A stretch of 64,000 nucleotides of DNA from Negativicutes bacterium (GCA_041666525.1 JBAYGT010000001.1:132014-196013); one strand, 5' to 3'. Counted from the first letter of the stretch, positions 1 through 64,000 are shown. Program-made: numbers and translations. The notes: generated by a model from the letters alone, not told the origin.

Positions 1-912
1 CCGGAAATGGCTGATACCGCTTGATAAATCACATTGGTAAATATAATACGGACGAACCCGCATTTTTACCAGTTGATGCATCAATTCCATCATAATATAA
101 CTGCTGTCATTAACCCCGCGCAACAACACACTTTGGTTGCCAAGCGGTATGCCGGCGTCAGCAAGCTTACGGCAAGCCTCGATGGCCTCCGGAGTGACTT
201 CTTTAGGATGGTTAAAATGAGTATTAAGCCAGATTGGATGATATTTTTTGAGCATATTCACTAAGTCATCCGTGATCCGCTGCGGCATAACAACCGGAGT
301 CCGCGTGCCGATACGAATAATTTCCACATGCGGAATTGTGCGTAACTCGGAAATAATATATTCGAGAAATTCGTCCGAGCACAGTAGTGAATCACCACCG
401 GACACCAGCACGTCACGGATTTGCGGCGTTTTTCGAATATAATCCAGCGACGTCTGAATATCCGCACGCGACTTGCCTGCATCATTTTGTCCAACCGAGC
501 GGCGTCTGGTACAGTGCCGACAATACATTGAACACTGATCAGTTACATAAAACAGCACCCGATCCGGATAACGGTGTGTCAAGCATGGTGCTGGTGAATC
601 AGTATCTTCATGTAGCGGATCCGCCATGTCCCAACTGTCGTTAAACAATTCTTGTGCACTCGGTACCGCTTGACGGCGAATTGGACACTTGGGATTATCC
701 GGATCCATTAATGTCGCATAGTACGGCGTAATCGCCATCCGAATTGTTTTTAAGCAGTTCTTTATTCCGCGTTCTTCTTCTGCGGTAAGATGAATAACTT
801 GTTTTAAAACTTTGACATCGGTAATGCGGTTGCGAACCTGCCACTGCCAATCGTTCCACTGCTCTTCAGTAACATCTTCCCACAAGGAGATTTCTTTATA
901 GTTTCTAGCCAT
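1..912 (-). CDS. kamA: Lysine 2,3-aminomutase, 3'-truncated at the window edge (N-terminal 304 aa present)
   Basis: The ORF track misses this CDS because it runs off the window. Reverse-complement translation from ATG (rc of 910-912) gives MARNYKEISLWEDVTEEQWNDWQWQVRNRITD...VTDQCSMYCRHCTRRR...HPIWLNTHFNHP...RGVNDS...RVRPYYIYQCDLS. It carries the radical-SAM CxxxCxxC motif and is a close KamA match. There is no stop down to position 1. GGAGGAAAAATCC lies upstream of the ATG. Confidence 0.85.
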   Translation of the reverse strand, partial: MARNYKEISLWEDVTEEQWNDWQWQVRNRITDVKVLKQVIHLTAEEERGIKNCLKTIRMAITPYYATLMDPDNPKCPIRRQAVPSAQELFNDSWDMADPLHEDTDSPAPCLTHRYPDRVLFYVTDQCSMYCRHCTRRRSVGQNDAGKSRADIQTSLDYIRKTPQIRDVLVSGGDSLLCSDEFLEYIISELRTIPHVEIIRIGTRTPVVMPQRITDDLVNMLKKYHPIWLNTHFNHPKEVTPEAIEACRKLADAGIPLGNQSVLLRGVNDSSYIMMELMHQLVKMRVRPYYIYQCDLSSGISHFR

Positions 913-930
913 TATGGATTTTTCCTCCAA

Positions 931-1971
931 TTACGAATACAATTTTTCAAACAATTCTCGGATTGGCGCCGACTCGCGCATAATTTGCAAGGTAAGATCA
1001 GCGTGACCTTTTGCGTAACCATTTCCCACGATCATAGTTACATCCTTGCCAACGCCTTCTGCGCCAAGCGCCGCTTTTGTAAACGAAGTCGCCATCGAGA
1101 AGAAATATACTATTCCATCATCTTTCGCGATCAAAATCGATCCCATTTCAGTCGAATCAATATTTACATTATTTATGACAACATCGCACATTTCACCATT
1201 TGTTAATTCTTTTACTTTATTGTAAATTTCTACCGGTTTGGTTGCATCGCCGGTAAATACATGATGTGCAAGTCCCATATCCGCAATCCGCTGTACTTTG
1301 GAAGGCGTGCTGCCCATAACAATTACTTTCCCGTTCGGCCCGACTTTTTTCATCGCCATATACGCACACAATACACCTGATTTGCCGCTGCCGCCGATAA
1401 TACAAACGGTATCACCTGCTTTAACCAGCCGGTCAACTTGTGCCGGCGCACCGGCCACATCCAAAGCGGCTAATGCAAGTTTTTCCGGCATATCAGCCGG
1501 CAATTTGGCATAAATACCGCTTTCAAACAATATCGCCTGTGCATCGACGTCGACCTGGTCATTACCAACATTTACCTTTTTAATTTTGCTGATTTTAAGC
1601 GGAGTTAGCGACAACGAAACCAGGGTTGCAATCTTGTCCCCGACTTTTAATGATTTATCTGGAAAATCAGCGCCAATCTCCGCAACCGTTCCAATTAGCA
1701 TACCACCAGAACCGGTAACCGGGTTTTGCATTTTACCACGCTCGCTAACTATTGACAAAATCATCTCTTCCATTTTGACCGGATCCTTGCCACAAACATC
1801 TTTGATTTGTGTAAACGATGCCGAGTCAATATTTAATGTAATTACGTCAATCAATAATTCGTTGGAGTAAATCTCCATCGTATTATCAATTTTTCTTGCC
1901 GCTTGCGGCAACAATCCTTTGGGTTCAATTACCCGATGAGTTCCAAATTCGCAGCCTTTTTGATTTTTCAT
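931..1971 (-). CDS. kdd: L-erythro-3,5-diaminohexanoate dehydrogenase
   Basis: 346 aa starting MKNQKGCEFGTHRVIEP. The family is Kdd-like and the gene sits in a lysine-fermentation context. GGAGGA lies 4 nt upstream of the ATG at 1971. The MEDF extension in the ORF track comes from an in-frame TTG. Confidence 0.85.
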   Translation of the reverse strand: MKNQKGCEFGTHRVIEPKGLLPQAARKIDNTMEIYSNELLIDVITLNIDSASFTQIKDVCGKDPVKMEEMILSIVSERGKMQNPVTGSGGMLIGTVAEIGADFPDKSLKVGDKIATLVSLSLTPLKISKIKKVNVGNDQVDVDAQAILFESGIYAKLPADMPEKLALAALDVAGAPAQVDRLVKAGDTVCIIGGSGKSGVLCAYMAMKKVGPNGKVIVMGSTPSKVQRIADMGLAHHVFTGDATKPVEIYNKVKELTNGEMCDVVINNVNIDSTEMGSILIAKDDGIVYFFSMATSFTKAALGAEGVGKDVTMIVGNGYAKGHADLTLQIMRESAPIRELFEKLYS

Positions 1972-2048
1972 AAAATCCTCCAATATTCGACTTAAATATT
2001 TATTTCTTCAACCGTAAACAACCAATGACAATATTTGCCATTTTGATT

Positions 2049-3083
2049 TTAGGCATAAATTTCTTCAAACAGTTTTCTGATTGTTGCTGATTTTCGCAAA
2101 ATGTTCAATGACAATTCGGCATGTCCCCGCGTATATCCATTTCCCACCAACATCAGCAAATCTTTGCCGATACCCTCAGCCCCCAACGCCGCTTTAGGAA
2201 ACGATGTCGCCATCGAAAAGAAATAAACCGAACCGCCATCACGGGTAATGATAATCGACGTCATTTCCGTCGTTGGGATGTTAACGTTATTGATTACGAC
2301 ATCACACAATTTGCCAGCGGTCAGCAATTTTATTTTTTCATAAATCTCAATAGTCTTTGTGGCGTCGCCGACAATAACTTCATGAGCCAGTCCCAAATCC
2401 ATAATCCGCTTGGCATTTTTCGGTGAATATTCGATGACAATCACCTTTCCAGCCGGGCCTACGCTTTGCATTGCCTGGTAGGAACATAACATTCCTGATT
2501 TTCCGCCACCACCAATAATACAAACAACATCGCCTTCCTTGACTAGTTTCGCAGTCTGAGCCGGAGCTCCGGCAACATCCAGCACCGCCAACGCCAATTT
2601 TTCCGGAAGATCGGCCGGCAGTTTGGCGTAAATACCGCTTTCAAACAGTACCGCGGTGCCTTCGATCTCCACTTGATCGTTGTTAATATTAATGTTAACT
2701 ATTCGGTCAATTTTCAACGGAGTAAGTGATAACGATACCAATGTTGCGATTTTGTCACCAACGGCAAGTGATTTGTCAGGAAACGCCGGACCAATTTCGG
2801 CTACTTCACCAATCAACATACCACCCGAACCGGTAACCGGGTTTTGCATTTTACCACGCTCGCTAACTATTGACAAAATCATCTCTTCCATTTTGACGTA
2901 ATCATTATCGCAAGCTTGCTTTATTTGGGTAAAACTAGCCGAGTCGATATTCAATGTTTTTACATTTATTAGTAATTCATTATCATAGATTTCCGGAGAA
3001 TTATTGATTGCTTTCGCAGCTTGCGGTAATACGCCAATCGGTTCAATTACTCTGTGCGTTCCGTACTTACAGCCTTTTTTCAA
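2049..3083 (-). CDS. kdd: 3,5-diaminohexanoate dehydrogenase, second tandem paralogue (about 70% aa identity to the first)
   Basis: Collinear with kdd over its full length. The likely start is TTG at 3083, giving MKKGCKYGTHRVIEP, with GAGGTGA 7 nt upstream. The longer ORF in the track would overlap kce by 50 nt or more, so it is rejected. Confidence 0.75.
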   Translation of the reverse strand: MKKGCKYGTHRVIEPIGVLPQAAKAINNSPEIYDNELLINVKTLNIDSASFTQIKQACDNDYVKMEEMILSIVSERGKMQNPVTGSGGMLIGEVAEIGPAFPDKSLAVGDKIATLVSLSLTPLKIDRIVNININNDQVEIEGTAVLFESGIYAKLPADLPEKLALAVLDVAGAPAQTAKLVKEGDVVCIIGGGGKSGMLCSYQAMQSVGPAGKVIVIEYSPKNAKRIMDLGLAHEVIVGDATKTIEIYEKIKLLTAGKLCDVVINNVNIPTTEMTSIIITRDGGSVYFFSMATSFPKAALGAEGIGKDLLMLVGNGYTRGHAELSLNILRKSATIRKLFEEIYA

Positions 3084-3090
3084 AGTCACA

Positions 3091-3906
3091 TCACCTCGCA
3101 ATTCCCAAAATTTTCCGGGCCTCGTCCGGGCTGGCAACATCTCTTCCCATTTCTTTGGAAATACGCGCAATCCGCGCCGCGAGCTGCGCATTGGATTCGG
3201 CCAGAACTCCCTTGTGATAATAAACGTTGTCCTCAAAACCGATCCGCACATGTCCACCCATGGCAATAGCATGAACTGCAAGCGGCAGTTCAAACCTGCC
3301 TATTCCTGCAACTGTCCAGGTGCTTCCAGCCGGTATATGATTAACCATGAACAATAAATCGTCGATACTTCCAGGCATTGCTCCGGGAACCCCCAAAACA
3401 AAATCAAAATGCAGCGGCGTTTTTATCAAGCCTCTTTTTGCCAATCGCACTGCATTATCAATCATTCCGCGTTCAAATACTTCGAGCTCCGGTTTGACAT
3501 TGCGCGCCAACATTTCTTTGGCAAAACTCTCGATATATTCTGGAGAATTCATGAATACTCCATCGCCGAAATTGCAAGTACCACAATCCAGGGTTGCCAT
3601 CTCGGGATTCAGCAGCAGCGGCTGCATCCGCTGCTCAAAAGTATGCCAGATCGACCCGCCGGTTGATGGCTGAAAAATGATGTTGCAGCGCTCGGCAACA
3701 AGTCCTTTGATCTCGCGGTAAATTTCGCAATCCTGAGTCGGTTCGCCTTGCGCATCACGGGCGTGAACGTGAACAATCGACACGCCAGCCAAAAAGCATT
3801 CATAGGCAGCATCGGCAATTTCGCATGGTGTAAGCGGTAAATTTGGCTGCTGAACGCGTGTGACTTCACCACCAGTTAAGGCAGCGGTAATAATCAGTTT
3901 ATCCAT
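3091..3906 (-). CDS. kce: 3-keto-5-aminohexanoate cleavage enzyme (BKACE/DUF849 family)
   Basis: 272 aa from MDKLIITAALTGG. This is a typical Kce N-terminus. The gene is adjacent to kal and kdd. Confidence 0.85.
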   Translation of the reverse strand: MDKLIITAALTGGEVTRVQQPNLPLTPCEIADAAYECFLAGVSIVHVHARDAQGEPTQDCEIYREIKGLVAERCNIIFQPSTGGSIWHTFEQRMQPLLLNPEMATLDCGTCNFGDGVFMNSPEYIESFAKEMLARNVKPELEVFERGMIDNAVRLAKRGLIKTPLHFDFVLGVPGAMPGSIDDLLFMVNHIPAGSTWTVAGIGRFELPLAVHAIAMGGHVRIGFEDNVYYHKGVLAESNAQLAARIARISKEMGRDVASPDEARKILGIAR

Positions 3907-3913
3907 AATACTA

Positions 3914-4300
3914 TCAACCCTTTCGCTGGCTTTTCTTCGGAGTAACACAAGTACCGGATGCCCGGCAAACAACAATTGGTTCAGCCAAAACATCACAAGC
4001 TGAAGCGCTGATATCCGGCCTCGGGATGATAACTTTCCGGGCTTCAAATCGCATTTTTCGTGAAGAGTTTCCCTCAGATACTATTTCTCCAACTGCTTCA
4101 ATATAATCCCCGGCGTATACCGGCGCTAAAAATTCGACACTGTCATAAGCACAAAACAACCCTTCATCGCCGTCGCGCGCAATCAATAATTCAGTAGCAA
4201 CATCACCAAACAATTGTAACATCCGCGCTCCGTCAACCAAGTTTCCGCCATAATGAGCATCATGCGAACTCATCCGTAGCCTGATCATCGATTTTCCCAT
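3914..4300 (-). CDS. kal: 3-aminobutyryl-CoA ammonia-lyase (hotdog fold)
   Basis: 128 aa. Its size and its position between kce and the CoA-transferase genes fit Kal. GAGGTGA lies upstream. Confidence 0.75.
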
Positions 4301-4336
4301 CTTTCACCTCAATATAAATATTTGTCTTAAGCGAAA

Positions 4337-4996
4337 TTAAATACACATTACTTCTACGTTGTCAGCTAACAACAGTTTTGCATCCGTCGCCGCGATTACT
4401 TGTTCAACGGTAACGCCCGGAGCAACTTCTTTTAGCACCAATCCATTTACTGTTGGCTCAATAACAGCCAATTCAGTAACAATTAAATCCACTCGACGTA
4501 TCGAAGTCAACGGCAAATCACACTTGACGACTATCTTGGATTGACCTTTTGCGGCATGAGTCATCGCTACAATTACTTTTTTGGCACCGGTAACCAAATC
4601 CATGGCGCCGCCCATACCGGGCACCATTTTTCCCGGCACCATCCAATTAGCCAAATGACCGGCTTCATCAACTTGAAGCCCGCCAAGCACGGTAACATCA
4701 AGATGCCCTCCGCGTGCCAGTGCAAACGAAGTAGCGCTGTCAAAAACTGCCGCGCCGGGAATAGCAGTAACGAAGCCGTTGCCGGCGTTAGTCAAATCTT
4801 TGTTTTCAAAACCCGGCTGTGGCGGTGGTCCAGCACCAATCATACCGTTCTCCGAATGAAAATATACTGACACATCCGACGGCAGATAATTCGCGACCAA
4901 AGTTGGTAATCCGATTCCAAGATTAACTAATGTACCATCTTTTAGTTCTTGCGCCACACGTTTAGCGATAATCACTTTTTCGTCCATAACAATCAT
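4337..4996 (-). CDS. atoA: 3-oxoacid/acetoacetate CoA-transferase subunit B
   Basis: 219 aa with the GIGLPTLV...SENGMIGAGP motif of the CoA-transferase beta subunit. Confidence 0.85.
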   Translation of the reverse strand: MIVMDEKVIIAKRVAQELKDGTLVNLGIGLPTLVANYLPSDVSVYFHSENGMIGAGPPPQPGFENKDLTNAGNGFVTAIPGAAVFDSATSFALARGGHLDVTVLGGLQVDEAGHLANWMVPGKMVPGMGGAMDLVTGAKKVIVAMTHAAKGQSKIVVKCDLPLTSIRRVDLIVTELAVIEPTVNGLVLKEVAPGVTVEQVIAATDAKLLLADNVEVMCI

Positions 4997-5643
4997 TGCC
5001 CCTTTACTACAACGTAATCAATAAAATTGCTAATAGTGTGAACATCATCAGGTGCAAAAGCTCCGACCGGAACAATCTCGTCGACTTCAACAATAACTGT
5101 TTCGGCAGCCATCGCCATTAGTGGATTGAAATTTCTTGTTGTATAGCCATACTGAAGGTTGCCTTGATAATCAGCGCGCTTTGCTTTTAATATCGCTACA
5201 TCAGCTTTTAATGGTTTTTCCAATAAAAATTTCTTGCCATCAATTTCAACAACTTGCTTGCCTTGCTCTACCAATGTACCAACACCGGTTGGCGTTAATA
5301 TTCCACCCAGACCCACGCCGCCGGCGCGTATCCGCTCCGCAAGCGTCCCTTGCGGTACCAATTCCACTTCAAGCTCATTTGCCAGATATTGCTGTTGAGT
5401 TGCTTTATTTGTGCCAATATGCGAAGTAATAACTTTTTTCACAAGCTTGGCAACAATTAATTTTCCAACACCTTTGTCAACAAATGCGGTGTCGTTGGCA
5501 ATAATTGTCAGATCTGTACATTTTGCACAAACCACAGCATCGATAATAGTTTCAGCAGTTCCTGATGACAAAAAACCCGCAACCATAACAGTCATTCCGT
5601 CATGTATATATTCTGCTGCTTGCTGCACGTTGATGACTTGCAT
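4993..5643 (-). CDS. atoD: 3-oxoacid/acetoacetate CoA-transferase subunit A
   Basis: 216 aa. It overlaps atoA by 4 nt. The family is the CoA-transferase alpha subunit. Confidence 0.85.
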   Translation of the reverse strand: MQVINVQQAAEYIHDGMTVMVAGFLSSGTAETIIDAVVCAKCTDLTIIANDTAFVDKGVGKLIVAKLVKKVITSHIGTNKATQQQYLANELEVELVPQGTLAERIRAGGVGLGGILTPTGVGTLVEQGKQVVEIDGKKFLLEKPLKADVAILKAKRADYQGNLQYGYTTRNFNPLMAMAAETVIVEVDEIVPVGAFAPDDVHTISNFIDYVVVKGQ

Positions 5644-5762
5644 AATATTCCATCCTTAAAAAATATTTCATTTATATCAGAGATAATATTCGGCGATTAT
5701 TGTAGTTTTCCTGCAAAAAATCAGAAAAAGATGCTTTATCAACGAAAAATATCAATAACTAA

Positions 5763-7166
5763 TCAGCTCCAACCTTTTATTTTAACTCGCGCAGCTTTCG
5801 AAACAAAAATATAGTAGCACAAAACGATGAGCAATAAACTGATTATGCCGCTGTACACCACTATGCGCAGCGTCGGGTCAATATACATTCCTACAATAAC
5901 GACGCAGTTTGCCAATATTCCCAAAACCGGTACCGCCATCGGAACCCGAAATTTTAAATCTTCCAATTTATGACCTAGCTCCAAATATTTTTTCCTGAAT
6001 GATATGTGACAGACCGCAATAACTATCCAGACAATACAACCAATAAACCCGGTTGCTGATGTTATCCACATGAACACTTCGGCAGCAGCAAAAGTCTTGC
6101 TAAGCAACGCAACCATCATTAACATAACTGTGGCAATTACACCAAATACCGGCACTCCTGCTTTGTTGGTGTGTTTCAGTAACGAAGGCGCCAACTGCTG
6201 GTGAGCGGCAGACCACAATAGTCGTGAACAGGCATATATTGCAGAATTAACCGAAGACAGACAAGAAGTGACGACAACAAAACTCATAATATCATACGCA
6301 TGCGGTATCCCAATCATACCAAATACTTTTGCAAAGGGACTCTCCTCAACCCCGGCTTCTTTCCACGGTAAAATGCCGACAAGTACGACGATGGCAAATA
6401 TATAAAACAGCATTATTCGCAACCCGACATTTTTCACTGCAGAACGAATGTTTTTTTCCGGATTCTCTGATTCTCCGGCGGCTATTCCCACGAGCTCCGC
6501 ACCCTGAAATGATGTTACAACTATGACCATCGTAAAAAATATTGGCGCAATACCCAACGGAAACCAGCCGTCTTTGTAGAAATTGGCAAAACCGTTGACG
6601 TGAGTATTAGCATCTATACCAAAAATTATCGCAGCGCCCAATACGACAAAAACGACGATGGCAACAACCTTAATGCTGGCAAACCAAAATTCCGTCTCTC
6701 CAAAGGTCTTTGCGGACATAATATTCAAAAAAGCCAGCAAAGCGCCAAACAATATGCACCAGGTCCACTCCGGCATCATCGGAAACCAGTTGGTCATAAT
6801 CATCGACGCTGCAATCAAAGACATAGCGCCGGCGGTGCCCCAGTTAAGATAATAAAGCCAGCCGGTAAAGAAACCCGCGCAAGGAGAAATAAACCGCGTG
6901 GCGTAGGCCTGAAACGAGCCCGATATCGGCATTGCGACAGCCATTTCACCCAAGCTGAGCAGGGCGAGAAACATAACTATGCCGCCAATGAAAAAAGCCA
7001 GCACTGAACCAAGCGGCCCCGCCTGATTGATTACGGCTCCGGATCCCATGAACAGCCCTGATCCGATCGTTCCGCCGATAGCGATCATCGTCAAATGACG
7101 TGACTTCATCGTACGTTTGAGAACCTCATCTTCTGAATACATTTTTTTCTTGTTTTCTTCCATCAT
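5763..7166 (-). CDS. APC-superfamily amino acid permease (probable lysine permease)
   Basis: 467 aa, 12 TM, amino acid permease family. It lies immediately upstream of the lysine-fermentation genes. Confidence 0.8.
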   Translation of the reverse strand: MMEENKKKMYSEDEVLKRTMKSRHLTMIAIGGTIGSGLFMGSGAVINQAGPLGSVLAFFIGGIVMFLALLSLGEMAVAMPISGSFQAYATRFISPCAGFFTGWLYYLNWGTAGAMSLIAASMIMTNWFPMMPEWTWCILFGALLAFLNIMSAKTFGETEFWFASIKVVAIVVFVVLGAAIIFGIDANTHVNGFANFYKDGWFPLGIAPIFFTMVIVVTSFQGAELVGIAAGESENPEKNIRSAVKNVGLRIMLFYIFAIVVLVGILPWKEAGVEESPFAKVFGMIGIPHAYDIMSFVVVTSCLSSVNSAIYACSRLLWSAAHQQLAPSLLKHTNKAGVPVFGVIATVMLMMVALLSKTFAAAEVFMWITSATGFIGCIVWIVIAVCHISFRKKYLELGHKLEDLKFRVPMAVPVLGILANCVVIVGMYIDPTLRIVVYSGIISLLLIVLCYYIFVSKAARVKIKGWS

Positions 7167-7372
7167 TCCTGCCTCGAAAATATTTTCTCACATTATTTAT
7201 AGTTTTGATTCCATCATTAACAGCCGAAATGTTGCTATTGAGCGGCTTTGTTTGCGACGACATTCAAAAAATTTTTTTATAGTGATGGTAATATTCGCCA
7301 ACTATTACAATTTTCCTGCCTTTATTCGAAAGTTTTCACAAGTATTGGTAAATAATGGTTTGCCATTCAATT

Positions 7373-8212
7373 TTATTGTTTGGCAAACCATTTATCGTAA
7401 ATCTTTTTCAACTCACCATTTTTTTCTAGCTCGACAAGCGCTCTGTTGAGCTTATCAAGCAAATTATTGTCACCTTTTCTCAAAACCATAGCAAACTCTT
7501 CGCTTGAAAGCATGTTTACGATTTTTAATTTTTTCATTTTGCGCTCTTTGACGCAGTACTCTGCAGACAACTTATCCATGATGATTGCATCAAGTTCGCC
7601 ATCATAAAGGTCAATATACATCTCCTGTTGATTATGATAGCCTTTTAGTTTAGCGTCATTGACCGCTGCTGCTTGTTTGACCATCGTTGTGCTTAATTCA
7701 ACGCCAACCGTTTTTCCTGGCAAATCGTTGGCGTTGGCAATGTTGCTCCCCTGCAACGTTACAATGCAAGCGCCGCCTTTGGCGTACGGCGTTGTGAAAT
7801 CCACCGATTTCTTGCGTTCATCAGTAACTGAAATGCCGCCGACAGCTATATCAATTTCCGGACTCGGCGCATAATAGCTTTTAGCAAACATTTTCGCGCG
7901 TTGTTTACCCTGCTCGATTTGTTCCAGCATTTTCCCGAAAGTAATATCGCGATATTCAATTTTCAGTCCGGCTATTTTTGCCGCCGCCTCGATTACGTCA
8001 ATGTCGAACCCGGCATACGCGCCGTTTTTGACAACCGGTGGTGTCGCAACGCCGTTTTTATCGAGACCGACGGATACCGCCTGGTTGAAAAATGTATATG
8101 GAGGATTGTTGTCTACGCCAACAATTATCTTGTCAGCATCTCTAAAATAAATGACCGCTACTATAATCGCAATGATAACGATTGGAACCAAAACCAAGAA
8201 TTTCTTTTTCAT
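7373..8212 (-). CDS. Polar amino acid ABC-type solute-binding protein (family 3 SBP), membrane-anchored, orphan
   Basis: 279 aa. It has an N-terminal hydrophobic anchor (LVLVPIVIIAIIVAVIYF) with no lipobox Cys, and a type II periplasmic-binding fold. No ABC permease or ATPase gene is nearby. Confidence 0.75.
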   Translation of the reverse strand: MKKKFLVLVPIVIIAIIVAVIYFRDADKIIVGVDNNPPYTFFNQAVSVGLDKNGVATPPVVKNGAYAGFDIDVIEAAAKIAGLKIEYRDITFGKMLEQIEQGKQRAKMFAKSYYAPSPEIDIAVGGISVTDERKKSVDFTTPYAKGGACIVTLQGSNIANANDLPGKTVGVELSTTMVKQAAAVNDAKLKGYHNQQEMYIDLYDGELDAIIMDKLSAEYCVKERKMKKLKIVNMLSSEEFAMVLRKGDNNLLDKLNRALVELEKNGELKKIYDKWFAKQ

Positions 8213-8264
8213 TGTTGCAAATTCCTCTCTTGTTGATTTATCCGATCCCTGTAACGAGTAATAT

Positions 8265-9614
8265 TTATATTAAATCCATTACGGCGTGGATGTCATCCAC
8301 GCCGACAATCTTGATTTTCGAACTTTTTTTAACTACGCTCAAGCAGCTTTTAGGAAGGATAATTGTTTTAAAACCAAGCGCTTCGGCTTCTTTTACACGC
8401 TCTTCAACATTCATCACAGAACGAATTTCGCCAGTCAAACTAATCTCACCAAACGCGCACACATCATTACCGACGGCAGTATTGCGCAAGCTCGAAACTA
8501 TCGCTATTGCTGCCGCCAAATCTGCAGCCGTCTCATCAATTTTTATGCCACCGATAACATTTAAAAACACATCCTGCTGGCCAAATAATAATCCGGCGCG
8601 TCGTTCCAGCACCGCAAGCAACATTATCAGCCGATTGTAATCATAACCTGACACCAACCGGCGCGGCATTCCATAATAACTTTGGCAAGCCAATGCTTGA
8701 ACTTCTAAAAGCAAGGGACGATTGCCTTGCATGAACGGTGTAATCACAGCGCCAGGATGGGCGACTGATCTGTCGTTGAGCAATATCGCCGATGGATTAA
8801 GAACTTCCACCAAACCCTCGGTGCGCATTGAAAAAATTCCGCATTCATTAATACCGCCGAAGCGGTTTTTTTTGGCGCGGAGAATTCGAAAATTATTGTT
8901 CTGCTCTCCCTCAAAATATAATACTACATCAACCATATGTTCTAAAATTTTCGGACCAGCAATTTGCCCGTCTTTGGTAATATGACCAATGATAACTACC
9001 GCGATATTGCGTTCTTTGGCAAACCGTAGCATTCGCCCGGCACACTCTCTAACTTGTGACACACTTCCGGGCGCAGATGAAATATTTTGATCAAACATCG
9101 TCTGTATTGAATCAATTATTAGCAACTGCGGCTGGTGTTGTTCAGCAACTAGCAGTATCTCATCAATATCTGTCGCAGTGAACAATAACAGCTTTTTTCC
9201 GCAATCGCCCAACCGTTTTGCGCGTAATTTTATCTGTTGCGCTGATTCTTCACCTGAAACGTATAACACCGTTACATCGCGCAAGGACAACCGCATGGCA
9301 ATCTGCATTGCAAGCGTTGATTTTCCGATCCCCGGATCACCGCCTAACAGCGATAACGACCCACCGACTATTCCGCCTCCCAAAACTTTATCAAATTCAG
9401 CCAAGCCGCACATAATTCGTGCATCTTCATGTGCTGAGACATCAATAATATTAACTACTTTAGCAGAATTGGCATTTCGTTCGCGTTTGGAGTTTTTGGC
9501 AATAACTTCTTCAGATAAACTGTTCCATGCTGAACAACCAGGGCAACGTCCTAGCCACTTGCCGCTTTCATACCCACATTCATTACAAAAAAACTGTGTC
9601 TTAATCTTACTCAT
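8265..9614 (-). CDS. radA: DNA repair protein RadA/Sms
   Basis: It has an N-terminal C4 zinc finger (CNECGYESGKWLGRCPGC), a RecA-like ATPase (GGDPGIGKST) and a Lon-like C-terminal domain. The ATG at 9614 is preceded by GGGGAAAG. Confidence 0.95.
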   Translation of the reverse strand: MSKIKTQFFCNECGYESGKWLGRCPGCSAWNSLSEEVIAKNSKRERNANSAKVVNIIDVSAHEDARIMCGLAEFDKVLGGGIVGGSLSLLGGDPGIGKSTLAMQIAMRLSLRDVTVLYVSGEESAQQIKLRAKRLGDCGKKLLLFTATDIDEILLVAEQHQPQLLIIDSIQTMFDQNISSAPGSVSQVRECAGRMLRFAKERNIAVVIIGHITKDGQIAGPKILEHMVDVVLYFEGEQNNNFRILRAKKNRFGGINECGIFSMRTEGLVEVLNPSAILLNDRSVAHPGAVITPFMQGNRPLLLEVQALACQSYYGMPRRLVSGYDYNRLIMLLAVLERRAGLLFGQQDVFLNVIGGIKIDETAADLAAAIAIVSSLRNTAVGNDVCAFGEISLTGEIRSVMNVEERVKEAEALGFKTIILPKSCLSVVKKSSKIKIVGVDDIHAVMDLI

Positions 9615-9654
9615 CTTTCCCCGCACACTTCGTATGTTTTATATTTCGTCACAA

Positions 9655-9690
9655 GTATAAAAAAATCCTGCATAAACAGCAGGATTTTCT
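9655..9690 (-). terminator. Rho-independent terminator downstream of fprA
   Basis: Stem AAAATCCTGC / GCAGGATTTT with a 6-nt loop. U-runs flank it on both strands. Confidence 0.6.
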
Positions 9691-9710
9691 TATATTTTGC
9701 AAATAATTAA

Positions 9711-10895
9711 TTACTGTAATTTTATCAAACGCGCAAACTCAGCGCCAATTTCAAAAGCCTGTTTTAATTCGTCATTGTTTGGTGCCCATTTGGCGCCAAT
9801 GGAATGCTTTACTTCTATTCCGGTTTCGGCTAGCATCTTATCTATTTCCTTCACTGCACCACCAGCCCAGCCATACGTCCCAAAAACGGCAGCTATTTTC
9901 CCAACCGGGCGCAATCCCTTTAGCTGATATAAAAGCGCGCCGACATTAGGCAACACACCGTTATGTATTGTTGATGAACCAATCATAATTCCCTTAGCCG
10001 TCAGAATATCGCGTACAATTTCCGTGCGGTCGGATGCGTTTAGCCGGTAAAAATTAACTTTAATGCCTTCAGAGACAACGCCGTCCATCAATGCCCGCGC
10101 AAGTATTTCCGTGCTTCCCCACATCGTTTCATAAACAATAACGACTCGTTCGCTGGTCATACCAGCCGACCATTCGGCATATTTTTTCAGTATCGCACCA
10201 ATATGTGAACGCCAGATCACTCCGTGGCTAGGCGCGACAATTTTGATTGTAAACTGTAACTGAGAAACTTTATCAAGCGCCCCGGCCACTTGTTTGCCAA
10301 GTGGCATCAAAATGTTTGCATAATATTTTTCAGCCTCAAACAGTACTTCAGCTAAATCATTTTCATCATCAAACAATTTCGACGAACATAAATGCTGCCC
10401 AAAAGCATCATTCGAAAACAGAATATCTTCGCCTTCAAGAAACGACGCCATGCTGTCCGGCCAATGCACCATTGGCAACGGCAAAAAATGTAATTTGTTT
10501 TTACCGAGCTCAATACTGTCACCGGCTTTAACAATTTTAAAATTAAATTCGCTTCCATAATATTTGGTAATCTCATCTTTGCCCTGCGCGGTACACACAA
10601 CAACAGCATTTTTTGCGGCTCGCGCCAAAACCGGCAATCCGCCGGAATGATCCGGCTCAACATGATTGACAATAATATAATCGATTTTCTCAGGATCAAC
10701 AATATTGGCAATTTTTGACAGTTGCTCGTCTGCAAACGTATGTTTAACTCCGTCAATTACGGCAATTTTTTCGTCCATAACTACATATGAATTATAGGTT
10801 ACGCCCTTTGGTGTACAAAAACCATGAAAATCACGCATGTTCCAGTCTATGCCGCCGACAAAATAAACCGCTTGTGTAACTTGTTTATTAATCAC
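9711..10895 (-). CDS. fprA: Flavodiiron protein (FprA; metallo-beta-lactamase plus flavodoxin domains)
   Basis: 394 aa. The N-terminal part has a beta-lactamase fold with an HxExDH-like motif (NHVEPDHSGG). The C-terminal part is a flavodoxin domain. Confidence 0.85.
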   Translation of the reverse strand: MINKQVTQAVYFVGGIDWNMRDFHGFCTPKGVTYNSYVVMDEKIAVIDGVKHTFADEQLSKIANIVDPEKIDYIIVNHVEPDHSGGLPVLARAAKNAVVVCTAQGKDEITKYYGSEFNFKIVKAGDSIELGKNKLHFLPLPMVHWPDSMASFLEGEDILFSNDAFGQHLCSSKLFDDENDLAEVLFEAEKYYANILMPLGKQVAGALDKVSQLQFTIKIVAPSHGVIWRSHIGAILKKYAEWSAGMTSERVVIVYETMWGSTEILARALMDGVVSEGIKVNFYRLNASDRTEIVRDILTAKGIMIGSSTIHNGVLPNVGALLYQLKGLRPVGKIAAVFGTYGWAGGAVKEIDKMLAETGIEVKHSIGAKWAPNNDELKQAFEIGAEFARLIKLQ

Positions 10896-10985
10896 TTTTC
10901 CTCCACAAATACAACCTAACTATTTGTTTATTAGCAAACCAGGGTGAATATCATTTTATCACAAAGCAAGGAAAAATACAGCTCG

Positions 10986-13238
10986 TTAGTCATATATCTC
11001 CTTCGGTAAAACAAACCTTGCCGCCTCACTGGTTTTTGAACCGGCAACGACCAAACCGCCTAGTATTATCGTCTTTATCAATCGTCCATCGGCAGCAACT
11101 TCTTGCACGAAAGAAAACTGCACTCGCCCAATGGTAATGTTTTCCAACTTAAACGCGCCTTGAAAAAACGGTTTAAACTCCAGCCGGTCAACCTCGATAC
11201 GAACACCAAAATAGTAACTATATAATGAATCAAGCCAGGCGCTATGAAAGTAGTCCACTATACTTCGAAACCGGGCACCATCACTAGGACGATGGTGCTC
11301 GATGGCGCAGGGAGTAGAACGATCGCCATACAAAAAATGCAAGTCACTCCAACGTTCAAATAACAACAACCATTTTTCACGCAGTTTGTCATTATTGTTG
11401 TTTTCAACTACCGAACCAAGCGCTGCGACCAAAAGTCCGTTAGCGTAGTGCCAACTGGGTCCGTTCCAGCTGCAAGGATAAATATGCGGGTTATTGACAC
11501 TAGCCTGTGTTGGCCCGATTAAGCAATTTCCGCTCCAATACATCAAATTGTTTTTTGCCGCGGTCGCAACCGGAAATTCGTCCCAAAACAATCGTTCGTC
11601 AAAAATTTTCGCAAACGCGTCAACACAACGATTGTTGTTCATCATTCCCCAGAGATATGGCATAAATGAATCATAGCACAGCGCTTCGTCGGCTTGCGCT
11701 TCACTCAATGGATCTGCACCGACAAAACAACCGGTTTCTTCACACCATAGTTTTTTAACAACTGAATCGCTCTGTCGCAAAGCAATTTCTGCAAATAACT
11801 TGGCATCTTCAGACAATCCTAATACTCTTGCAATATCGGCTGTTGCTAATAAGTTAGCGATAGTATGCGCACACAGGTCTGGGCGTATTAAAGAGGCTTT
11901 TGGCATATTCAATTTTGCAGATCCTTCTTCATCACAACGCCAATCCCATTGATCCGGTTGCGTAAATTGATAAAAATTTGGTTGATACTCAGCCCCGGTC
12001 GTCCAGCTGCCGTGTTGCACCGGCAATTTTTCCAGATTATTCATATCAATGTCTTTTAGCGCATATTCTTTTGCTGTCTGATATATACTCAACAAAACTT
12101 TTTTATCACGATGGGACAAATACCATTTCCAAATCGCCATTGGCGTAAATTGAAGATAATTCATGTAGCCGCGAGTTCTGGCCCCCCAGTTCAACACATG
12201 ACCACAAGATAATTTTTTGTTTGTCAGCCAACGACTTTCCAAAATTTGACAAGGGACTGGCAACCCTACCGCGCAACCGAACCATAGCCCAAATGGCGAT
12301 TCATAAAACGCCGGATGTTTATAGGGATGCTGTTTTAAAATCGAACGCGGATTGTGCTGTGAACGATAGACAAGAAACCAGCGATAAAAATAGATTTTCA
12401 ATAAATCAAAATCATCGATTTCCAAACTCGGCACATTAGTATGCATCCAATCATTAAATAATTGTTCGTTTTTTTGAAAAATATCTATATCTTTCAAAGC
12501 CGCATTTACATATTCATCAGCGCAAACAGCCGACTGTTCTGATACGGCAAATGAAAATCGAACCGCTTTGGTTTCATGCGGCGCCAGTTCAAGCTCAAAT
12601 ATTGTTTTACCAAAATTTGTAGTCGCAACAGCATAGCCGTCGATCAGAAATTTATCGTTCCCATAGAGCATTCCGCCCGGTAGCGCTTTAGCATGAACTA
12701 AATAAACATTTTCCTCCGATTGCCTGGCAAAATGCGGCAGCTGCATTTCAACGCGATAGCGGCGGACAGCATTACAATCATTTATAAATTTACATTCCGA
12801 AACAAAGGTGTTGTTTGCATTAATACATTTTTTCTCTTTTATCGTTAGAACACCGCCAAATGGATAGCTCTCATCAACGGTTGAGCGGTAATATGTAGTC
12901 AAAAATGCCGGAGTCCAATTATTTCGCGTCGCAATGAACTCAAGCTCAATTTCATCGCTAGAAGTCACATCACTTACAAGTATTTTTAATACATCTTCCA
13001 AATCAGTATGATGACCGTATGCCCAGGTTCCAGGCAAACCGAGGCACGGCGGATCCCAGGCAAATTGCGGCATTTGCACAGAACAGCCACCAATTACTTT
13101 GTCCGGACGAACATAGTAGTCATGTTCTTCAATAAGTTTGGATTTACCCTCGTTGTTTTTTCCATTCCACATTTCCCGGCCAATAACATCAGTGCGAAAA
13201 GCGCTGGCTAAAAACTGATTTGTGTTAGTGATCTTCAT
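10986..13238 (-). CDS. Glycoside-hydrolase-like protein, probably a six-hairpin (alpha/alpha)6 catalytic domain; exact family uncertain
   Basis: 750 aa with no signal peptide. The C-terminal half has an aromatic-rich pattern (WNGPSWHYANGLLVAAL, WLTNKKLSCGHVLNW) typical of GH63/GH15/GH37-type barrels. This is not confirmed without a profile search. Confidence 0.45.
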   Translation of the reverse strand: MKITNTNQFLASAFRTDVIGREMWNGKNNEGKSKLIEEHDYYVRPDKVIGGCSVQMPQFAWDPPCLGLPGTWAYGHHTDLEDVLKILVSDVTSSDEIELEFIATRNNWTPAFLTTYYRSTVDESYPFGGVLTIKEKKCINANNTFVSECKFINDCNAVRRYRVEMQLPHFARQSEENVYLVHAKALPGGMLYGNDKFLIDGYAVATTNFGKTIFELELAPHETKAVRFSFAVSEQSAVCADEYVNAALKDIDIFQKNEQLFNDWMHTNVPSLEIDDFDLLKIYFYRWFLVYRSQHNPRSILKQHPYKHPAFYESPFGLWFGCAVGLPVPCQILESRWLTNKKLSCGHVLNWGARTRGYMNYLQFTPMAIWKWYLSHRDKKVLLSIYQTAKEYALKDIDMNNLEKLPVQHGSWTTGAEYQPNFYQFTQPDQWDWRCDEEGSAKLNMPKASLIRPDLCAHTIANLLATADIARVLGLSEDAKLFAEIALRQSDSVVKKLWCEETGCFVGADPLSEAQADEALCYDSFMPYLWGMMNNNRCVDAFAKIFDERLFWDEFPVATAAKNNLMYWSGNCLIGPTQASVNNPHIYPCSWNGPSWHYANGLLVAALGSVVENNNNDKLREKWLLLFERWSDLHFLYGDRSTPCAIEHHRPSDGARFRSIVDYFHSAWLDSLYSYYFGVRIEVDRLEFKPFFQGAFKLENITIGRVQFSFVQEVAADGRLIKTIILGGLVVAGSKTSEAARFVLPKEIYD

Positions 13239-13289
13239 TGTGGTTGCGCTCCTTCAAAAACAAATAAGTCGAAAAAAAACCGTAAGCTT

Positions 13290-14291
13290 TCAACGGACGT
13301 CAACGTAATCATATTTTGCTGCAGCAAGTATCGCTTCAATCATGCTTGCAGAATTCGCAACCCCCTGTCCAGCAATATCAAATCCGGTTCCATGATCGAC
13401 TGAGGTACGCAAGAACGGCAAACCAATTGTCAACGAAATCGTCTTGTGAAAATCCAGTGTTTTGGCGGCAATATGGCCTTGATCATGATATAACGACAAA
13501 ACGGCCGGATATTTGCCGAGTTTTGCTGCGGCAAATACCGAATCTGCAGGAATCGGTCCTACACAATTGCATCCCTGACTTTGCGCAGCTTGTATTGCCG
13601 GAATTATAATATTTTGTTCTTCATCGCCAAACATCCCGCCATCACTATTGTGCGGATTAAGACCGGAAACTGCAAGCGATCCATCATTAAGTCCAAGGCT
13701 AGTGAGCGCCGCTAAACTGCGTATAATATATTCCAACACCCTGTCGTACGTCACCATTGCACAGGCCTGGCGTAACGAAACATGGCGGCTAAGAAAAAAT
13801 ATCCGCAACAAATTTGTTTGAAACATCGTCAATGGATCAACCACTCCGGTTAAATTAGCAATAATTTCGGTATGTCCTGGCTGACATATACCTGCCAGTT
13901 TGATGGCTTGTTTATTTATCGGCGTAGTCGCCATACAGCTCTTTGAATTGCTCAAACAGACATCGGTGGCAATTTTAATATAGCTGTACGCGGCACGTCC
14001 GGCAAGTTCAGAAATTTCTCCGAACTTTAATGAATAACTCTCGTTACGACTCAAACAGCCAACGTCCAGCAAATTAATTGTTGCATATTCACAGGGAGCG
14101 TTTACATCATTAACAGGCCGGATGCGCACAAACGAATCTAAAATACCCGAAATCCGTTCTAAAACCGCACGGTCACCTACGACTACAGGATTACACATTT
14201 CATAGATTGTACGATTTTGCAGGGCACGTACAACAATTTCCGGACCGATACCTGCCGGATCACCAATCGGTATTAAAACAGTTTTTTTCAT
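13290..14291 (-). CDS. PdxA-family 4-hydroxythreonine-4-phosphate dehydrogenase-like protein
   Basis: 333 aa. It has MKKTVLIPIGDPAGIGPEIV at the N-terminus and HGTGFDIAGQG near the C-terminus. These are hallmarks of the PdxA/PdxA2 family. Confidence 0.8.
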   Translation of the reverse strand: MKKTVLIPIGDPAGIGPEIVVRALQNRTIYEMCNPVVVGDRAVLERISGILDSFVRIRPVNDVNAPCEYATINLLDVGCLSRNESYSLKFGEISELAGRAAYSYIKIATDVCLSNSKSCMATTPINKQAIKLAGICQPGHTEIIANLTGVVDPLTMFQTNLLRIFFLSRHVSLRQACAMVTYDRVLEYIIRSLAALTSLGLNDGSLAVSGLNPHNSDGGMFGDEEQNIIIPAIQAAQSQGCNCVGPIPADSVFAAAKLGKYPAVLSLYHDQGHIAAKTLDFHKTISLTIGLPFLRTSVDHGTGFDIAGQGVANSASMIEAILAAAKYDYVDVR

Positions 14292-15235
14292 AAATCGGTA
14301 TTACCTTCCACATCTTGAGCCATGAGAATCGGTTGTTGGTGGTGCTGCGAACGCGGAAATACTAAATTTATTGCATTGGACGCAATTTCGAAAGTAAACT
14401 TCCGGTCAACACAAACTTCACCGTCAAATTCAGCAGTCAAAAGGTTTTCGCTATTTACGATAACTTTCTTGGTTTGGCGTTGAATTAATCTGTCGATCCG
14501 GTTTTGTTTGCCCATGTAGAAATACGGAGCAATTTTTGCTAATTCATAAAGTGTTCGTGCCGGCATTATAGCGACATCCAACAACCCATCTGCCATATCG
14601 GCGTTTGGTGCCGCCGGAATACCACCACCATAATATTTGGCGTTGGCAATTATCATCAAAGTTATTTTTTCATTGATAGTTTCGCCATCAATCGCAATTT
14701 CTATATCATTAGTCGCGTAATTTTTCAATGCAATCGCTGCACCAACCAAATACGCAGTTCTTCCGCCCAATATTGGATGCTTTTTGTATTTTTGGGCACG
14801 ACGGCAAGCTTCGGCGTCAATACCCAAAGACGCCACGTTAAGGAAATAGCGGCCATTAACTATTCCGGCATCAACAATTTGCGGCGATCCCATAATTACA
14901 TTCATAAAATATTTTTTGGCGCTTTCTTTTTCGCCGATACTACGCACAAAATCATTGCCGGATCCAGCCGGTATTACTGCCATTTGATTGTTGCTGTTGA
15001 TCATTCCGTTTAGCACTTCATTAACTGTTCCGTCACCACCGACTGCATACACCCGCCAACCAGGAATAGCTGCATATTTACGGGCAATTTCAGTCGCATG
15101 ACCCGGATATTGGGTTAACTCAATTTCACAATCTTTTTCCGCACGGTGCTCTTTGGCAAGTTCTTTGATCATTGGTACAAACTTATAGCCTTTACCATTA
15201 CCGGCTGCCGGATTTATGATAAACAAATGTTTCAT
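14288..15235 (-). CDS. Diacylglycerol kinase-family lipid kinase (YegS/BmrU-like)
   Basis: 315 aa. It has the DAGK catalytic domain with a GGDGT motif (VGGDGTVNEV). The ATG at 15235 is preceded by GAGAGGTG. Confidence 0.75.
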   Translation of the reverse strand: MKHLFIINPAAGNGKGYKFVPMIKELAKEHRAEKDCEIELTQYPGHATEIARKYAAIPGWRVYAVGGDGTVNEVLNGMINSNNQMAVIPAGSGNDFVRSIGEKESAKKYFMNVIMGSPQIVDAGIVNGRYFLNVASLGIDAEACRRAQKYKKHPILGGRTAYLVGAAIALKNYATNDIEIAIDGETINEKITLMIIANAKYYGGGIPAAPNADMADGLLDVAIMPARTLYELAKIAPYFYMGKQNRIDRLIQRQTKKVIVNSENLLTAEFDGEVCVDRKFTFEIASNAINLVFPRSQHHQQPILMAQDVEGNTDL

Positions 15236-15385
15236 ACACACCTCTCAATAATAAAATTGTATACCCAATCAAATAAGTTTAGCGCTCAATAATAAATATG
15301 CATCATGTTGTTTTCTTTATACTCTGCTATAAAACATCCATCCGGTAAGTATTATTCGCCATTTCGCCAACTTTTTTTGTTTCAT

Positions 15386-18300
15386 CTAATTAATCTTTGC
15401 GCGTAACGAACGCTTTAACCGCCATATCTTAATCACCCGGTCGTCACCACCGCTGGCGACCCGCTTATCATCAACGCTGAACGCCACTGCGCACACCCTG
15501 TCTGTATGCCCTTTTAGCACTTCGATTTGATTACCTGAACGAACATCCCAAACAATTACTGTATTATCATCACCGCAACTGGCCAGCATTTCACCTTTAT
15601 GCGAAAAAACTAACGAACGAACTCGTTTGGTATGCCCGACTAAAGATTTCACACGTTCGCCGGTTTTTTGGTTCCATATAATAATATCCCCCCCATCACT
15701 TCCGCTGGCGAGCAAGTAACCGTTGGGATGAAAATCTAAACACCGTACAGCCGCATCATGTCCCGCCAAAGAAATAGACAAACTGCCGTCAAAATTCCAG
15801 ATTTTTACCGACCGGTCACTACTGCAACTGGCAATTTTGCTGCCATCTGGCGAAACGACAACTCCGAAAACTGAAGCAATGTGTCCACGAATTGTTCTTA
15901 TACAACTTTGACTGGCTACATCCCATATACGTATTGAATTGTCACCAGCCGCACTTACCAGTACATTGCCCTCACGAGAAGAGGATACTGCGTAAATAAT
16001 TTGATTATGCCCGACAAGTGTTCCGGTGTTACTGCTATCTTCCATGTTCCACAATCTCAAGACTTTTTCCCACCCGACAGTAACGAGCACTGAACTAACG
16101 CCAAGAAATGTAATTGCCTCAATCGGGTAATTACTTGCCTTAAGCGTTCGGATAAAGCTGCCACTCCGGGCAGACCAAATTTTTGCGGTGCCATCACCGC
16201 TACCAGATGCTAAATATTTTCCATTTTTTGAAAACTTCAGCGCTTCAATCCAATAGTTATGTGCAGCAATAGTGCGTACGCGCGGCTCTTTCACAAAATA
16301 ATAAACAATTAACACAAGTAGCAGCAATAGAACTATTACACTAAATATCAAAACTTTCATATTGCTAAATATTGTTATATTTGATCCGGTATTAGTTTTA
16401 AATAATTTTTGCAGCCACTCGCTACGTCCGTTTTTTTGATTAGCGTACATCCTGTTGAAATCCACGCCAATCTCCTGTGGTTTGGAAATGTTTTGCCCGC
16501 AAACAACACATTTTGAGCCGTTTTCACGCCAGCAAGTAACATGCTGTGGTGATTTGCAATTATCGCAAATTGCAATTACATCGCCTGGGCGGACTTCCTG
16601 GCTACAAAATGCACAAACAGTTTTTTCGGCAAACATTTTTCCATCAGCTGCATATATCATTGAATTTCGCAAATCATTTTGTTCCTGAATGGTGGACAGG
16701 CATTTTTCGGTGTCAATATCCCAAACTTTCTCCGTTCCGTCACCACCAGCACTGATCAACTGCTTACCGTCGTCAGAAAATTGCACATCATTTACCCAGC
16801 GGTCATGTCCGGTCATGGTTTTTTCACATTCGCCGGTTGCGACATTCCAAATCTTTATTTGCTTATCATCACCGCAAGTGGCTAAATGTTTTCCATCAGG
16901 CGAAAACTCTACATCGCGTACCCAAGCATCATGTCCCGTCAAATTATGTTCTTCCTCTCCGGTCTCGGCATCCCAGATTTTCACCGTTGAGTCAAAACTG
17001 CCACTGGCTACTACTTTTCCGTCCGGCGAAAACGCTACTGATTTCACCCAGCCCTTATGTCCTTTCAAATTTTTGGAACTACCGGTAGCTAAATTCCAAA
17101 TTTTTACAGTTTTGTCATCACCACCGGATACCAAACGCTTGCCGTCTTCCGAAAAAGCGACCGAACGCACCAAGTCACTATGTCCAATTAGTGTTTTTAC
17201 CGTTTCTCCACTATCTGCATCGAAAATTTTAATTTCTCCGTTTGTCTGCCCTATGGCAATCAATGTTCCATCATTGGAAACAACCGCGTTCTCCAACCAA
17301 ATATCCCGTCTTGCCATCGCTTTGTCGCATTTCAGTGACGACAGATTCCATTGCTTTATTGTCATACTTTTTCCGGCGGTATAGAGTTTGCTCTCGGATA
17401 AATCTAATGCCAGAACAGTACCTGAATCCTTTCGTCCAGCCAAAAACTGCTTTTTTATGTTGCCATTATTAGAAACGATACTAATTTGACCATCAGCTCC
17501 GGCTATCAAAACTGTCCCATCTTTTTTGACGGCAAGCGCTGATATTTCAATTTGTACCCGGTAACTGTTCACAATTTTACCGAATAGTACATTAATCAAC
17601 ACTATATTACCTGTATTATCCGCAACTGCTACAACGTTATTGTCACTAGACAACGTCAAGTGTTGTGGAGCAAACGGAAGCGCAATTTCTTTTAGCATTT
17701 TCCCAGTTGTAATATCTGTAACAAACACTTTTTTATCATCACTGACCGAAACAATTATATTCTTCTTGTCCATGCCAAGTGCCAATATTTTGCCCTGATG
17801 AATTTTATTTGTCGAACGCACCGCTCCTTGCGATACCTCATATACTGCCAGCTCACCGCTATCATTTCCAACAGCCAATTTATTACCACCGTCAAAACAT
17901 ACAGCCGCTTGTACTCTTTCTTTTCCGCTTTTAAGCGTGCGCAAAAAAGCGCTGTTACTAGTCGAAAACATTTTCGTCTCGCCGCCATTGCCACCGGTAA
18001 CAATGTTGTCAGCATACTTCGGTGTAAACATTACAAAATCAATCGTCTGATCAAAGGCGACGACCTTACTTAACGGCGTCTCACGCCTTATATCCCACAA
18101 CTCAACACTGCCGTCATTCAAACCAGCTGCGAGTTTATTGCCAGTTTCAGTTAACGAAAGTGCTGTAACCTCCGGTTTATTGTTAATAAATTTTTTTATA
18201 ATCCGCAATGGATCTTTACAGATAAAATACCAACCTCCGGCTACCATGAACAACAGTAGGCAAATCGTTAATAAGCCAGCCAGGACCCGTAACCCTTTTC

Positions 18301-18670
18301 TCCGATTCCTTATTATGCGGCTTTTTAAATTACTAATTATTCCCGGATGGTTGATATCACCAACAGAAGTGGAAGCATGCCGCTTCGAATAACAAGAAAA
18401 TACGCTGCACTCGTTTTTTGCATCCCAACACTCTTTATGGTGTGCAGAATGGCAATATGGACACAAAATTCGTTCACTATATTGATCAATTTCATTGCGG
18501 CAACATGGACATAACTCAATATTCGGTTGCATATTAATTTCTGCCAAGTCTTGCGCTTCGTCAATTGGCAATGCCGCTATTTCAGCAATGCCATTTTGAA
18601 ATTCACCGCATATTCGACATTTTTCTTCATTATCCAGCATTTTAGCGCCGCAAAAATTACAATATTTCAT
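15386..18670 (-). CDS. Large membrane protein with two tandem [zinc ribbon – TM helix – WD40 beta-propeller] modules
   Basis: 1094 aa. The N-terminus has a double zinc ribbon (CNFCGAKM..CRICGE; CPCC..CPYCHSAHHKECW..CSVFSC). TM1 is LAGLLTICLLLFMVAGGWYFI. Then come a degenerate propeller and canonical WD40 repeats (GH..WD). A second zinc finger follows (CAFC..CDNCKSPQHVTCW..CVVCGQ). TM2 is VLIFSVIVLLLLLVLIVYYFV. Seven clear WD40 repeats end the protein. Confidence 0.8.
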   Translation of the reverse strand: MKYCNFCGAKMLDNEEKCRICGEFQNGIAEIAALPIDEAQDLAEINMQPNIELCPCCRNEIDQYSERILCPYCHSAHHKECWDAKNECSVFSCYSKRHASTSVGDINHPGIISNLKSRIIRNRRKGLRVLAGLLTICLLLFMVAGGWYFICKDPLRIIKKFINNKPEVTALSLTETGNKLAAGLNDGSVELWDIRRETPLSKVVAFDQTIDFVMFTPKYADNIVTGGNGGETKMFSTSNSAFLRTLKSGKERVQAAVCFDGGNKLAVGNDSGELAVYEVSQGAVRSTNKIHQGKILALGMDKKNIIVSVSDDKKVFVTDITTGKMLKEIALPFAPQHLTLSSDNNVVAVADNTGNIVLINVLFGKIVNSYRVQIEISALAVKKDGTVLIAGADGQISIVSNNGNIKKQFLAGRKDSGTVLALDLSESKLYTAGKSMTIKQWNLSSLKCDKAMARRDIWLENAVVSNDGTLIAIGQTNGEIKIFDADSGETVKTLIGHSDLVRSVAFSEDGKRLVSGGDDKTVKIWNLATGSSKNLKGHKGWVKSVAFSPDGKVVASGSFDSTVKIWDAETGEEEHNLTGHDAWVRDVEFSPDGKHLATCGDDKQIKIWNVATGECEKTMTGHDRWVNDVQFSDDGKQLISAGGDGTEKVWDIDTEKCLSTIQEQNDLRNSMIYAADGKMFAEKTVCAFCSQEVRPGDVIAICDNCKSPQHVTCWRENGSKCVVCGQNISKPQEIGVDFNRMYANQKNGRSEWLQKLFKTNTGSNITIFSNMKVLIFSVIVLLLLLVLIVYYFVKEPRVRTIAAHNYWIEALKFSKNGKYLASGSGDGTAKIWSARSGSFIRTLKASNYPIEAITFLGVSSVLVTVGWEKVLRLWNMEDSSNTGTLVGHNQIIYAVSSSREGNVLVSAAGDNSIRIWDVASQSCIRTIRGHIASVFGVVVSPDGSKIASCSSDRSVKIWNFDGSLSISLAGHDAAVRCLDFHPNGYLLASGSDGGDIIIWNQKTGERVKSLVGHTKRVRSLVFSHKGEMLASCGDDNTVIVWDVRSGNQIEVLKGHTDRVCAVAFSVDDKRVASGGDDRVIKIWRLKRSLRAKIN

Positions 18671-18724
18671 TTTTTTCCTCGCAAAATACTACCTAATGTC
18701 ATTTTACCTTACAACAACTCATTT

Positions 18725-18761
18725 CTCAAACAAAAAAGCCTCAGCAAAACTGCTGCGGCTT
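18725..18761 (-). terminator. Rho-independent terminator downstream of the TGS-kinase gene
   Basis: On the minus strand: AAGCCGCAGCA-GTTT-TGCTGAGGCTT followed by TTTTTTGTTTG. Confidence 0.65.
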
Positions 18762-18782
18762 AAATACATCTTATATTAAGTG

Positions 18783-20444
18783 CTATTTGTAAAAACAAGA
18801 ATTCCCGATAAATTCACGAAGTATTGATGTTGGCGGAATATTGCTCTCATCGTCTATCAGGCAGAAATACCCCAAAAATTTCAACAACCGCTGTGCCTCA
18901 TAATACTGAATTTCATCTTTACCAATTTCGGCTAGCAACGGCAACGCGTAACGCCGCAAAACAGCTAATTCGTAAATTAACGCGGAGTTAAACATTACGT
19001 CCGCATCTTCCTGATAAGGAAAAATGTTTTTCTCCTCACCCCGGCGTACCGATTTCCACATTTTCAAAGTATTTAGTGCCGAATTTCCGCGATACTTGTT
19101 ATCGCGAACAATTCGGCGAATCAATCGCGCCTCTGTTGTCGGAATCCGGTTGTGATTATCGATTGAAAGCTGAGTCAGCGCACTGATGTAAATTTTGAAT
19201 TTATTTTTTCGCAAAACCGATGCTGTCAATTTATCATTCAACCCATGAATTCCTTCGATAAGCAACATTTGATCAGCTTTTAACTGAATGCGCCGTTTTC
19301 CTTTGATTCGTCTGCCAGCCTTGAAATCAAAAGTTGGCAACAAAACTTCTTCACCATTTAATAATTGCTGCAAATGCATATTAAATAATTCCAAATCAAT
19401 TGCTTCAAGCGCTTCAAAATCGAATTCGTCTCGTTCGTCCTTCGGCGTACGTTCACGGTCGACAAAATAATCATCCAGTGAAACCGGCACCGGTCGCAAC
19501 CCGTTTACCTGAAGCTGAATCCTTAAACGATTGGCAAATGTCGTCTTTCCCGATGAAGACGGACCGGCAATCAAGACTACCCGTGCATCCGGTTTTGCTA
19601 AAATCGCATCAGCAATTTGAGCGAGTTTCTTTTCATGCAACGCCTCAGCCACTCTGATTATTTCATTAGCGCCGCCATTGGTAATATGCTCGTTAAGATC
19701 TGACAAATAACGGCAATCGAGAATTTTGCCCCATTGCTCAGCTTCGTGAAATACCTGAGCAAGATTGGGTTGATCGACAAAATCCGGCAATCGATCCGGC
19801 TGTGCTTTATCAGGCACCAACAAAACTATACCGCTTGGTGGATAATATTCGAGCGAGAAAACGCGCAAATATTCAGTGTTTGGCACTAATGATCCATAAA
19901 AGTAATCGTAATTATCACCACAAAAATATAAACGTACCTGTTCTAACTCAATTTGCTTGAGCAATTTTATTTTGCTGTGCTGACGCGTCACTTCAAACAT
20001 CTCAATCGCAACCTGTTTATCAACAGCTTTTGAAAAAATCGGTAGTTTTTGAGCAACGATGTCACGCATTTTTTGTTCAATATTTCTAAAGTCGCCGGTT
20101 GTAAGCCTTCTTCCCATAGAAAGTTCGCAATAATAGCCCTTACCAATTGAGTTTCTGATAGAAACATCGCTGTTCTCATATAATTGCTTGACAGCCATTA
20201 CCAATAAAAAAAACACACTTCTAAGATAAACCGTATTACCAATATCCGAACCGGTATCAAATAAATCAAACTCAACATCTTCATTGATTATGGTATTTAA
20301 ACTGGAAATACGTTTGTTTATCGATGCTGCCACAATCGGGTAGTGAAAGTGCCACTTGTATTCTTCGGCAATCAATTGCGCCGAAACACCTTTAGCATAT
20401 TCCCGAACCGTACCGTCGGGAAAAGTCAACTTTATCAAGTCCAT
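18783..20444 (-). CDS. TGS-domain / uridine-kinase-family (PRK-like P-loop) fusion protein
   Basis: 553 aa. The N-terminus has a TGS-like fold (MDLIKLTFPDGTVREY...). The C-terminus has a Walker A motif (LIAGPSSSGKTTFANRL) of the uridine kinase/phosphoribulokinase family. Confidence 0.7.
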   Translation of the reverse strand: MDLIKLTFPDGTVREYAKGVSAQLIAEEYKWHFHYPIVAASINKRISSLNTIINEDVEFDLFDTGSDIGNTVYLRSVFFLLVMAVKQLYENSDVSIRNSIGKGYYCELSMGRRLTTGDFRNIEQKMRDIVAQKLPIFSKAVDKQVAIEMFEVTRQHSKIKLLKQIELEQVRLYFCGDNYDYFYGSLVPNTEYLRVFSLEYYPPSGIVLLVPDKAQPDRLPDFVDQPNLAQVFHEAEQWGKILDCRYLSDLNEHITNGGANEIIRVAEALHEKKLAQIADAILAKPDARVVLIAGPSSSGKTTFANRLRIQLQVNGLRPVPVSLDDYFVDRERTPKDERDEFDFEALEAIDLELFNMHLQQLLNGEEVLLPTFDFKAGRRIKGKRRIQLKADQMLLIEGIHGLNDKLTASVLRKNKFKIYISALTQLSIDNHNRIPTTEARLIRRIVRDNKYRGNSALNTLKMWKSVRRGEEKNIFPYQEDADVMFNSALIYELAVLRRYALPLLAEIGKDEIQYYEAQRLLKFLGYFCLIDDESNIPPTSILREFIGNSCFYK

Positions 20445-20471
20445 TTTTTCTCCAAATATGCAACAATATCG

Positions 20472-21476
20472 CTACACAATCCAGGCAATCAACTCTACAC
20501 AACCATACGACAAAGCGCCAACAGCCATCGAACAGGGTATCGTCAAAAACCATGCCGAAAAAATTTTCCGGGCAGTCCCCCAACGCACAGCATTCATGCG
20601 TTTGGCAGCTCCTACTCCCATGATTGAACATGATACTACATGAGTTGTGCTTACTGGCAAATGTAACAAAGTTGCTCCAAAAATTATAACCGATGAATTG
20701 ACATCGGCTGCAAATCCAGATAATGCGTCCAACTTAAAGATTTTTCCGCTCATGGTCTTTATGATTCGATAGCCCCCAATAGCAGTACCTGAAGCCATAG
20801 CAAGCGAAGCTGCGATTTTTACCCAGAACGGTACTTCCATAGCCGAAATAAATCCGCCAGATAATAATGCCAGCGTAATAATACCCATGCCTTTTTGCGC
20901 ATCGTTTGAACCATTAGAGAATGCAATCATAGCCGCGGACATGATCTGCAATTTTTTGAACCGCCGATTGATTTTCAAAGGTGACCATTTGCCAAAAATC
21001 CAAAAAAATATGATCATTATCACATATCCGAGAACCATTGCCATTAACGGCGAAAAAATCAGAGATTTGAAAATTTTCAATATTCCATCAATCTTCAAAG
21101 CCGCCGGCCCACTTGACACCAATACCGCGCCAATAATTCCTCCCAACAAAGCGTGCGACGAACTGGAAGGAATGCCATAATACCACGTAAATAAATTCCA
21201 AAATATCGCACCAAACATTGCCGCTAATATTATTTCCGGGCTAATAAGTTTTGAGTCGGCAATGTCATCGCCAATGGTTTTGGCCACACCGGTGCTGTAC
21301 ATCGCACCCAAAAGATTCATAACTGCTGCCATCATTACAGCAACTTTCGGCGTTAAAGCACGGGTTGAAACTGCAGTAGATATTGCGTTCGCCGAATCAT
21401 GAAATCCATTAATAAAATCGAAAATCAATGCCGAAGCTACGACAAAAATAATCAATATTAACGACATGCTAAGCAT
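20472..21476 (-). CDS. pit: Inorganic phosphate transporter, PiT family
   Basis: 334 aa polytopic membrane protein with the paired PiT motifs (GFHDSANAI / GSNDAQKGMG). Confidence 0.85.
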   Translation of the reverse strand: MLSMSLILIIFVVASALIFDFINGFHDSANAISTAVSTRALTPKVAVMMAAVMNLLGAMYSTGVAKTIGDDIADSKLISPEIILAAMFGAIFWNLFTWYYGIPSSSSHALLGGIIGAVLVSSGPAALKIDGILKIFKSLIFSPLMAMVLGYVIMIIFFWIFGKWSPLKINRRFKKLQIMSAAMIAFSNGSNDAQKGMGIITLALLSGGFISAMEVPFWVKIAASLAMASGTAIGGYRIIKTMSGKIFKLDALSGFAADVNSSVIIFGATLLHLPVSTTHVVSCSIMGVGAAKRMNAVRWGTARKIFSAWFLTIPCSMAVGALSYGCVELIAWIV

Positions 21477-22098
21477 ACTTCATCACCAAACCGCGGATAA
21501 AATGTGCAAAGTCATCGCAATGATCAAGCGCATTCTCCAATAATTCGAAAACTTCTTTCCATTTGATAACTTCTATTGGATCTGCACAATTGGCAAACAA
21601 ACTTGCTAATTCTCGATTATAAATCCTATCGCCCTCATCTTCTAACTCAATGATATTGTAACACTGCTCCAGTATCTCTTCGCGATTTTTTTTGATGCTT
21701 TGCATAAATTTAAATATTAAAAATAGTTCGTCTACGCACGACGCCAATAATCTGCTCATTTCTACTGCACCAGCAATCGGTTTTTTGATTCTAAAAACCA
21801 CCAGCCGATCCATTATTTCTTTTATCAATCCTACGAGATTTTTTAGTTTTTTGTTAATGGCAAATATTTCTTCCCGATCAATCGGTGTGATGAAACTTTG
21901 ATTCAATTTGTCAATAACAGCTTCAGACAGCTCGATTGCAGCATAGTCAATATGCGATATTTTTTCGAAATTATCATTAATCAAATTCAAATCATCGAAA
22001 GCCGCAATCAACAATTCTGAACTCTGTTGCGACAATTTTGCCGAATCTAAAAACCACACAAAAAATTTGTCTTCTCGCGGTTTTAAAAACGAAAACAT
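21469..22098 (-). CDS. DUF47 / PhoU-like Pit accessory protein
   Basis: 209 aa from MFSFLKPRE. RBS GGAGGA lies upstream. It overlaps pit by 8 nt, the usual pit–DUF47 pairing. Confidence 0.75.
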   Translation of the reverse strand: MFSFLKPREDKFFVWFLDSAKLSQQSSELLIAAFDDLNLINDNFEKISHIDYAAIELSEAVIDKLNQSFITPIDREEIFAINKKLKNLVGLIKEIMDRLVVFRIKKPIAGAVEMSRLLASCVDELFLIFKFMQSIKKNREEILEQCYNIIELEDEGDRIYNRELASLFANCADPIEVIKWKEVFELLENALDHCDDFAHFIRGLVMKYA

Positions 22099-22102
22099 TT
22101 TA

Positions 22103-23350
22103 CTATCCTCCGTGTTTTGATATAGCCGATTTAGTCTTTGCCGCGACACCGTAAATCTTATGCACTGGAACACCACAAATGGCCAGACGCACTCCTTTTT
22201 CCAGCGCAACGCCAAAAATATTATCGTTGGCTAACTCTTGCCATACTGCCTGCGGATTTTTAGCCGGAATTGTTATAAAAAACCCGGCACGATATGGAAG
22301 ATATTCTAATTGACAAATCTGCGCTTCGGTCTCAAAAAGTTGTGTACGGGCAGTTATCATATCAATATATTGCTTTCTTTCGAATTCAGTATTGGCAAAT
22401 AACGTTTGATCTTTGTATACATCAACCAATATCTGCATAGCACCACGGTTGCAATTTGACCACGCCGCACGCGCCGCACGCTCGTTGATTGTTTTGAATT
22501 CTTCAATCGCAGCTGCACTACTACTCACACCAACAAGCGCTCCGCAACGCTGACCATATAAAGTAAAGCTCTTTGACATTGAAAAAGCAATCAAGATTAG
22601 GATTTTTTTCGAAAGACCGCCAAATTTCCGCATAAACGCACGAACTTTGTTTCGTTCACCGGCAAAATCAATATAAGCTATATCGGCAACAAGCGTGATT
22701 TTTTTGTCAGTACGCCGTTGAGCGGTTGTTATCGAATCTATTACAACGTCCCATTCGGAATCCGTCAAGGAGTATCCAACCGGATTATGCCCCGGCGAAT
22801 TGATTATTATCAACAAACTGTCTTGTTTGTCAATCAGCTGATTGACTTTAATATCAAAATCAACCGCATTAAAACCATGCGCTTCATTAAAAAACTCAAA
22901 GGTTTCGAACCGACGCTCGTTATTATCGGCCATTGTCCGGTACGGTCCCCAAAACCAATCATGTGTCAATATCGCATCATTTCTTTCGCTATAGCAAAAT
23001 ATCGAATTGCGAATAGCACCGGATCCACCGGGAGTTGCCACGACCGCAATATTGGCCTCTGGTCTGTTGTCCGCAAAAACTGCCTGCTCAACGGTCGCTA
23101 AATAATCCGGTGTACCGCTTATCGGTGCATATGCCGCAAAATCCGGCACCTTAAGCGAACGAAATAACCGTTCAACTGTAGGCAGACAAACCAGATTTTC
23201 ATCTTCATCATACACTGCGCCTAACGTGGCGTTGACAATGCTTTTCTTGCCCAAATTTTTTATTGCTGCCACACAAGCGTTGCTTGCACCGAAAAATGGA
23301 TCCGGCAAAACACGATTATCGATATGTGAAGCTGACATTCTCTCGGACAT
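22103..23350 (-). CDS. Class I/II PLP-dependent aminotransferase (aspartate/aromatic type)
   Basis: 415 aa from MSERMSASH with GAGGG upstream. It has the conserved SKSF pyridoxal-Lys motif (FSMSKSFTLYGQRCG). Confidence 0.8.
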   Translation of the reverse strand: MSERMSASHIDNRVLPDPFFGASNACVAAIKNLGKKSIVNATLGAVYDEDENLVCLPTVERLFRSLKVPDFAAYAPISGTPDYLATVEQAVFADNRPEANIAVVATPGGSGAIRNSIFCYSERNDAILTHDWFWGPYRTMADNNERRFETFEFFNEAHGFNAVDFDIKVNQLIDKQDSLLIIINSPGHNPVGYSLTDSEWDVVIDSITTAQRRTDKKITLVADIAYIDFAGERNKVRAFMRKFGGLSKKILILIAFSMSKSFTLYGQRCGALVGVSSSAAAIEEFKTINERAARAAWSNCNRGAMQILVDVYKDQTLFANTEFERKQYIDMITARTQLFETEAQICQLEYLPYRAGFFITIPAKNPQAVWQELANDNIFGVALEKGVRLAICGVPVHKIYGVAAKTKSAISKHGG

Positions 23351-23401
23351 AACACTACCCTCTCTTAATATCACTTATTTGTTATTTTGTTGTATTGTAA
23401 T

Positions 23402-24640
23402 TTATTTTATCTCGTCATCTTTGTCAAAAAATTTGTTGTGAATAGCATTTACAGCTTCTTTTAAATATTTATTGTGAATCAGACAAGAAATACATATTTC
23501 CGAAGTACTAATTACATCAACATTAATGTCGGCTTCTGCTAAAGCACCAAACATCATTGCAGCAACCGCCGGCCTTCCCATCATTGAAGAACCGACCACG
23601 GATACTTTGGCCATGTTTTCTTCGATAATAACATCTGAACATTTTATTTCAGCACTAATTTTTTCCAATACATTGCGGGTGTGAAACAGATCAGTACGTG
23701 GAACAGTGAACAGAATATCTTGTTTGCCAGTATCCACATCACGGTTACTCTGAACTATCATATCCACTTCAATATTGTTTTTTGCCATTGTTTCAAAAAC
23801 CCTGAACGCAACACCGGGCGCATCAGGAACACCATGCAAAACAATTTTTACGACGTTATTATCATGAGCCACACCGCGAATAACATATTCCTTTTCGGAC
23901 ATCATAGTATACTTCCTCCGAATAATTGTTCCCTCTTCCATTGTAAAGGTTGAGCGGACATGAATATCAACTCCATAGTGCCCGCCCATCTCGACAGCGC
24001 GTGGTTGCATAACTACTGCGCCCAGACGGGCCATTTCCAGCATATCATCATAGGTAATTTCATTCATTTTGCGTGCTTTTTTTACAATACGCGGATCGGC
24101 GGTATATACGCCATCAACATCAGTAAATATCTCGCAAACATCGGCACGCAAGGCTCCGGCAAGACCAACGGCAGTTGTATCCGAGCCGCCACGCCCCAGT
24201 GTCGTAATATCACCGTCTTCGGTCACTCCTTGAAATCCGGCAACAATGACTATCTTACCATCATTTAGTGATTGTTGCACGCGAACAGGTTTAATTTCCT
24301 TGATCCGCGCTTTATTAAATATTTTGGTAGTTTTTATACCGGCTTGCTCGCCGGTATAAGACACTGCCGCCACTCCTAAACGCATAAACGTCATCGCCAT
24401 TAATGCAATTGATACCTGCTCACCAGTCGCCAGCAACATATCCATTTCACGCGGAAAAGAATCCGCAGTGACAGCTTCTGCCAAAGTCAGCAAATGATCT
24501 GTGGAATCGCCCATCGCTGAAACTACCAACACAATTTTATCGTCCGGCTTTCTCTCAGCCAAAACACGGTTGCAAATATTCAACATTTTTTCTGGCGTTG
24601 CTACCGAACTACCGCCAAATTTTTTAACAATTAAAGCCAT
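23402..24640 (-). CDS. lysC: Aspartate kinase with C-terminal ACT domains
   Basis: It starts MALIVKKFGGSSV (GGAGGAACA-ATG). The kinase core is followed by tandem ACT domains. Confidence 0.9.
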   Translation of the reverse strand: MALIVKKFGGSSVATPEKMLNICNRVLAERKPDDKIVLVVSAMGDSTDHLLTLAEAVTADSFPREMDMLLATGEQVSIALMAMTFMRLGVAAVSYTGEQAGIKTTKIFNKARIKEIKPVRVQQSLNDGKIVIVAGFQGVTEDGDITTLGRGGSDTTAVGLAGALRADVCEIFTDVDGVYTADPRIVKKARKMNEITYDDMLEMARLGAVVMQPRAVEMGGHYGVDIHVRSTFTMEEGTIIRRKYTMMSEKEYVIRGVAHDNNVVKIVLHGVPDAPGVAFRVFETMAKNNIEVDMIVQSNRDVDTGKQDILFTVPRTDLFHTRNVLEKISAEIKCSDVIIEENMAKVSVVGSSMMGRPAVAAMMFGALAEADINVDVISTSEICISCLIHNKYLKEAVNAIHNKFFDKDDEIK

Positions 24641-24652
24641 TGTTCCTCCGTG

Positions 24653-24712
24653 TAAAAAAAGAAAAGTGAACTGAAACACGACAGAAAAACTTCAAGTCGT
24701 GTCTCACTTCAC
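24653..24712 (-). terminator. Rho-independent terminator after the superoxide reductase gene, directly abutting the lysC RBS
   Basis: On the minus strand: GTGAAGTGAGACACGAC-(13 nt)-GTCGTGTTTCAGTTCAC then TTTTCTTTTTTT. GGAGG-ATG of lysC follows immediately. Confidence 0.7.
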
Positions 24713-24723
24713 AAAATTTCCGA

Positions 24724-25095
24724 TCAAACCACTTTTATCTCTCGATCGTTTTCCCAAAGTCCATGAATGTTACAATACGCGGACGCGATGATGCTACCGC
24801 TAGTTTGTAATTTTATTTTAGTTACTGCCACCGGATCGCCGACAACCGGCCCTTCCCCGTGCGCGTTAAATTCGAATTTACCAATATCGAATGCAAATTT
24901 TCCTTCCAAAGGTTTAAAAAACAGCTGAATCCAACGAATATGATGCTCTACAGTATCAGGATGGGGAATTTCCTCGCCGACTGACACCGATATTGTAAAT
25001 TTTTCACCGGCCACAACAGTATCGGGCGCATTAATGACTGGCACGTGTTTTTCAGCTTTCCAATCTGCGCTTTGAATGACGTCAGAAAATTTCAT
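24724..25095 (-). CDS. Superoxide reductase (neelaredoxin/desulfoferrodoxin ferrous-iron domain, single-domain class)
   Basis: 123 aa with the Fe-ligand pattern (EKHVP...HIRWI...CNIHG). Confidence 0.8.
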   Translation of the reverse strand: MKFSDVIQSADWKAEKHVPVINAPDTVVAGEKFTISVSVGEEIPHPDTVEHHIRWIQLFFKPLEGKFAFDIGKFEFNAHGEGPVVGDPVAVTKIKLQTSGSIIASAYCNIHGLWENDREIKVV

Positions 25096-25119
25096 AACTA
25101 CCTCCTACTTATAGATCAG

Positions 25120-26025
25120 CTATTTAGTGAAAGAACGGGTTTTTAACGAAAGCCAAATTTGGCTGGCATTGAATATCGATGAATATGTTCCGCAGAAAAA
25201 ACCAATCAATAACGCCAAACTAAAATTCTTTGTTGATTCACCACCAAAAAAATACAACGAAGCAGTACAAAACATAACTGTTGAAACAGTATAAATCGAA
25301 CGACGCATGGTCTGCCACAACGAAATATTCACTAGGGTTGGCAAGTCTTCGCCTTTTTTCATTTTTTTGAGATTTTCCCGAATTCTGTCAAAAATTACGA
25401 TAGTATCATTAATCGAATAACCAAGTATTGTGAGTATCGCTGCAACAAATGTTGCATCGATTTCCCAGCCAAATATCGAAAACAATCCTAACACGATAAA
25501 AACATCGTGAAACAGCGCAATAATTCCGGAAATCGCAAAAGTAAATTCAAAACGAATAGTAATATACACAATCATTAGTGCAGCCGATATTAATACCGCT
25601 AATATTGCATTTCTGGTAAGCTCCGACCCGATAATTGCGCCGACTTTTTCCGCGCGCAACATATCATAGTCACCAATAGCAGTCTTTGCCTTATCCAACA
25701 AGGCTCTTTCTTCCGCGACATCCAAGGCGCGGGTACGAATAAGCACTTCCTGCCCTTTGTCACTTTCTTCACTTCCAACCATTTGAATTACCGGATTTTG
25801 TATATTTTCGGAATTCAAGAAAGTTCGCACCTGCTCAACCGTGACCGGCTGCTTAAATTTCAAATCCAGTAAAGAACCACCAGTGAAATCAATGCCTAAA
25901 TTAAATCCTCTGAAACCAATAGAAACCAATCCCGGAATTAGAATAAGCAAAGAAAAAACAAACCAAATTATACGTTTATGTACCAAATCAAATTTTATCA
26001 TTTCAATCATACCCCTACACGCCAA
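25120..26025 (-). CDS. secF: Protein translocase subunit SecF
   Basis: 301 aa, 6 TM, SecF family. The exact start is uncertain (several in-frame Met). It overlaps the end of secD. Confidence 0.88.
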   Translation of the reverse strand: MACRGMIEMIKFDLVHKRIIWFVFSLLILIPGLVSIGFRGFNLGIDFTGGSLLDLKFKQPVTVEQVRTFLNSENIQNPVIQMVGSEESDKGQEVLIRTRALDVAEERALLDKAKTAIGDYDMLRAEKVGAIIGSELTRNAILAVLISAALMIVYITIRFEFTFAISGIIALFHDVFIVLGLFSIFGWEIDATFVAAILTILGYSINDTIVIFDRIRENLKKMKKGEDLPTLVNISLWQTMRRSIYTVSTVMFCTASLYFFGGESTKNFSLALLIGFFCGTYSSIFNASQIWLSLKTRSFTK

Positions 26026-27235
26026 ACTTCTTGCCGTCTTTGCCGCTAAAACCGCTAATTAACCATTTAAGCATAAACTGGGTTCCAACCAACGCGGTAG
26101 CAAGATTTAGCACAATACCTAACCCAAGATTAAGCGCAAAGCCTTTTACCAGACTTGTGCCAAGAATATACAAAATCGCCGCTGCAATAAAAGTTGTCGC
26201 ATGAGCGTCAATTACGGTAGCAAAAGCCCGGGAAAACCCTGCATCCATTGCTGCACGTAACGTTTTTCCGGCGCGAAACTCTTCCTTGAAACGTTCAAAT
26301 ATTAAAATATTAGTATCCACCGCCATCCCCATTGACAAAATTAAGCCGGCAATACCAGGCAACGTTAACGTCGCTCCCAATAACTTTAAACACCCTAATA
26401 ACAAAACTACATACAGCAATAACGCAACGTTAGCCACAAATCCGGCCATACGATACACTATTAACATGAATAACACAATGGCAACGATGCCGATCAAGAA
26501 AGCCCACTGACTTTTTGCTTTTGAGTCAGCACCAAGTGTAGGTCCGATAGTACGAGTTTCCAATATCTCGACTTTTACCGGCAAAGCTCCTGATCTAAGC
26601 AACACAGCTAACCTTTGTGCTTCATCAAGCGATTTTTCGCCGGTAATAATTGCCTTACCGTCAGGAATTGCCGATTCAACAATCGGGTTGGTCAACACCT
26701 GATTGTCAAGCAGAATGGCGATATGCTTACCGACATTTGCCGCAGTTGCATCCCCAAACAGCTTGGCTCCTTCAGCTGTGAATTCCAAATTGACAATTGC
26801 ACGATTATTGCCATCCATTTGCGCTTTGGAATCCTTTAAGTCCTTTCCAGATAACAAAGATTTACCGGATTCATCTCTGAATTCCAGGTACCCGGTCTTG
26901 CCCAGCATTTCTATGGCCTTCTCCGGGTCTTTAACTCCGGGAAGTTCAACGATAATACGATGTGAACCTTGTTCGCGCTGAATAATCGGTTCGGTCAGTC
27001 CCAACCCGTTTACGCGCAACTCAATAATTTTCTGAACACGGTTCATAGCATCTTCGTCGACTTTAGCGTCTTTAGTGTCAACCGCCTGAACAACAACGTG
27101 TGTTCCTCCTTGCAAATCAAGGCCTTGCCGAATCGACATCGCCAACGGTTGAACAAAATATCCACACACTGCGATAATAATTACCACTAAAATAGCAAAT
27201 CTACTGAAATTTCCCTTCCCCAAGGCAACCTCCAT
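26015..27235 (-). CDS. secD: Protein translocase subunit SecD
   Basis: 406 aa, SecD family, adjacent to secF. Confidence 0.9.
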   Translation of the reverse strand: MEVALGKGNFSRFAILVVIIIAVCGYFVQPLAMSIRQGLDLQGGTHVVVQAVDTKDAKVDEDAMNRVQKIIELRVNGLGLTEPIIQREQGSHRIIVELPGVKDPEKAIEMLGKTGYLEFRDESGKSLLSGKDLKDSKAQMDGNNRAIVNLEFTAEGAKLFGDATAANVGKHIAILLDNQVLTNPIVESAIPDGKAIITGEKSLDEAQRLAVLLRSGALPVKVEILETRTIGPTLGADSKAKSQWAFLIGIVAIVLFMLIVYRMAGFVANVALLLYVVLLLGCLKLLGATLTLPGIAGLILSMGMAVDTNILIFERFKEEFRAGKTLRAAMDAGFSRAFATVIDAHATTFIAAAILYILGTSLVKGFALNLGLGIVLNLATALVGTQFMLKWLISGFSGKDGKKFGV

Positions 27236-27345
27236 ATCTCAATTTAACAGCGATATTATAGACTATTCACAAATAATATTCAACATAAAGCTTGAACTAC
27301 AGTTTTTTCATTTCAAAACCAAACAATAACTAATTAACGCCACAC

Positions 27346-28110
27346 TCACCCAAACAAATATTCATAGGCTTCAGGAAATTTTCTTGCCCAGTACGCTTCA
27401 TTATGTTGTCCGTCTTCATCGATAATTAGTTTAACATTATGTCCACAATCTTTAAGAGCATTTGCTACTTCACAAACGTTCGGTGTAAACCGCGTAGCAA
27501 TGTCAAAATCACAGTGCGCAGCCTCACTTTCACCGGCACAAATATAACATTTAATCGTCTGGTCAATCGGATGACATATTACTGTGTCAGCAGTCAAATA
27601 CAAAGACGGTGAAAGCGCACCAACTAAACCAAAAACAGCAGGATACTTCAAGGCTGCATAAATTGAAGTTTGGCCACCAAATGAGCTTCCCATAATTCCT
27701 GTTTGCTCACGGTTGATGCATGTACGAAAATTGGCATCAATATATGGTTTTAAGGTCTCGACAATAAAATCAACATAATGATCGCAATCAATACAGCCCG
27801 GCGATAATTCTTGATTGCGAAATGTTCCGCTTTCGATACCGACAACAATTATACCGCGATCACAGTTTTCTCTTGAAAGTGCTTCTAGTGTATCATCAAC
27901 ACTCCACTCACCGCAGAATGATGTTTCCGGTGCAAACAAATTCTGTCCGTCGTGCATGTAGAGTACTGGGTAATCAATTTTAGATTCATCATAATTGCGC
28001 GGCAGATAAATCCAGATTTTCCGTTCGCGACTTAATTGCGGCATCATAAACTTCTCAATAATTTTGACGTTACCGATAACGCCACCAACATAAGATAATA
28101 ATTCAATCAT
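27346..28110 (-). CDS. Putative esterase (alpha/beta hydrolase, enterochelin-esterase-like family)
   Basis: 254 aa with YPVLYMHDGQNLF and a GxSxG nucleophile (IMGSSFGGQ). Confidence 0.7.
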   Translation of the reverse strand: MIELLSYVGGVIGNVKIIEKFMMPQLSRERKIWIYLPRNYDESKIDYPVLYMHDGQNLFAPETSFCGEWSVDDTLEALSRENCDRGIIVVGIESGTFRNQELSPGCIDCDHYVDFIVETLKPYIDANFRTCINREQTGIMGSSFGGQTSIYAALKYPAVFGLVGALSPSLYLTADTVICHPIDQTIKCYICAGESEAAHCDFDIATRFTPNVCEVANALKDCGHNVKLIIDEDGQHNEAYWARKFPEAYEYLFG

Positions 28111-28124
28111 TTATCTTTCAATCC

Positions 28125-28153
28125 TTGACATAAACTTGTAATTTCCATAAAAT
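28125..28153 (+). promoter_or_regulatory. Sigma70-type promoter for the ATP-grasp / alpha-E / transglutaminase operon
   Basis: TTGACA at 28125-28130, an exact 17-nt spacer, and TAAAAT at 28148-28153. The first CDS starts about 97 nt downstream with GGGGTGA upstream of its ATG. Confidence 0.6.
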
Positions 28154-28250
28154 AGTATCATAAACTCAACGAACAATAAATAGCATTCAGACCTTTGTCT
28201 AAAAAAAACTGCAAAGGCTGCTTTTTTTATTATGATGTAGGGGTGAAATT

Positions 28251-29693
28251 ATGTTTGAAAAATATCAGCCGACACCTAAAGTATACGATGAAATGTTCAA
28301 CAAAGATGGATCTGTTCGCCCTCACTATACTGAGTTGTACAAAACTTTTGACAAGCTTGACATGAAAAATCTTGCTGCCCGTCAAAACCGTATGGATGAC
28401 GAGATGATAAAGCAGGGCATTACTTTCACGCTGTACAACGAAGATAGTAACGCGCTGGAGCGTACCATTCCTTTTGATATTATTCCAAGAATCATTAGTC
28501 ATGACGACTGGACTTACATGCAACGCGGACTTAAGCAACGCGTAATCGCGCTTAATCGCTTCATTCATGATATTTATCACGAGCAAAGAATTTGCCGAGA
28601 CGGCGTTGTACCCCGCAAACAAATTGTTACTAATAAATACTTTCGTCCTGAGATGATGCACCAAAATGTTCCCGGCGACGTTTATATCTGCTGGTCGGGA
28701 ATTGATTTAATTCGCGCCGGTGACAGCGATTATTATGTACTGGAAGATAATTTGCGGACACCTAGCGGTGTTTCTTATCTATACAAGAATCGCTGGATGA
28801 TGGAAAAACTTTTTCCAGAACTGTTTTTTAATTATCACGTTATGAATTTAGATCGCGGCTTGCACCTGTTCCTGCGCGCATTGCGCAGTATCGCGCCTAA
28901 TAATAATTCTGATCCTACTGTCGTTTTGCTCACGCCCGGACGCTTTAATTCTGCTTATTTTGAGCACACCTTCCTTGCGCAAGAAATGGGACTGATACTG
29001 GCAGAAGGACAAGACTTAAAAGTTGTGAACAATAAAGTTTACCTTAAAACTTTACACGGATTGCGTCAGGTTGACGTAATATATCGGCGAATTGACGATG
29101 ATTTTATTGACCCGTTGGCATTTCGTCCCGATTCAATGCTGGGCGTTCCCGGTTTAATGAACGCATACCGCGCTGGAAACGTCGCTTTAGCCAATGCACC
29201 GGGTACCGGCTTTGCTGACGATAAAGCGGTATATACCTACGTACCGGACATTATCCGTTATTACCTGAACGAAGAACCGATACTGAAAAATGTACCTACC
29301 TATACTTGCGCACTCGAAGATGATCGAAAATTTGTCCTAGATAATATTGAAAAAATGGTTGTAAAGGAAACGTCCCTTTCCGGTGGCTACGGTATGTTAA
29401 TCGGACCGCACGCTACAAAAGAAGAACATGAACAATTTCGGCGGCAAATTTGTGAACGACCGGATGATTATATTGCCCAACCCACAATTCAGCTTTCAGC
29501 AGTACCTACCTTATGTGACGGTGTCATCGCTCCGCGGCGCGTAGATTTGCGTCCATATATTGCATTAGCTGCTAACGAAGAAATCAACATCATTCCGGGT
29601 GGTCTCACGCGCGTTGCGATGCGCGAAGGTTCGCTAGTTGTCAACTCCTCTCAGGGTGGCGGCAGTAAAGATACCTGGGTAATCGAAGAATAA
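28251..29693 (+). CDS. Circularly permuted type-2 ATP-grasp protein
   Basis: 480 aa. It matches the family that forms conserved operons with alpha-E and transglutaminase-like proteins. Confidence 0.75.
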   Translation: MFEKYQPTPKVYDEMFNKDGSVRPHYTELYKTFDKLDMKNLAARQNRMDDEMIKQGITFTLYNEDSNALERTIPFDIIPRIISHDDWTYMQRGLKQRVIALNRFIHDIYHEQRICRDGVVPRKQIVTNKYFRPEMMHQNVPGDVYICWSGIDLIRAGDSDYYVLEDNLRTPSGVSYLYKNRWMMEKLFPELFFNYHVMNLDRGLHLFLRALRSIAPNNNSDPTVVLLTPGRFNSAYFEHTFLAQEMGLILAEGQDLKVVNNKVYLKTLHGLRQVDVIYRRIDDDFIDPLAFRPDSMLGVPGLMNAYRAGNVALANAPGTGFADDKAVYTYVPDIIRYYLNEEPILKNVPTYTCALEDDRKFVLDNIEKMVVKETSLSGGYGMLIGPHATKEEHEQFRRQICERPDDYIAQPTIQLSAVPTLCDGVIAPRRVDLRPYIALAANEEINIIPGGLTRVAMREGSLVVNSSQGGGSKDTWVIEE

Positions 29694-29708
29694 TAGTTTG
29701 GAGGTCTT

Positions 29709-30683
29709 ATGATAAATGTCCGTGTCGCAGAATCAATTTATTGGACCGGTCGTTACACCGAAAGAATTATAAATCACACTAATCTTATCGATGTCAGTTT
29801 TCATAGTTACCTAAGCTGGACTGAAAACACTGATCTTCAAAACAACTTATGGCAACGATTGTTGAGCGTTCTTGGTGAAGCCGATGCTTATTGGGATAGA
29901 TATAACTCTCTAAACACCCGTCATGTACTTAACTTCTTGACGCTTGACCGAACTTACGGCAATTCGATTATTTCTTGCGCAAGTAGTGCACGCGAAAATG
30001 TGCGTGCGATCCGTCAGGAATTACCCACGCCGTTGTGGGAAACGATAAATAGTTTTCACCTATGGTTGACTGCTGAAAGTCAGTCCAAACGGATTTTTGC
30101 GTCCGACTTCAAACCCTATGATTTTTACAAGGGAATAAAACAAGCAGTAACATTGTTCCATGGCATTGCTGAAACTACCATGATAAGAGATGAAGAATGG
30201 CGTTTGTTGCAATTGGGTCGCTATATTGAGCGCGCCGAGAACATTTCGCGGTTAGTGTTAATGATGCACCGTAACACTTTAGAAATGCGGCAGAATATAA
30301 CCAACAACCGTTATCATCAGTTGACTGCAGCGCTTCGTGCTGTCGACGGATTGGAATCCTACCGGAAAATCAACGCTGATCGCGTCAGTTTGGCTGCCGC
30401 TGCCGCATTTCTTGTCGGACAACCACTTTTTCCGCGGTCGATACATTATAGTTTGACAATTTTTAGAAGAAATTTACTTGCGTTAGCCGCTCCAGCCGAG
30501 AATCTGCAATATTCGCCATTGGCGGATGTTGATGCACTGCTTGAGAAAATTGATGCCTACCGTGAGGAGGACTACAACCTTGATAGTCTCCCAGATATGG
30601 TTTGGAGTTTTCTTATTGCTTTAAATGTTATTGGAACAAAAGTTTACAAAACATATTTTCATGAGGTCGATACTATTCTATGA
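29709..30683 (+). CDS. Alpha-E domain protein
   Basis: 324 aa, all-helical prediction. It sits in the canonical position between the CP-ATP-grasp and transglutaminase genes. Its stop overlaps the next start (ATGA). Confidence 0.7.
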   Translation: MINVRVAESIYWTGRYTERIINHTNLIDVSFHSYLSWTENTDLQNNLWQRLLSVLGEADAYWDRYNSLNTRHVLNFLTLDRTYGNSIISCASSARENVRAIRQELPTPLWETINSFHLWLTAESQSKRIFASDFKPYDFYKGIKQAVTLFHGIAETTMIRDEEWRLLQLGRYIERAENISRLVLMMHRNTLEMRQNITNNRYHQLTAALRAVDGLESYRKINADRVSLAAAAAFLVGQPLFPRSIHYSLTIFRRNLLALAAPAENLQYSPLADVDALLEKIDAYREEDYNLDSLPDMVWSFLIALNVIGTKVYKTYFHEVDTIL

Positions 30684-31594
30684 AATTGAAAATCATGCAT
30701 CTCAACGAATATAGTTATGGTAATTTCATTACCGACGATGACAAAGAAACACATTTAGAACCTACTCTCATTGATAATAGTATCAACGAACTTCGGTTGA
30801 AACCACGCACTAATTATCGCCAGCACCTCGAATACTTTGATTTGCGAACTTCTCCTGCAGCTCCGGTTCGTTGGCATAAGGACTATTTTCATAGTGATAT
30901 AGCTTGTTTTGAAATAGTAGAACCGCACGACCAACTTGCTATTATTACAACTTCAGTAGTTTTAACCGCGGAAAACGAACCACGTTCCGGTTATGTTCTC
31001 AAACCAGAAGATGAACGGGCATTATTAAACTCTTCGCAATTTCAAAATCGGTATGCGGAATATTTATATATGACACCACAAACTCTTATTACTAAATCGG
31101 TAGCTGAGTATCTTAAAGATTTATATAGCCAGTGTTCTACTTCATGCATCTACGATTATGTACGCAGCCTCACTCATCAGATTCATGAAACGTTTCTGTA
31201 TCAGCCTGGATTAACCAATATCCACACAACTGTCGATGACACCGTGCGGTTAAAGGGCGGTGTCTGTCAAGACTTTGCTCACTTAATGCTGGCAACCTGC
31301 CGCAATATCGGCGTTCCCGCGCGTTATGTCAGCGGTTATCAATACATCGGCGATCTTCCGGAAAATGTTGGCAACGATAACTTGACTGTTGCTATGCATG
31401 CCTGGATTGAAGCATTTATTCCCGGCGCTGGTTGGCTGGGCTTTGATCCGACCAATGATAACATCATGAGTTGGCGGTATGTGAAGGTTGCAGACGGCCG
31501 AGATTATAGCGATATTGTTCCAATAAAAGGGGTATATCGCGGTAGTGCAATCCAAACTCTAAACGTAAAGGTTAAAATTGACAAACTTGATTAA
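30680..31594 (+). CDS. Transglutaminase-like cysteine protease-fold protein (TGc core with bacterial N-terminal domain)
   Basis: 304 aa. The Cys-His-Asp triad is intact: GGVCQDFAHL, HAWIEAF, GFDPTND. Confidence 0.8.
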   Translation: MKLKIMHLNEYSYGNFITDDDKETHLEPTLIDNSINELRLKPRTNYRQHLEYFDLRTSPAAPVRWHKDYFHSDIACFEIVEPHDQLAIITTSVVLTAENEPRSGYVLKPEDERALLNSSQFQNRYAEYLYMTPQTLITKSVAEYLKDLYSQCSTSCIYDYVRSLTHQIHETFLYQPGLTNIHTTVDDTVRLKGGVCQDFAHLMLATCRNIGVPARYVSGYQYIGDLPENVGNDNLTVAMHAWIEAFIPGAGWLGFDPTNDNIMSWRYVKVADGRDYSDIVPIKGVYRGSAIQTLNVKVKIDKLD

Positions 31595-31630
31595 ACAAAA
31601 AAACCACCTTAACGGTGGTTTTTTTGTTTA
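31595..31630. terminator. Bidirectional rho-independent terminator between the transglutaminase gene (+) and purA (−)
   Basis: AAAAAAACCACC-TTAA-CGGTGGTTTTTTT, a perfect 9-bp stem flanked by A/T runs on both sides. Confidence 0.85.
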
Positions 31631-31636
31631 ATCACG

Positions 31637-34221
<2,585 letters not shown>

Positions 34222-34238
34222 TATCCAGTCCTCCTGAT

Positions 34239-35612
34239 TTACCGACTGATTATTTCAGTTGCGACCAATACTCCAGCAGCCGAGGCTTGCGCTAATCCAC
34301 GCGTAACACCCGCTCCGTCACCAACCGCAAAAAGATTGCTTACTTGTGTTTCAAGTTTGTTGGTCAATTGCAAACGGTTTGAATAAAACTTCACTTCAAC
34401 ACCATACAATAACGTATGTTTACTGTTAACACCAGGAGCGAGTTTGTCCATCGCAGCCAACATTTCTATAATCGCGGTTAAATGACGATAAGGCAGCACC
34501 AAACTCAAATCACCCGGTGTGGCACTGGCAAGCGTAGGTGTTACCATCCCGCGCTTAATACGTTCCGGCGTCGAGCGCCGACCGCTTAACAAATCACCCA
34601 GTCGCTGTACAATTACTCCACCGCCAATCAAGTTTGCCAGCCCGGCAACTTCTTTACCATATTTAATCGGTTCCTTAAATGGTTCAGTGAATTTTTTAGA
34701 AACTAAGAGCGCGAAATTAGTGTTATCGGTTCGCTTTTCAGCGTAACTGTGTCCATTGACGGTTATCAAACCGTTAGTGTTTTCAGTAACTACCGCGCCA
34801 TATGGATTCATACAAAAAGTTCGCACTTCATCGTCAAAAGTCTTGGTATGATAAATCAATTTAGACTCATAAACGACTTCTGTAATATCCTCCAAGACCA
34901 CCGCGGGTAGTTCAACGCGCACGCCGATATCGACTGCATTGCTAGTCATCGTCAAATTAAGCTTAGTCGCTTCTTTCGAAAACCATTCCGCCCCCTCGCG
35001 TCCCGGGGCCGCAATCACGTATTCGGCGTACAATTCTCGCCCATCTTCCAATCGCACACCAACAACTTTATTGTCTGCCACCACTATTTCTTTAGCAGCG
35101 CACAAACAATTAATGCTGGAATTTTTTTCTAAATAATCGTACATCCGTTTTAGTATTTTCATACAATTATCTGTACCCAAGTGCCGGATACGCGCTTCCA
35201 AAAATTGTAGTTCAGCAGCAGTCGCCTTGCGCTTTAGCTCACGAATCTTTTCAGCAGGTTCGCTGCCAAAAACGCGATCCGGGGCGCCAAATTCTACGTA
35301 AATATTATCAATATATTCAATCAGTCGCTGCAGTTCCTGCTTACCAATATATTCGTCAAGAACGCCGCCAAAGGCAGTTGTCAAAGTCATTTTCCCATCA
35401 GAAAATGCACCGGCACCGCCCCAGCCAGACATGATATCGCACGGATTACAACCGACACAGCTAACTGATTGCTCACCAGCCAAACATTTGCGCTTGTTAA
35501 TCGATCGGCCTTTTTCCAGAATGCAAACATTTTTGCCAGCTCGAACGAGCTCAATTCCTGCAAAAATTCCGGCCGGCCCGGCACCAATAATTATGACGTC
35601 AAACTTTTTCAT
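34239..35612 (-). CDS. FAD-dependent oxidoreductase of unknown function (COG2509-like)
   Basis: It has an N-terminal Rossmann motif (MKKFDVIIIGAGPAGI) and a GD-type FAD motif (LFAVGDGAG). The chosen start is the ATG at 35612. Upstream Met codons have no RBS. Confidence 0.6.
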   Translation of the reverse strand: MKKFDVIIIGAGPAGIFAGIELVRAGKNVCILEKGRSINKRKCLAGEQSVSCVGCNPCDIMSGWGGAGAFSDGKMTLTTAFGGVLDEYIGKQELQRLIEYIDNIYVEFGAPDRVFGSEPAEKIRELKRKATAAELQFLEARIRHLGTDNCMKILKRMYDYLEKNSSINCLCAAKEIVVADNKVVGVRLEDGRELYAEYVIAAPGREGAEWFSKEATKLNLTMTSNAVDIGVRVELPAVVLEDITEVVYESKLIYHTKTFDDEVRTFCMNPYGAVVTENTNGLITVNGHSYAEKRTDNTNFALLVSKKFTEPFKEPIKYGKEVAGLANLIGGGVIVQRLGDLLSGRRSTPERIKRGMVTPTLASATPGDLSLVLPYRHLTAIIEMLAAMDKLAPGVNSKHTLLYGVEVKFYSNRLQLTNKLETQVSNLFAVGDGAGVTRGLAQASAAGVLVATEIISR

Positions 35613-35678
35613 TCGCACCTCACAAAAAAATGTCCAAAGCTTCACGAAGAAACTTTGAACATTGTGTTTCCCTGCCGA

Positions 35679-35707
35679 AGTATAGCAAAACAATTCTTTT
35701 CAGTCAA
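35679..35707 (-). promoter_or_regulatory. Sigma70-type promoter upstream of the FAD oxidoreductase–purB–purA genes
   Basis: On the minus strand: TTGACT, a 17-nt spacer, then TATACT. A roughly 60-nt leader containing a small hairpin (GAAAC..GTTTC) precedes GAGGTG-ATG. Confidence 0.55.
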
Positions 35708-35743
35708 TATAATAATCAACAATGGCCTTTTTCTGATTCACCA

Positions 35744-37180
35744 TTATTTGGCAAGTTCGATTAGTGTTTTAACCATTGAACCACTCGCGCCAGCCGGATT
35801 GATTCCTAACGCTGTATCATTCCAGGCTGTTCCGGCAATGTCGATATGCACCCAAGGGCAATTATCGACAAATTCGCCAATAAACAAGCCACCCGCGATG
35901 GCACCGGCAACCACTGAACTGTTCTTCAAATCAGCAAACGGCGACTTTAATAGCTCTTTATACTCGGAATAGTTGGGAAATCGCCATAGTCTCTCGTCAG
36001 CAGCTACCCCCGCTGAAACTATTTTATAACACCATTCAGAATTATTGTCTACAATTCCAGCTGTCAGATTTCCCAAAGCTTGACGGCAAACACCAGTTAA
36101 TGTGGCCACATCAACCACGCGTGTTGCCCCAAGATGTACAGCATAAGTGACAGCGTCGGCCAAAACAATTCGACCTTCGGCATCGGTACTATGGACTTCC
36201 ACCGTTTTACCGGACATAGTACGGATTATTTCACCGGGTTGCAAAGCGCTTCCACTTGGCATATTCTCACAGAGCGTCAATACCGCCATAATATTGGCCG
36301 GCAATCCCAGTTGAGCGATTGCCTTCATCGCGGCCAATACTGCTGCCGCTCCAGCCATATCACGTTTCATTATAGTCATCATGGCCGGTTGCTTCAGCGA
36401 CAATCCGCCGCTGTCAAAAGTAATGCCCTTCCCAACATAAGCGGTCATTTCGCTGCTTTGCGGAGCTCCATAATATTTTATGACAACCAATTTAGGTGCT
36501 TCAGAACTACCTCTGGCTACCCCGAGTAGCCCCCCCATATCCAATTCTTGCATTTGCAATCGATTTAAAATACTACACTCAAGTTTGTATTGTTCAGCAA
36601 TTGCCCTGGCTTCATCCGCCAAAAAACTTGGCGTGCAAACTGAAGGCGGAAGATTGGTCCACTCTCGGGCAAGATTAATGCTTTCAGCAGAAATTACTGC
36701 CGCCTGAACCGCGTTCTCGATTTCGATACTATTTGCCGCAATTACTTCAATTGACACCAATGATTTTCGTTTTTTAGACAGATAAGTGTCGAACTCATAA
36801 TTTCCTAAGGTTATTCCTTCAACTGCAGCAACGATACTTTCACCACTGAGTTCAACAGTATCAATAGCAACAGTCTCAACTTCAAGCAGTCGTAGTTTTC
36901 TGCCTAATGTGCCAAAACAATTACGCACATCACGCCGTTCTACCGAGCTCTTACTGCCTAAACCAAGTAAAGCAACTTTTTTATCACCAAATGGAATAAA
37001 AGTCATTTCATTTGGTTTAGTTGATGATTCTATGCCATTGGCAATGTTGCTGAACATGTTCATGCTTAATTCATCCAAATCGGCCAAAGTTTCCTTCAAG
37101 TTGCTTTCAACAAATATCGGCACAACAAGTATTTGCGCCATACTATCACCTATTCTCTGGCTACTTATTCTAACATTCAT
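35744..37180 (-). CDS. pepA: Leucyl aminopeptidase (M17)
   Basis: 478 aa with the NTDAEGRL-type motif (HSTDAEGRIVLAD). Confidence 0.9.
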   Translation of the reverse strand: MNVRISSQRIGDSMAQILVVPIFVESNLKETLADLDELSMNMFSNIANGIESSTKPNEMTFIPFGDKKVALLGLGSKSSVERRDVRNCFGTLGRKLRLLEVETVAIDTVELSGESIVAAVEGITLGNYEFDTYLSKKRKSLVSIEVIAANSIEIENAVQAAVISAESINLAREWTNLPPSVCTPSFLADEARAIAEQYKLECSILNRLQMQELDMGGLLGVARGSSEAPKLVVIKYYGAPQSSEMTAYVGKGITFDSGGLSLKQPAMMTIMKRDMAGAAAVLAAMKAIAQLGLPANIMAVLTLCENMPSGSALQPGEIIRTMSGKTVEVHSTDAEGRIVLADAVTYAVHLGATRVVDVATLTGVCRQALGNLTAGIVDNNSEWCYKIVSAGVAADERLWRFPNYSEYKELLKSPFADLKNSSVVAGAIAGGLFIGEFVDNCPWVHIDIAGTAWNDTALGINPAGASGSMVKTLIELAK

Positions 37181-37213
37181 AGTTTTAATCCCTTTCTAAA
37201 TAGAACTAGCAAA

Positions 37214-37666
37214 TCACTTTTTACCAGTGCTACCAAATCCACCGTTGCGGGTGGTATCGGTTTGATCATCGTCTGCAATCAAGTATTTATAAAATATTCC
37301 TTGTGCAATTCGCTCACCGGCAGTAATAGTCACCGCAAAATCACTCATATTAACTAAAGCAATCATTACATGGCCCTCGTTATCAACGTTGTTATAATAA
37401 TCACTATCAATAATCCCTTGTGAATTTGCCAGCATCAAGCCACTTTTCAAGGCTAATCCCGACCGGATATGTAATCCCAGATACTCATCTGGCTGCATAT
37501 AAGCCTTAATTCCGGTCGGAACCAAGCCAATTTTATGCGGCTCAATTGTCACTGTCACGGCAGCAGCAAAATCATAACCGGCACTAAATTTCGTTTTTCT
37601 GCAAGGAATAACCGCGAACGGATAAAAATATTTTTCCACCAACTCAAACCCTCTTAATTTCATCAA
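37214..37666 (-). CDS. dut: dUTP diphosphatase
   Basis: 150 aa with dUTPase motifs: SAGYDF, RSGLALKSG, GIIDSDY. Confidence 0.85.
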   Translation of the reverse strand: MMKLRGFELVEKYFYPFAVIPCRKTKFSAGYDFAAAVTVTIEPHKIGLVPTGIKAYMQPDEYLGLHIRSGLALKSGLMLANSQGIIDSDYYNNVDNEGHVMIALVNMSDFAVTITAGERIAQGIFYKYLIADDDQTDTTRNGGFGSTGKK

Positions 37667-38724
37667 TCCTCCATAATTTTTAAGTAATCATAATAACTCA
37701 GCATATCAACCAGCGACAACACATTTTTCGACAATCCGTTAACGATAACTATCTCGCCTGGCATCAGCAAATCACTGACGGAAATTTTTAGTGTTGTTGC
37801 GAACTTAGCCTCCAGTCGCCTGATATTATCTTTGCGCTGACCAACTACTTTTGATAATTCGCTTTTACTGCAAACAAAACTATCCACGCCATAATTTTTT
37901 ATCAACAAATATAATAAACAATAAAACCCAACGCTATCAACCATTTCGCCAAATGCTGGATGAAACGGCCCGGCAACGACTTGTCCGTTTCGTAGCTCAT
38001 CACTCGGTTGTATACCGGTACGGATAACTCTTATACCTTGAGAACGGGCAACTAATTTCAGCCAACTTGCAGTAACTAACGCCTGCTTCATAGTTTGCGG
38101 ATTATATCTGCCCTCAAAAAATAGTTGTTCCAGTTTTGTGCCTCGGAGTACGAGCGTCGGATGAATTCGCAGCATGTCAGGAGCGAGTTGCATTAAACGT
38201 TGCAACGTCAGCAAATAAGTTTCTTGAGTTTCGCCCATTAATCCAGTCATGAGGTGTATTCCAGCAATCAATCCGGCATTTTTAACCCGCTGAACGCTAT
38301 TTACAACAGCTTCATATGTATGACGGCGATTATTGGCTGTCAGTACCGAATCGCAAAGCGATTGAGCGCCGATTTCCACTTCAGTAACGCCATGATTTTT
38401 TAGCTGCTGCACAGTCTCTATGTCCAATGCATCCGGGCGCGTTGACACCCGGATACTGGAAACAGTTCCTCTATCAACAAGAATCTTGCCAAATTTTAAT
38501 AACGCCAACCGCTGTTCGAACGGTATCGACGTAAAAGTACCGCCATAATATGCGAGCTGTATATCAGTGTTTCTTAAATACTCCAACTGGCGATTTATTT
38601 CTGTCGTAACTTCCGCTAGCAAAGCACTGCAGCAATTACTCTCCACAGCGCTTTGATTACAAAATACACAACGATCACTGCATCCGGCATTCGCTAAAAA
38701 AATCGGTAATATTGTTTTTTTCAT
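37663..38724 (-). CDS. Radical SAM protein (Elp3/MiaB-like family, function unknown)
   Basis: It has a CSDRCVFC cluster motif about 15 aa from the ATG at 38724. The longer ORF in the track starts at TTG inside the rnc tail. Confidence 0.65.
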   Translation of the reverse strand: MKKTILPIFLANAGCSDRCVFCNQSAVESNCCSALLAEVTTEINRQLEYLRNTDIQLAYYGGTFTSIPFEQRLALLKFGKILVDRGTVSSIRVSTRPDALDIETVQQLKNHGVTEVEIGAQSLCDSVLTANNRRHTYEAVVNSVQRVKNAGLIAGIHLMTGLMGETQETYLLTLQRLMQLAPDMLRIHPTLVLRGTKLEQLFFEGRYNPQTMKQALVTASWLKLVARSQGIRVIRTGIQPSDELRNGQVVAGPFHPAFGEMVDSVGFYCLLYLLIKNYGVDSFVCSKSELSKVVGQRKDNIRRLEAKFATTLKISVSDLLMPGEIVIVNGLSKNVLSLVDMLSYYDYLKIMED

Positions 38725-38784
38725 AATTCTCACAATTTTCGTGAATAAAAAAAGCAGCTTACGCCGCTTTTGATTATAACCCAA

Positions 38785-39489
38785 TTATTTTGATTTTTCT
38801 ACTTTTTGCAAGGCTTGTTTTGCAGCCGATTGCTCTGCGTTTTTTTTACTTCGCCCGCTTCCGTAACCATATTTTTCTTTTTTGATAAAAAGCGCTACTT
38901 CATAATTCTTATCGTGATCCGGACCGCTGCAAGAAACAACATTATACTCAATATCATCGCTTTGCAAGCCTAAATCGTTTTGAACATATTCCTGCAACTC
39001 GCTCTTATAATCACTGCGCTGTTCCGTACGGCGCAGCTCTTCGCCAAATATGCGGTTAACAAAATTAAGCACTGCATCATATCCCTGATCAATATACAAT
39101 GCGCCGATTATGGCTTCGAATGCATCAGATAATATCGACGCTCGTTCACGCCCGCCAGTAACATCCTCGCCTTTACCCAAGCGCAGATACTTTCCAACGG
39201 AAAACTCGCTGGCTTTTGCCGCCAGCGACTTTTCACAAACCACATTTGAACGCCTTTTTGTCATCTCACCTTCAGGCATATTGACGCTATGTTTAAACAG
39301 ATTATCGCTGACGCATAACTCAAGAACCGCATCGCCGAGAAATTCCATCCGCTCATTGTTGCAACCATCTGTTCGCTTCTCGAAAGAGAACGAACTATGT
39401 GTTAACGCCGTTTCCAGAATAGCAGTATTGTGAAATTTCACTCCCAATAGCTGTTCCAGCTCGCTTAAATAATCGGAATTATCAGCCAT
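38785..39489 (-). CDS. rnc: Ribonuclease III
   Basis: 234 aa. It has the RNase III signature ERMEFLGDAVLEL and a C-terminal dsRBD. Confidence 0.9.
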   Translation of the reverse strand: MADNSDYLSELEQLLGVKFHNTAILETALTHSSFSFEKRTDGCNNERMEFLGDAVLELCVSDNLFKHSVNMPEGEMTKRRSNVVCEKSLAAKASEFSVGKYLRLGKGEDVTGGRERASILSDAFEAIIGALYIDQGYDAVLNFVNRIFGEELRRTEQRSDYKSELQEYVQNDLGLQSDDIEYNVVSCSGPDHDKNYEVALFIKKEKYGYGSGRSKKNAEQSAAKQALQKVEKSK

Positions 39490-40723
39490 TATATTTTTTT
39501 ACGGCAAGCGTAGCATTATGTCCACCAAAACCAAACGAGTTAGTCAGAGCTGCGCGCACAGTCATTTTCGCTGCTTTATTAGCTACATAATCCAAATTCA
39601 TATCGGGTTCAAGATTTTGAATATTCATTGTCGGCGGTACAATATCGTTCATTACCGTCAAGGCAGTGGCAATAAATTCCACACCGCCTGACGCTCCCAA
39701 TAAATGCCCGACCATTGATTTGTTAGAACTGACCTTCATTTTATAAGCGTGCTCACCAAACACTGTTTTGATAGCTTGAGTTTCGTTGCGATCATTTATC
39801 GGCGTAGATGTTCCGTGCGCGTTAATATAGTCAACTTCTGTTATAGCAAGATTAGCATCTGAAAGTGCTAATTCCATACATTTCGCAGCCATCTCCCCTT
39901 CAGGCGCCGGGCAGGTAATATGGTAAGCGTCGGCGTTAGTGCCATAACCGACAAGTTCGCAATAGATATGCGCGCCGCGATCCAGTGCATGTTCTAGCGA
40001 CTCCAAAACGACGATGCCGGCTCCTTCGCCAAGTACAAATCCGTCACGATCTGCATCAAATGGACGTGAAGCAGTTTGCGGATCATCATTACGCGTAGAC
40101 ATCGCTTTCATATTTTCGAAACCGGCAATACAAATTGGTGTTACCGCTGCTTCCGTTCCACCCGTAACCATTACATCCGCGCTTCCGCGCTGAATTATTT
40201 TCATAGCTTCGCCGATTGAATTTGTACCACTCGCACATGCAGTAACGATTGGGAAACACGGTCCTTGGAGTCCAAAAATCATTGATACCATACCACTCGG
40301 CATACTCGGAATTATCATCGGAACCATCAGCGGGCTAACCCTCGAGTGTCCTTTGTCAAAAAGCTTTTGGAAATTATCGCCAAGGGTTATTATACCGCCC
40401 ATTCCCGTCCCGACTAAAGTACCAATACGCGTTTTGTCTTCGACGGCTAAATCAATTTTACTATCATCAAGCGCCAGTTTGGAAGCGGCAACTGCAAATT
40501 GAGTCACCCGATCCATACGCCTCGCTTCTTTTTTGTCCATATACTGCGCAGGATCAAATTCCTTGATCTCTGAAGCAATTTGCGTTGAATAGCCTTCTGG
40601 ATCAAAAGCCGTTATTCGCGCGATTGAAGATTTTCCTGCTAAAAGATTATCCCAAAAAAGTTCATATCCAATTCCAAGTGGCGTCACAGCGCCAAGTCCG
40701 GTAACTACTACACGTTTATTCAT
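39482..40723 (-). CDS. fabF: 3-oxoacyl-ACP synthase II
   Basis: 413 aa, KAS II family, with the Cys-His-His active-site pattern (ACASG...HGTST...GHLLGASG). Confidence 0.9.
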   Translation of the reverse strand: MNKRVVVTGLGAVTPLGIGYELFWDNLLAGKSSIARITAFDPEGYSTQIASEIKEFDPAQYMDKKEARRMDRVTQFAVAASKLALDDSKIDLAVEDKTRIGTLVGTGMGGIITLGDNFQKLFDKGHSRVSPLMVPMIIPSMPSGMVSMIFGLQGPCFPIVTACASGTNSIGEAMKIIQRGSADVMVTGGTEAAVTPICIAGFENMKAMSTRNDDPQTASRPFDADRDGFVLGEGAGIVVLESLEHALDRGAHIYCELVGYGTNADAYHITCPAPEGEMAAKCMELALSDANLAITEVDYINAHGTSTPINDRNETQAIKTVFGEHAYKMKVSSNKSMVGHLLGASGGVEFIATALTVMNDIVPPTMNIQNLEPDMNLDYVANKAAKMTVRAALTNSFGFGGHNATLAVKKYNG

Positions 40724-40777
40724 TATTCCTCCAAAAAAACTGATTATTATATACTATTATTAGCTGGTGCTAATAGA

Positions 40778-40808
40778 AAGTAAAAAAGAAAGCCTCGCTA
40801 AGCGAGGC
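40778..40808 (-). terminator. Rho-independent terminator downstream of acpP
   Basis: GCCTCGC-TTA-GCGAGGC followed by TTTCTTTTTTAC on the minus strand. Confidence 0.6.
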
Positions 40809-40814
40809 AGAGGC

Positions 40815-41057
40815 TTACGCCTTTTTCTCATCAATTAACTTTACTGCGTCTTTAATTGCTTTAATTTTTTCCGCCTCGTCATCAGGAAGTTCAATTTCAA
40901 ACTTCTCTTCAAACGCCATCATCAATTCAACAATATCCAACGAATCAGCGCCTAAATCATCGATGAAAGTTGATTCCATCGTGATATCATCGGCTTTAAT
41001 TGTAAGTTGCTCAGCAACTATAGTTCTTACTTGATCAAACGTTGACAAATCATTCAC
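40815..41057 (-). CDS. acpP: Acyl carrier protein
   Basis: 80 aa with the DLGADSLD phosphopantetheine attachment motif. Confidence 0.9.
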
Positions 41058-41080
41058 CTCCTTTAACGCTACTTAGTATA

Positions 41081-41824
41081 TTACATTACCATTCCGCCGT
41101 CAACATTTATGACTTGTCCAGTAATGTAACTTGCAAAATCAGAAGCCAGGAAACCAGCAATATACGCTACATCATCAGCTTTCCCCAATCTCGCCAACGG
41201 TATTTGTGAAACTAATTGTTCAACAACTTTTTCGTTTAATTCAGCGGTCATATCAGTAGAAATAAATCCCGGAGCAATTGCATTTACACGAATATTTCTA
41301 GCAGCCAGCTCTTTTGCCAAAGATTTGGTAAGACCAATAACGCCAGCCTTCGCGGCGGCATAATTTGCCTGACCGGCATTACCAATCTGACCGATTACTG
41401 AAGTCATATTAATAATACAGCCCGAGCGTTGCTTCATCATCGGTTTTACGACAGCTTTGCAACAATTATACACGCCTGTCAAATTGGTGTTAATAACGGC
41501 ATCCCATTCTTCCTGCTTCATCCTCATCAACAAATTGTCTCTGGTTATTCCCGCATTATTAACCAGAATATCTATTCTCCCAAACTTTTCAACTGTAGCC
41601 GCAATCATTGCTTCACAGGCAGTTGCATCTGAAACATCCCCTTTAAACAACAACACCTCAACACCAAGCGCTTCAGCGACGCGCTTACTCTCTTCAGCGG
41701 CACCAATGTTCCCGGCATAATTGATAACTATGTTCGCCCCTTGACCTGCCAACTGCGCAACAACTGCACGACCGATTCCGCGTGAGCCACCGGTAACAAC
41801 CGCTACTTTATTATCTAATCGCAT
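41081..41824 (-). CDS. fabG: 3-oxoacyl-ACP reductase
   Basis: 247 aa SDR with TGGSRGIGRA and YAAAKAG motifs. Confidence 0.9.
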   Translation of the reverse strand: MRLDNKVAVVTGGSRGIGRAVVAQLAGQGANIVINYAGNIGAAEESKRVAEALGVEVLLFKGDVSDATACEAMIAATVEKFGRIDILVNNAGITRDNLLMRMKQEEWDAVINTNLTGVYNCCKAVVKPMMKQRSGCIINMTSVIGQIGNAGQANYAAAKAGVIGLTKSLAKELAARNIRVNAIAPGFISTDMTAELNEKVVEQLVSQIPLARLGKADDVAYIAGFLASDFASYITGQVINVDGGMVM

Positions 41825-42762
41825 TTTTTCTCCTTAAGCAATTCAAGCATTTTGGCTATTGAGGCTTCGTCATCAATACCAATCGCAGTAATATCAGGCG
41901 CAATCTTTTTCATAAAACCCGCTAGCGGTCCGGCGCCGACTTCAATTACGAAATCAACACCTGTATTCACAATTTGGGCAACGCTATCTTCCCACAGCAC
42001 TGGAGAAGCCACTTGATGCACCAGTTTAGCTTTCAGCGTCGCCGCAGTTTTCGATGCCCTGGCATCCACATTGCTAATAATCGGAATCAGTGAATCGGAA
42101 AAATCAACAGTATCCAATACTTTTTCCAATTTTTCTGCTGCAGGTTTCATCAATAAACTATGAAATGGCGCACTTACCGGTAGAAGCAACGCACGCCGCG
42201 CTCCCGCGGCTTTCAGTTCTTCACACGCTTGATTCACCGCTGATGTGATACCGGCAATTACGATTTGACCAGGCATATTAAAATTCACGGCTTGCACTAA
42301 GCCAGTTTCTCCAGTAATTTTTGTGCAAATTTCGATTATTCTATCACGCTCTAATCCGATAATCGCCGCCATAGCCCCCTCGCCGGCCGGAACCGCTTCT
42401 TGCATAAATTCGCCCCGGGCTCTAACCGTTTTAACTGCATCAGCAAAACTCAAAACTTTACCGGCGACTAGCGCACCATATTCGCCCAAACTATGGCCTG
42501 CGGCGCAATCCGGCTTGATTCCCAATTCTTCTAACACTGCAAGTGCAGCAGCGCTTACCGTTAATAACGCCGGTTGCGTATTCATGGTCAACTTCAAGTC
42601 TTCTTCGGGACCGTTAAAACACATGTCAGTTATTGAAAACCCCAAAGTTTTGTCAGCTTCTTCAAAAACAGCGCGCGCAACAGAATATTTATCGAATAAA
42701 TCCTTGCCCATACCAATCTTTTGGGCTCCTTGTCCGGGAAATAAAAAAGCGATTTTAGCCAT
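41815..42762 (-). CDS. fabD: Malonyl-CoA:ACP transacylase
   Basis: It starts MAKIAFLFPGQGAQ (GGAGGAATT-ATG at 42762). The GHSLGE active-site motif is present. Confidence 0.9.
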   Translation of the reverse strand: MAKIAFLFPGQGAQKIGMGKDLFDKYSVARAVFEEADKTLGFSITDMCFNGPEEDLKLTMNTQPALLTVSAAALAVLEELGIKPDCAAGHSLGEYGALVAGKVLSFADAVKTVRARGEFMQEAVPAGEGAMAAIIGLERDRIIEICTKITGETGLVQAVNFNMPGQIVIAGITSAVNQACEELKAAGARRALLLPVSAPFHSLLMKPAAEKLEKVLDTVDFSDSLIPIISNVDARASKTAATLKAKLVHQVASPVLWEDSVAQIVNTGVDFVIEVGAGPLAGFMKKIAPDITAIGIDDEASIAKMLELLKEKKCD

Positions 42763-42870
42763 AATTCCTCCAAATATTATCGAGCTCAGCGCATAACCAC
42801 AGTTCCCAAAGTCAGTCCTGCGCCAAAGCCGCAACAATCAATTAATAGTTCTTTTCGTTACTAATCCCCA

Positions 42871-43431
42871 TTAAGACAATAACATAATAAATTTTGCCCG
42901 GAATATCTCCTGGGCGTTTTTTAAGGCTGTAACCTTCACCCTGTATATATCGTCAACGCGTCCTGTGAGTTCGGCTCTTGCGAAAATTTTATCACCTGCT
43001 TCAACCTGACCAATAAATTTTAAATAAACTTCACCTAAATATGCACTGGGCGCATTTAACAATGCCAACGAAAGCGCAACCGCCTGCTTGTATAAGCAAT
43101 ATCCTTGCTCTAACTTACTTTTATCCATCACCATCTGCGGAGTGATCTCCAGCATCGACATCGCAAAATTTGAAATATTCAACTCCAACAACTCGCCCAT
43201 ATCTTGATTCAGGCGAATTGCAGCGTGCAGTTGCTCTTTTGGCTCTTTAGCCAAACGCTTGGCTCGTTCTCGAACCTCAGGAATATTAAGCGCAACCCGG
43301 TCTAAACGCACCGTTTGGATACTTACTGCGAAAAGTTCCGAAAGCTCCCCGTCAGTCAAAAACGGATCAAGTTCAATTTTTTGTTTAAGCAGTTCTCGTC
43401 TGGCATCTTTATCATTTCGTAATTTTTTCAT
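42871..43431 (-). CDS. fapR: Fatty acid/phospholipid synthesis transcriptional regulator FapR
   Basis: 186 aa. It has an N-terminal helix-turn-helix and a C-terminal hotdog domain. It occupies the expected position between rpmF and the fab genes. Confidence 0.85.
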   Translation of the reverse strand: MKKLRNDKDARRELLKQKIELDPFLTDGELSELFAVSIQTVRLDRVALNIPEVRERAKRLAKEPKEQLHAAIRLNQDMGELLELNISNFAMSMLEITPQMVMDKSKLEQGYCLYKQAVALSLALLNAPSAYLGEVYLKFIGQVEAGDKIFARAELTGRVDDIYRVKVTALKNAQEIFRAKFIMLLS

Positions 43432-43466
43432 TTTTGTTACCTACTACTAAAACCTAGTCCTAACGC

Positions 43467-43495
43467 ATTATATTACGCTGACGTGAAAAAATCAA
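43467..43495 (-). promoter_or_regulatory. Sigma70-type promoter for fapR–fab operon
   Basis: On the minus strand: TTGATT, a 17-nt spacer, then TATAAT. An AT-rich leader (TTAGGACTAGGTTTTAGTAGTAGGTAA) lies before the ATG and is a candidate FapR operator region. Confidence 0.6.
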
Positions 43496-43520
43496 GAAAA
43501 AAGGCGAGCTTTCGCCCGCC
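43493..43520 (-). terminator. Rho-independent terminator downstream of rpmF
   Basis: GGCGA-AAGC-TCGCC (with extra GGC/GCC pairs) followed by TTTTTTCTTG on the minus strand. Confidence 0.6.
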
Positions 43521-43534
43521 ATAAATCTGTTACC

Positions 43535-43711
43535 CTATTCAGCAACTACAACTGCTTTGCCGTTGTAATGTCCACATTCCGGACATACACGATGTGGCAT
43601 TTTCACCTGATGACATTGCGGACAACTAACCAAATTGGGAACTTCAAGTTTCCAATTCGCGCGTCTTTTATCACGACGAGCCTTAGATGTTTTTCGCTTT
43701 GGTACTGCCAT
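43535..43711 (-). CDS. rpmF: 50S ribosomal protein L32
   Basis: Not in the ORF track because it is under 60 aa. Translation gives [58 protein letters not shown], 58 aa (177 nt including the stop). Confidence 0.85.
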
Positions 43712-43750
43712 TTTAGCACCTCCTTGTAGCTATATGCCTTACCCGAAAGG

Positions 43751-44284
43751 CTAATTATTTATCAACTTTGCAAGTTTGGCAAATTGCGGGTTAATTTTTT
43801 CCTCGCCACAACGGCACTGTTTTTCATTGAAATTATTGCCACAGTCTGAACACAATCCTTTGCATTCGTCTTTGCACAATAACTTCCCGGGAATATTGAC
43901 ATGAATGTTTTCCACGACAGCGATCGACAAATCAACTTCATTGTCTTTAATTACGAATACATCATCGTTGTCAGTATCAGCGTTATACGCAAATTTTTCT
44001 TCAAATTCGATTTTATAACAATGCTCGAATTTTTCTAAACACCTGTCGCATACACTAGCTGCGCAAAACTTAATTGTTCCGGTGACAAAATACGATTCAA
44101 ACTCGTTTTTTATCTGACCCTGCACCAAAATCTCTGATATAATCGAGAATTTGCCATCAAAGAAATCTAGGCACTTTTGAGAAGTCTGCATTGAAAAATC
44201 AATGCTATCACCGTTTTTACCAACAATACTTCCAATATCAATCTTCAACAGTCCACCTGCACCTGATATATTATATTCACGCAA
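43751..44284 (-). CDS. yceD: YceD/DUF177 family protein (large-subunit rRNA accumulation protein)
   Basis: 177 aa with Cys-rich C-terminal motifs. It sits in the conserved yceD–rpmF position. Confidence 0.8.
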   Translation of the reverse strand: MREYNISGAGGLLKIDIGSIVGKNGDSIDFSMQTSQKCLDFFDGKFSIISEILVQGQIKNEFESYFVTGTIKFCAASVCDRCLEKFEHCYKIEFEEKFAYNADTDNDDVFVIKDNEVDLSIAVVENIHVNIPGKLLCKDECKGLCSDCGNNFNEKQCRCGEEKINPQFAKLAKLINN

Positions 44285-44306
44285 TGAACAAAAGTCAATC
44301 TAAAAA

Positions 44307-45512
44307 TTAGTCAACCAACGGTGCGCATATATCTCTTGTGTCACGAGCAATTACCAGCTCTTCATTTGTAGGAATAACAAATATTTTCACTTTGCTGCCT
44401 TCAACACTGATTTCTTGCGCTACTCCGCGGATATTGTTACGCTCTTCATCAATACGGGTACCCAAATATTCTAACCCGTTACAAATCATGTCGCGCATCT
44501 CTATCGAATTTTCCCCAAGTCCGGCGGTAAATACTATCGCGTCCACACCACCCATAACTGCTACATAAGCGCCGATATACTTGCGTACCTCTCCGGAAAA
44601 CATATCCAACGCCAGTTGTGCGCGCTCATTTCCTTCTTTCGCTGCTTTCTCGATATCGCGAAAATCGGACGAAACACCGGAAATACCCAACACGCCGGAT
44701 TTTTTATTCATGATATTATCAACTTCTTCAAGCGACATACCGGTTTTTTTCATCATGTAAACCGGTATCGCCGGATCAATATCGCCGCAACGAGTTCCCA
44801 TAATCAAACCCTCCAGCGGCGTAAATCCCATGCTGGTTTGAATTGAACGACCATACTTGACAGCAGCAATACTTGCGCCATTTCCCAAGTGGCAAGTAAT
44901 AATCCTCAAATCACTGGCATGTTTTCCCATCAATTCACCACAACGTTGCGATACATATTTGTGGGAAGTACCATGGAAACCATAACGACGAATTCCATAG
45001 TCGGTATAAGCTTCGTACGGCAAACCATACAAAAATGCCGCTTTAGGCATCGTTTGATGAAACGCCGTGTCAAATACACCAACTTGAGGAACTTTTGGCA
45101 TTAACTCTTTACAAGCGTTTATACCAACAATGTTTGGCGGATTGTGCAACGGCGCCATCTCAACACACTCTTCAAGTGCGCGCATCACTTCTGAAGTTAC
45201 CAAAACCGAACTGGCAAATTTTTCACCACCATGAACAACACGATGGCCAATAGCGGATATTTCATCCATACTTTTTATCACACCATGTTCTTCATTGACT
45301 AGCGCATCCGTTACCATTTGAAGCGCCACTGCATGATTTGGAATATCTGCAGTTATCACGACCTTATCGCGCTCACCCGGACAATGTGTCAAAATCGAAC
45401 CACTCATACCAATACGCTCGATTAAGCCTTTAGCTAAAACAGTTTCGTCGTCCATATCAAACAATTGATACTTCAAAGACGAACTTCCGCAGTTAATTAC
45501 AAGTATTTTCAT
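44307..45512 (-). CDS. ackA: Acetate kinase
   Basis: It starts [18 protein letters not shown] (GGAGGG upstream). The ASKHA fold and acetate kinase signature are present. Confidence 0.95.
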
Positions 45513-45569
45513 GAAACCCTCCAATTACTTTATTGAGTCATAAATTTCTGTTGCTAAATATTCGTCATA

Positions 45570-46523
45570 CTATCCAACAATCCCTGCAATATCGAGTGAA
45601 TTTTTAAAATGTTTTTTTGCGCAATAATTGAGAATATCCACTCCGTGCGTTCGAACAATTTTTGCCGCGTAATGTGTCACATGGCCGGCTGCACCTTTGG
45701 GCAGTTGAACGGCAAATTCATCATCGAGTTTTTCTAATCCCTGCAAAAAAAGCGCCCGCGCCAACACTGAAGCTGCCGCAACGGCAATATCGCTCTCTGC
45801 CTTGGGGACATTAATCAACTTTACACTTTTGGGCAATTCAAACCACTTGGCAAGTGTGGCATCAGCGGTAAACTTATCAACTATATATTGTTCAATATCC
45901 GGATTCTGTTGAAACAATTCGCGTGCGGCCTGCGCATGCAATTGCGCAAGTATATCATTCAAATTATGGCCGATTCGGGAAAATTCAGAATACTTAATGT
46001 TATAGTCTTTGGGAAACAATACCGCTTCGGAATAGAAAACGTTATCAAGCCATTTAATTTTTTCAGCCAGCTGAACAACTTTCTCGTCACCGAGTTTTTT
46101 ACAATCGCGGACACCGATTTCCTTCAACCGCTGCGCACTGGTTTTATCAACGCTTACTGCGGCTACTGCCAGCGGTCCAAAATAATCTCCTTTGCCAGCT
46201 TCATCTGAACCGCCCCAAACTGCAGCAGGTGCTATTTCAAATTTCCCGGTTTCTCGTATAACTGTTCTTGTCGAATCAAAGATTAGCAAGTGGCGCTTCA
46301 GCTCGGAGTCAGCACCGCCGACTACCACGCTTACACCTCTTTTACCTTGATAAACATTGACACTGACTTGCGAATTATTATCCGCTATTTTTAACTGCAC
46401 TCCGTAATTTATTGGTTTTTCAGAAATTACCATAAAGCAATTTTCGAATGAAAATTGCTTTATGGATTTAATTTTGTCAGCAATATTCACAGCACTCGCT
46501 TTCAAACAAACAACCTCGGACAA
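45570..46523 (-). CDS. rnhC: Ribonuclease HIII
   Basis: 317 aa. It has an N-terminal TBP-like domain and an RNase HII/HIII catalytic core (GSDEAGKGDYFGPL). Confidence 0.8.
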   Translation of the reverse strand: MSEVVCLKASAVNIADKIKSIKQFSFENCFMVISEKPINYGVQLKIADNNSQVSVNVYQGKRGVSVVVGGADSELKRHLLIFDSTRTVIRETGKFEIAPAAVWGGSDEAGKGDYFGPLAVAAVSVDKTSAQRLKEIGVRDCKKLGDEKVVQLAEKIKWLDNVFYSEAVLFPKDYNIKYSEFSRIGHNLNDILAQLHAQAARELFQQNPDIEQYIVDKFTADATLAKWFELPKSVKLINVPKAESDIAVAAASVLARALFLQGLEKLDDEFAVQLPKGAAGHVTHYAAKIVRTHGVDILNYCAKKHFKNSLDIAGIVG

Positions 46524-46542
46524 GCCAAGGTTGTAAGAATTA

Positions 46543-47076
46543 TTATTTTACTGCTGCTGCGCCACATTCAAAAGCTTTTTTGTTGATGCCAATCACTTCC
46601 GGTTTTGCTACAAATTTTTTCTCGAAAGCCAAAATTAAAGACTCCGGCTTTATTAGCGGTACAATTTTCAGTAACGCACCCAACATCACGATATTGGCAG
46701 TCTTTGCGTTTTTAAGATCAGCCGCGATATCATTTGCCGCTACGCCAAAAAACTTAACGTCCGCCCTTGTTTGCAAACGGTCGACTATTGACGTATTTGT
46801 CAAAACAACACCGTTGCTTGCCATCATCGGCTCGAATTTTTCAATTGACGGATTATTCATAGCAACCAATACTTGCGGCGTACTAACCAACGGATTACCA
46901 ATAACTTCGTCGGAAATTATCACCGCACAATTTGCGGTTCCACCCCGCATCTCCGGCCCGTAGGATGGCATGAAAGAAACTTTTTTCCCTTCCAGCATTC
47001 CGGCGTAGGCCAGCAATTGTCCGATTATCATTACGCCTTGACCGCCAAAACCTGATATAACTACTTCATATGTCAT
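46543..47076 (-). CDS. 2-oxoacid:ferredoxin oxidoreductase gamma subunit
   Basis: 177 aa, POR/KOR gamma family. Confidence 0.85.
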   Translation of the reverse strand: MTYEVVISGFGGQGVMIIGQLLAYAGMLEGKKVSFMPSYGPEMRGGTANCAVIISDEVIGNPLVSTPQVLVAMNNPSIEKFEPMMASNGVVLTNTSIVDRLQTRADVKFFGVAANDIAADLKNAKTANIVMLGALLKIVPLIKPESLILAFEKKFVAKPEVIGINKKAFECGAAAVK

Positions 47077-47825
47077 TTCGCGGCCTCCTCATAATCCTTA
47101 TATACTCCGAGTGGATAATACGGTATCATGTTTTTTTGTAACCAGTCAAACGAAACAACCGGAGTCAATCCCCAATTTGTGGGACAAGTTGAAAGAACTT
47201 CCACCAAAGAATAGCCAATTCCATCAATTTGACACTTGAATGCCCGCTTAATCGCCTCTTTGGCCTTTGCCATATTAGCCGGTGTATCTACCGAAACCCT
47301 TGCAATATATTTTGCTCCATCAAGCGTAGCCAGCATTTCAGAAACTCGGATTGGAAAACCAGCAGTTTTCACATCTCGGCCATACGGTGATGTTGTCGTT
47401 TTTTGACCGGGCAAAGAAGTCGGTGCCATTTGACCGCCTGTCATTCCATAAACAGTATTATTGATGAATATAGTTGTAATTTTCTCGCTGCGTGCCGCAG
47501 CGTGAACAACTTCTGCCGCTCCAATCGAAGCCAAATCACCGTCACCCTGGTACGAAAACACTACAGCATCCGGATGCACCCGTTTTATGCCGGTAGCCAC
47601 TGCCGGAGCTCTTCCGTGCGCAGCCTGTTGAAAATCACAGGTAAAATAGTTTTGAGCAAGCACCGAACAACCAACTGGTGATACTCCGATTGTTTTGTCT
47701 GCAACGCCAAGCTCTTCTAGCGCTTCCGCAACCAGTCGGTGGATTATCCCATGTGCACATCCCGGACAATAGTGAGTGTAATTTTCACTCAACAAGCTCG
47801 GTCGGCCAAATACTTTTTTCTCCAT
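47073..47825 (-). CDS. 2-oxoacid:ferredoxin oxidoreductase beta subunit (TPP-binding)
   Basis: 250 aa with the TPP-binding GDG motif (FSYQGDGDLASIG) and the Cys ligands. Confidence 0.85.
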   Translation of the reverse strand: MEKKVFGRPSLLSENYTHYCPGCAHGIIHRLVAEALEELGVADKTIGVSPVGCSVLAQNYFTCDFQQAAHGRAPAVATGIKRVHPDAVVFSYQGDGDLASIGAAEVVHAAARSEKITTIFINNTVYGMTGGQMAPTSLPGQKTTTSPYGRDVKTAGFPIRVSEMLATLDGAKYIARVSVDTPANMAKAKEAIKRAFKCQIDGIGYSLVEVLSTCPTNWGLTPVVSFDWLQKNMIPYYPLGVYKDYEEAAK

Positions 47826-47826
47826 A

Positions 47827-48900
47827 CTACACCGCCTCGCTAACGCGAATTATTTCTTTTATCATTTGATCAACAGTCGGAATTACTCCGCCCATTTTAC
47901 CGCATAAATACACTGGCCGGCGATTGACTACCGCAAGCATTACATCTTCAATCATCTGCCCGGCACTCATTTCAGCAACTAAAAACTTCTTAGCTGTCGG
48001 TATCAAGTTTTGTATTGCCATGTAAGGAAATGGCCAAAGCGTTATCGGTCGCAACAATCCAACGCGCAACCCTTTTGCACGTAATTTATCGATAGCGCCG
48101 TGTGCAATTCTGGACATTATTCCGTAACCAACAACAACAATATCTGCATCATCCGTTAAATACGAGTCGAATCTAACTTCATTATTGGCTATAGTGGCAA
48201 ATTTTTCTTGCAGCACGACATTATATTTTTCTAAATCTTCAGCCTGCAGAAACAATGAATTTATGACATTCGGCCCACCTGAAGTACGTTTTGCGCGAGT
48301 AGTAGTTGCCCATTTGCTTTTATCTACATTTCGTTCAACAGGTTCTGGCAACACTGCAGGTTCCATCATTTGTCCGATTGCTCCGTCACCAAGAATCATT
48401 ATTGGCGTACGATATTTATCAGCCAAATCAAAGGCTTCGATAGTCAGATCAATCATCTCCTGAACACTGTTTGGCGCTAATACCAGCAACCGGTAATCCC
48501 CATGTCCGCCGCCTTTTGTAGCTTGGAAATAATCAGCCTGCGACGCCTGGATTGTTCCAAGACCTGGTCCGCCGCGCATAATATTAACAATAACCGCTGG
48601 CAATTGCGCTGCTGCAATATAAGAAATTCCTTCTTGTTTAAGACTTATTCCCGGGCTTGAACTCGATGTCATAACACGGGCACCAGCTCCTGCAGCTCCA
48701 TAAACCATGTTAATAGCTGCAACTTCTGACTCGGACTGTACAAACACACCGTTAACTTTCGGCATTCTGCGAGCCATATACTCGGTAATTTCTGTCTGTG
48801 GCGTAATCGGGTAACCAAAGTAATGCCGGCAACCTGCAATAACGGCTGCTTCAGCAATTGCTTCATTACCTTTCATTAAAACTTTCTCTGCCATATTCAC
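47827..48900 (-). CDS. 2-oxoacid:ferredoxin oxidoreductase alpha subunit
   Basis: 357 aa, POR/KOR/VOR alpha family. Confidence 0.85.
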   Translation of the reverse strand: MNMAEKVLMKGNEAIAEAAVIAGCRHYFGYPITPQTEITEYMARRMPKVNGVFVQSESEVAAINMVYGAAGAGARVMTSSSSPGISLKQEGISYIAAAQLPAVIVNIMRGGPGLGTIQASQADYFQATKGGGHGDYRLLVLAPNSVQEMIDLTIEAFDLADKYRTPIMILGDGAIGQMMEPAVLPEPVERNVDKSKWATTTRAKRTSGGPNVINSLFLQAEDLEKYNVVLQEKFATIANNEVRFDSYLTDDADIVVVGYGIMSRIAHGAIDKLRAKGLRVGLLRPITLWPFPYMAIQNLIPTAKKFLVAEMSAGQMIEDVMLAVVNRRPVYLCGKMGGVIPTVDQMIKEIIRVSEAV

Positions 48901-48902
48901 CC

Positions 48903-49106
48903 CTACTTATAAACTTCAATTGCTACATCAGGACAAGCGCGCCCACACAAAGCGCAACCAATACATTTGCTTTCATCGATGCACTCTGCAGGATTATAAC
49001 CTTTGGCATTAAAGACTGTTGATAATGCCATAAGCTTTTTCGGACATGCCCGCACACACAAAGCGCAACCTTTACACCGGTTAGTATCAACTATTACTTT
49101 AGGCAT
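48903..49106 (-). CDS. 2-oxoacid:ferredoxin oxidoreductase delta subunit (2x[4Fe-4S] ferredoxin)
   Basis: 67 aa from MPKVIV (GGAGGTG upstream). It has two CxxCxxCxxxCP motifs. Confidence 0.8.
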   Translation of the reverse strand: MPKVIVDTNRCKGCALCVRACPKKLMALSTVFNAKGYNPAECIDESKCIGCALCGRACPDVAIEVYK

Positions 49107-49114
49107 AACACCTC

Positions 49115-49684
49115 CTAAACCATCTCGACGGTGCAACCGCTGCCGATTTTAGCCGCATTTGCTTCGTCAGTATCTATATGCATTTCCAAACGGAAATCCT
49201 TATTCACACGGATAAGCACCTGGTCAAAAGTAAGACCACGCTCACCGCAAAATTTCACGCTAACGATATCTTTATCTTTAATACCAAACGCTTCCGCATC
49301 TGCCGGCGTCATATGAATATGCCGAAACGCAGCAATTGTTCCCTCAGATAAATCTACCTCACCACACGGTCCGACAAGTTTGCATTTTGCCGAGCCGGCT
49401 ACATTGCCGCTATCGCGAATCGGCGGTGCAATTTTTAATTTTAACGCATCGGTTAACGAAACTTCAACTTGTGTTTGCTTGCGGGTCGGACCGAGTACGC
49501 GTACACCTTTAATTGCTCCTTTTTCAGTGACAATATCAACTTTCTCGTTAGCAGCGTATTGCCCGGGTTGAGATAAATCTTTAAATACGGTGAGTTTTGC
49601 GCCGGTACCAAACAATTTTTCCAAATCCGCTTCAGATAAATGAACGTGCCGAGCCGATACACCGACAGGGATTGATCTTTTCAT
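49115..49684 (-). CDS. pduL: Phosphate propanoyltransferase / phosphotransacylase, PduL family
   Basis: 189 aa. It contains two PduL repeat motifs (GVSARHVHLS..., RHIHMTPADAEAFG). Confidence 0.8.
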   Translation of the reverse strand: MKRSIPVGVSARHVHLSEADLEKLFGTGAKLTVFKDLSQPGQYAANEKVDIVTEKGAIKGVRVLGPTRKQTQVEVSLTDALKLKIAPPIRDSGNVAGSAKCKLVGPCGEVDLSEGTIAAFRHIHMTPADAEAFGIKDKDIVSVKFCGERGLTFDQVLIRVNKDFRLEMHIDTDEANAAKIGSGCTVEMV

Positions 49685-49712
49685 TTTTTACCTCTTAACT
49701 TTTATTCTCGCT

Positions 49713-50987
49713 TTAGCGAGTATTAAATTTGGCAACTTCTTGATAGAGCCGCTCTTCATCGATGGTCAACAGCTGTCGGTTTTTCACGACAATTTCACCA
49801 TCAATAATCACTGTTTCAACATCAGTTGAATTGGCCGCATAAACAAATTGCGATGAAATATTGTTTCTCGGATGCCAATGCGGTGCGCTCATGGACATTA
49901 TTATAACATCTGCGGTATAGCCAGGTAAAATTTTTCCGCATTTTTTTAATCCAAGCGCTTCTGCGCCATTGAAAGTAGCCATTTTTATCGCTTGCGGCGC
50001 CGTCAGCGCGGTCGGCGACATACAATTCCCTTTTTGAAGCAGCGTAGCTAAACGCAGCTCTTCAATAATGTCTAAATTATTGTTACAAGCTGCTCCGTCA
50101 GTACCAAGCGCAACACAAATATCTCGTTCCAACATTGCTCTTATCGGCGCAATGCCGTTACCCAAAAACATATTTGAACCGGGATTGTGGACAACACGGA
50201 CGTTGTTTGCAGCCAAAATTTCAACATCACTTTCATCAACGTGCACGCAATGCGCCGCCAGCAGCCCGCAATCCATCAAACCACAGTCCCGGGCAATTGC
50301 AACCGGTGATCTTTGATATTTTTCATAAGCTTGCTCAACTTCAAACCTGGACTCAGAAATATGCATATGTACTTCGGCGCCAACAGCTTTTGCACTGTCG
50401 GCAATCCGGTTCAAATACTGCGGCGCACAGGAATATAGCGCATGCGCACCAAGCATTACGCTCAACCGGCCGTTGTAAGCACCATTGAAATCGGTAAAAA
50501 ATGATCGCGCATCTTCCAATCTGCTGCAAAAGCCGCCTTCCGGATCAGCGCCGACGGCGACTATCCCACGGGACAACACTGCACGAATTCCGCTATCACC
50601 TACAGCTTGCGCCATTTCGCGTAAGAAAAAGTACATGTCTCCAAATGCAGTCACCCCGCACTTGAGCATCTCAGCAATCGCCAGCTGCGTTCCCCAATAA
50701 GCGCTCTCGGGTGTCAGCCGCTCTTCGGCGGGTAAAATTTTCTCCTCTAACCACCGGTTGAGCGGCAAATCATCGCCCAAACTTCGAAACAGTGACATCG
50801 GGGCGTGGCAATGAGCGTTGATCAATCCGGGCATAATTAATTTATCACTGCAATCGATTATTTCGTCGAATTTTTCATCTGAGCGGTACTCACCGACCTG
50901 TTTTATTATATTCTTTTCGATAACTATCGAGCCAAGCGCCAATGAGCCGTCGTGGTGCAATATTTGTGCATTTTTTAGTAATAACAC
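49713..50987 (-). CDS. mtaD: 5'-methylthioadenosine / S-adenosylhomocysteine deaminase-like amidohydrolase
   Basis: 424 aa with metal-ligand motifs (PGLINAHCHAPMSLFRSLGDDLPLNRWL; HISE; TDGAACNN). It is a close MtaD-family match. Confidence 0.8.
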   Translation of the reverse strand: MLLLKNAQILHHDGSLALGSIVIEKNIIKQVGEYRSDEKFDEIIDCSDKLIMPGLINAHCHAPMSLFRSLGDDLPLNRWLEEKILPAEERLTPESAYWGTQLAIAEMLKCGVTAFGDMYFFLREMAQAVGDSGIRAVLSRGIVAVGADPEGGFCSRLEDARSFFTDFNGAYNGRLSVMLGAHALYSCAPQYLNRIADSAKAVGAEVHMHISESRFEVEQAYEKYQRSPVAIARDCGLMDCGLLAAHCVHVDESDVEILAANNVRVVHNPGSNMFLGNGIAPIRAMLERDICVALGTDGAACNNNLDIIEELRLATLLQKGNCMSPTALTAPQAIKMATFNGAEALGLKKCGKILPGYTADVIIMSMSAPHWHPRNNISSQFVYAANSTDVETVIIDGEIVVKNRQLLTIDEERLYQEVAKFNTR

Positions 50988-50989
50988 AA

Positions 50990-52231
50990 TTATCCCCGCT
51001 GCATGTATTCATCTTGTTTTGCTGTCAGACTATCGATGCCAACTCCGGCGGTTTCAAGTTTCAAACGGGCTACCATCATATCCAGTTCGGGCGGCAAAAC
51101 GTGGACTTTGTTCTCAAGTTTACCCTGATTTTGCAATAAATAGCGCACAGCAACACATTGCATCGCAAAACTCAAATCCATTATCTCGGCCGGATGACCG
51201 TCGCCGGCAGCCAAATTTACCAATCGGCCTTCAGCCAATAAATAAATTTTTCGATCATCGTTCAATTTATATTGTTCAATATTATTACGTGCCATAGTTT
51301 TTTCTTTAGTTATCGCAACTAAATCCGGTTTGGAAATTTCCACATCAAAATGACCGGCGTTGGACAGAATCGCACCATTTTTCATTACTGCAAAATGTTC
51401 GGCACGAATAACATCAATATTTCCGGTAACTGTCACAAAAATATCACCAATCCTCGCGGCATCCAGCATTGTCATAACTCTAAAGCCATCAAAAACCGCC
51501 TCAATTGCCTTTATTGGATCTACTTCGGTAACGGTTACATTTGCCCCCAAGCCTTTGGCGCGCATCGCAACACCTTTGCCGCACCAACCATAACCGGCCA
51601 CGACAACATTTTTTCCTGCAATAGTTAAATTAGTTGTACGCATTATTCCGTCCCAAGTGGACTGACCGGTTCCGTAACGGTTATCAAACAAATACTTGCA
51701 GTATGAATCATTTACAGCAACAATCGGCACGCACAGCTGCCCGGCACGTTCTAATGCGCGGTGCCGGTGCACACCAGTCGTCGTTTCTTCAGTAACGCCG
51801 ATAACATTCGGCAACAATTGACGTCTTTCGCTATGCAGCAAATTCACCAAATCGCCGCCATCGTCAATAAGAATATCCGGTTTGGTGTCCAATGCGCAAA
51901 GCAGATAGTGATCATACTCCTCTGCAGTACAACCGTGTGTAGCAAACACCTGTACCCCGCGTTGAACAAGCGCCGCACAAACATCGTCTTGTGTCGAAAG
52001 CGGATTGCTGCCGGTCACTATCATTTCTGCCCCGGCCCGTTTTAGTATTAACGCCAGATAAGCAGTCTTGGCTTCCAAATGAATTGTAGCAACGATTTTC
52101 TTGCCCGCAAAAGTTTGCTCACGCGCCATTTCTTCACCCAGCGCGTTCAGCACCGGCATATGTTCACTAACCCAATCTATTTTATAGTTTCCGGCTGCTG
52201 CAAGGTTGATATCTTTAATTATCGAATTCAT
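50990..52231 (-). CDS. ahcY: Adenosylhomocysteinase (short bacterial/archaeal type)
   Basis: 413 aa with an NAD-binding GYGWCGKG motif and SAHH signatures. Confidence 0.9.
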
Positions 52232-52252
52232 TTATCTTTCTCCAAAATATTA

Positions 52253-53023
52253 TTATATATCCCACTTTCGAATAACATCAGTCATTGAATAATCGGTAAA
52301 ATCGATCATTAACGGCGTAAGTGAAATTTTTCCGGCGCGTATCGCTTCAACATCACTCGTAGGGTGCGCCGCATCGTCAGTGATAGCTCCGCCCATCCAA
52401 TAGTATACCCGGCCACGCGGATCAGTTCGTCGCTCAAAGACGTTTTCATAACGAAGCACACCCATCGTCGTCACAACGGCGCCGCGTAATTTTTCTTCAG
52501 GTATATTCGGAACATTAATGTTAATCAATCGTGCGCGTTTTGTTGAACGATGATTAGCAACCAGTTGCGGAGCGATCCTAGCTGCGTAGCGCGCGGCAAC
52601 AGAAAAATCCCATTCATAACCACCCCAGGTAACCAGTGATACTGCTATAGCCGGTAATTCACAAGTCAATCCTTCTATCGCGGCTCCTACCGTTCCCGAA
52701 TACAGAATATCAGTTCCAAGATTTGGCCCGTGATTAATTCCGGTAATAATAAGGTCAGGGATATCATTAAGTAATATTTCGCCAAGTGCCAATTTCACAC
52801 AATCAGCCGGAGTTCCTTCAACGCGATAGGCAGTGACATTGGCAATTATTAAGTCTTGTTCGTGAATCATTAATGGCTGATTTATTGTCAAAGCCTGACT
52901 CTGCGCGCTACGCTCACCGTCAGGCGCCACGACCGTTATTCGCGCAATTTTCGCCAATTCTTCAACTAATGCACGAATTCCTTTAGCATTAATTCCATCA
53001 TCATTAGAAACCAAAATGTGCAT
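52253..53023 (-). CDS. surE: 5'/3'-nucleotidase SurE
   Basis: 256 aa starting MHILVSNDDGI. Confidence 0.9.
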   Translation of the reverse strand: MHILVSNDDGINAKGIRALVEELAKIARITVVAPDGERSAQSQALTINQPLMIHEQDLIIANVTAYRVEGTPADCVKLALGEILLNDIPDLIITGINHGPNLGTDILYSGTVGAAIEGLTCELPAIAVSLVTWGGYEWDFSVAARYAARIAPQLVANHRSTKRARLININVPNIPEEKLRGAVVTTMGVLRYENVFERRTDPRGRVYYWMGGAITDDAAHPTSDVEAIRAGKISLTPLMIDFTDYSMTDVIRKWDI

Positions 53024-53065
53024 AAATTCCCTCCGTCCACTATTTTAACATTTTGCACATCCTTA

Positions 53066-53096
53066 AGCAAAAAAATCTGTCAAAATTGACAGATTT
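53066..53096 (-). terminator. Rho-independent terminator downstream of the GT2 gene
   Basis: A perfect 11-bp inverted repeat, AAATCTGTCAA-AA-TTGACAGATTT, followed by TTTTTTGC on the minus strand. Confidence 0.7.
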
Positions 53097-53101
53097 CGTT
53101 G

Positions 53102-54361
53102 TTATTTATTCACTTGGTCGTCAGGATCAGTGATTATGCCTTTTTGCTTTAATATTTCTTTGTAATTCACCGAACGACTATGCGTAGTATGTGCCCACTC
53201 ACGTTTGTTCCGATCCCAAAACCCGATAAACGCCAGCGGAATCCAGGTTAACATGAACACCGGATAGAGCGGTAAATATATCCAGGTACGCCAACCGATG
53301 CGCATTCTTATAAGAATATATGCCATTATTGCATACTGAACGTATGTGAACATGCCCGTTATTGAAAGTGGCAAGAAATAGTGCAAAATAAACGTGAATT
53401 GCACAGTAACATCATGCACCAACAAAAACAGTGTTGAAACAATTAAAAATAACGGTTGCAAAAGCGGCGTGATTCCCTCAACTATCCGAATATCGCGACG
53501 CTTAATCCCGTTTCTGATAAGCACCGGAATATATCTGGCGGCAACATCAAACTGCCCTTGAACCCATCGTTTACGTTGAACCCAACTTTGTTTGAAAGTC
53601 AGCGGTTTTTCATCATAAACTATCGCTTCATGCGCCCATGTAGTAGGAATCCCGATTGCCAACGCCTTCATGGTAAACTCCATGTCTTCTACCAGACAGG
53701 TAGCACCCCAGCCAAACTTTTTAAGCAAACCATAGGAAATACACATTCCTGTACCACCAAGAACACACGAAAGTCCCATATTATACTTCGCCAAATGCCA
53801 AACATGATTTACGACCCAAAACATCATCGCAAACGTCGCGGCAGTCCAGGAATCGTTGGGATTCTTGGCATCAATAAAGCCCTGAATAATTTTTTCACCG
53901 CGCAACAAACGGTTATTCATTACTTTTAAAAAATCCGGATGCACAAGATTGTCGGCATCGAAAACACAAACTCCGTCATATTTTCGGTTGAGTGCGAACA
54001 ATTTTTCAAGCAACCATTCCATCGCATAGCCTTTGCCGCGTTTTGCCTTATTGAACCGTTCAAACACCACCGCGCCGGCATTGCGCGCAACTTCAGCCGT
54101 ATTGTCATTACAATTATCTGCAACTACATAAATATCTACAAGCTCACGCGGATAATTAAGCGCATAGCAATTCTCCACCAATTGTCCGATAACCGCTTCT
54201 TCATTGTGTGCAGCAACAATCAGTGCGAATCTGCTGCTCGGCACTTCAAAAACTCGTTCTTTCCTATGCCATAAACCAAAAAAACCAACCAAAAAATAAT
54301 ACCACGTAAAAAATATTATAAATATTTGCAGCGGTATCATAATAATATCAAGCCAATGCAT
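53102..54361 (-). CDS. Family-2 glycosyltransferase, membrane-integrated (processive GT2-like)
   Basis: 419 aa. It has an N-terminal TM, the GT-A DxD region (VFDADN), a QxxRW-like motif (QRKRWVQG) and C-terminal TM helices. Confidence 0.7.
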   Translation of the reverse strand: MHWLDIIMIPLQIFIIFFTWYYFLVGFFGLWHRKERVFEVPSSRFALIVAAHNEEAVIGQLVENCYALNYPRELVDIYVVADNCNDNTAEVARNAGAVVFERFNKAKRGKGYAMEWLLEKLFALNRKYDGVCVFDADNLVHPDFLKVMNNRLLRGEKIIQGFIDAKNPNDSWTAATFAMMFWVVNHVWHLAKYNMGLSCVLGGTGMCISYGLLKKFGWGATCLVEDMEFTMKALAIGIPTTWAHEAIVYDEKPLTFKQSWVQRKRWVQGQFDVAARYIPVLIRNGIKRRDIRIVEGITPLLQPLFLIVSTLFLLVHDVTVQFTFILHYFLPLSITGMFTYVQYAIMAYILIRMRIGWRTWIYLPLYPVFMLTWIPLAFIGFWDRNKREWAHTTHSRSVNYKEILKQKGIITDPDDQVNK

Positions 54362-55042
54362 TTATCGTTTTGCCTTTCTAAAAATAACCGAGTTGATCAG
54401 TCCGTACATTACAAATAACGCTACCAGCGCAAAAAATACTTTACCAAAACTGAAACAACCATTCAGCAAAGTCGCAACCGCAAGCAAACCAGCGATAATC
54501 CAAGCCGTTTTTCCAAAATAATCACACTTGTTTTTGAAATCCGGATATTTTATCGAACTGACCATCAAAAATCCCATTAATAATATATAAGAAATCACTC
54601 CATATAATTCCAGGCTGTGACCACTAAATACAAATGCTGCTATTGCAATTCCGCCACCCGGAATCGGCAGTCCTTGAAAATAGCCTTTTATTTCCGCTGT
54701 CGAAATATTGAAACGCGCCAATCTCCAAACACCGCACATTGTGTATACCGCACAAATTATCGCACCGTACCAACCCAGGCGGTGTAAATCATATTGATAT
54801 AGCAATATTGCCGGAGCTGCGCCAAAAGATACGGCATCGGACAATGAATCAAGTTGTTTGCCCATTTCACTGGCCACTTCAAAGAATCGCGCTACTCTGC
54901 CATCCATTGCATCAGCAGCTACTGCAATAACTATAAACAGCGCCGCCAAAATAAAGTTGTGATTGATTGAAGCAACTACCGACAGCATGCCGAACAAGCA
55001 ATTACTCAAAGTAAACAAGTTAGGAATCATTGCTTTATTCAT
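54362..55042 (-). CDS. pssA: CDP-diacylglycerol–serine O-phosphatidyltransferase
   Basis: 226 aa with the CDP-alcohol phosphatidyltransferase motif (DAMDGRVAR...GKQLDSLSD). Confidence 0.85.
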   Translation of the reverse strand: MNKAMIPNLFTLSNCLFGMLSVVASINHNFILAALFIVIAVAADAMDGRVARFFEVASEMGKQLDSLSDAVSFGAAPAILLYQYDLHRLGWYGAIICAVYTMCGVWRLARFNISTAEIKGYFQGLPIPGGGIAIAAFVFSGHSLELYGVISYILLMGFLMVSSIKYPDFKNKCDYFGKTAWIIAGLLAVATLLNGCFSFGKVFFALVALFVMYGLINSVIFRKAKR

Positions 55043-55682
55043 CGTTTCTCCTTATTATTCCGAGAACTGTCTCACCGCAGCGGACCTTATCGCCGGGTTT
55101 TACCATTACATCGACATTCATCGGCACAACAATTTCTGTGCACGAACCAAACTTTATCATTCCATAAGTGTCGCCTTTATTCAACTTCGCGCCAATCGTA
55201 ACCCAAGAAACAATTCGCCGGGCAAGAATCCCGGCTATTTGTGAAACTAACACCTTGATTTCTTGATTTTCAATCCCGATAGTATGACGTTCATTTTCCC
55301 AAGCCGCAAAAACTTTATATGCCGGCACAAATCGTCCCTGAACATATTCTTGAAATTTTATTTCACCAAAAATCGGTGCCCGGTTAACGTGTACGTTGAA
55401 CGGCGACAAAAATATCGTCACCTTTTTTCCCGGTGCGTCCAAGTACTCCGATTCAAAAATCTCCTCAACGCCCATAACCTTGCCTTCGGCCGGGCTGACA
55501 ATAATGTTCGCCGCTTGAGGAATTACCCGCTTTGGATTACGAAAAAAATAAGCCATATAAATTGCTAATCCCATCGGAACTATCCACAAAGGCAAACTAA
55601 TATAACGATAGGCTAATCCAGCCAACACTAAAAAACACAAATAAAACGGTATTCCTTCACGTAAAAAATACTCTTTTCGCAT
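55035..55682 (-). CDS. psd: Phosphatidylserine decarboxylase proenzyme (short type)
   Basis: 215 aa. The FGS self-cleavage site (MIKFGSCTEI) lies near the C-terminus. It overlaps pssA by 8 nt. Confidence 0.8.
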   Translation of the reverse strand: MRKEYFLREGIPFYLCFLVLAGLAYRYISLPLWIVPMGLAIYMAYFFRNPKRVIPQAANIIVSPAEGKVMGVEEIFESEYLDAPGKKVTIFLSPFNVHVNRAPIFGEIKFQEYVQGRFVPAYKVFAAWENERHTIGIENQEIKVLVSQIAGILARRIVSWVTIGAKLNKGDTYGMIKFGSCTEIVVPMNVDVMVKPGDKVRCGETVLGIIRRNDE

Positions 55683-55733
55683 CTATACTATTCCTTTCAA
55701 AGCAGTGTGGTATTATATCACACATTTTGCCCA

Positions 55734-56468
55734 TTATCCATTTAACTTTGAAATCAATACCTTAAACGCAAACTTCGGTAAATTCATCATTCGTATTATT
55801 CGCCACGGTTGCATAATTAATCGATATGCCCACTCAAGGTGAATACGCTGCATCCAGAGCGGAGCACGTTTTACAATTCCGGCCATTACATCAAAAGTTC
55901 CGCCGACACCAATGCAAACCGGAACACCAAGCACTTGCAAATGTTCCTCCAACCAAAGTTCCTGCCGCGGCACGCCCAGTGCCACCAACAAAATATCGGG
56001 TTGTGCTTTCGTAACAGCCTCAATAACTGCTTCTTGTTCATTTGGCGCAAAATAACCGTTTTCCACTCCGACAATTTGCAAACCGGCATACTTAGCTTCT
56101 GCAGCTGTCTTGGCCTGATTGGCAACACCGGGTGCAGCACCCAAAAAAAACACTCGGAAGTTCTTCTTTGCGGCCAATTTCAATAATTCTTGCGATAAAT
56201 CATAGCCGGCAACCCGCTCTGGTATGGCAAGGCCAAAATATTTTGCTGCTAAAATAACACCTGCCCCATCGGGAATTACTAGTGCTGCATTAAGCATCGC
56301 TTTCAGCAACTGCGGATTAGTGTTTGCCTGCATTATCATTTCGGCGTTTGCCGTAATAATTTCGGCCGGGACGCGTGAAACAATTTGTTTTTCGCAAAAC
56401 GCTACTGCTTCGTTCATAGTTACCGGATCAATGCCAACACCAAGAATTTCTACGCGGTTTTTATTCAT
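55734..56468 (-). CDS. WecB/TagA/CpsF-family glycosyltransferase
   Basis: 244 aa, family match. Confidence 0.8.
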   Translation of the reverse strand: MNKNRVEILGVGIDPVTMNEAVAFCEKQIVSRVPAEIITANAEMIMQANTNPQLLKAMLNAALVIPDGAGVILAAKYFGLAIPERVAGYDLSQELLKLAAKKNFRVFFLGAAPGVANQAKTAAEAKYAGLQIVGVENGYFAPNEQEAVIEAVTKAQPDILLVALGVPRQELWLEEHLQVLGVPVCIGVGGTFDVMAGIVKRAPLWMQRIHLEWAYRLIMQPWRIIRMMNLPKFAFKVLISKLNG

Positions 56469-56489
56469 TAAAGCTCCTCGTGCTAATCA

Positions 56490-58481
56490 CTATTCTTTCA
56501 ATTTCAGCTTCTCAAACAATCCGGAAAATTTACTACCCAGATTATCAGTTGTTTCTGTATCCTTTTTCGCCGCAAATTTATCAATTTCAGCGCGCTCCGC
56601 ATCTTCAGCTACCCGTTTAACACTCAATATGACCCGTTTTGCTTGTTCATCTATTCTAACGATTTTTGCAATCAGCATTGATCCGGTTTTATAAATTGAC
56701 TCCAATGATGACCGTTTTATTTCACAATCTAACTCTGACGCTGGTACAAACCCTTCTAAATGTTGTGCAACCTCAACAATTATCCCGGCTTTTTGCACTC
56801 GTAAAACCTTGATATTGACAATTTCTTCTTCATTAAACTTCTTGACGTCCTCGTACCAGGGATCTAATTGCAAATCTTTAACACTTAGTGATATTCGGCC
56901 CTGCGCTTTATCGATTTTTTGAACAATTACGCGGATCGGATCACCGGCATTTACCAATTCCCCAGCATGTTTAACGCGTATCCAGGACAACTCCCGATTT
57001 GGAACCAAACCATCCACGGGTCCCAATTTAACAAAAACGCCAAAATCAGCGATTCGCGCAACCGTACCGTCGATTATCTCACCTTCTTTTAGCTCATCGT
57101 AAAATCTATTAATTTCAGCGTCTTTTTCGGCTTGCAAAACAACCCGCCGGCTTAACACAACACGCTTTTTTTCGCGATCTACCTCGATAACCTTAACATG
57201 AATATGATTACCGATATACGAAGCAATATCATCAACAAATTTGGTATCCAGTTGTGAAACCGGAATAAACGCCCGCAATCCAAGACAAGAAGCAATCACC
57301 CCGCCCTTTACGGCTTCGACACAGCTTGCATTTAGTATTTCACCACGCTCTGATGCCTCAGTAACTTTATCCCAAGCCGTAAGTTGATCAGCCTGCACTT
57401 TAGAAAGCGAAATACCGTCTTTACCATCGGTAGCCAAAACTAGTACTTCTATTTCATCGCCGCGATTGACAATCTTTCTGCAATCATCCGGTGTCGGAAA
57501 TGCCAGTTCGCTCGGAATTATCACACCTTCGCCCTTATAGCCGATGTCCACGAATACGCTATCCATGCGCACGCTGACAACGACTCCCTTAATAACGTCT
57601 CCGGTTCGAACCCGCTTAACCGACATTTCCATGCTATCTTGCATTGAAAATTCTTCCACTCTATTTACCACTCCTTCAATTATCCAATCCGGCGTTGATG
57701 CACCGGCAGTTATACCGACAGTGTTTTTTTTGTAAAACCATTCTTGTTTCAATTCATTAGCTTCTTCAATATGAAATGTGTTCAAACAACTTTGACTGCA
57801 GATTTTCGCTAAATGACAAGTATTAGAGCTGTGTTTTCCACCTATAACAATCATTATATCAACTTGCAGAGCAACACCGACAGCCGAACTTTGGCGTTTG
57901 CTGGTAGCCAGACAAGTAGTTTTCTTAACAACAACGTCCTTAGCCTTAGCACTGATAGCCAAGACAATGTCATCAAAATCTTTGCTGATAAAAGTTGTTT
58001 GCGCAACAATGCCAATCTTTGTCAAGCCATTTATTTTTTCGGCTTCGTCAACACTATTTACAACGACAGGCCGCTCACCTGCCCATTTCATAATGCTTTG
58101 CACTTCCGGATGATCACCGTCACCTACGATAACAACCGTCCGGCCTTCCTCTGCTAACGCCAACGCTTCGTGTTGAACCTTTGTCACATCGGGACAAGTA
58201 GCATCAACAACAATCAAACCCTTTTTTTCAGCATCAATATACACTTCTGGTCCCACACCGTGCGAGCGAATTATCAACACTCCGCATTGAGTTTCATCAA
58301 CAGTATCGCAAACACTGACTTCGCTCAGATTTAGCCGCTCAACCACTTGTTTATTATGAATTAATTCACCAAGCGTACAAATCTTTTTTGTTTTATAGTC
58401 GTTGGCTGCCTTGAGCGCCATATCAACAGCACGTTTGACACCGTAGCAAAATCCCATGTGCTCAGCTTTGACGATTTTCAT
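56490..58481 (-). CDS. ispH: Bifunctional 4-hydroxy-3-methylbut-2-enyl diphosphate reductase / ribosomal protein S1
   Basis: 663 aa. The N-terminal part is IspH (MKIVKAEHMGFCYGVKRAV). It is followed by four S1 RNA-binding repeats. Confidence 0.9.
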   Translation of the reverse strand: MKIVKAEHMGFCYGVKRAVDMALKAANDYKTKKICTLGELIHNKQVVERLNLSEVSVCDTVDETQCGVLIIRSHGVGPEVYIDAEKKGLIVVDATCPDVTKVQHEALALAEEGRTVVIVGDGDHPEVQSIMKWAGERPVVVNSVDEAEKINGLTKIGIVAQTTFISKDFDDIVLAISAKAKDVVVKKTTCLATSKRQSSAVGVALQVDIMIVIGGKHSSNTCHLAKICSQSCLNTFHIEEANELKQEWFYKKNTVGITAGASTPDWIIEGVVNRVEEFSMQDSMEMSVKRVRTGDVIKGVVVSVRMDSVFVDIGYKGEGVIIPSELAFPTPDDCRKIVNRGDEIEVLVLATDGKDGISLSKVQADQLTAWDKVTEASERGEILNASCVEAVKGGVIASCLGLRAFIPVSQLDTKFVDDIASYIGNHIHVKVIEVDREKKRVVLSRRVVLQAEKDAEINRFYDELKEGEIIDGTVARIADFGVFVKLGPVDGLVPNRELSWIRVKHAGELVNAGDPIRVIVQKIDKAQGRISLSVKDLQLDPWYEDVKKFNEEEIVNIKVLRVQKAGIIVEVAQHLEGFVPASELDCEIKRSSLESIYKTGSMLIAKIVRIDEQAKRVILSVKRVAEDAERAEIDKFAAKKDTETTDNLGSKFSGLFEKLKLKE

Positions 58482-59089
58482 TTTTTCACTCCGACAGCTA
58501 ACATTTTCGCTATCTGCTTCATCATATCATCGGTCATTTTCTGCATACCTTCACGGTTGTTTTCATAATCATTCGGATATAATGGAACGCCAAACACTAC
58601 AGTCACCCCGGTTTTCAGCATTGATTTTGTTCCAAACACCGCAGTCGGTACTATCGGAACTTTTGCGCGCATCGCAATCATCGCAGCACCTAAAGTTGCT
58701 TTGCCAAGCATTCCATCCTTGCTGCGTGTTCCCTCGGGAAAGATTCCCAGGCTGAAACCCGAATTAATAAAGCCAATTGCATACCGCAACGAAGCTGCCG
58801 CGCTGCTGGCCACTGAACGTTCCACAGGAAAAACCCGCCACTGCCGTAACAGCGCTGCAACCAACCGATTCTTAAATATTTCGCTTTTACCCATATAGCT
58901 AATCTTCACCCGCACTGGTGTCGCGATGCCTACAATGAAAGGATCAGCTACATGAACATGATTTGCAGCAATAATCATTTGTCCTTGGGGTAAATTTTTC
59001 GCACCGAAAACTTTCATCCTGAACAGAGTTTTTGCTATTAGTAATACAAAGATTCGGCAAACCCAATAAATTAACATATTGCCTCGCAT
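58478..59089 (-). CDS. plsC: 1-acyl-sn-glycerol-3-phosphate acyltransferase
   Basis: 203 aa with the acyltransferase H(x)4D motif (NHVHVADP) and FPEGTRS. Confidence 0.85.
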   Translation of the reverse strand: MRGNMLIYWVCRIFVLLIAKTLFRMKVFGAKNLPQGQMIIAANHVHVADPFIVGIATPVRVKISYMGKSEIFKNRLVAALLRQWRVFPVERSVASSAAASLRYAIGFINSGFSLGIFPEGTRSKDGMLGKATLGAAMIAMRAKVPIVPTAVFGTKSMLKTGVTVVFGVPLYPNDYENNREGMQKMTDDMMKQIAKMLAVGVKK

Positions 59090-59739
59090 AAATCACATAT
59101 TTTTTTACTAACATCGGCAATCGACATACCGGTCGTATCTATTTCAATTGCATCAATTGCCTTTGAAAGCGGCGATATCGCTCGGTTGCTATCGGTGTAA
59201 TCACGGGCTTCAATTGTTTTTTTCAATTCGGCGAATTCGATTTCGACGCCGCTATCTGTCAATTCCAACCAACGCCGCCGTGCGCGTTCCTCAACACTGG
59301 CCGTTAAAAATATTTTCAACTCAGCATAAGGTAGAACCACCGTTCCAATATCTCTGCCATCTACTACAACACCGCCTGCGCTGCTCAACCGTCGTTGCAA
59401 AGCAACCAGCGCTATGCGCACGCTGGCTGATTGCGCAACTATCGACACGGCGTTTGATATTTCCAGGCTGCGAATTTCATTGGTAATATTACTTGAACCA
59501 ACGAACACTTCTGTAGCGCCGCGCGAATAATCAAGATTTAGTTGCAAATTTTCGACAACACCCGCCAAGCCCTTTTCATCAACAAAGCTAACACCCGCAT
59601 TTTTAGCTGCCCAACACACCGCGCGATACATCGCTCCGGTATCTAAATACTTGTAATTAAGCCGGTCGGCAACGATTTTTGCAATCGTACTTTTCCCGGC
59701 ACCAGCCGGTCCGTCAATCGCAACACAAATTTTCTTCAC
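59071..59739 (-). CDS. cmk: Cytidylate kinase
   Basis: 222 aa with the P-loop AIDGPAGAGKST. Confidence 0.9.
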   Translation of the reverse strand: MKKICVAIDGPAGAGKSTIAKIVADRLNYKYLDTGAMYRAVCWAAKNAGVSFVDEKGLAGVVENLQLNLDYSRGATEVFVGSSNITNEIRSLEISNAVSIVAQSASVRIALVALQRRLSSAGGVVVDGRDIGTVVLPYAELKIFLTASVEERARRRWLELTDSGVEIEFAELKKTIEARDYTDSNRAISPLSKAIDAIEIDTTGMSIADVSKKICDLCEAIC

Positions 59740-59763
59740 AACTTACCTCAAAAAAATTTTCAG

Positions 59764-60999
59764 CTATTCACATTTTCCTGCCGCCATTCCGGCAGCATAA
59801 CCGCTAGAAAAAGCAATCTGCAGATTAAAACCACCGGTATAAGCATCTACGTCAATAGTCTCACCTGCAAAAAACACATTTGCGATTTTTCTGCATTCCA
59901 TGGTTTTGGGATTAAGCTCTTTTACAGAAACGCCGCCAGCCGTAACTATGGCTTCAGCTACAGGACGCACGCCGCTAATGTTAACGGGAAACTTTTGCAG
60001 CAGCTCAAGAATCTGCCTACGCTCAGTTTTGGTCAATTGGGCCATTTGTTTATTGGCATTAACCGGTAAGATACTTAAGAAAGGCCCGATTATCGACAAT
60101 GGTAATAATTCAGAAAATCCGTTCTTTAACATTTTTCGCGAATTTTTGGCAAAATCCCGAGTCAACCGGGCATCCAAAACTTCCTGAGTTAATGCCGGTT
60201 TCAGATTTATTTCTATCCGAACTGCCCCCGGTACAATAGTGCAGCCAAGCAGTGCGCGACTAAGCGTAAGTATCGTCGGGCCTGACAAGCCAAAATGTGT
60301 GAACAATAGTTCGCCAAATTCTTCCGCAATCGGTTTTCCGTTGTATACCAAAGTGGTTTTTACATTGCGCAAGCTCAACCCCTGAACTTCATGCAACCAA
60401 CTGTCCGGAGATTCAAGCGGAATCAACGAGGCTTGCGGCTCGACAACACTCAGTCCTAGTTTTCTTGCAAACTTCCAGCCGTCGCCAGTCGAGCCGGTAA
60501 GCGGGTAAGACATCCCGCCGGTTGCAATAATAATCGCATCGGCAGTATGATTTCCTCGTACGGTCTCTACATATATTTTTGAATCGTTGACGCTTATCCC
60601 GCTCACAGCACAATTGGTAAGCACTTCGATTTCAGAAATATTTATTGCATCTTTAAGCACCTGCACGATGCTCGCCGCTTCGTCGTTAGCCGGAAAAACC
60701 CGGCCTCCGCGTTCAACTTTCAATTTCAATCCACGCGACTCAAAAAAATCCATCAAGGCTTGATTGTCAAACATGGAAAAAGCACTATGCATGAATCTGC
60801 CATTACCTGGGGTATTATTAATAAATTCTTCGCGGGTACAAGAATTAGTAAGATTACAGCGACCTTTGCCGGTAATCAATAATTTTTTCCCAAGACAGGA
60901 ATTCTTTTCAAGCAACAATACTTGCGCGCCATTGCTTGCCGCAACACAGGCCGCCATCATTCCCGCCGCTCCGCCGCCAACAACGATCACCTTCTTCAT
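59764..60999 (-). CDS. HI0933-family flavoprotein (BaiN/aminoacetone-oxidase-like NAD(P)/FAD oxidoreductase)
   Basis: 411 aa with an N-terminal GGGAAG Rossmann motif. Family match. Confidence 0.75.
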   Translation of the reverse strand: MKKVIVVGGGAAGMMAACVAASNGAQVLLLEKNSCLGKKLLITGKGRCNLTNSCTREEFINNTPGNGRFMHSAFSMFDNQALMDFFESRGLKLKVERGGRVFPANDEAASIVQVLKDAINISEIEVLTNCAVSGISVNDSKIYVETVRGNHTADAIIIATGGMSYPLTGSTGDGWKFARKLGLSVVEPQASLIPLESPDSWLHEVQGLSLRNVKTTLVYNGKPIAEEFGELLFTHFGLSGPTILTLSRALLGCTIVPGAVRIEINLKPALTQEVLDARLTRDFAKNSRKMLKNGFSELLPLSIIGPFLSILPVNANKQMAQLTKTERRQILELLQKFPVNISGVRPVAEAIVTAGGVSVKELNPKTMECRKIANVFFAGETIDVDAYTGGFNLQIAFSSGYAAGMAAGKCE

Positions 61000-61835
61000 C
61001 GTTTAATTCGTTTTTTAGCAAAAGATTCGAAAGCTTTTGCAACCGGTTTACGCGGAGTTCTGGTTTGGCCAGGCTCTTGTGGTTCAGAGAAATCACGTTT
61101 CTGATAAACCATCCCCGCAGACTCCAGCAACTGTTGAATTTCAATTTCTTTCAGTTTTCGACACTGGCCGCGACGAATTCCTTTTAAATTCAAACAGCCA
61201 AACTGCGTTCGAGCCAACGAACGCACTCTGCAACCAATGGATTCAATCATCAAACGAACCTGACGGTTACGCCCCTCACGAATTATAATTTCCACTTCGG
61301 CTATTTTTCGTGCAATATCAACTTCCAGCAACTGTACTTTTGCTTCCAACGTTCTTTTGCCTTCAATCATCACACCTGTTCTCAAAGTCTGTAACTGCTC
61401 TTCACTGGGAATACCGTCCAGGCGGGCAACGTAAGTTTTATCAACTTTATATTTCGGATGAATTAATCTGTTTGCCAATTCACCGTCATTTGTTAATAAC
61501 AACACTCCCTCCGTATTGTAATCAAGTCTTCCGACCGGAAAAACACGTTCAGAAATATCTTTTAAATAATCCAATACTGTTTCGCGGCCCCCTTCATCAT
61601 CACATGAAGTTATTACGCCTTTAGGTTTATGTAATAAAACATAAACCTTAGCCTGCGCTTCCAGTAACTTGCCGTCAACTTCCACCTTATCAAATTCCAG
61701 ATCGGCTTTTACACCAAGCTCACACACCGTTTTATTATTCACTCGCACTTTTCCGGCAAGTATTATTTCTTCAGCTGCGCGACGTGAAGCAATACCTGCC
61801 AATGCTATTAATTTCTGTATTCTCTCTTTTGCCAT
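60996..61835 (-). CDS. rluB: 23S rRNA pseudouridine synthase (RluB/RsuA family) with S4 domain and basic C-terminal tail
   Basis: 279 aa. It has an S4 domain (RIQKLIALAGIASRR) and the catalytic motif GRLDYNTEG. Confidence 0.85.
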   Translation of the reverse strand: MAKERIQKLIALAGIASRRAAEEIILAGKVRVNNKTVCELGVKADLEFDKVEVDGKLLEAQAKVYVLLHKPKGVITSCDDEGGRETVLDYLKDISERVFPVGRLDYNTEGVLLLTNDGELANRLIHPKYKVDKTYVARLDGIPSEEQLQTLRTGVMIEGKRTLEAKVQLLEVDIARKIAEVEIIIREGRNRQVRLMIESIGCRVRSLARTQFGCLNLKGIRRGQCRKLKEIEIQQLLESAGMVYQKRDFSEPQEPGQTRTPRKPVAKAFESFAKKRIKR

Positions 61836-61841
61836 TGTTCC

Positions 61842-62963
61842 TCATTTTATCAAGTTTTTCAGCCATTTGATTAACGACCAAAAAATTGATTTCTTTTCGA
61901 TATCTTGAGCCGCTACTAACGGCACAGACGTAATTTGTTTTCCATCAAAAAACAACATTAAATTCCCCAGTTGCTGACCGGTTTTGACAGGAGCAGTTTT
62001 GAAAATTGGCAAATCCACCTTATAGGTAATTTCACCACTCCTGCTACCCGTTTTCAAAGTTGGTAACACCACCGCATCTTGAAGTATAGCGGAAACAGCA
62101 ATGTTCTCACCATTTTTTATCCTTACCCGGCCAAATTCAGTTCCCGCCGCAAACAAAAGCTTCGATTCAAGCAATCCAAATCCATAGTCGAGCATTTTTG
62201 CCGTATCATCCCATTTTTCGTCGGCGTCCATCACTACTGCAATCAGTTGTATACCGTTGCGTTTCGCACCAACGGTTAATGTGTGTCCGGCAACGTCCGT
62301 GTATCCGGTCTTGACACCATTGCAGCCATCATAACGCCACAACATTTTATTTTCGTTAAATAGCGCCTGATATTCGTTGCGGATAGTATTAAAAATCACA
62401 TATTTTTCCGTAGATACAATTTTTTCAAACAACTGAAATCGGTATCCGTAAGCTGTTATTCGTGCCATATCGATGGCAGTCGAATAATGTTGTTCATCCG
62501 GCAAACCATTGGGATTTACAAAATGGGTATTATTACAGCCCAAAAAAATGGCCTTTTGATTCATCAACTGAACGAAATTCGTCATATTTCCGGACAAATG
62601 ATTGGCCACAGCCATCGTCGCATCGTTTCCTGACTGCAACATCATACCATATAGCAGGTCTTTGAGCGAAATTATCTGGCCGGCTTCCAGATATATAGAA
62701 CTGCCTTCGGTCTTTGGAACATCATCACTGATTGTGATAATATCGTTAATATTGCCGTGTTCCATGGCAATAATCAAAGTCATTATTTTCGTTATACTCG
62801 CCGGATAGTGTCGCTCTGCAGCATTTTTGTCAAAAAGAATGCGTCCGGTAAAGGCATCAATCAACACCGCCGCTTTAGCACTTAATTGGGGTTGATCCGC
62901 GGCAAACACCACGCTGCTAAAAAAAACAAAACTCAAAACCAATGCTGTTAAACGTGCTTTCAT
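61842..62963 (-). CDS. dacB: D-alanyl-D-alanine carboxypeptidase (PBP5-type, S11)
   Basis: 373 aa. It has a signal peptide and SxxK (PASITK), SGN and KTG motifs. Confidence 0.85.
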   Translation of the reverse strand: MKARLTALVLSFVFFSSVVFAADQPQLSAKAAVLIDAFTGRILFDKNAAERHYPASITKIMTLIIAMEHGNINDIITISDDVPKTEGSSIYLEAGQIISLKDLLYGMMLQSGNDATMAVANHLSGNMTNFVQLMNQKAIFLGCNNTHFVNPNGLPDEQHYSTAIDMARITAYGYRFQLFEKIVSTEKYVIFNTIRNEYQALFNENKMLWRYDGCNGVKTGYTDVAGHTLTVGAKRNGIQLIAVVMDADEKWDDTAKMLDYGFGLLESKLLFAAGTEFGRVRIKNGENIAVSAILQDAVVLPTLKTGSRSGEITYKVDLPIFKTAPVKTGQQLGNLMLFFDGKQITSVPLVAAQDIEKKSIFWSLIKWLKNLIK

Positions 62964-62968
62964 TATAC

Positions 62969-63616
62969 CTACAGTCCGCGAATGCTTTTAATCGCCGCAG
63001 CCAAATCATTTTTACCAAAAACTGCCGACCCTGCAACCAGAACTTCCGCGCCTGCCTCAACAACAAGCGCCGAATTGCTCTCATTTATTCCACCATCAAC
63101 TTCAATAATTGTATTTAATCCACTGCTCATAATCATCTTTTTGAGCCGGGAAATCTTGTTCAGCGAAGCATTAATGAATTTCTGACCGCCAAACCCAGGA
63201 TTTACCGTCATTAACAATACTAAATCAACATCTGTCAAAACATTTTCAATACTACAAAGCGGTGTTGCCGGATTAAGCGAAATTCCAGCTTTGGCACCAC
63301 AATTTTTTATCTGTTGAATCAATCGATGCAGGTGGCAGGTAGCCTCGACATGTACAGTAATATAATCGGCGCCAGCGGCCCGAAATTGCTCAATATATTT
63401 TTCTGGCTGAGCAATCATCAGATGAACGTCAAATATTTTTCCAGTAGCCGGGCGAATTGCCTTAATAACATCTGCGCCTAGCGTAATGTTCGGCACAAAA
63501 TGTCCATCCATAACGTCAATATGAATCCAATCAGCACCGGCCTCATCCACTCGCTGTACTTCAGCAAATAGCCGTCCAAAATCAGCTGATAAAATTGAAG
63601 GGGCAATTAAAGTCAT
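62969..63616 (-). CDS. rpe: Ribulose-phosphate 3-epimerase
   Basis: 215 aa with the [13 protein letters not shown] start. Family match. Confidence 0.9.
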
Positions 63617-63632
63617 AATATCTCCTGCAGCT

Positions 63633-64000
63633 TTAATTATTTAATTCTTTCACAATATTACCATTTAAATAAACTTGAACAGTTGTTGCACCTGTTCCGG
63701 ATATGGCCTTATTTACAACATCTCCCGGCTTATTATTTGCATCATAAATCGTCCGCATTCCTTTGTCGTCGGTTACTGTGATTTTTACACGTTGCTTGTC
63801 TGCACCGTCAGGAACAGCGTAACTGACATTAACAGTATTTCCGCTACTACCACCCACCACGACAATATCTACTGGCGATCCAAAAACCGTCTCTGCGCCA
63901 GCTGCTGGTGTTTGCGAAATTATCGTACCAGATTGTCCGGCACCGGAACCTTCAGAAATTTTTCCAATTTTTAATCCAACACCGGCAAGCACTGATTCGG
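63633..64000 (-). CDS. C-terminal PASTA-domain part of a Ser/Thr protein kinase (PrkC-like), 5'-truncated at the window edge
   Basis: The sequence is PASTA-like with Gly/Thr-rich beta repeats. The ORF stays open to the window end. Its position upstream of rpe matches the conserved prkC–(rsgA)–rpe arrangement. Confidence 0.55.

Follow-up and report, generated by a model that had tools for sequence, protein, structure and literature searches.

Within a 64,000-nucleotide stretch of DNA from a Negativicutes bacterium (GCA_041666525.1, JBAYGT010000001.1:132014-196013; hereafter the window) we found a gene encoding a 1094-residue protein in which a RING-like zinc finger, a transmembrane (TM) helix and WD40 repeats succeed each other twice in one polypeptide. 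Comparison of its orthologs indicates a genuine and old fusion, in which two already diverged paralogs appear to have been joined end to end. The component families are already known; it is their arrangement and the topology implied by it that are unusual. With roughly even confidence we propose that the protein is a non-enzymatic two-pass membrane scaffold with both termini in the cytoplasm (N-in/C-in) and a RING and a propeller on each face. We would give about the same balanced weight to its description as a helical-hairpin protein of the cytoplasmic membrane that has no catalytic domain and goes back to two already diverged members of one family having been fused end to end long ago.

Translation of the window confirmed the open reading frame described in the first-pass annotation (15386..18670, minus strand, 1094 aa, ATG start), and its product is 100% identical to MFA6074473.1 and MFA6537906.1, named "MAG: RING finger protein [Negativicutes bacterium]" by NCBI. 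A Shine-Dalgarno-like GCGAGGA (18676..18682, minus strand) lies 5-6 nt 5' of the ATG and is kept in all five orthologs. The promoter that had been ascribed to the gene and the terminator ascribed to its upstream neighbor are present, respectively as a sigma-70-like match (TTGAGA-17-TAAAAT, 10/12; 18701..18729, minus strand) and a terminator-like hairpin with a 5-bp stem (18755-18742), but both are consensus matches only and the counts of such promoter-like and terminator-like sites do not exceed those in shuffled sequence. The region downstream of the gene yielded no terminator-like site, an Rfam search of the window gave no matches, and no NCBIfam model reached its cutoff for the protein. The gene is conserved but very rare, with five known sequences, which come from genomes of uncultured Negativicutes/Bacillota and from metagenome assemblies. 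A scan of species-representative genomes recovered a single genome, the source of the ortholog P0003. Metagenome scans yielded no relatives with the junction alignment, and with the full alignment three loci, two of them on eukaryote-like contigs with no more than generic WD40 similarity and the third a weak partial match. Word-indexed protein searches with aa 1-165 and with the alignment of aa 655-800 returned no matches, also missed the protein itself and carry no information on relatives. Nothing relevant on bacterial RING-WD40 membrane proteins turned up in a literature search.

The two Cys-rich fingers had been labeled zinc ribbons, which is the wrong family: both match the Prok-RING_1 domain (PF14446), and modeling predicts a binuclear C4HC3 cross-brace of the RING/PHD type. 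When the non-WD40 segments were scanned alone, RING1 (aa 53-96; 18383..18514, minus strand) gave a borderline match (E 9e-7, 29.2 bits) and RING2 (aa 686-726; 16493..16615, minus strand) one over aa 686-724 with E 1.7e-9 and 37.9 bits, both above the curated gathering threshold of 29.1 bits; PF14446 also appears in the Pfam annotations precomputed for each of the five orthologs. The two fingers share the motif C-x2-C-x12-C-x2-C-x4-H-x2-C-W-x6/7-C-x2/4-C, the final ligand pair being C-x4-C in RING1 and C-x2-C in RING2; the common pattern reported earlier does recur in both copies, but with a spacing before the His of x4 rather than x3. The ligands of RING1 (C54, C57, C70, C73, H78 or H77, C81, C88 and C93) and RING2 (C686, C689, C702, C705, H710, C713, C721 and C724) are invariant across the five orthologs, the corresponding columns are invariant or nearly so in family alignments of 67 and 115 sequences, and both RINGs are expected to bind zinc. 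The C4HC3 order is typical of prokaryotic RINGs according to PMC11354881. An AF2 model of aa 676-740, built from the 67-sequence alignment (pLDDT 82, core >90), shows the predicted cross-brace in RING2. Its best Foldseek matches (probability 0.9-0.99, TM-score 0.45-0.62, E 0.02-0.1) were the RINGs of Ring1B, RNF12, Rad18 and RNF13, the PHD6 finger of MLL3 and the ZZ domain of p62. The cross-brace fold is a prediction; no solved structure was found among Prok-RING_1 members. A true C4 zinc ribbon does exist at the N-terminus (aa 3-22; 18605..18664, minus strand; C4, C7, C18 and C21 invariant; weak Pfam Zn_Ribbon_1 match, E 0.006), as an extra element of module 1 that module 2 lacks.

Each finger is succeeded by a TM helix, 31 residues past RING1 and 45 residues past RING2, and then by WD40 repeats, which bears out the proposal that the same module occurs twice. 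PF00400 matched 11 stretches of the protein (E 5.7e-122) and a repeat HMM recovered 11 strong repeats plus degenerate ones. Propeller 1 (aa 168-455; 17306..18169, minus strand) consists of seven degenerate WD40-like blades (aa 168-453; -2.5 to 9.7 bits), and propeller 2 (aa 462-663; 16682..17287, minus strand) of one divergent (12 bits) and four canonical repeats (65-80 bits), to which a conserved half repeat (aa 664-684) is added. The degenerate propeller ascribed to module 1 is therefore present, with 7 blades, but its "canonical" partner has only 5.5 repeats, one of them divergent. Propeller 3 (aa 798-1088; 15407..16279, minus strand), whose first strand begins 5 residues past TM2, displays the seven clean repeats reported for module 2, all of them canonical (51-68 bits). 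The full-length AF2 model places 28 + 20 + 28 strands in the three propellers with pLDDT 75-92; its RING, linker and TM regions are of low confidence (pTM 0.40) and it is uninformative on the packing of the domains. Foldseek with this model retrieved nothing more specific than tandem WD40 propellers, 2ymu being among the top matches. Mean pairwise identity among the five orthologs is 0.81 in propeller 2 and 0.76 in propeller 3. Of the structured parts, propeller 1 together with TM1 and the linker next to it has the lowest value (0.49), and only the linker at aa 26-52 falls below it (0.31).

The segment joining the two halves (aa 664-685; 16616..16681, minus strand) is a near-invariant half WD40 repeat, NDLRNSMIYAADGKMFAEK, with an invariant M679 inside it, and shows the highest conservation in the protein (mean pairwise identity 0.90). 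The four full-length orthologs, from other assemblies, share 60-68% identity in a nearly gapless alignment, with a few short gaps only in P0005, the most divergent of them. Inspection of the orthologous loci for a stop codon near aa 680 revealed neither a stop nor a separate gene in any of them; the same continuous frame is seen in five independent assemblies (NCBI, ENA, Logan). Within the junction pN is 0.06-0.09 versus a pS of 0.66-0.99, indicating strong purifying selection, and synonymous sites between orthologs are saturated. An error at 16,600-16,650, which the first-pass annotation had named as the point where the reading could fail, is thus contradicted by both the assemblies and the selection acting on the junction. 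That such artefacts occur in the RING-TM family is indicated by P0152 (1072 aa), whose two RING-TM-X modules are linked through a stretch rich in Arg, Pro and Gly that resembles out-of-frame translation. Nevertheless, the idea that two adjacent paralogous genes were joined here by a sequencing, assembly or frameshift error is effectively refuted, and we accord it hardly any probability.

The age of the fusion can be gauged from the two RING-TM heads, which are only 30% identical to each other over 30 aa, ruling out a recent duplication. Each head has a nearer counterpart in a single-module protein than in the other half (up to 30-49% identity to family heads), and the alignments to the heads of the single-module proteins P0094 and P0107 extend through the TM helix; a close single-module relative of either half was not found among the family proteins examined. 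Given that the heads have diverged to this extent, that every ortholog is fused and that synonymous sites are saturated, the earlier suggestion of a recent in-frame fusion does not hold and the event appears to be old. The family from which both halves would derive has an N-terminal Prok-RING_1 finger followed by a TM anchor and a C-terminal interaction domain, and two of its members would have been fused end to end.

Relatives usually carry one module rather than two, namely an N-terminal RING, one or two TM helices and a variable domain (WD40, MORN, Big_2, TlpA-like redoxin or DUF4352), and most representative matches show this RING-then-TM layout. The pairing of RING and WD40 recurs, with a TM helix in P0187 (RING-TM-WD40, 529 aa) and without one in the soluble P0143, P0176, P0189, P0171 and P0191, all of which have the same head; this implies that both domains can work in one compartment. 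P0094 (zinc ribbon-RING-TM-MORN) shares the head including the extra N-terminal zinc ribbon and a ...CW.ENGSKC motif. In contrast to our protein, however, P0187, P0094 and the soluble RING-WD40 proteins have one module and come from other lineages, and the similarity is confined to the head. Repetition of the whole module in one polypeptide is seen in P0110 and P0188 (2 x [RING - two-TM hairpin - domain]), but these have two TM helices per module, so that duplication leaves the topology unchanged and every RING on one side, whereas each module of the 1094-aa protein has a single TM helix. PMC4029887 describes the PF14446 family, reported by Burroughs, Iyer & Aravind (2011), as "characterized by a transmembrane domain" and gives as an example the 61-aa RBAM_017410 of Bacillus amyloliquefaciens FZB42. 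With such membrane proteins ours shares the C4HC3 finger, the Trp after the sixth ligand, a TM helix 30-50 residues past the RING, and the fact that ubiquitin-system genes nearby are not required. The PF14446 members examined differ in normally having one N-terminal RING-TM head, or else multiple RINGs that share a membrane side; the 1094-aa protein has two full heads with one TM helix and ~530 residues of propeller between them, which forces one RING onto the opposite face.

Exactly two TM helices were detected in all five orthologs, one per module as had been proposed: TM1 (aa 127-151; 18218..18292, minus strand; Kyte-Doolittle 2.33) and TM2 (aa 771-793; 16292..16360, minus strand; Kyte-Doolittle 3.22). 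On a Hessa-type scale with 19-residue windows only these two have negative insertion energy in each ortholog. The next best window, within a β-strand, lies at +5.5 or worse, which rules out overlooked helices. Both follow the pattern of TM anchors, with hydrophobicity conserved and sequence variable, and their length of only 23-25 residues rules out that either is a two-helix hairpin like those of P0110 and P0188. As the two helices are ~620 residues apart, RING1 and the C-terminal propeller must lie on one side and the double propeller and RING2 on the other; the earlier deduction of one finger and one propeller per face is thus sound. Negativicutes are a diderm lineage (the source label being that of NCBI). 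The topology is most likely N-in/C-in, with the zinc ribbon, RING1 and the seven-bladed propeller 3 facing the cytoplasm and the ~12-blade double propeller and RING2 facing the periplasm. Both the conserved cluster of 4-7 Lys/Arg just before TM1 and the conserved K/R-E/Q-P-R-V/M-R-T (here K-E-P-R-V-R-T) just after TM2 fit this orientation, the positive-inside signal at TM1 being weak because its C-terminal flank likewise carries 3-6 Lys/Arg. Furthermore, the post-TM domains of single-module relatives are typically of extracytoplasmic types (Big_2, TlpA/AhpC-like redoxin and DUF4352), pointing to an N-terminal RING inside and a post-TM domain outside, as for module 1. Among the 115 representative matches examined (99 with PF14446), no genuine protein has a RING clearly outside the cytoplasm, and multi-RING relatives have their RINGs all on one side or separated by a two-TM hairpin (P0110 and P0188); a periplasmic eight-ligand Cys/His finger is hence without clear precedent in that sample. 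The one apparent exception with an outside RING, P0152, looks like a frameshift artefact.

An N-in/C-in topology would recreate a RING-WD40 pair on each membrane face. As a scaffold or adaptor, the protein may use its propellers and RINGs to bind partner proteins or peptides on both faces, and a binding event or assembly on one face could thereby be tied to the other. More tentatively, at somewhat below even confidence, we picture it as a trans-membrane RING-propeller coupler of a diderm Firmicute, with one RING and WD40 pair periplasmic, the second cytoplasmic and a two-helix membrane hairpin between them.

The genomic context is consistent with a gene that acts alone, as had been proposed. 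Across the window and the four orthologous loci there is no conserved neighbor or operon partner: the upstream neighbor varies between a PRK-like gene and an amino-acid permease, the orthologs have on their downstream side a convergent SBP_bac_5 gene that is missing from the window, and neighbors are metabolic or transport genes. The statement that no kinase, NTPase or sigma-factor partner is adjacent stands for signaling kinases, NTPases and sigma factors, none of which are encoded near the gene in the window or at the four loci; the flanking genes in the window do, however, encode kinases of metabolic type, namely a uridine-kinase-family (PRK) protein and a DAGK/YegS-type lipid kinase. The protein itself contains no NTPase (NACHT/NB-ARC/AAA) or Ser/Thr kinase domain, and its sole PADLOC hit, to HEAT-ARM_XIII, reflects generic WD40 similarity. 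The lack of the defining domains and neighbors rules out an anti-sigma factor, a STAND or kinase system and a defense system. The layout does resemble that of zinc-finger anti-sigma factors, in which a single TM helix connects a small zinc-binding domain in the cytoplasm to a domain outside, and by this analogy may suggest signaling across the membrane; but the protein lacks their H-x3-C-x2-C motif, a zf-HC2 match and an adjacent ECF sigma gene.

Two further readings would spare RING2 from export. According to one, which we regard as unlikely, the frame gives two proteins, with an internal start at M679 or processing before insertion freeing module 2, so that RING2 is cytoplasmic, propeller 3 outside and no RING exported. 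This would accommodate the invariance of M679 and the surrounding MIYAADGKMFAEK, the alignment of head 2 with N-terminal heads of single-module proteins from a few residues before the first Cys, the apparently cytoplasmic RING of relatives, and the faint resemblance of GATGGAAAAATG before M679 to the true start GAGGAAAAAAATG. Yet M679 is not preceded by a real Shine-Dalgarno, all that is found there being the GGA/GGG of a Gly codon, in contrast to the conserved GCGAGGA ahead of M1; the sequence near M679 varies freely at synonymous positions, leaving a conserved internal ribosome-binding site unsupported; and none of the orthologs has a stop codon or separate gene there. Moreover, the full-length protein would still be made, and cleavage after insertion would not change its topology. 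The other reading, to our minds quite unlikely, is a different topology, either inverted (N-out, with RING1 and propeller 3 outside and propellers 1-2 and RING2 inside) or with one helix not spanning the membrane and all soluble domains cytoplasmic. The weak charge bias at TM1, with both flanks positive, leaves room for it, and inversion would keep the best conserved block (propeller 2 and RING2) in the cytoplasm and give module 2 its canonical orientation. However, inversion would require export of an N-terminal tail of 126 residues that contains two zinc-binding domains and, beside the helix, 4-7 Lys/Arg, which from what is known of N-tail translocation would be very unusual. The clearly negative insertion energy and typical anchor pattern of both helices in the five orthologs speak against a non-spanning one.

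That the protein serves a prokaryotic ubiquitin-like (Ubl) conjugation system as a membrane-bound RING E3 ligase, its propellers recruiting substrates as in eukaryotic RING/U-box-WD40 ligases, strikes us as improbable. Both fingers belong to Prok-RING_1, their predicted fold resembles E2-binding RINGs such as Ring1B, RNF12, Rad18 and RNF13, and the RING-WD40 combination is recurrent in relatives. Like COP1, TRAF7 and Prp19, it combines a RING-type cross-brace finger with a WD40 propeller, which binds substrates in the ligases, and like the PA-TM-RING ligase RNF13 (PDB 5zbu, a Foldseek match) it has a membrane-tethered RING with a protein-binding domain opposite. The eukaryotic ligases, however, work with E2 enzymes and ubiquitin and have another domain order, and the similarity is at the level of the fold only (Foldseek E 0.02-0.1). 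No Ubl, E1, E2 or JAB gene was found among the annotated genes within up to 10 kb at the four orthologous loci or among the six flanking genes scanned in the window, which represents 64 kb of the genome, and one RING has a predicted extracytoplasmic location, in which ATP-dependent conjugation could not occur. The literature bears on both sides: prokaryotic RING E3 components of Ubl systems have been described (PMC7159879, citing Burroughs et al. 2011), but a ubiquitin-related function does not extend to every prokaryotic RING finger (PMC4029887, citing the same study). On balance the protein is probably not a ubiquitin-type E3 ligase, and a scaffold function appears the better interpretation.

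RING fingers are regarded as intracellular modules, and we know of no experimentally shown function for prokaryotic RING family 1. Here, as in a natural experiment, selection has kept a fusion in which ordinary insertion rules would export an eight-ligand, fully conserved zinc finger along with a highly conserved propeller. The practical weight of the finding is limited by there being only five sequences, with no linked partners. If the predicted topology is true, the periplasm of an anaerobic diderm bacterium is a place where a RING-type finger can fold and function, and the basic role of the family would be peptide or protein binding rather than ubiquitin-like ligation. The protein would then be the first extracytoplasmic member of the RING/PHD zinc-finger class and a coupler without known counterpart, and would offer a simple model for the inversion of a membrane protein module's topology through tandem fusion of paralogs.

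The 1094-aa RING-WD40 protein is encoded by a single uninterrupted open reading frame on the minus strand of the window (15386..18670). Its ATG is preceded by a Shine-Dalgarno-like GCGAGGA that is conserved ahead of the start in each of the five orthologs, and the product is a 100% match to the NCBI entry 'MAG: RING finger protein [Negativicutes bacterium]' (MFA6074473.1 / MFA6537906.1). Since a whole-protein Pfam scan was swamped by WD40/β-propeller families (PF00400, E 5.7e-122), the two non-propeller segments were scanned alone. Both fingers, at aa 53-96 (RING1; 29.2 bits against a gathering score of 29.1) and aa 686-724 (RING2; 37.9 bits), matched PF14446, 'Prokaryotic RING finger family 1' (Prok-RING_1), and a weak zinc-ribbon match was found at aa 3-22. 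Hence, the two fingers, which the first-pass annotation had named zinc ribbons, are binuclear C4HC3 fingers of the RING/PHD type, with an additional true C4 ribbon in the first module only. Their common motif is C-x2-C-x12-C-x2-C-x4-H-x2-C-W, the x3 spacing noted earlier being off by one in both copies, and it occurs nowhere else in the 64-kb window; the zinc ligands of RING1, RING2 and the ribbon are all invariant in 5/5 orthologs. The C4HC3 order is that of prokaryotic RINGs (PMC11354881), and the statement in PMC4029887 that cites Burroughs et al. 2011 describes Prok-RING family 1 as characterised by a transmembrane (TM) domain and ubiquitin-related roles as not shared by all prokaryotic RINGs. 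No PF14446 member with a solved structure was found, and sequence searches of the PDB gave only marginal PHD, B-box and RING matches. A model of aa 676-740 generated with AF2 from a 67-sequence family alignment (pLDDT 82, core above 90) best matched, in Foldseek, the RINGs of Ring1B, RNF12, Rad18 and RNF13, PHD6 of MLL3 and the ZZ domain of p62 (probability 0.9-0.99, E 0.02-0.1), and the predicted fold of RING2 fits a cross-brace binuclear treble clef.

Kyte-Doolittle hydropathy shows two strong peaks, at aa 127-151 (TM1; 2.33) and 771-793 (TM2; 3.22), with no other above 1.5, and a Hessa-type insertion scale leaves, in every one of the five orthologs, exactly two 19-residue windows with negative energy; the next best window is +5.5 or worse and lies within a propeller strand. 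Both scales bear out the earlier count of only two TM helices, and at 23-25 residues each hydrophobic stretch is too short for a two-helix hairpin. In the full-length AF2 model (mean pLDDT 71, pTM 0.40) the propellers score 75-92 and the RING, linker and TM regions below 50. Combining this model with a repeat HMM, we counted seven degenerate blades in propeller 1 (aa 168-453), five in propeller 2 (aa 462-663; one divergent and four canonical) and seven canonical blades in propeller 3 (aa 798-1088), with a conserved half WD40 repeat at aa 664-685 (window 16616-16681, minus strand). The seven clean repeats previously ascribed to module 2 and the degenerate propeller of module 1 were recovered, but the canonical propeller of module 1 has five blades, one of them divergent, plus the half repeat. 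A Foldseek search with the full-length model returned generic tandem WD40 propellers and nothing else. The first strand of propeller 3 lies only five residues past TM2, which places this propeller directly on the membrane surface.

Four further orthologs of 1084-1094 aa, obtained from ENA, NCBI and Logan assemblies, share 60-68% identity over the full length in nearly gapless alignments, the few short gaps being restricted to the most divergent, P0005; in none of the four is the frame interrupted by a stop codon around aa 680. Mean pairwise identity is 0.49 in propeller 1, 0.72 in RING1, 0.76 in propeller 3, 0.81 in propeller 2, 0.85 in RING2 and 0.90 in the junction between propeller 2 and RING2 (aa 661-685). 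Codon alignments of the junction against the four orthologous loci gave saturated pS (0.66-0.99) and low pN (0.06-0.09), indicating a continuous frame under selection and thereby excluding an assembly or sequencing artefact at this point. The two heads, i.e. the RING and TM parts of the modules, are 30% identical to each other over 30 residues, and each lies closer to its counterparts in other family proteins (30-49% identity); alignments to the single-module proteins P0094 and P0107 run on through the TM helix. The doubling of the RING-TM-WD40 module within one protein is thus confirmed, with the domain name and some details corrected, and the divergence of the heads contradicts the proposal that the fusion is recent. 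No other stretch of the protein is as well conserved as the half repeat directly before RING2 (NDLRNSMIYAADGKMFAEK), which has low AF2 confidence; it might close the five-bladed propeller, dock RING2, or mark an ancestral start of the second gene at M679, an invariant methionine ahead of RING2.

To gauge the rarity of this architecture we took a profile of aa 655-800, running from the end of propeller 2 through RING2 and the linker to TM2, and compared it exhaustively with 1.84 billion representative proteins. A single cluster, the ortholog group itself, matches throughout; the other 115 matches cover the RING or the WD40 tail only. The protein is encoded in one of 185,579 species-representative genomes, and scans of JGI metagenomes added nothing to the family. 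PF14446 is present in 99 of the 115 matches, and an N-terminal RING is usually followed after 30-60 residues by one or two TM helices and then by a variable C-terminal region. Single-module examples, in which the head is joined to diverse domains, include P0187 (RING-TM-WD40), P0094 (zinc ribbon-RING-TM-MORN repeats, with a head closely resembling module 1), P0114 (RING-ribbons-TM-Big_2), P0151 (RING-TM-AhpC/TlpA-like redoxin) and P0168 (RING-TM-DUF4352). In several of them the domain after the TM helix is of a typically extracytoplasmic kind, which suggests a RING on the inside and a C-terminal domain on the outside. RING and WD40 domains also co-occur in proteins lacking any TM helix (P0143, P0176, P0189, P0171 and P0191), implying that both can cooperate within one compartment. 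Some relatives (P0092, P0093, P0096 and P0175) string together three or four Prok-RING_1 fingers, with TM helices at one end or none. Multi-RING proteins are common, and in just four among the 115 matches and the RING-WD40 family do membrane helices lie between the RINGs. Two of these, P0110 and P0188, have two-TM hairpins that leave the topology unchanged, whereas the RING-WD40 family has a single helix, and among the relatives examined it is the only one with a lone TM helix between two RINGs. P0152 (1072 aa, from a high-GC organism) has two RING-TM-unknown-domain modules joined by an Arg/Pro/Gly-rich stretch resembling out-of-frame translation; its second module starts MSELQERERLIANPRCPYCHEDV, echoing its own N terminus, and it is probably a pair of tandem paralogous genes run together through a frameshift or gene-calling error. 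Tandem paralogs and module duplication recur among Prok-RING_1 relatives.

In the window the gene is preceded by a uridine-kinase-family (PRK) gene, then PiT and PhoU_div, and followed by genes for a DAGK/YegS lipid kinase, a PdxA-family dehydrogenase and an MGH1-like glycoside hydrolase; at the orthologous loci the upstream gene is PRK-like or an amino-acid permease. In agreement with the first-pass annotation, neither the window nor these loci encode a sigma factor, signalling kinase or NTPase around the gene, nor are Ubl, E1, E2 or JAB genes present. The promoter and upstream terminator previously assigned do have counterparts upstream of the gene, namely a promoter-like site and a weak hairpin of terminator type, but both are matches to a consensus that turn up at least as often in shuffled sequence; no terminator-like site was found downstream in the window. 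The upstream neighbor (18783-20444, minus strand) encodes 553 aa, of which the uridine-kinase/PRK domain takes up only residues 290-487; the long N-terminal region lacks a Pfam match at E <= 1e-5. In all four orthologous loci a convergent gene of about 526 aa (L001 13337-14917, L003 13349-14929, L005 3528-5105, L007 4058-5647) separates the RING-WD40 gene from the next one downstream, and in three of the loci it is annotated as SBP_bac_5 (peptide-binding protein); the gene beyond is DAGK/YegS in L001, L003 and L007 and Phe-tRNA synthetase in L005. The equivalent site in the window spans only 144 bp (15242-15385), suggesting that the convergent gene was lost, or never inserted, in this lineage. 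A 231-aa Ser/Pro/Phe-rich reading frame antisense to the canonical WD40 repeats (16689-17384, plus strand) most likely arises mechanically from the repeat sequence rather than being a gene. Across the window (1-64000) about 50 of the 64 reading frames of >=150 aa are on the minus strand, the plus-strand ones mostly overlapping larger minus-strand frames, and GC skew is about -0.2 except at 28-32 kb (about -0.03), where three consecutive plus-strand frames form an island (28251-31594). This pronounced strand bias is consistent with a Bacillota chromosome arm that is read opposite to the way it is replicated.

Two spanning helices put the first 126 residues and propeller 3 on one side of the membrane and the 620-residue middle part, including RING2, on the other, so that one finger with its propeller or propellers per side, as first proposed, follows on paper, and on paper the topological paradox is real. 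We favor, with modest confidence, a predicted N-in/C-in orientation, given the conserved cluster of 4-7 Lys/Arg directly before TM1, the conserved K-E-P-R-V-R-T directly after TM2, the size and zinc-binding domains of the N-terminal region and the inferred orientation of the single-module relatives. The C-terminal flank of TM1 is also positive (3-6 charges), which weakens this signal, and a different topology is possible at lower probability. In the N-in/C-in model each face would have one RING and at least one propeller, like the soluble RING-WD40 relatives. A reading with no exported RING would have translation begin at M679, giving two proteins from one frame; this Met is seven residues before RING2, comparable to M1 before the first finger, but no conserved Shine-Dalgarno sequence precedes it and adjacent synonymous sites vary freely. 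Internal initiation, unsupported by these sequence features, is accordingly possible but the less probable reading. Similarly, an E3-ligase role, conceivable for a RING protein, has a lower probability given the absence of conjugation genes from the neighborhood.

As there is no catalytic domain, conserved neighbor or nearby conjugation gene, and all the domains are of protein- or peptide-binding types, the simplest reading, a reasonable inference, is that the protein would act as a two-pass membrane scaffold or adaptor linking periplasmic with cytoplasmic partners. Fast-evolving propeller 1 and the highly constrained block of propeller 2 and RING2 would face the periplasm, whereas the ribbon, RING1 and propeller 3 would face the cytoplasm. 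Neither the domains nor the single-module architecture is new, and both are already annotated. The novelty lies in the conserved head-to-tail doubling, with single TM helices, and in the extracytoplasmic RING that this arrangement implies under the predicted topology.
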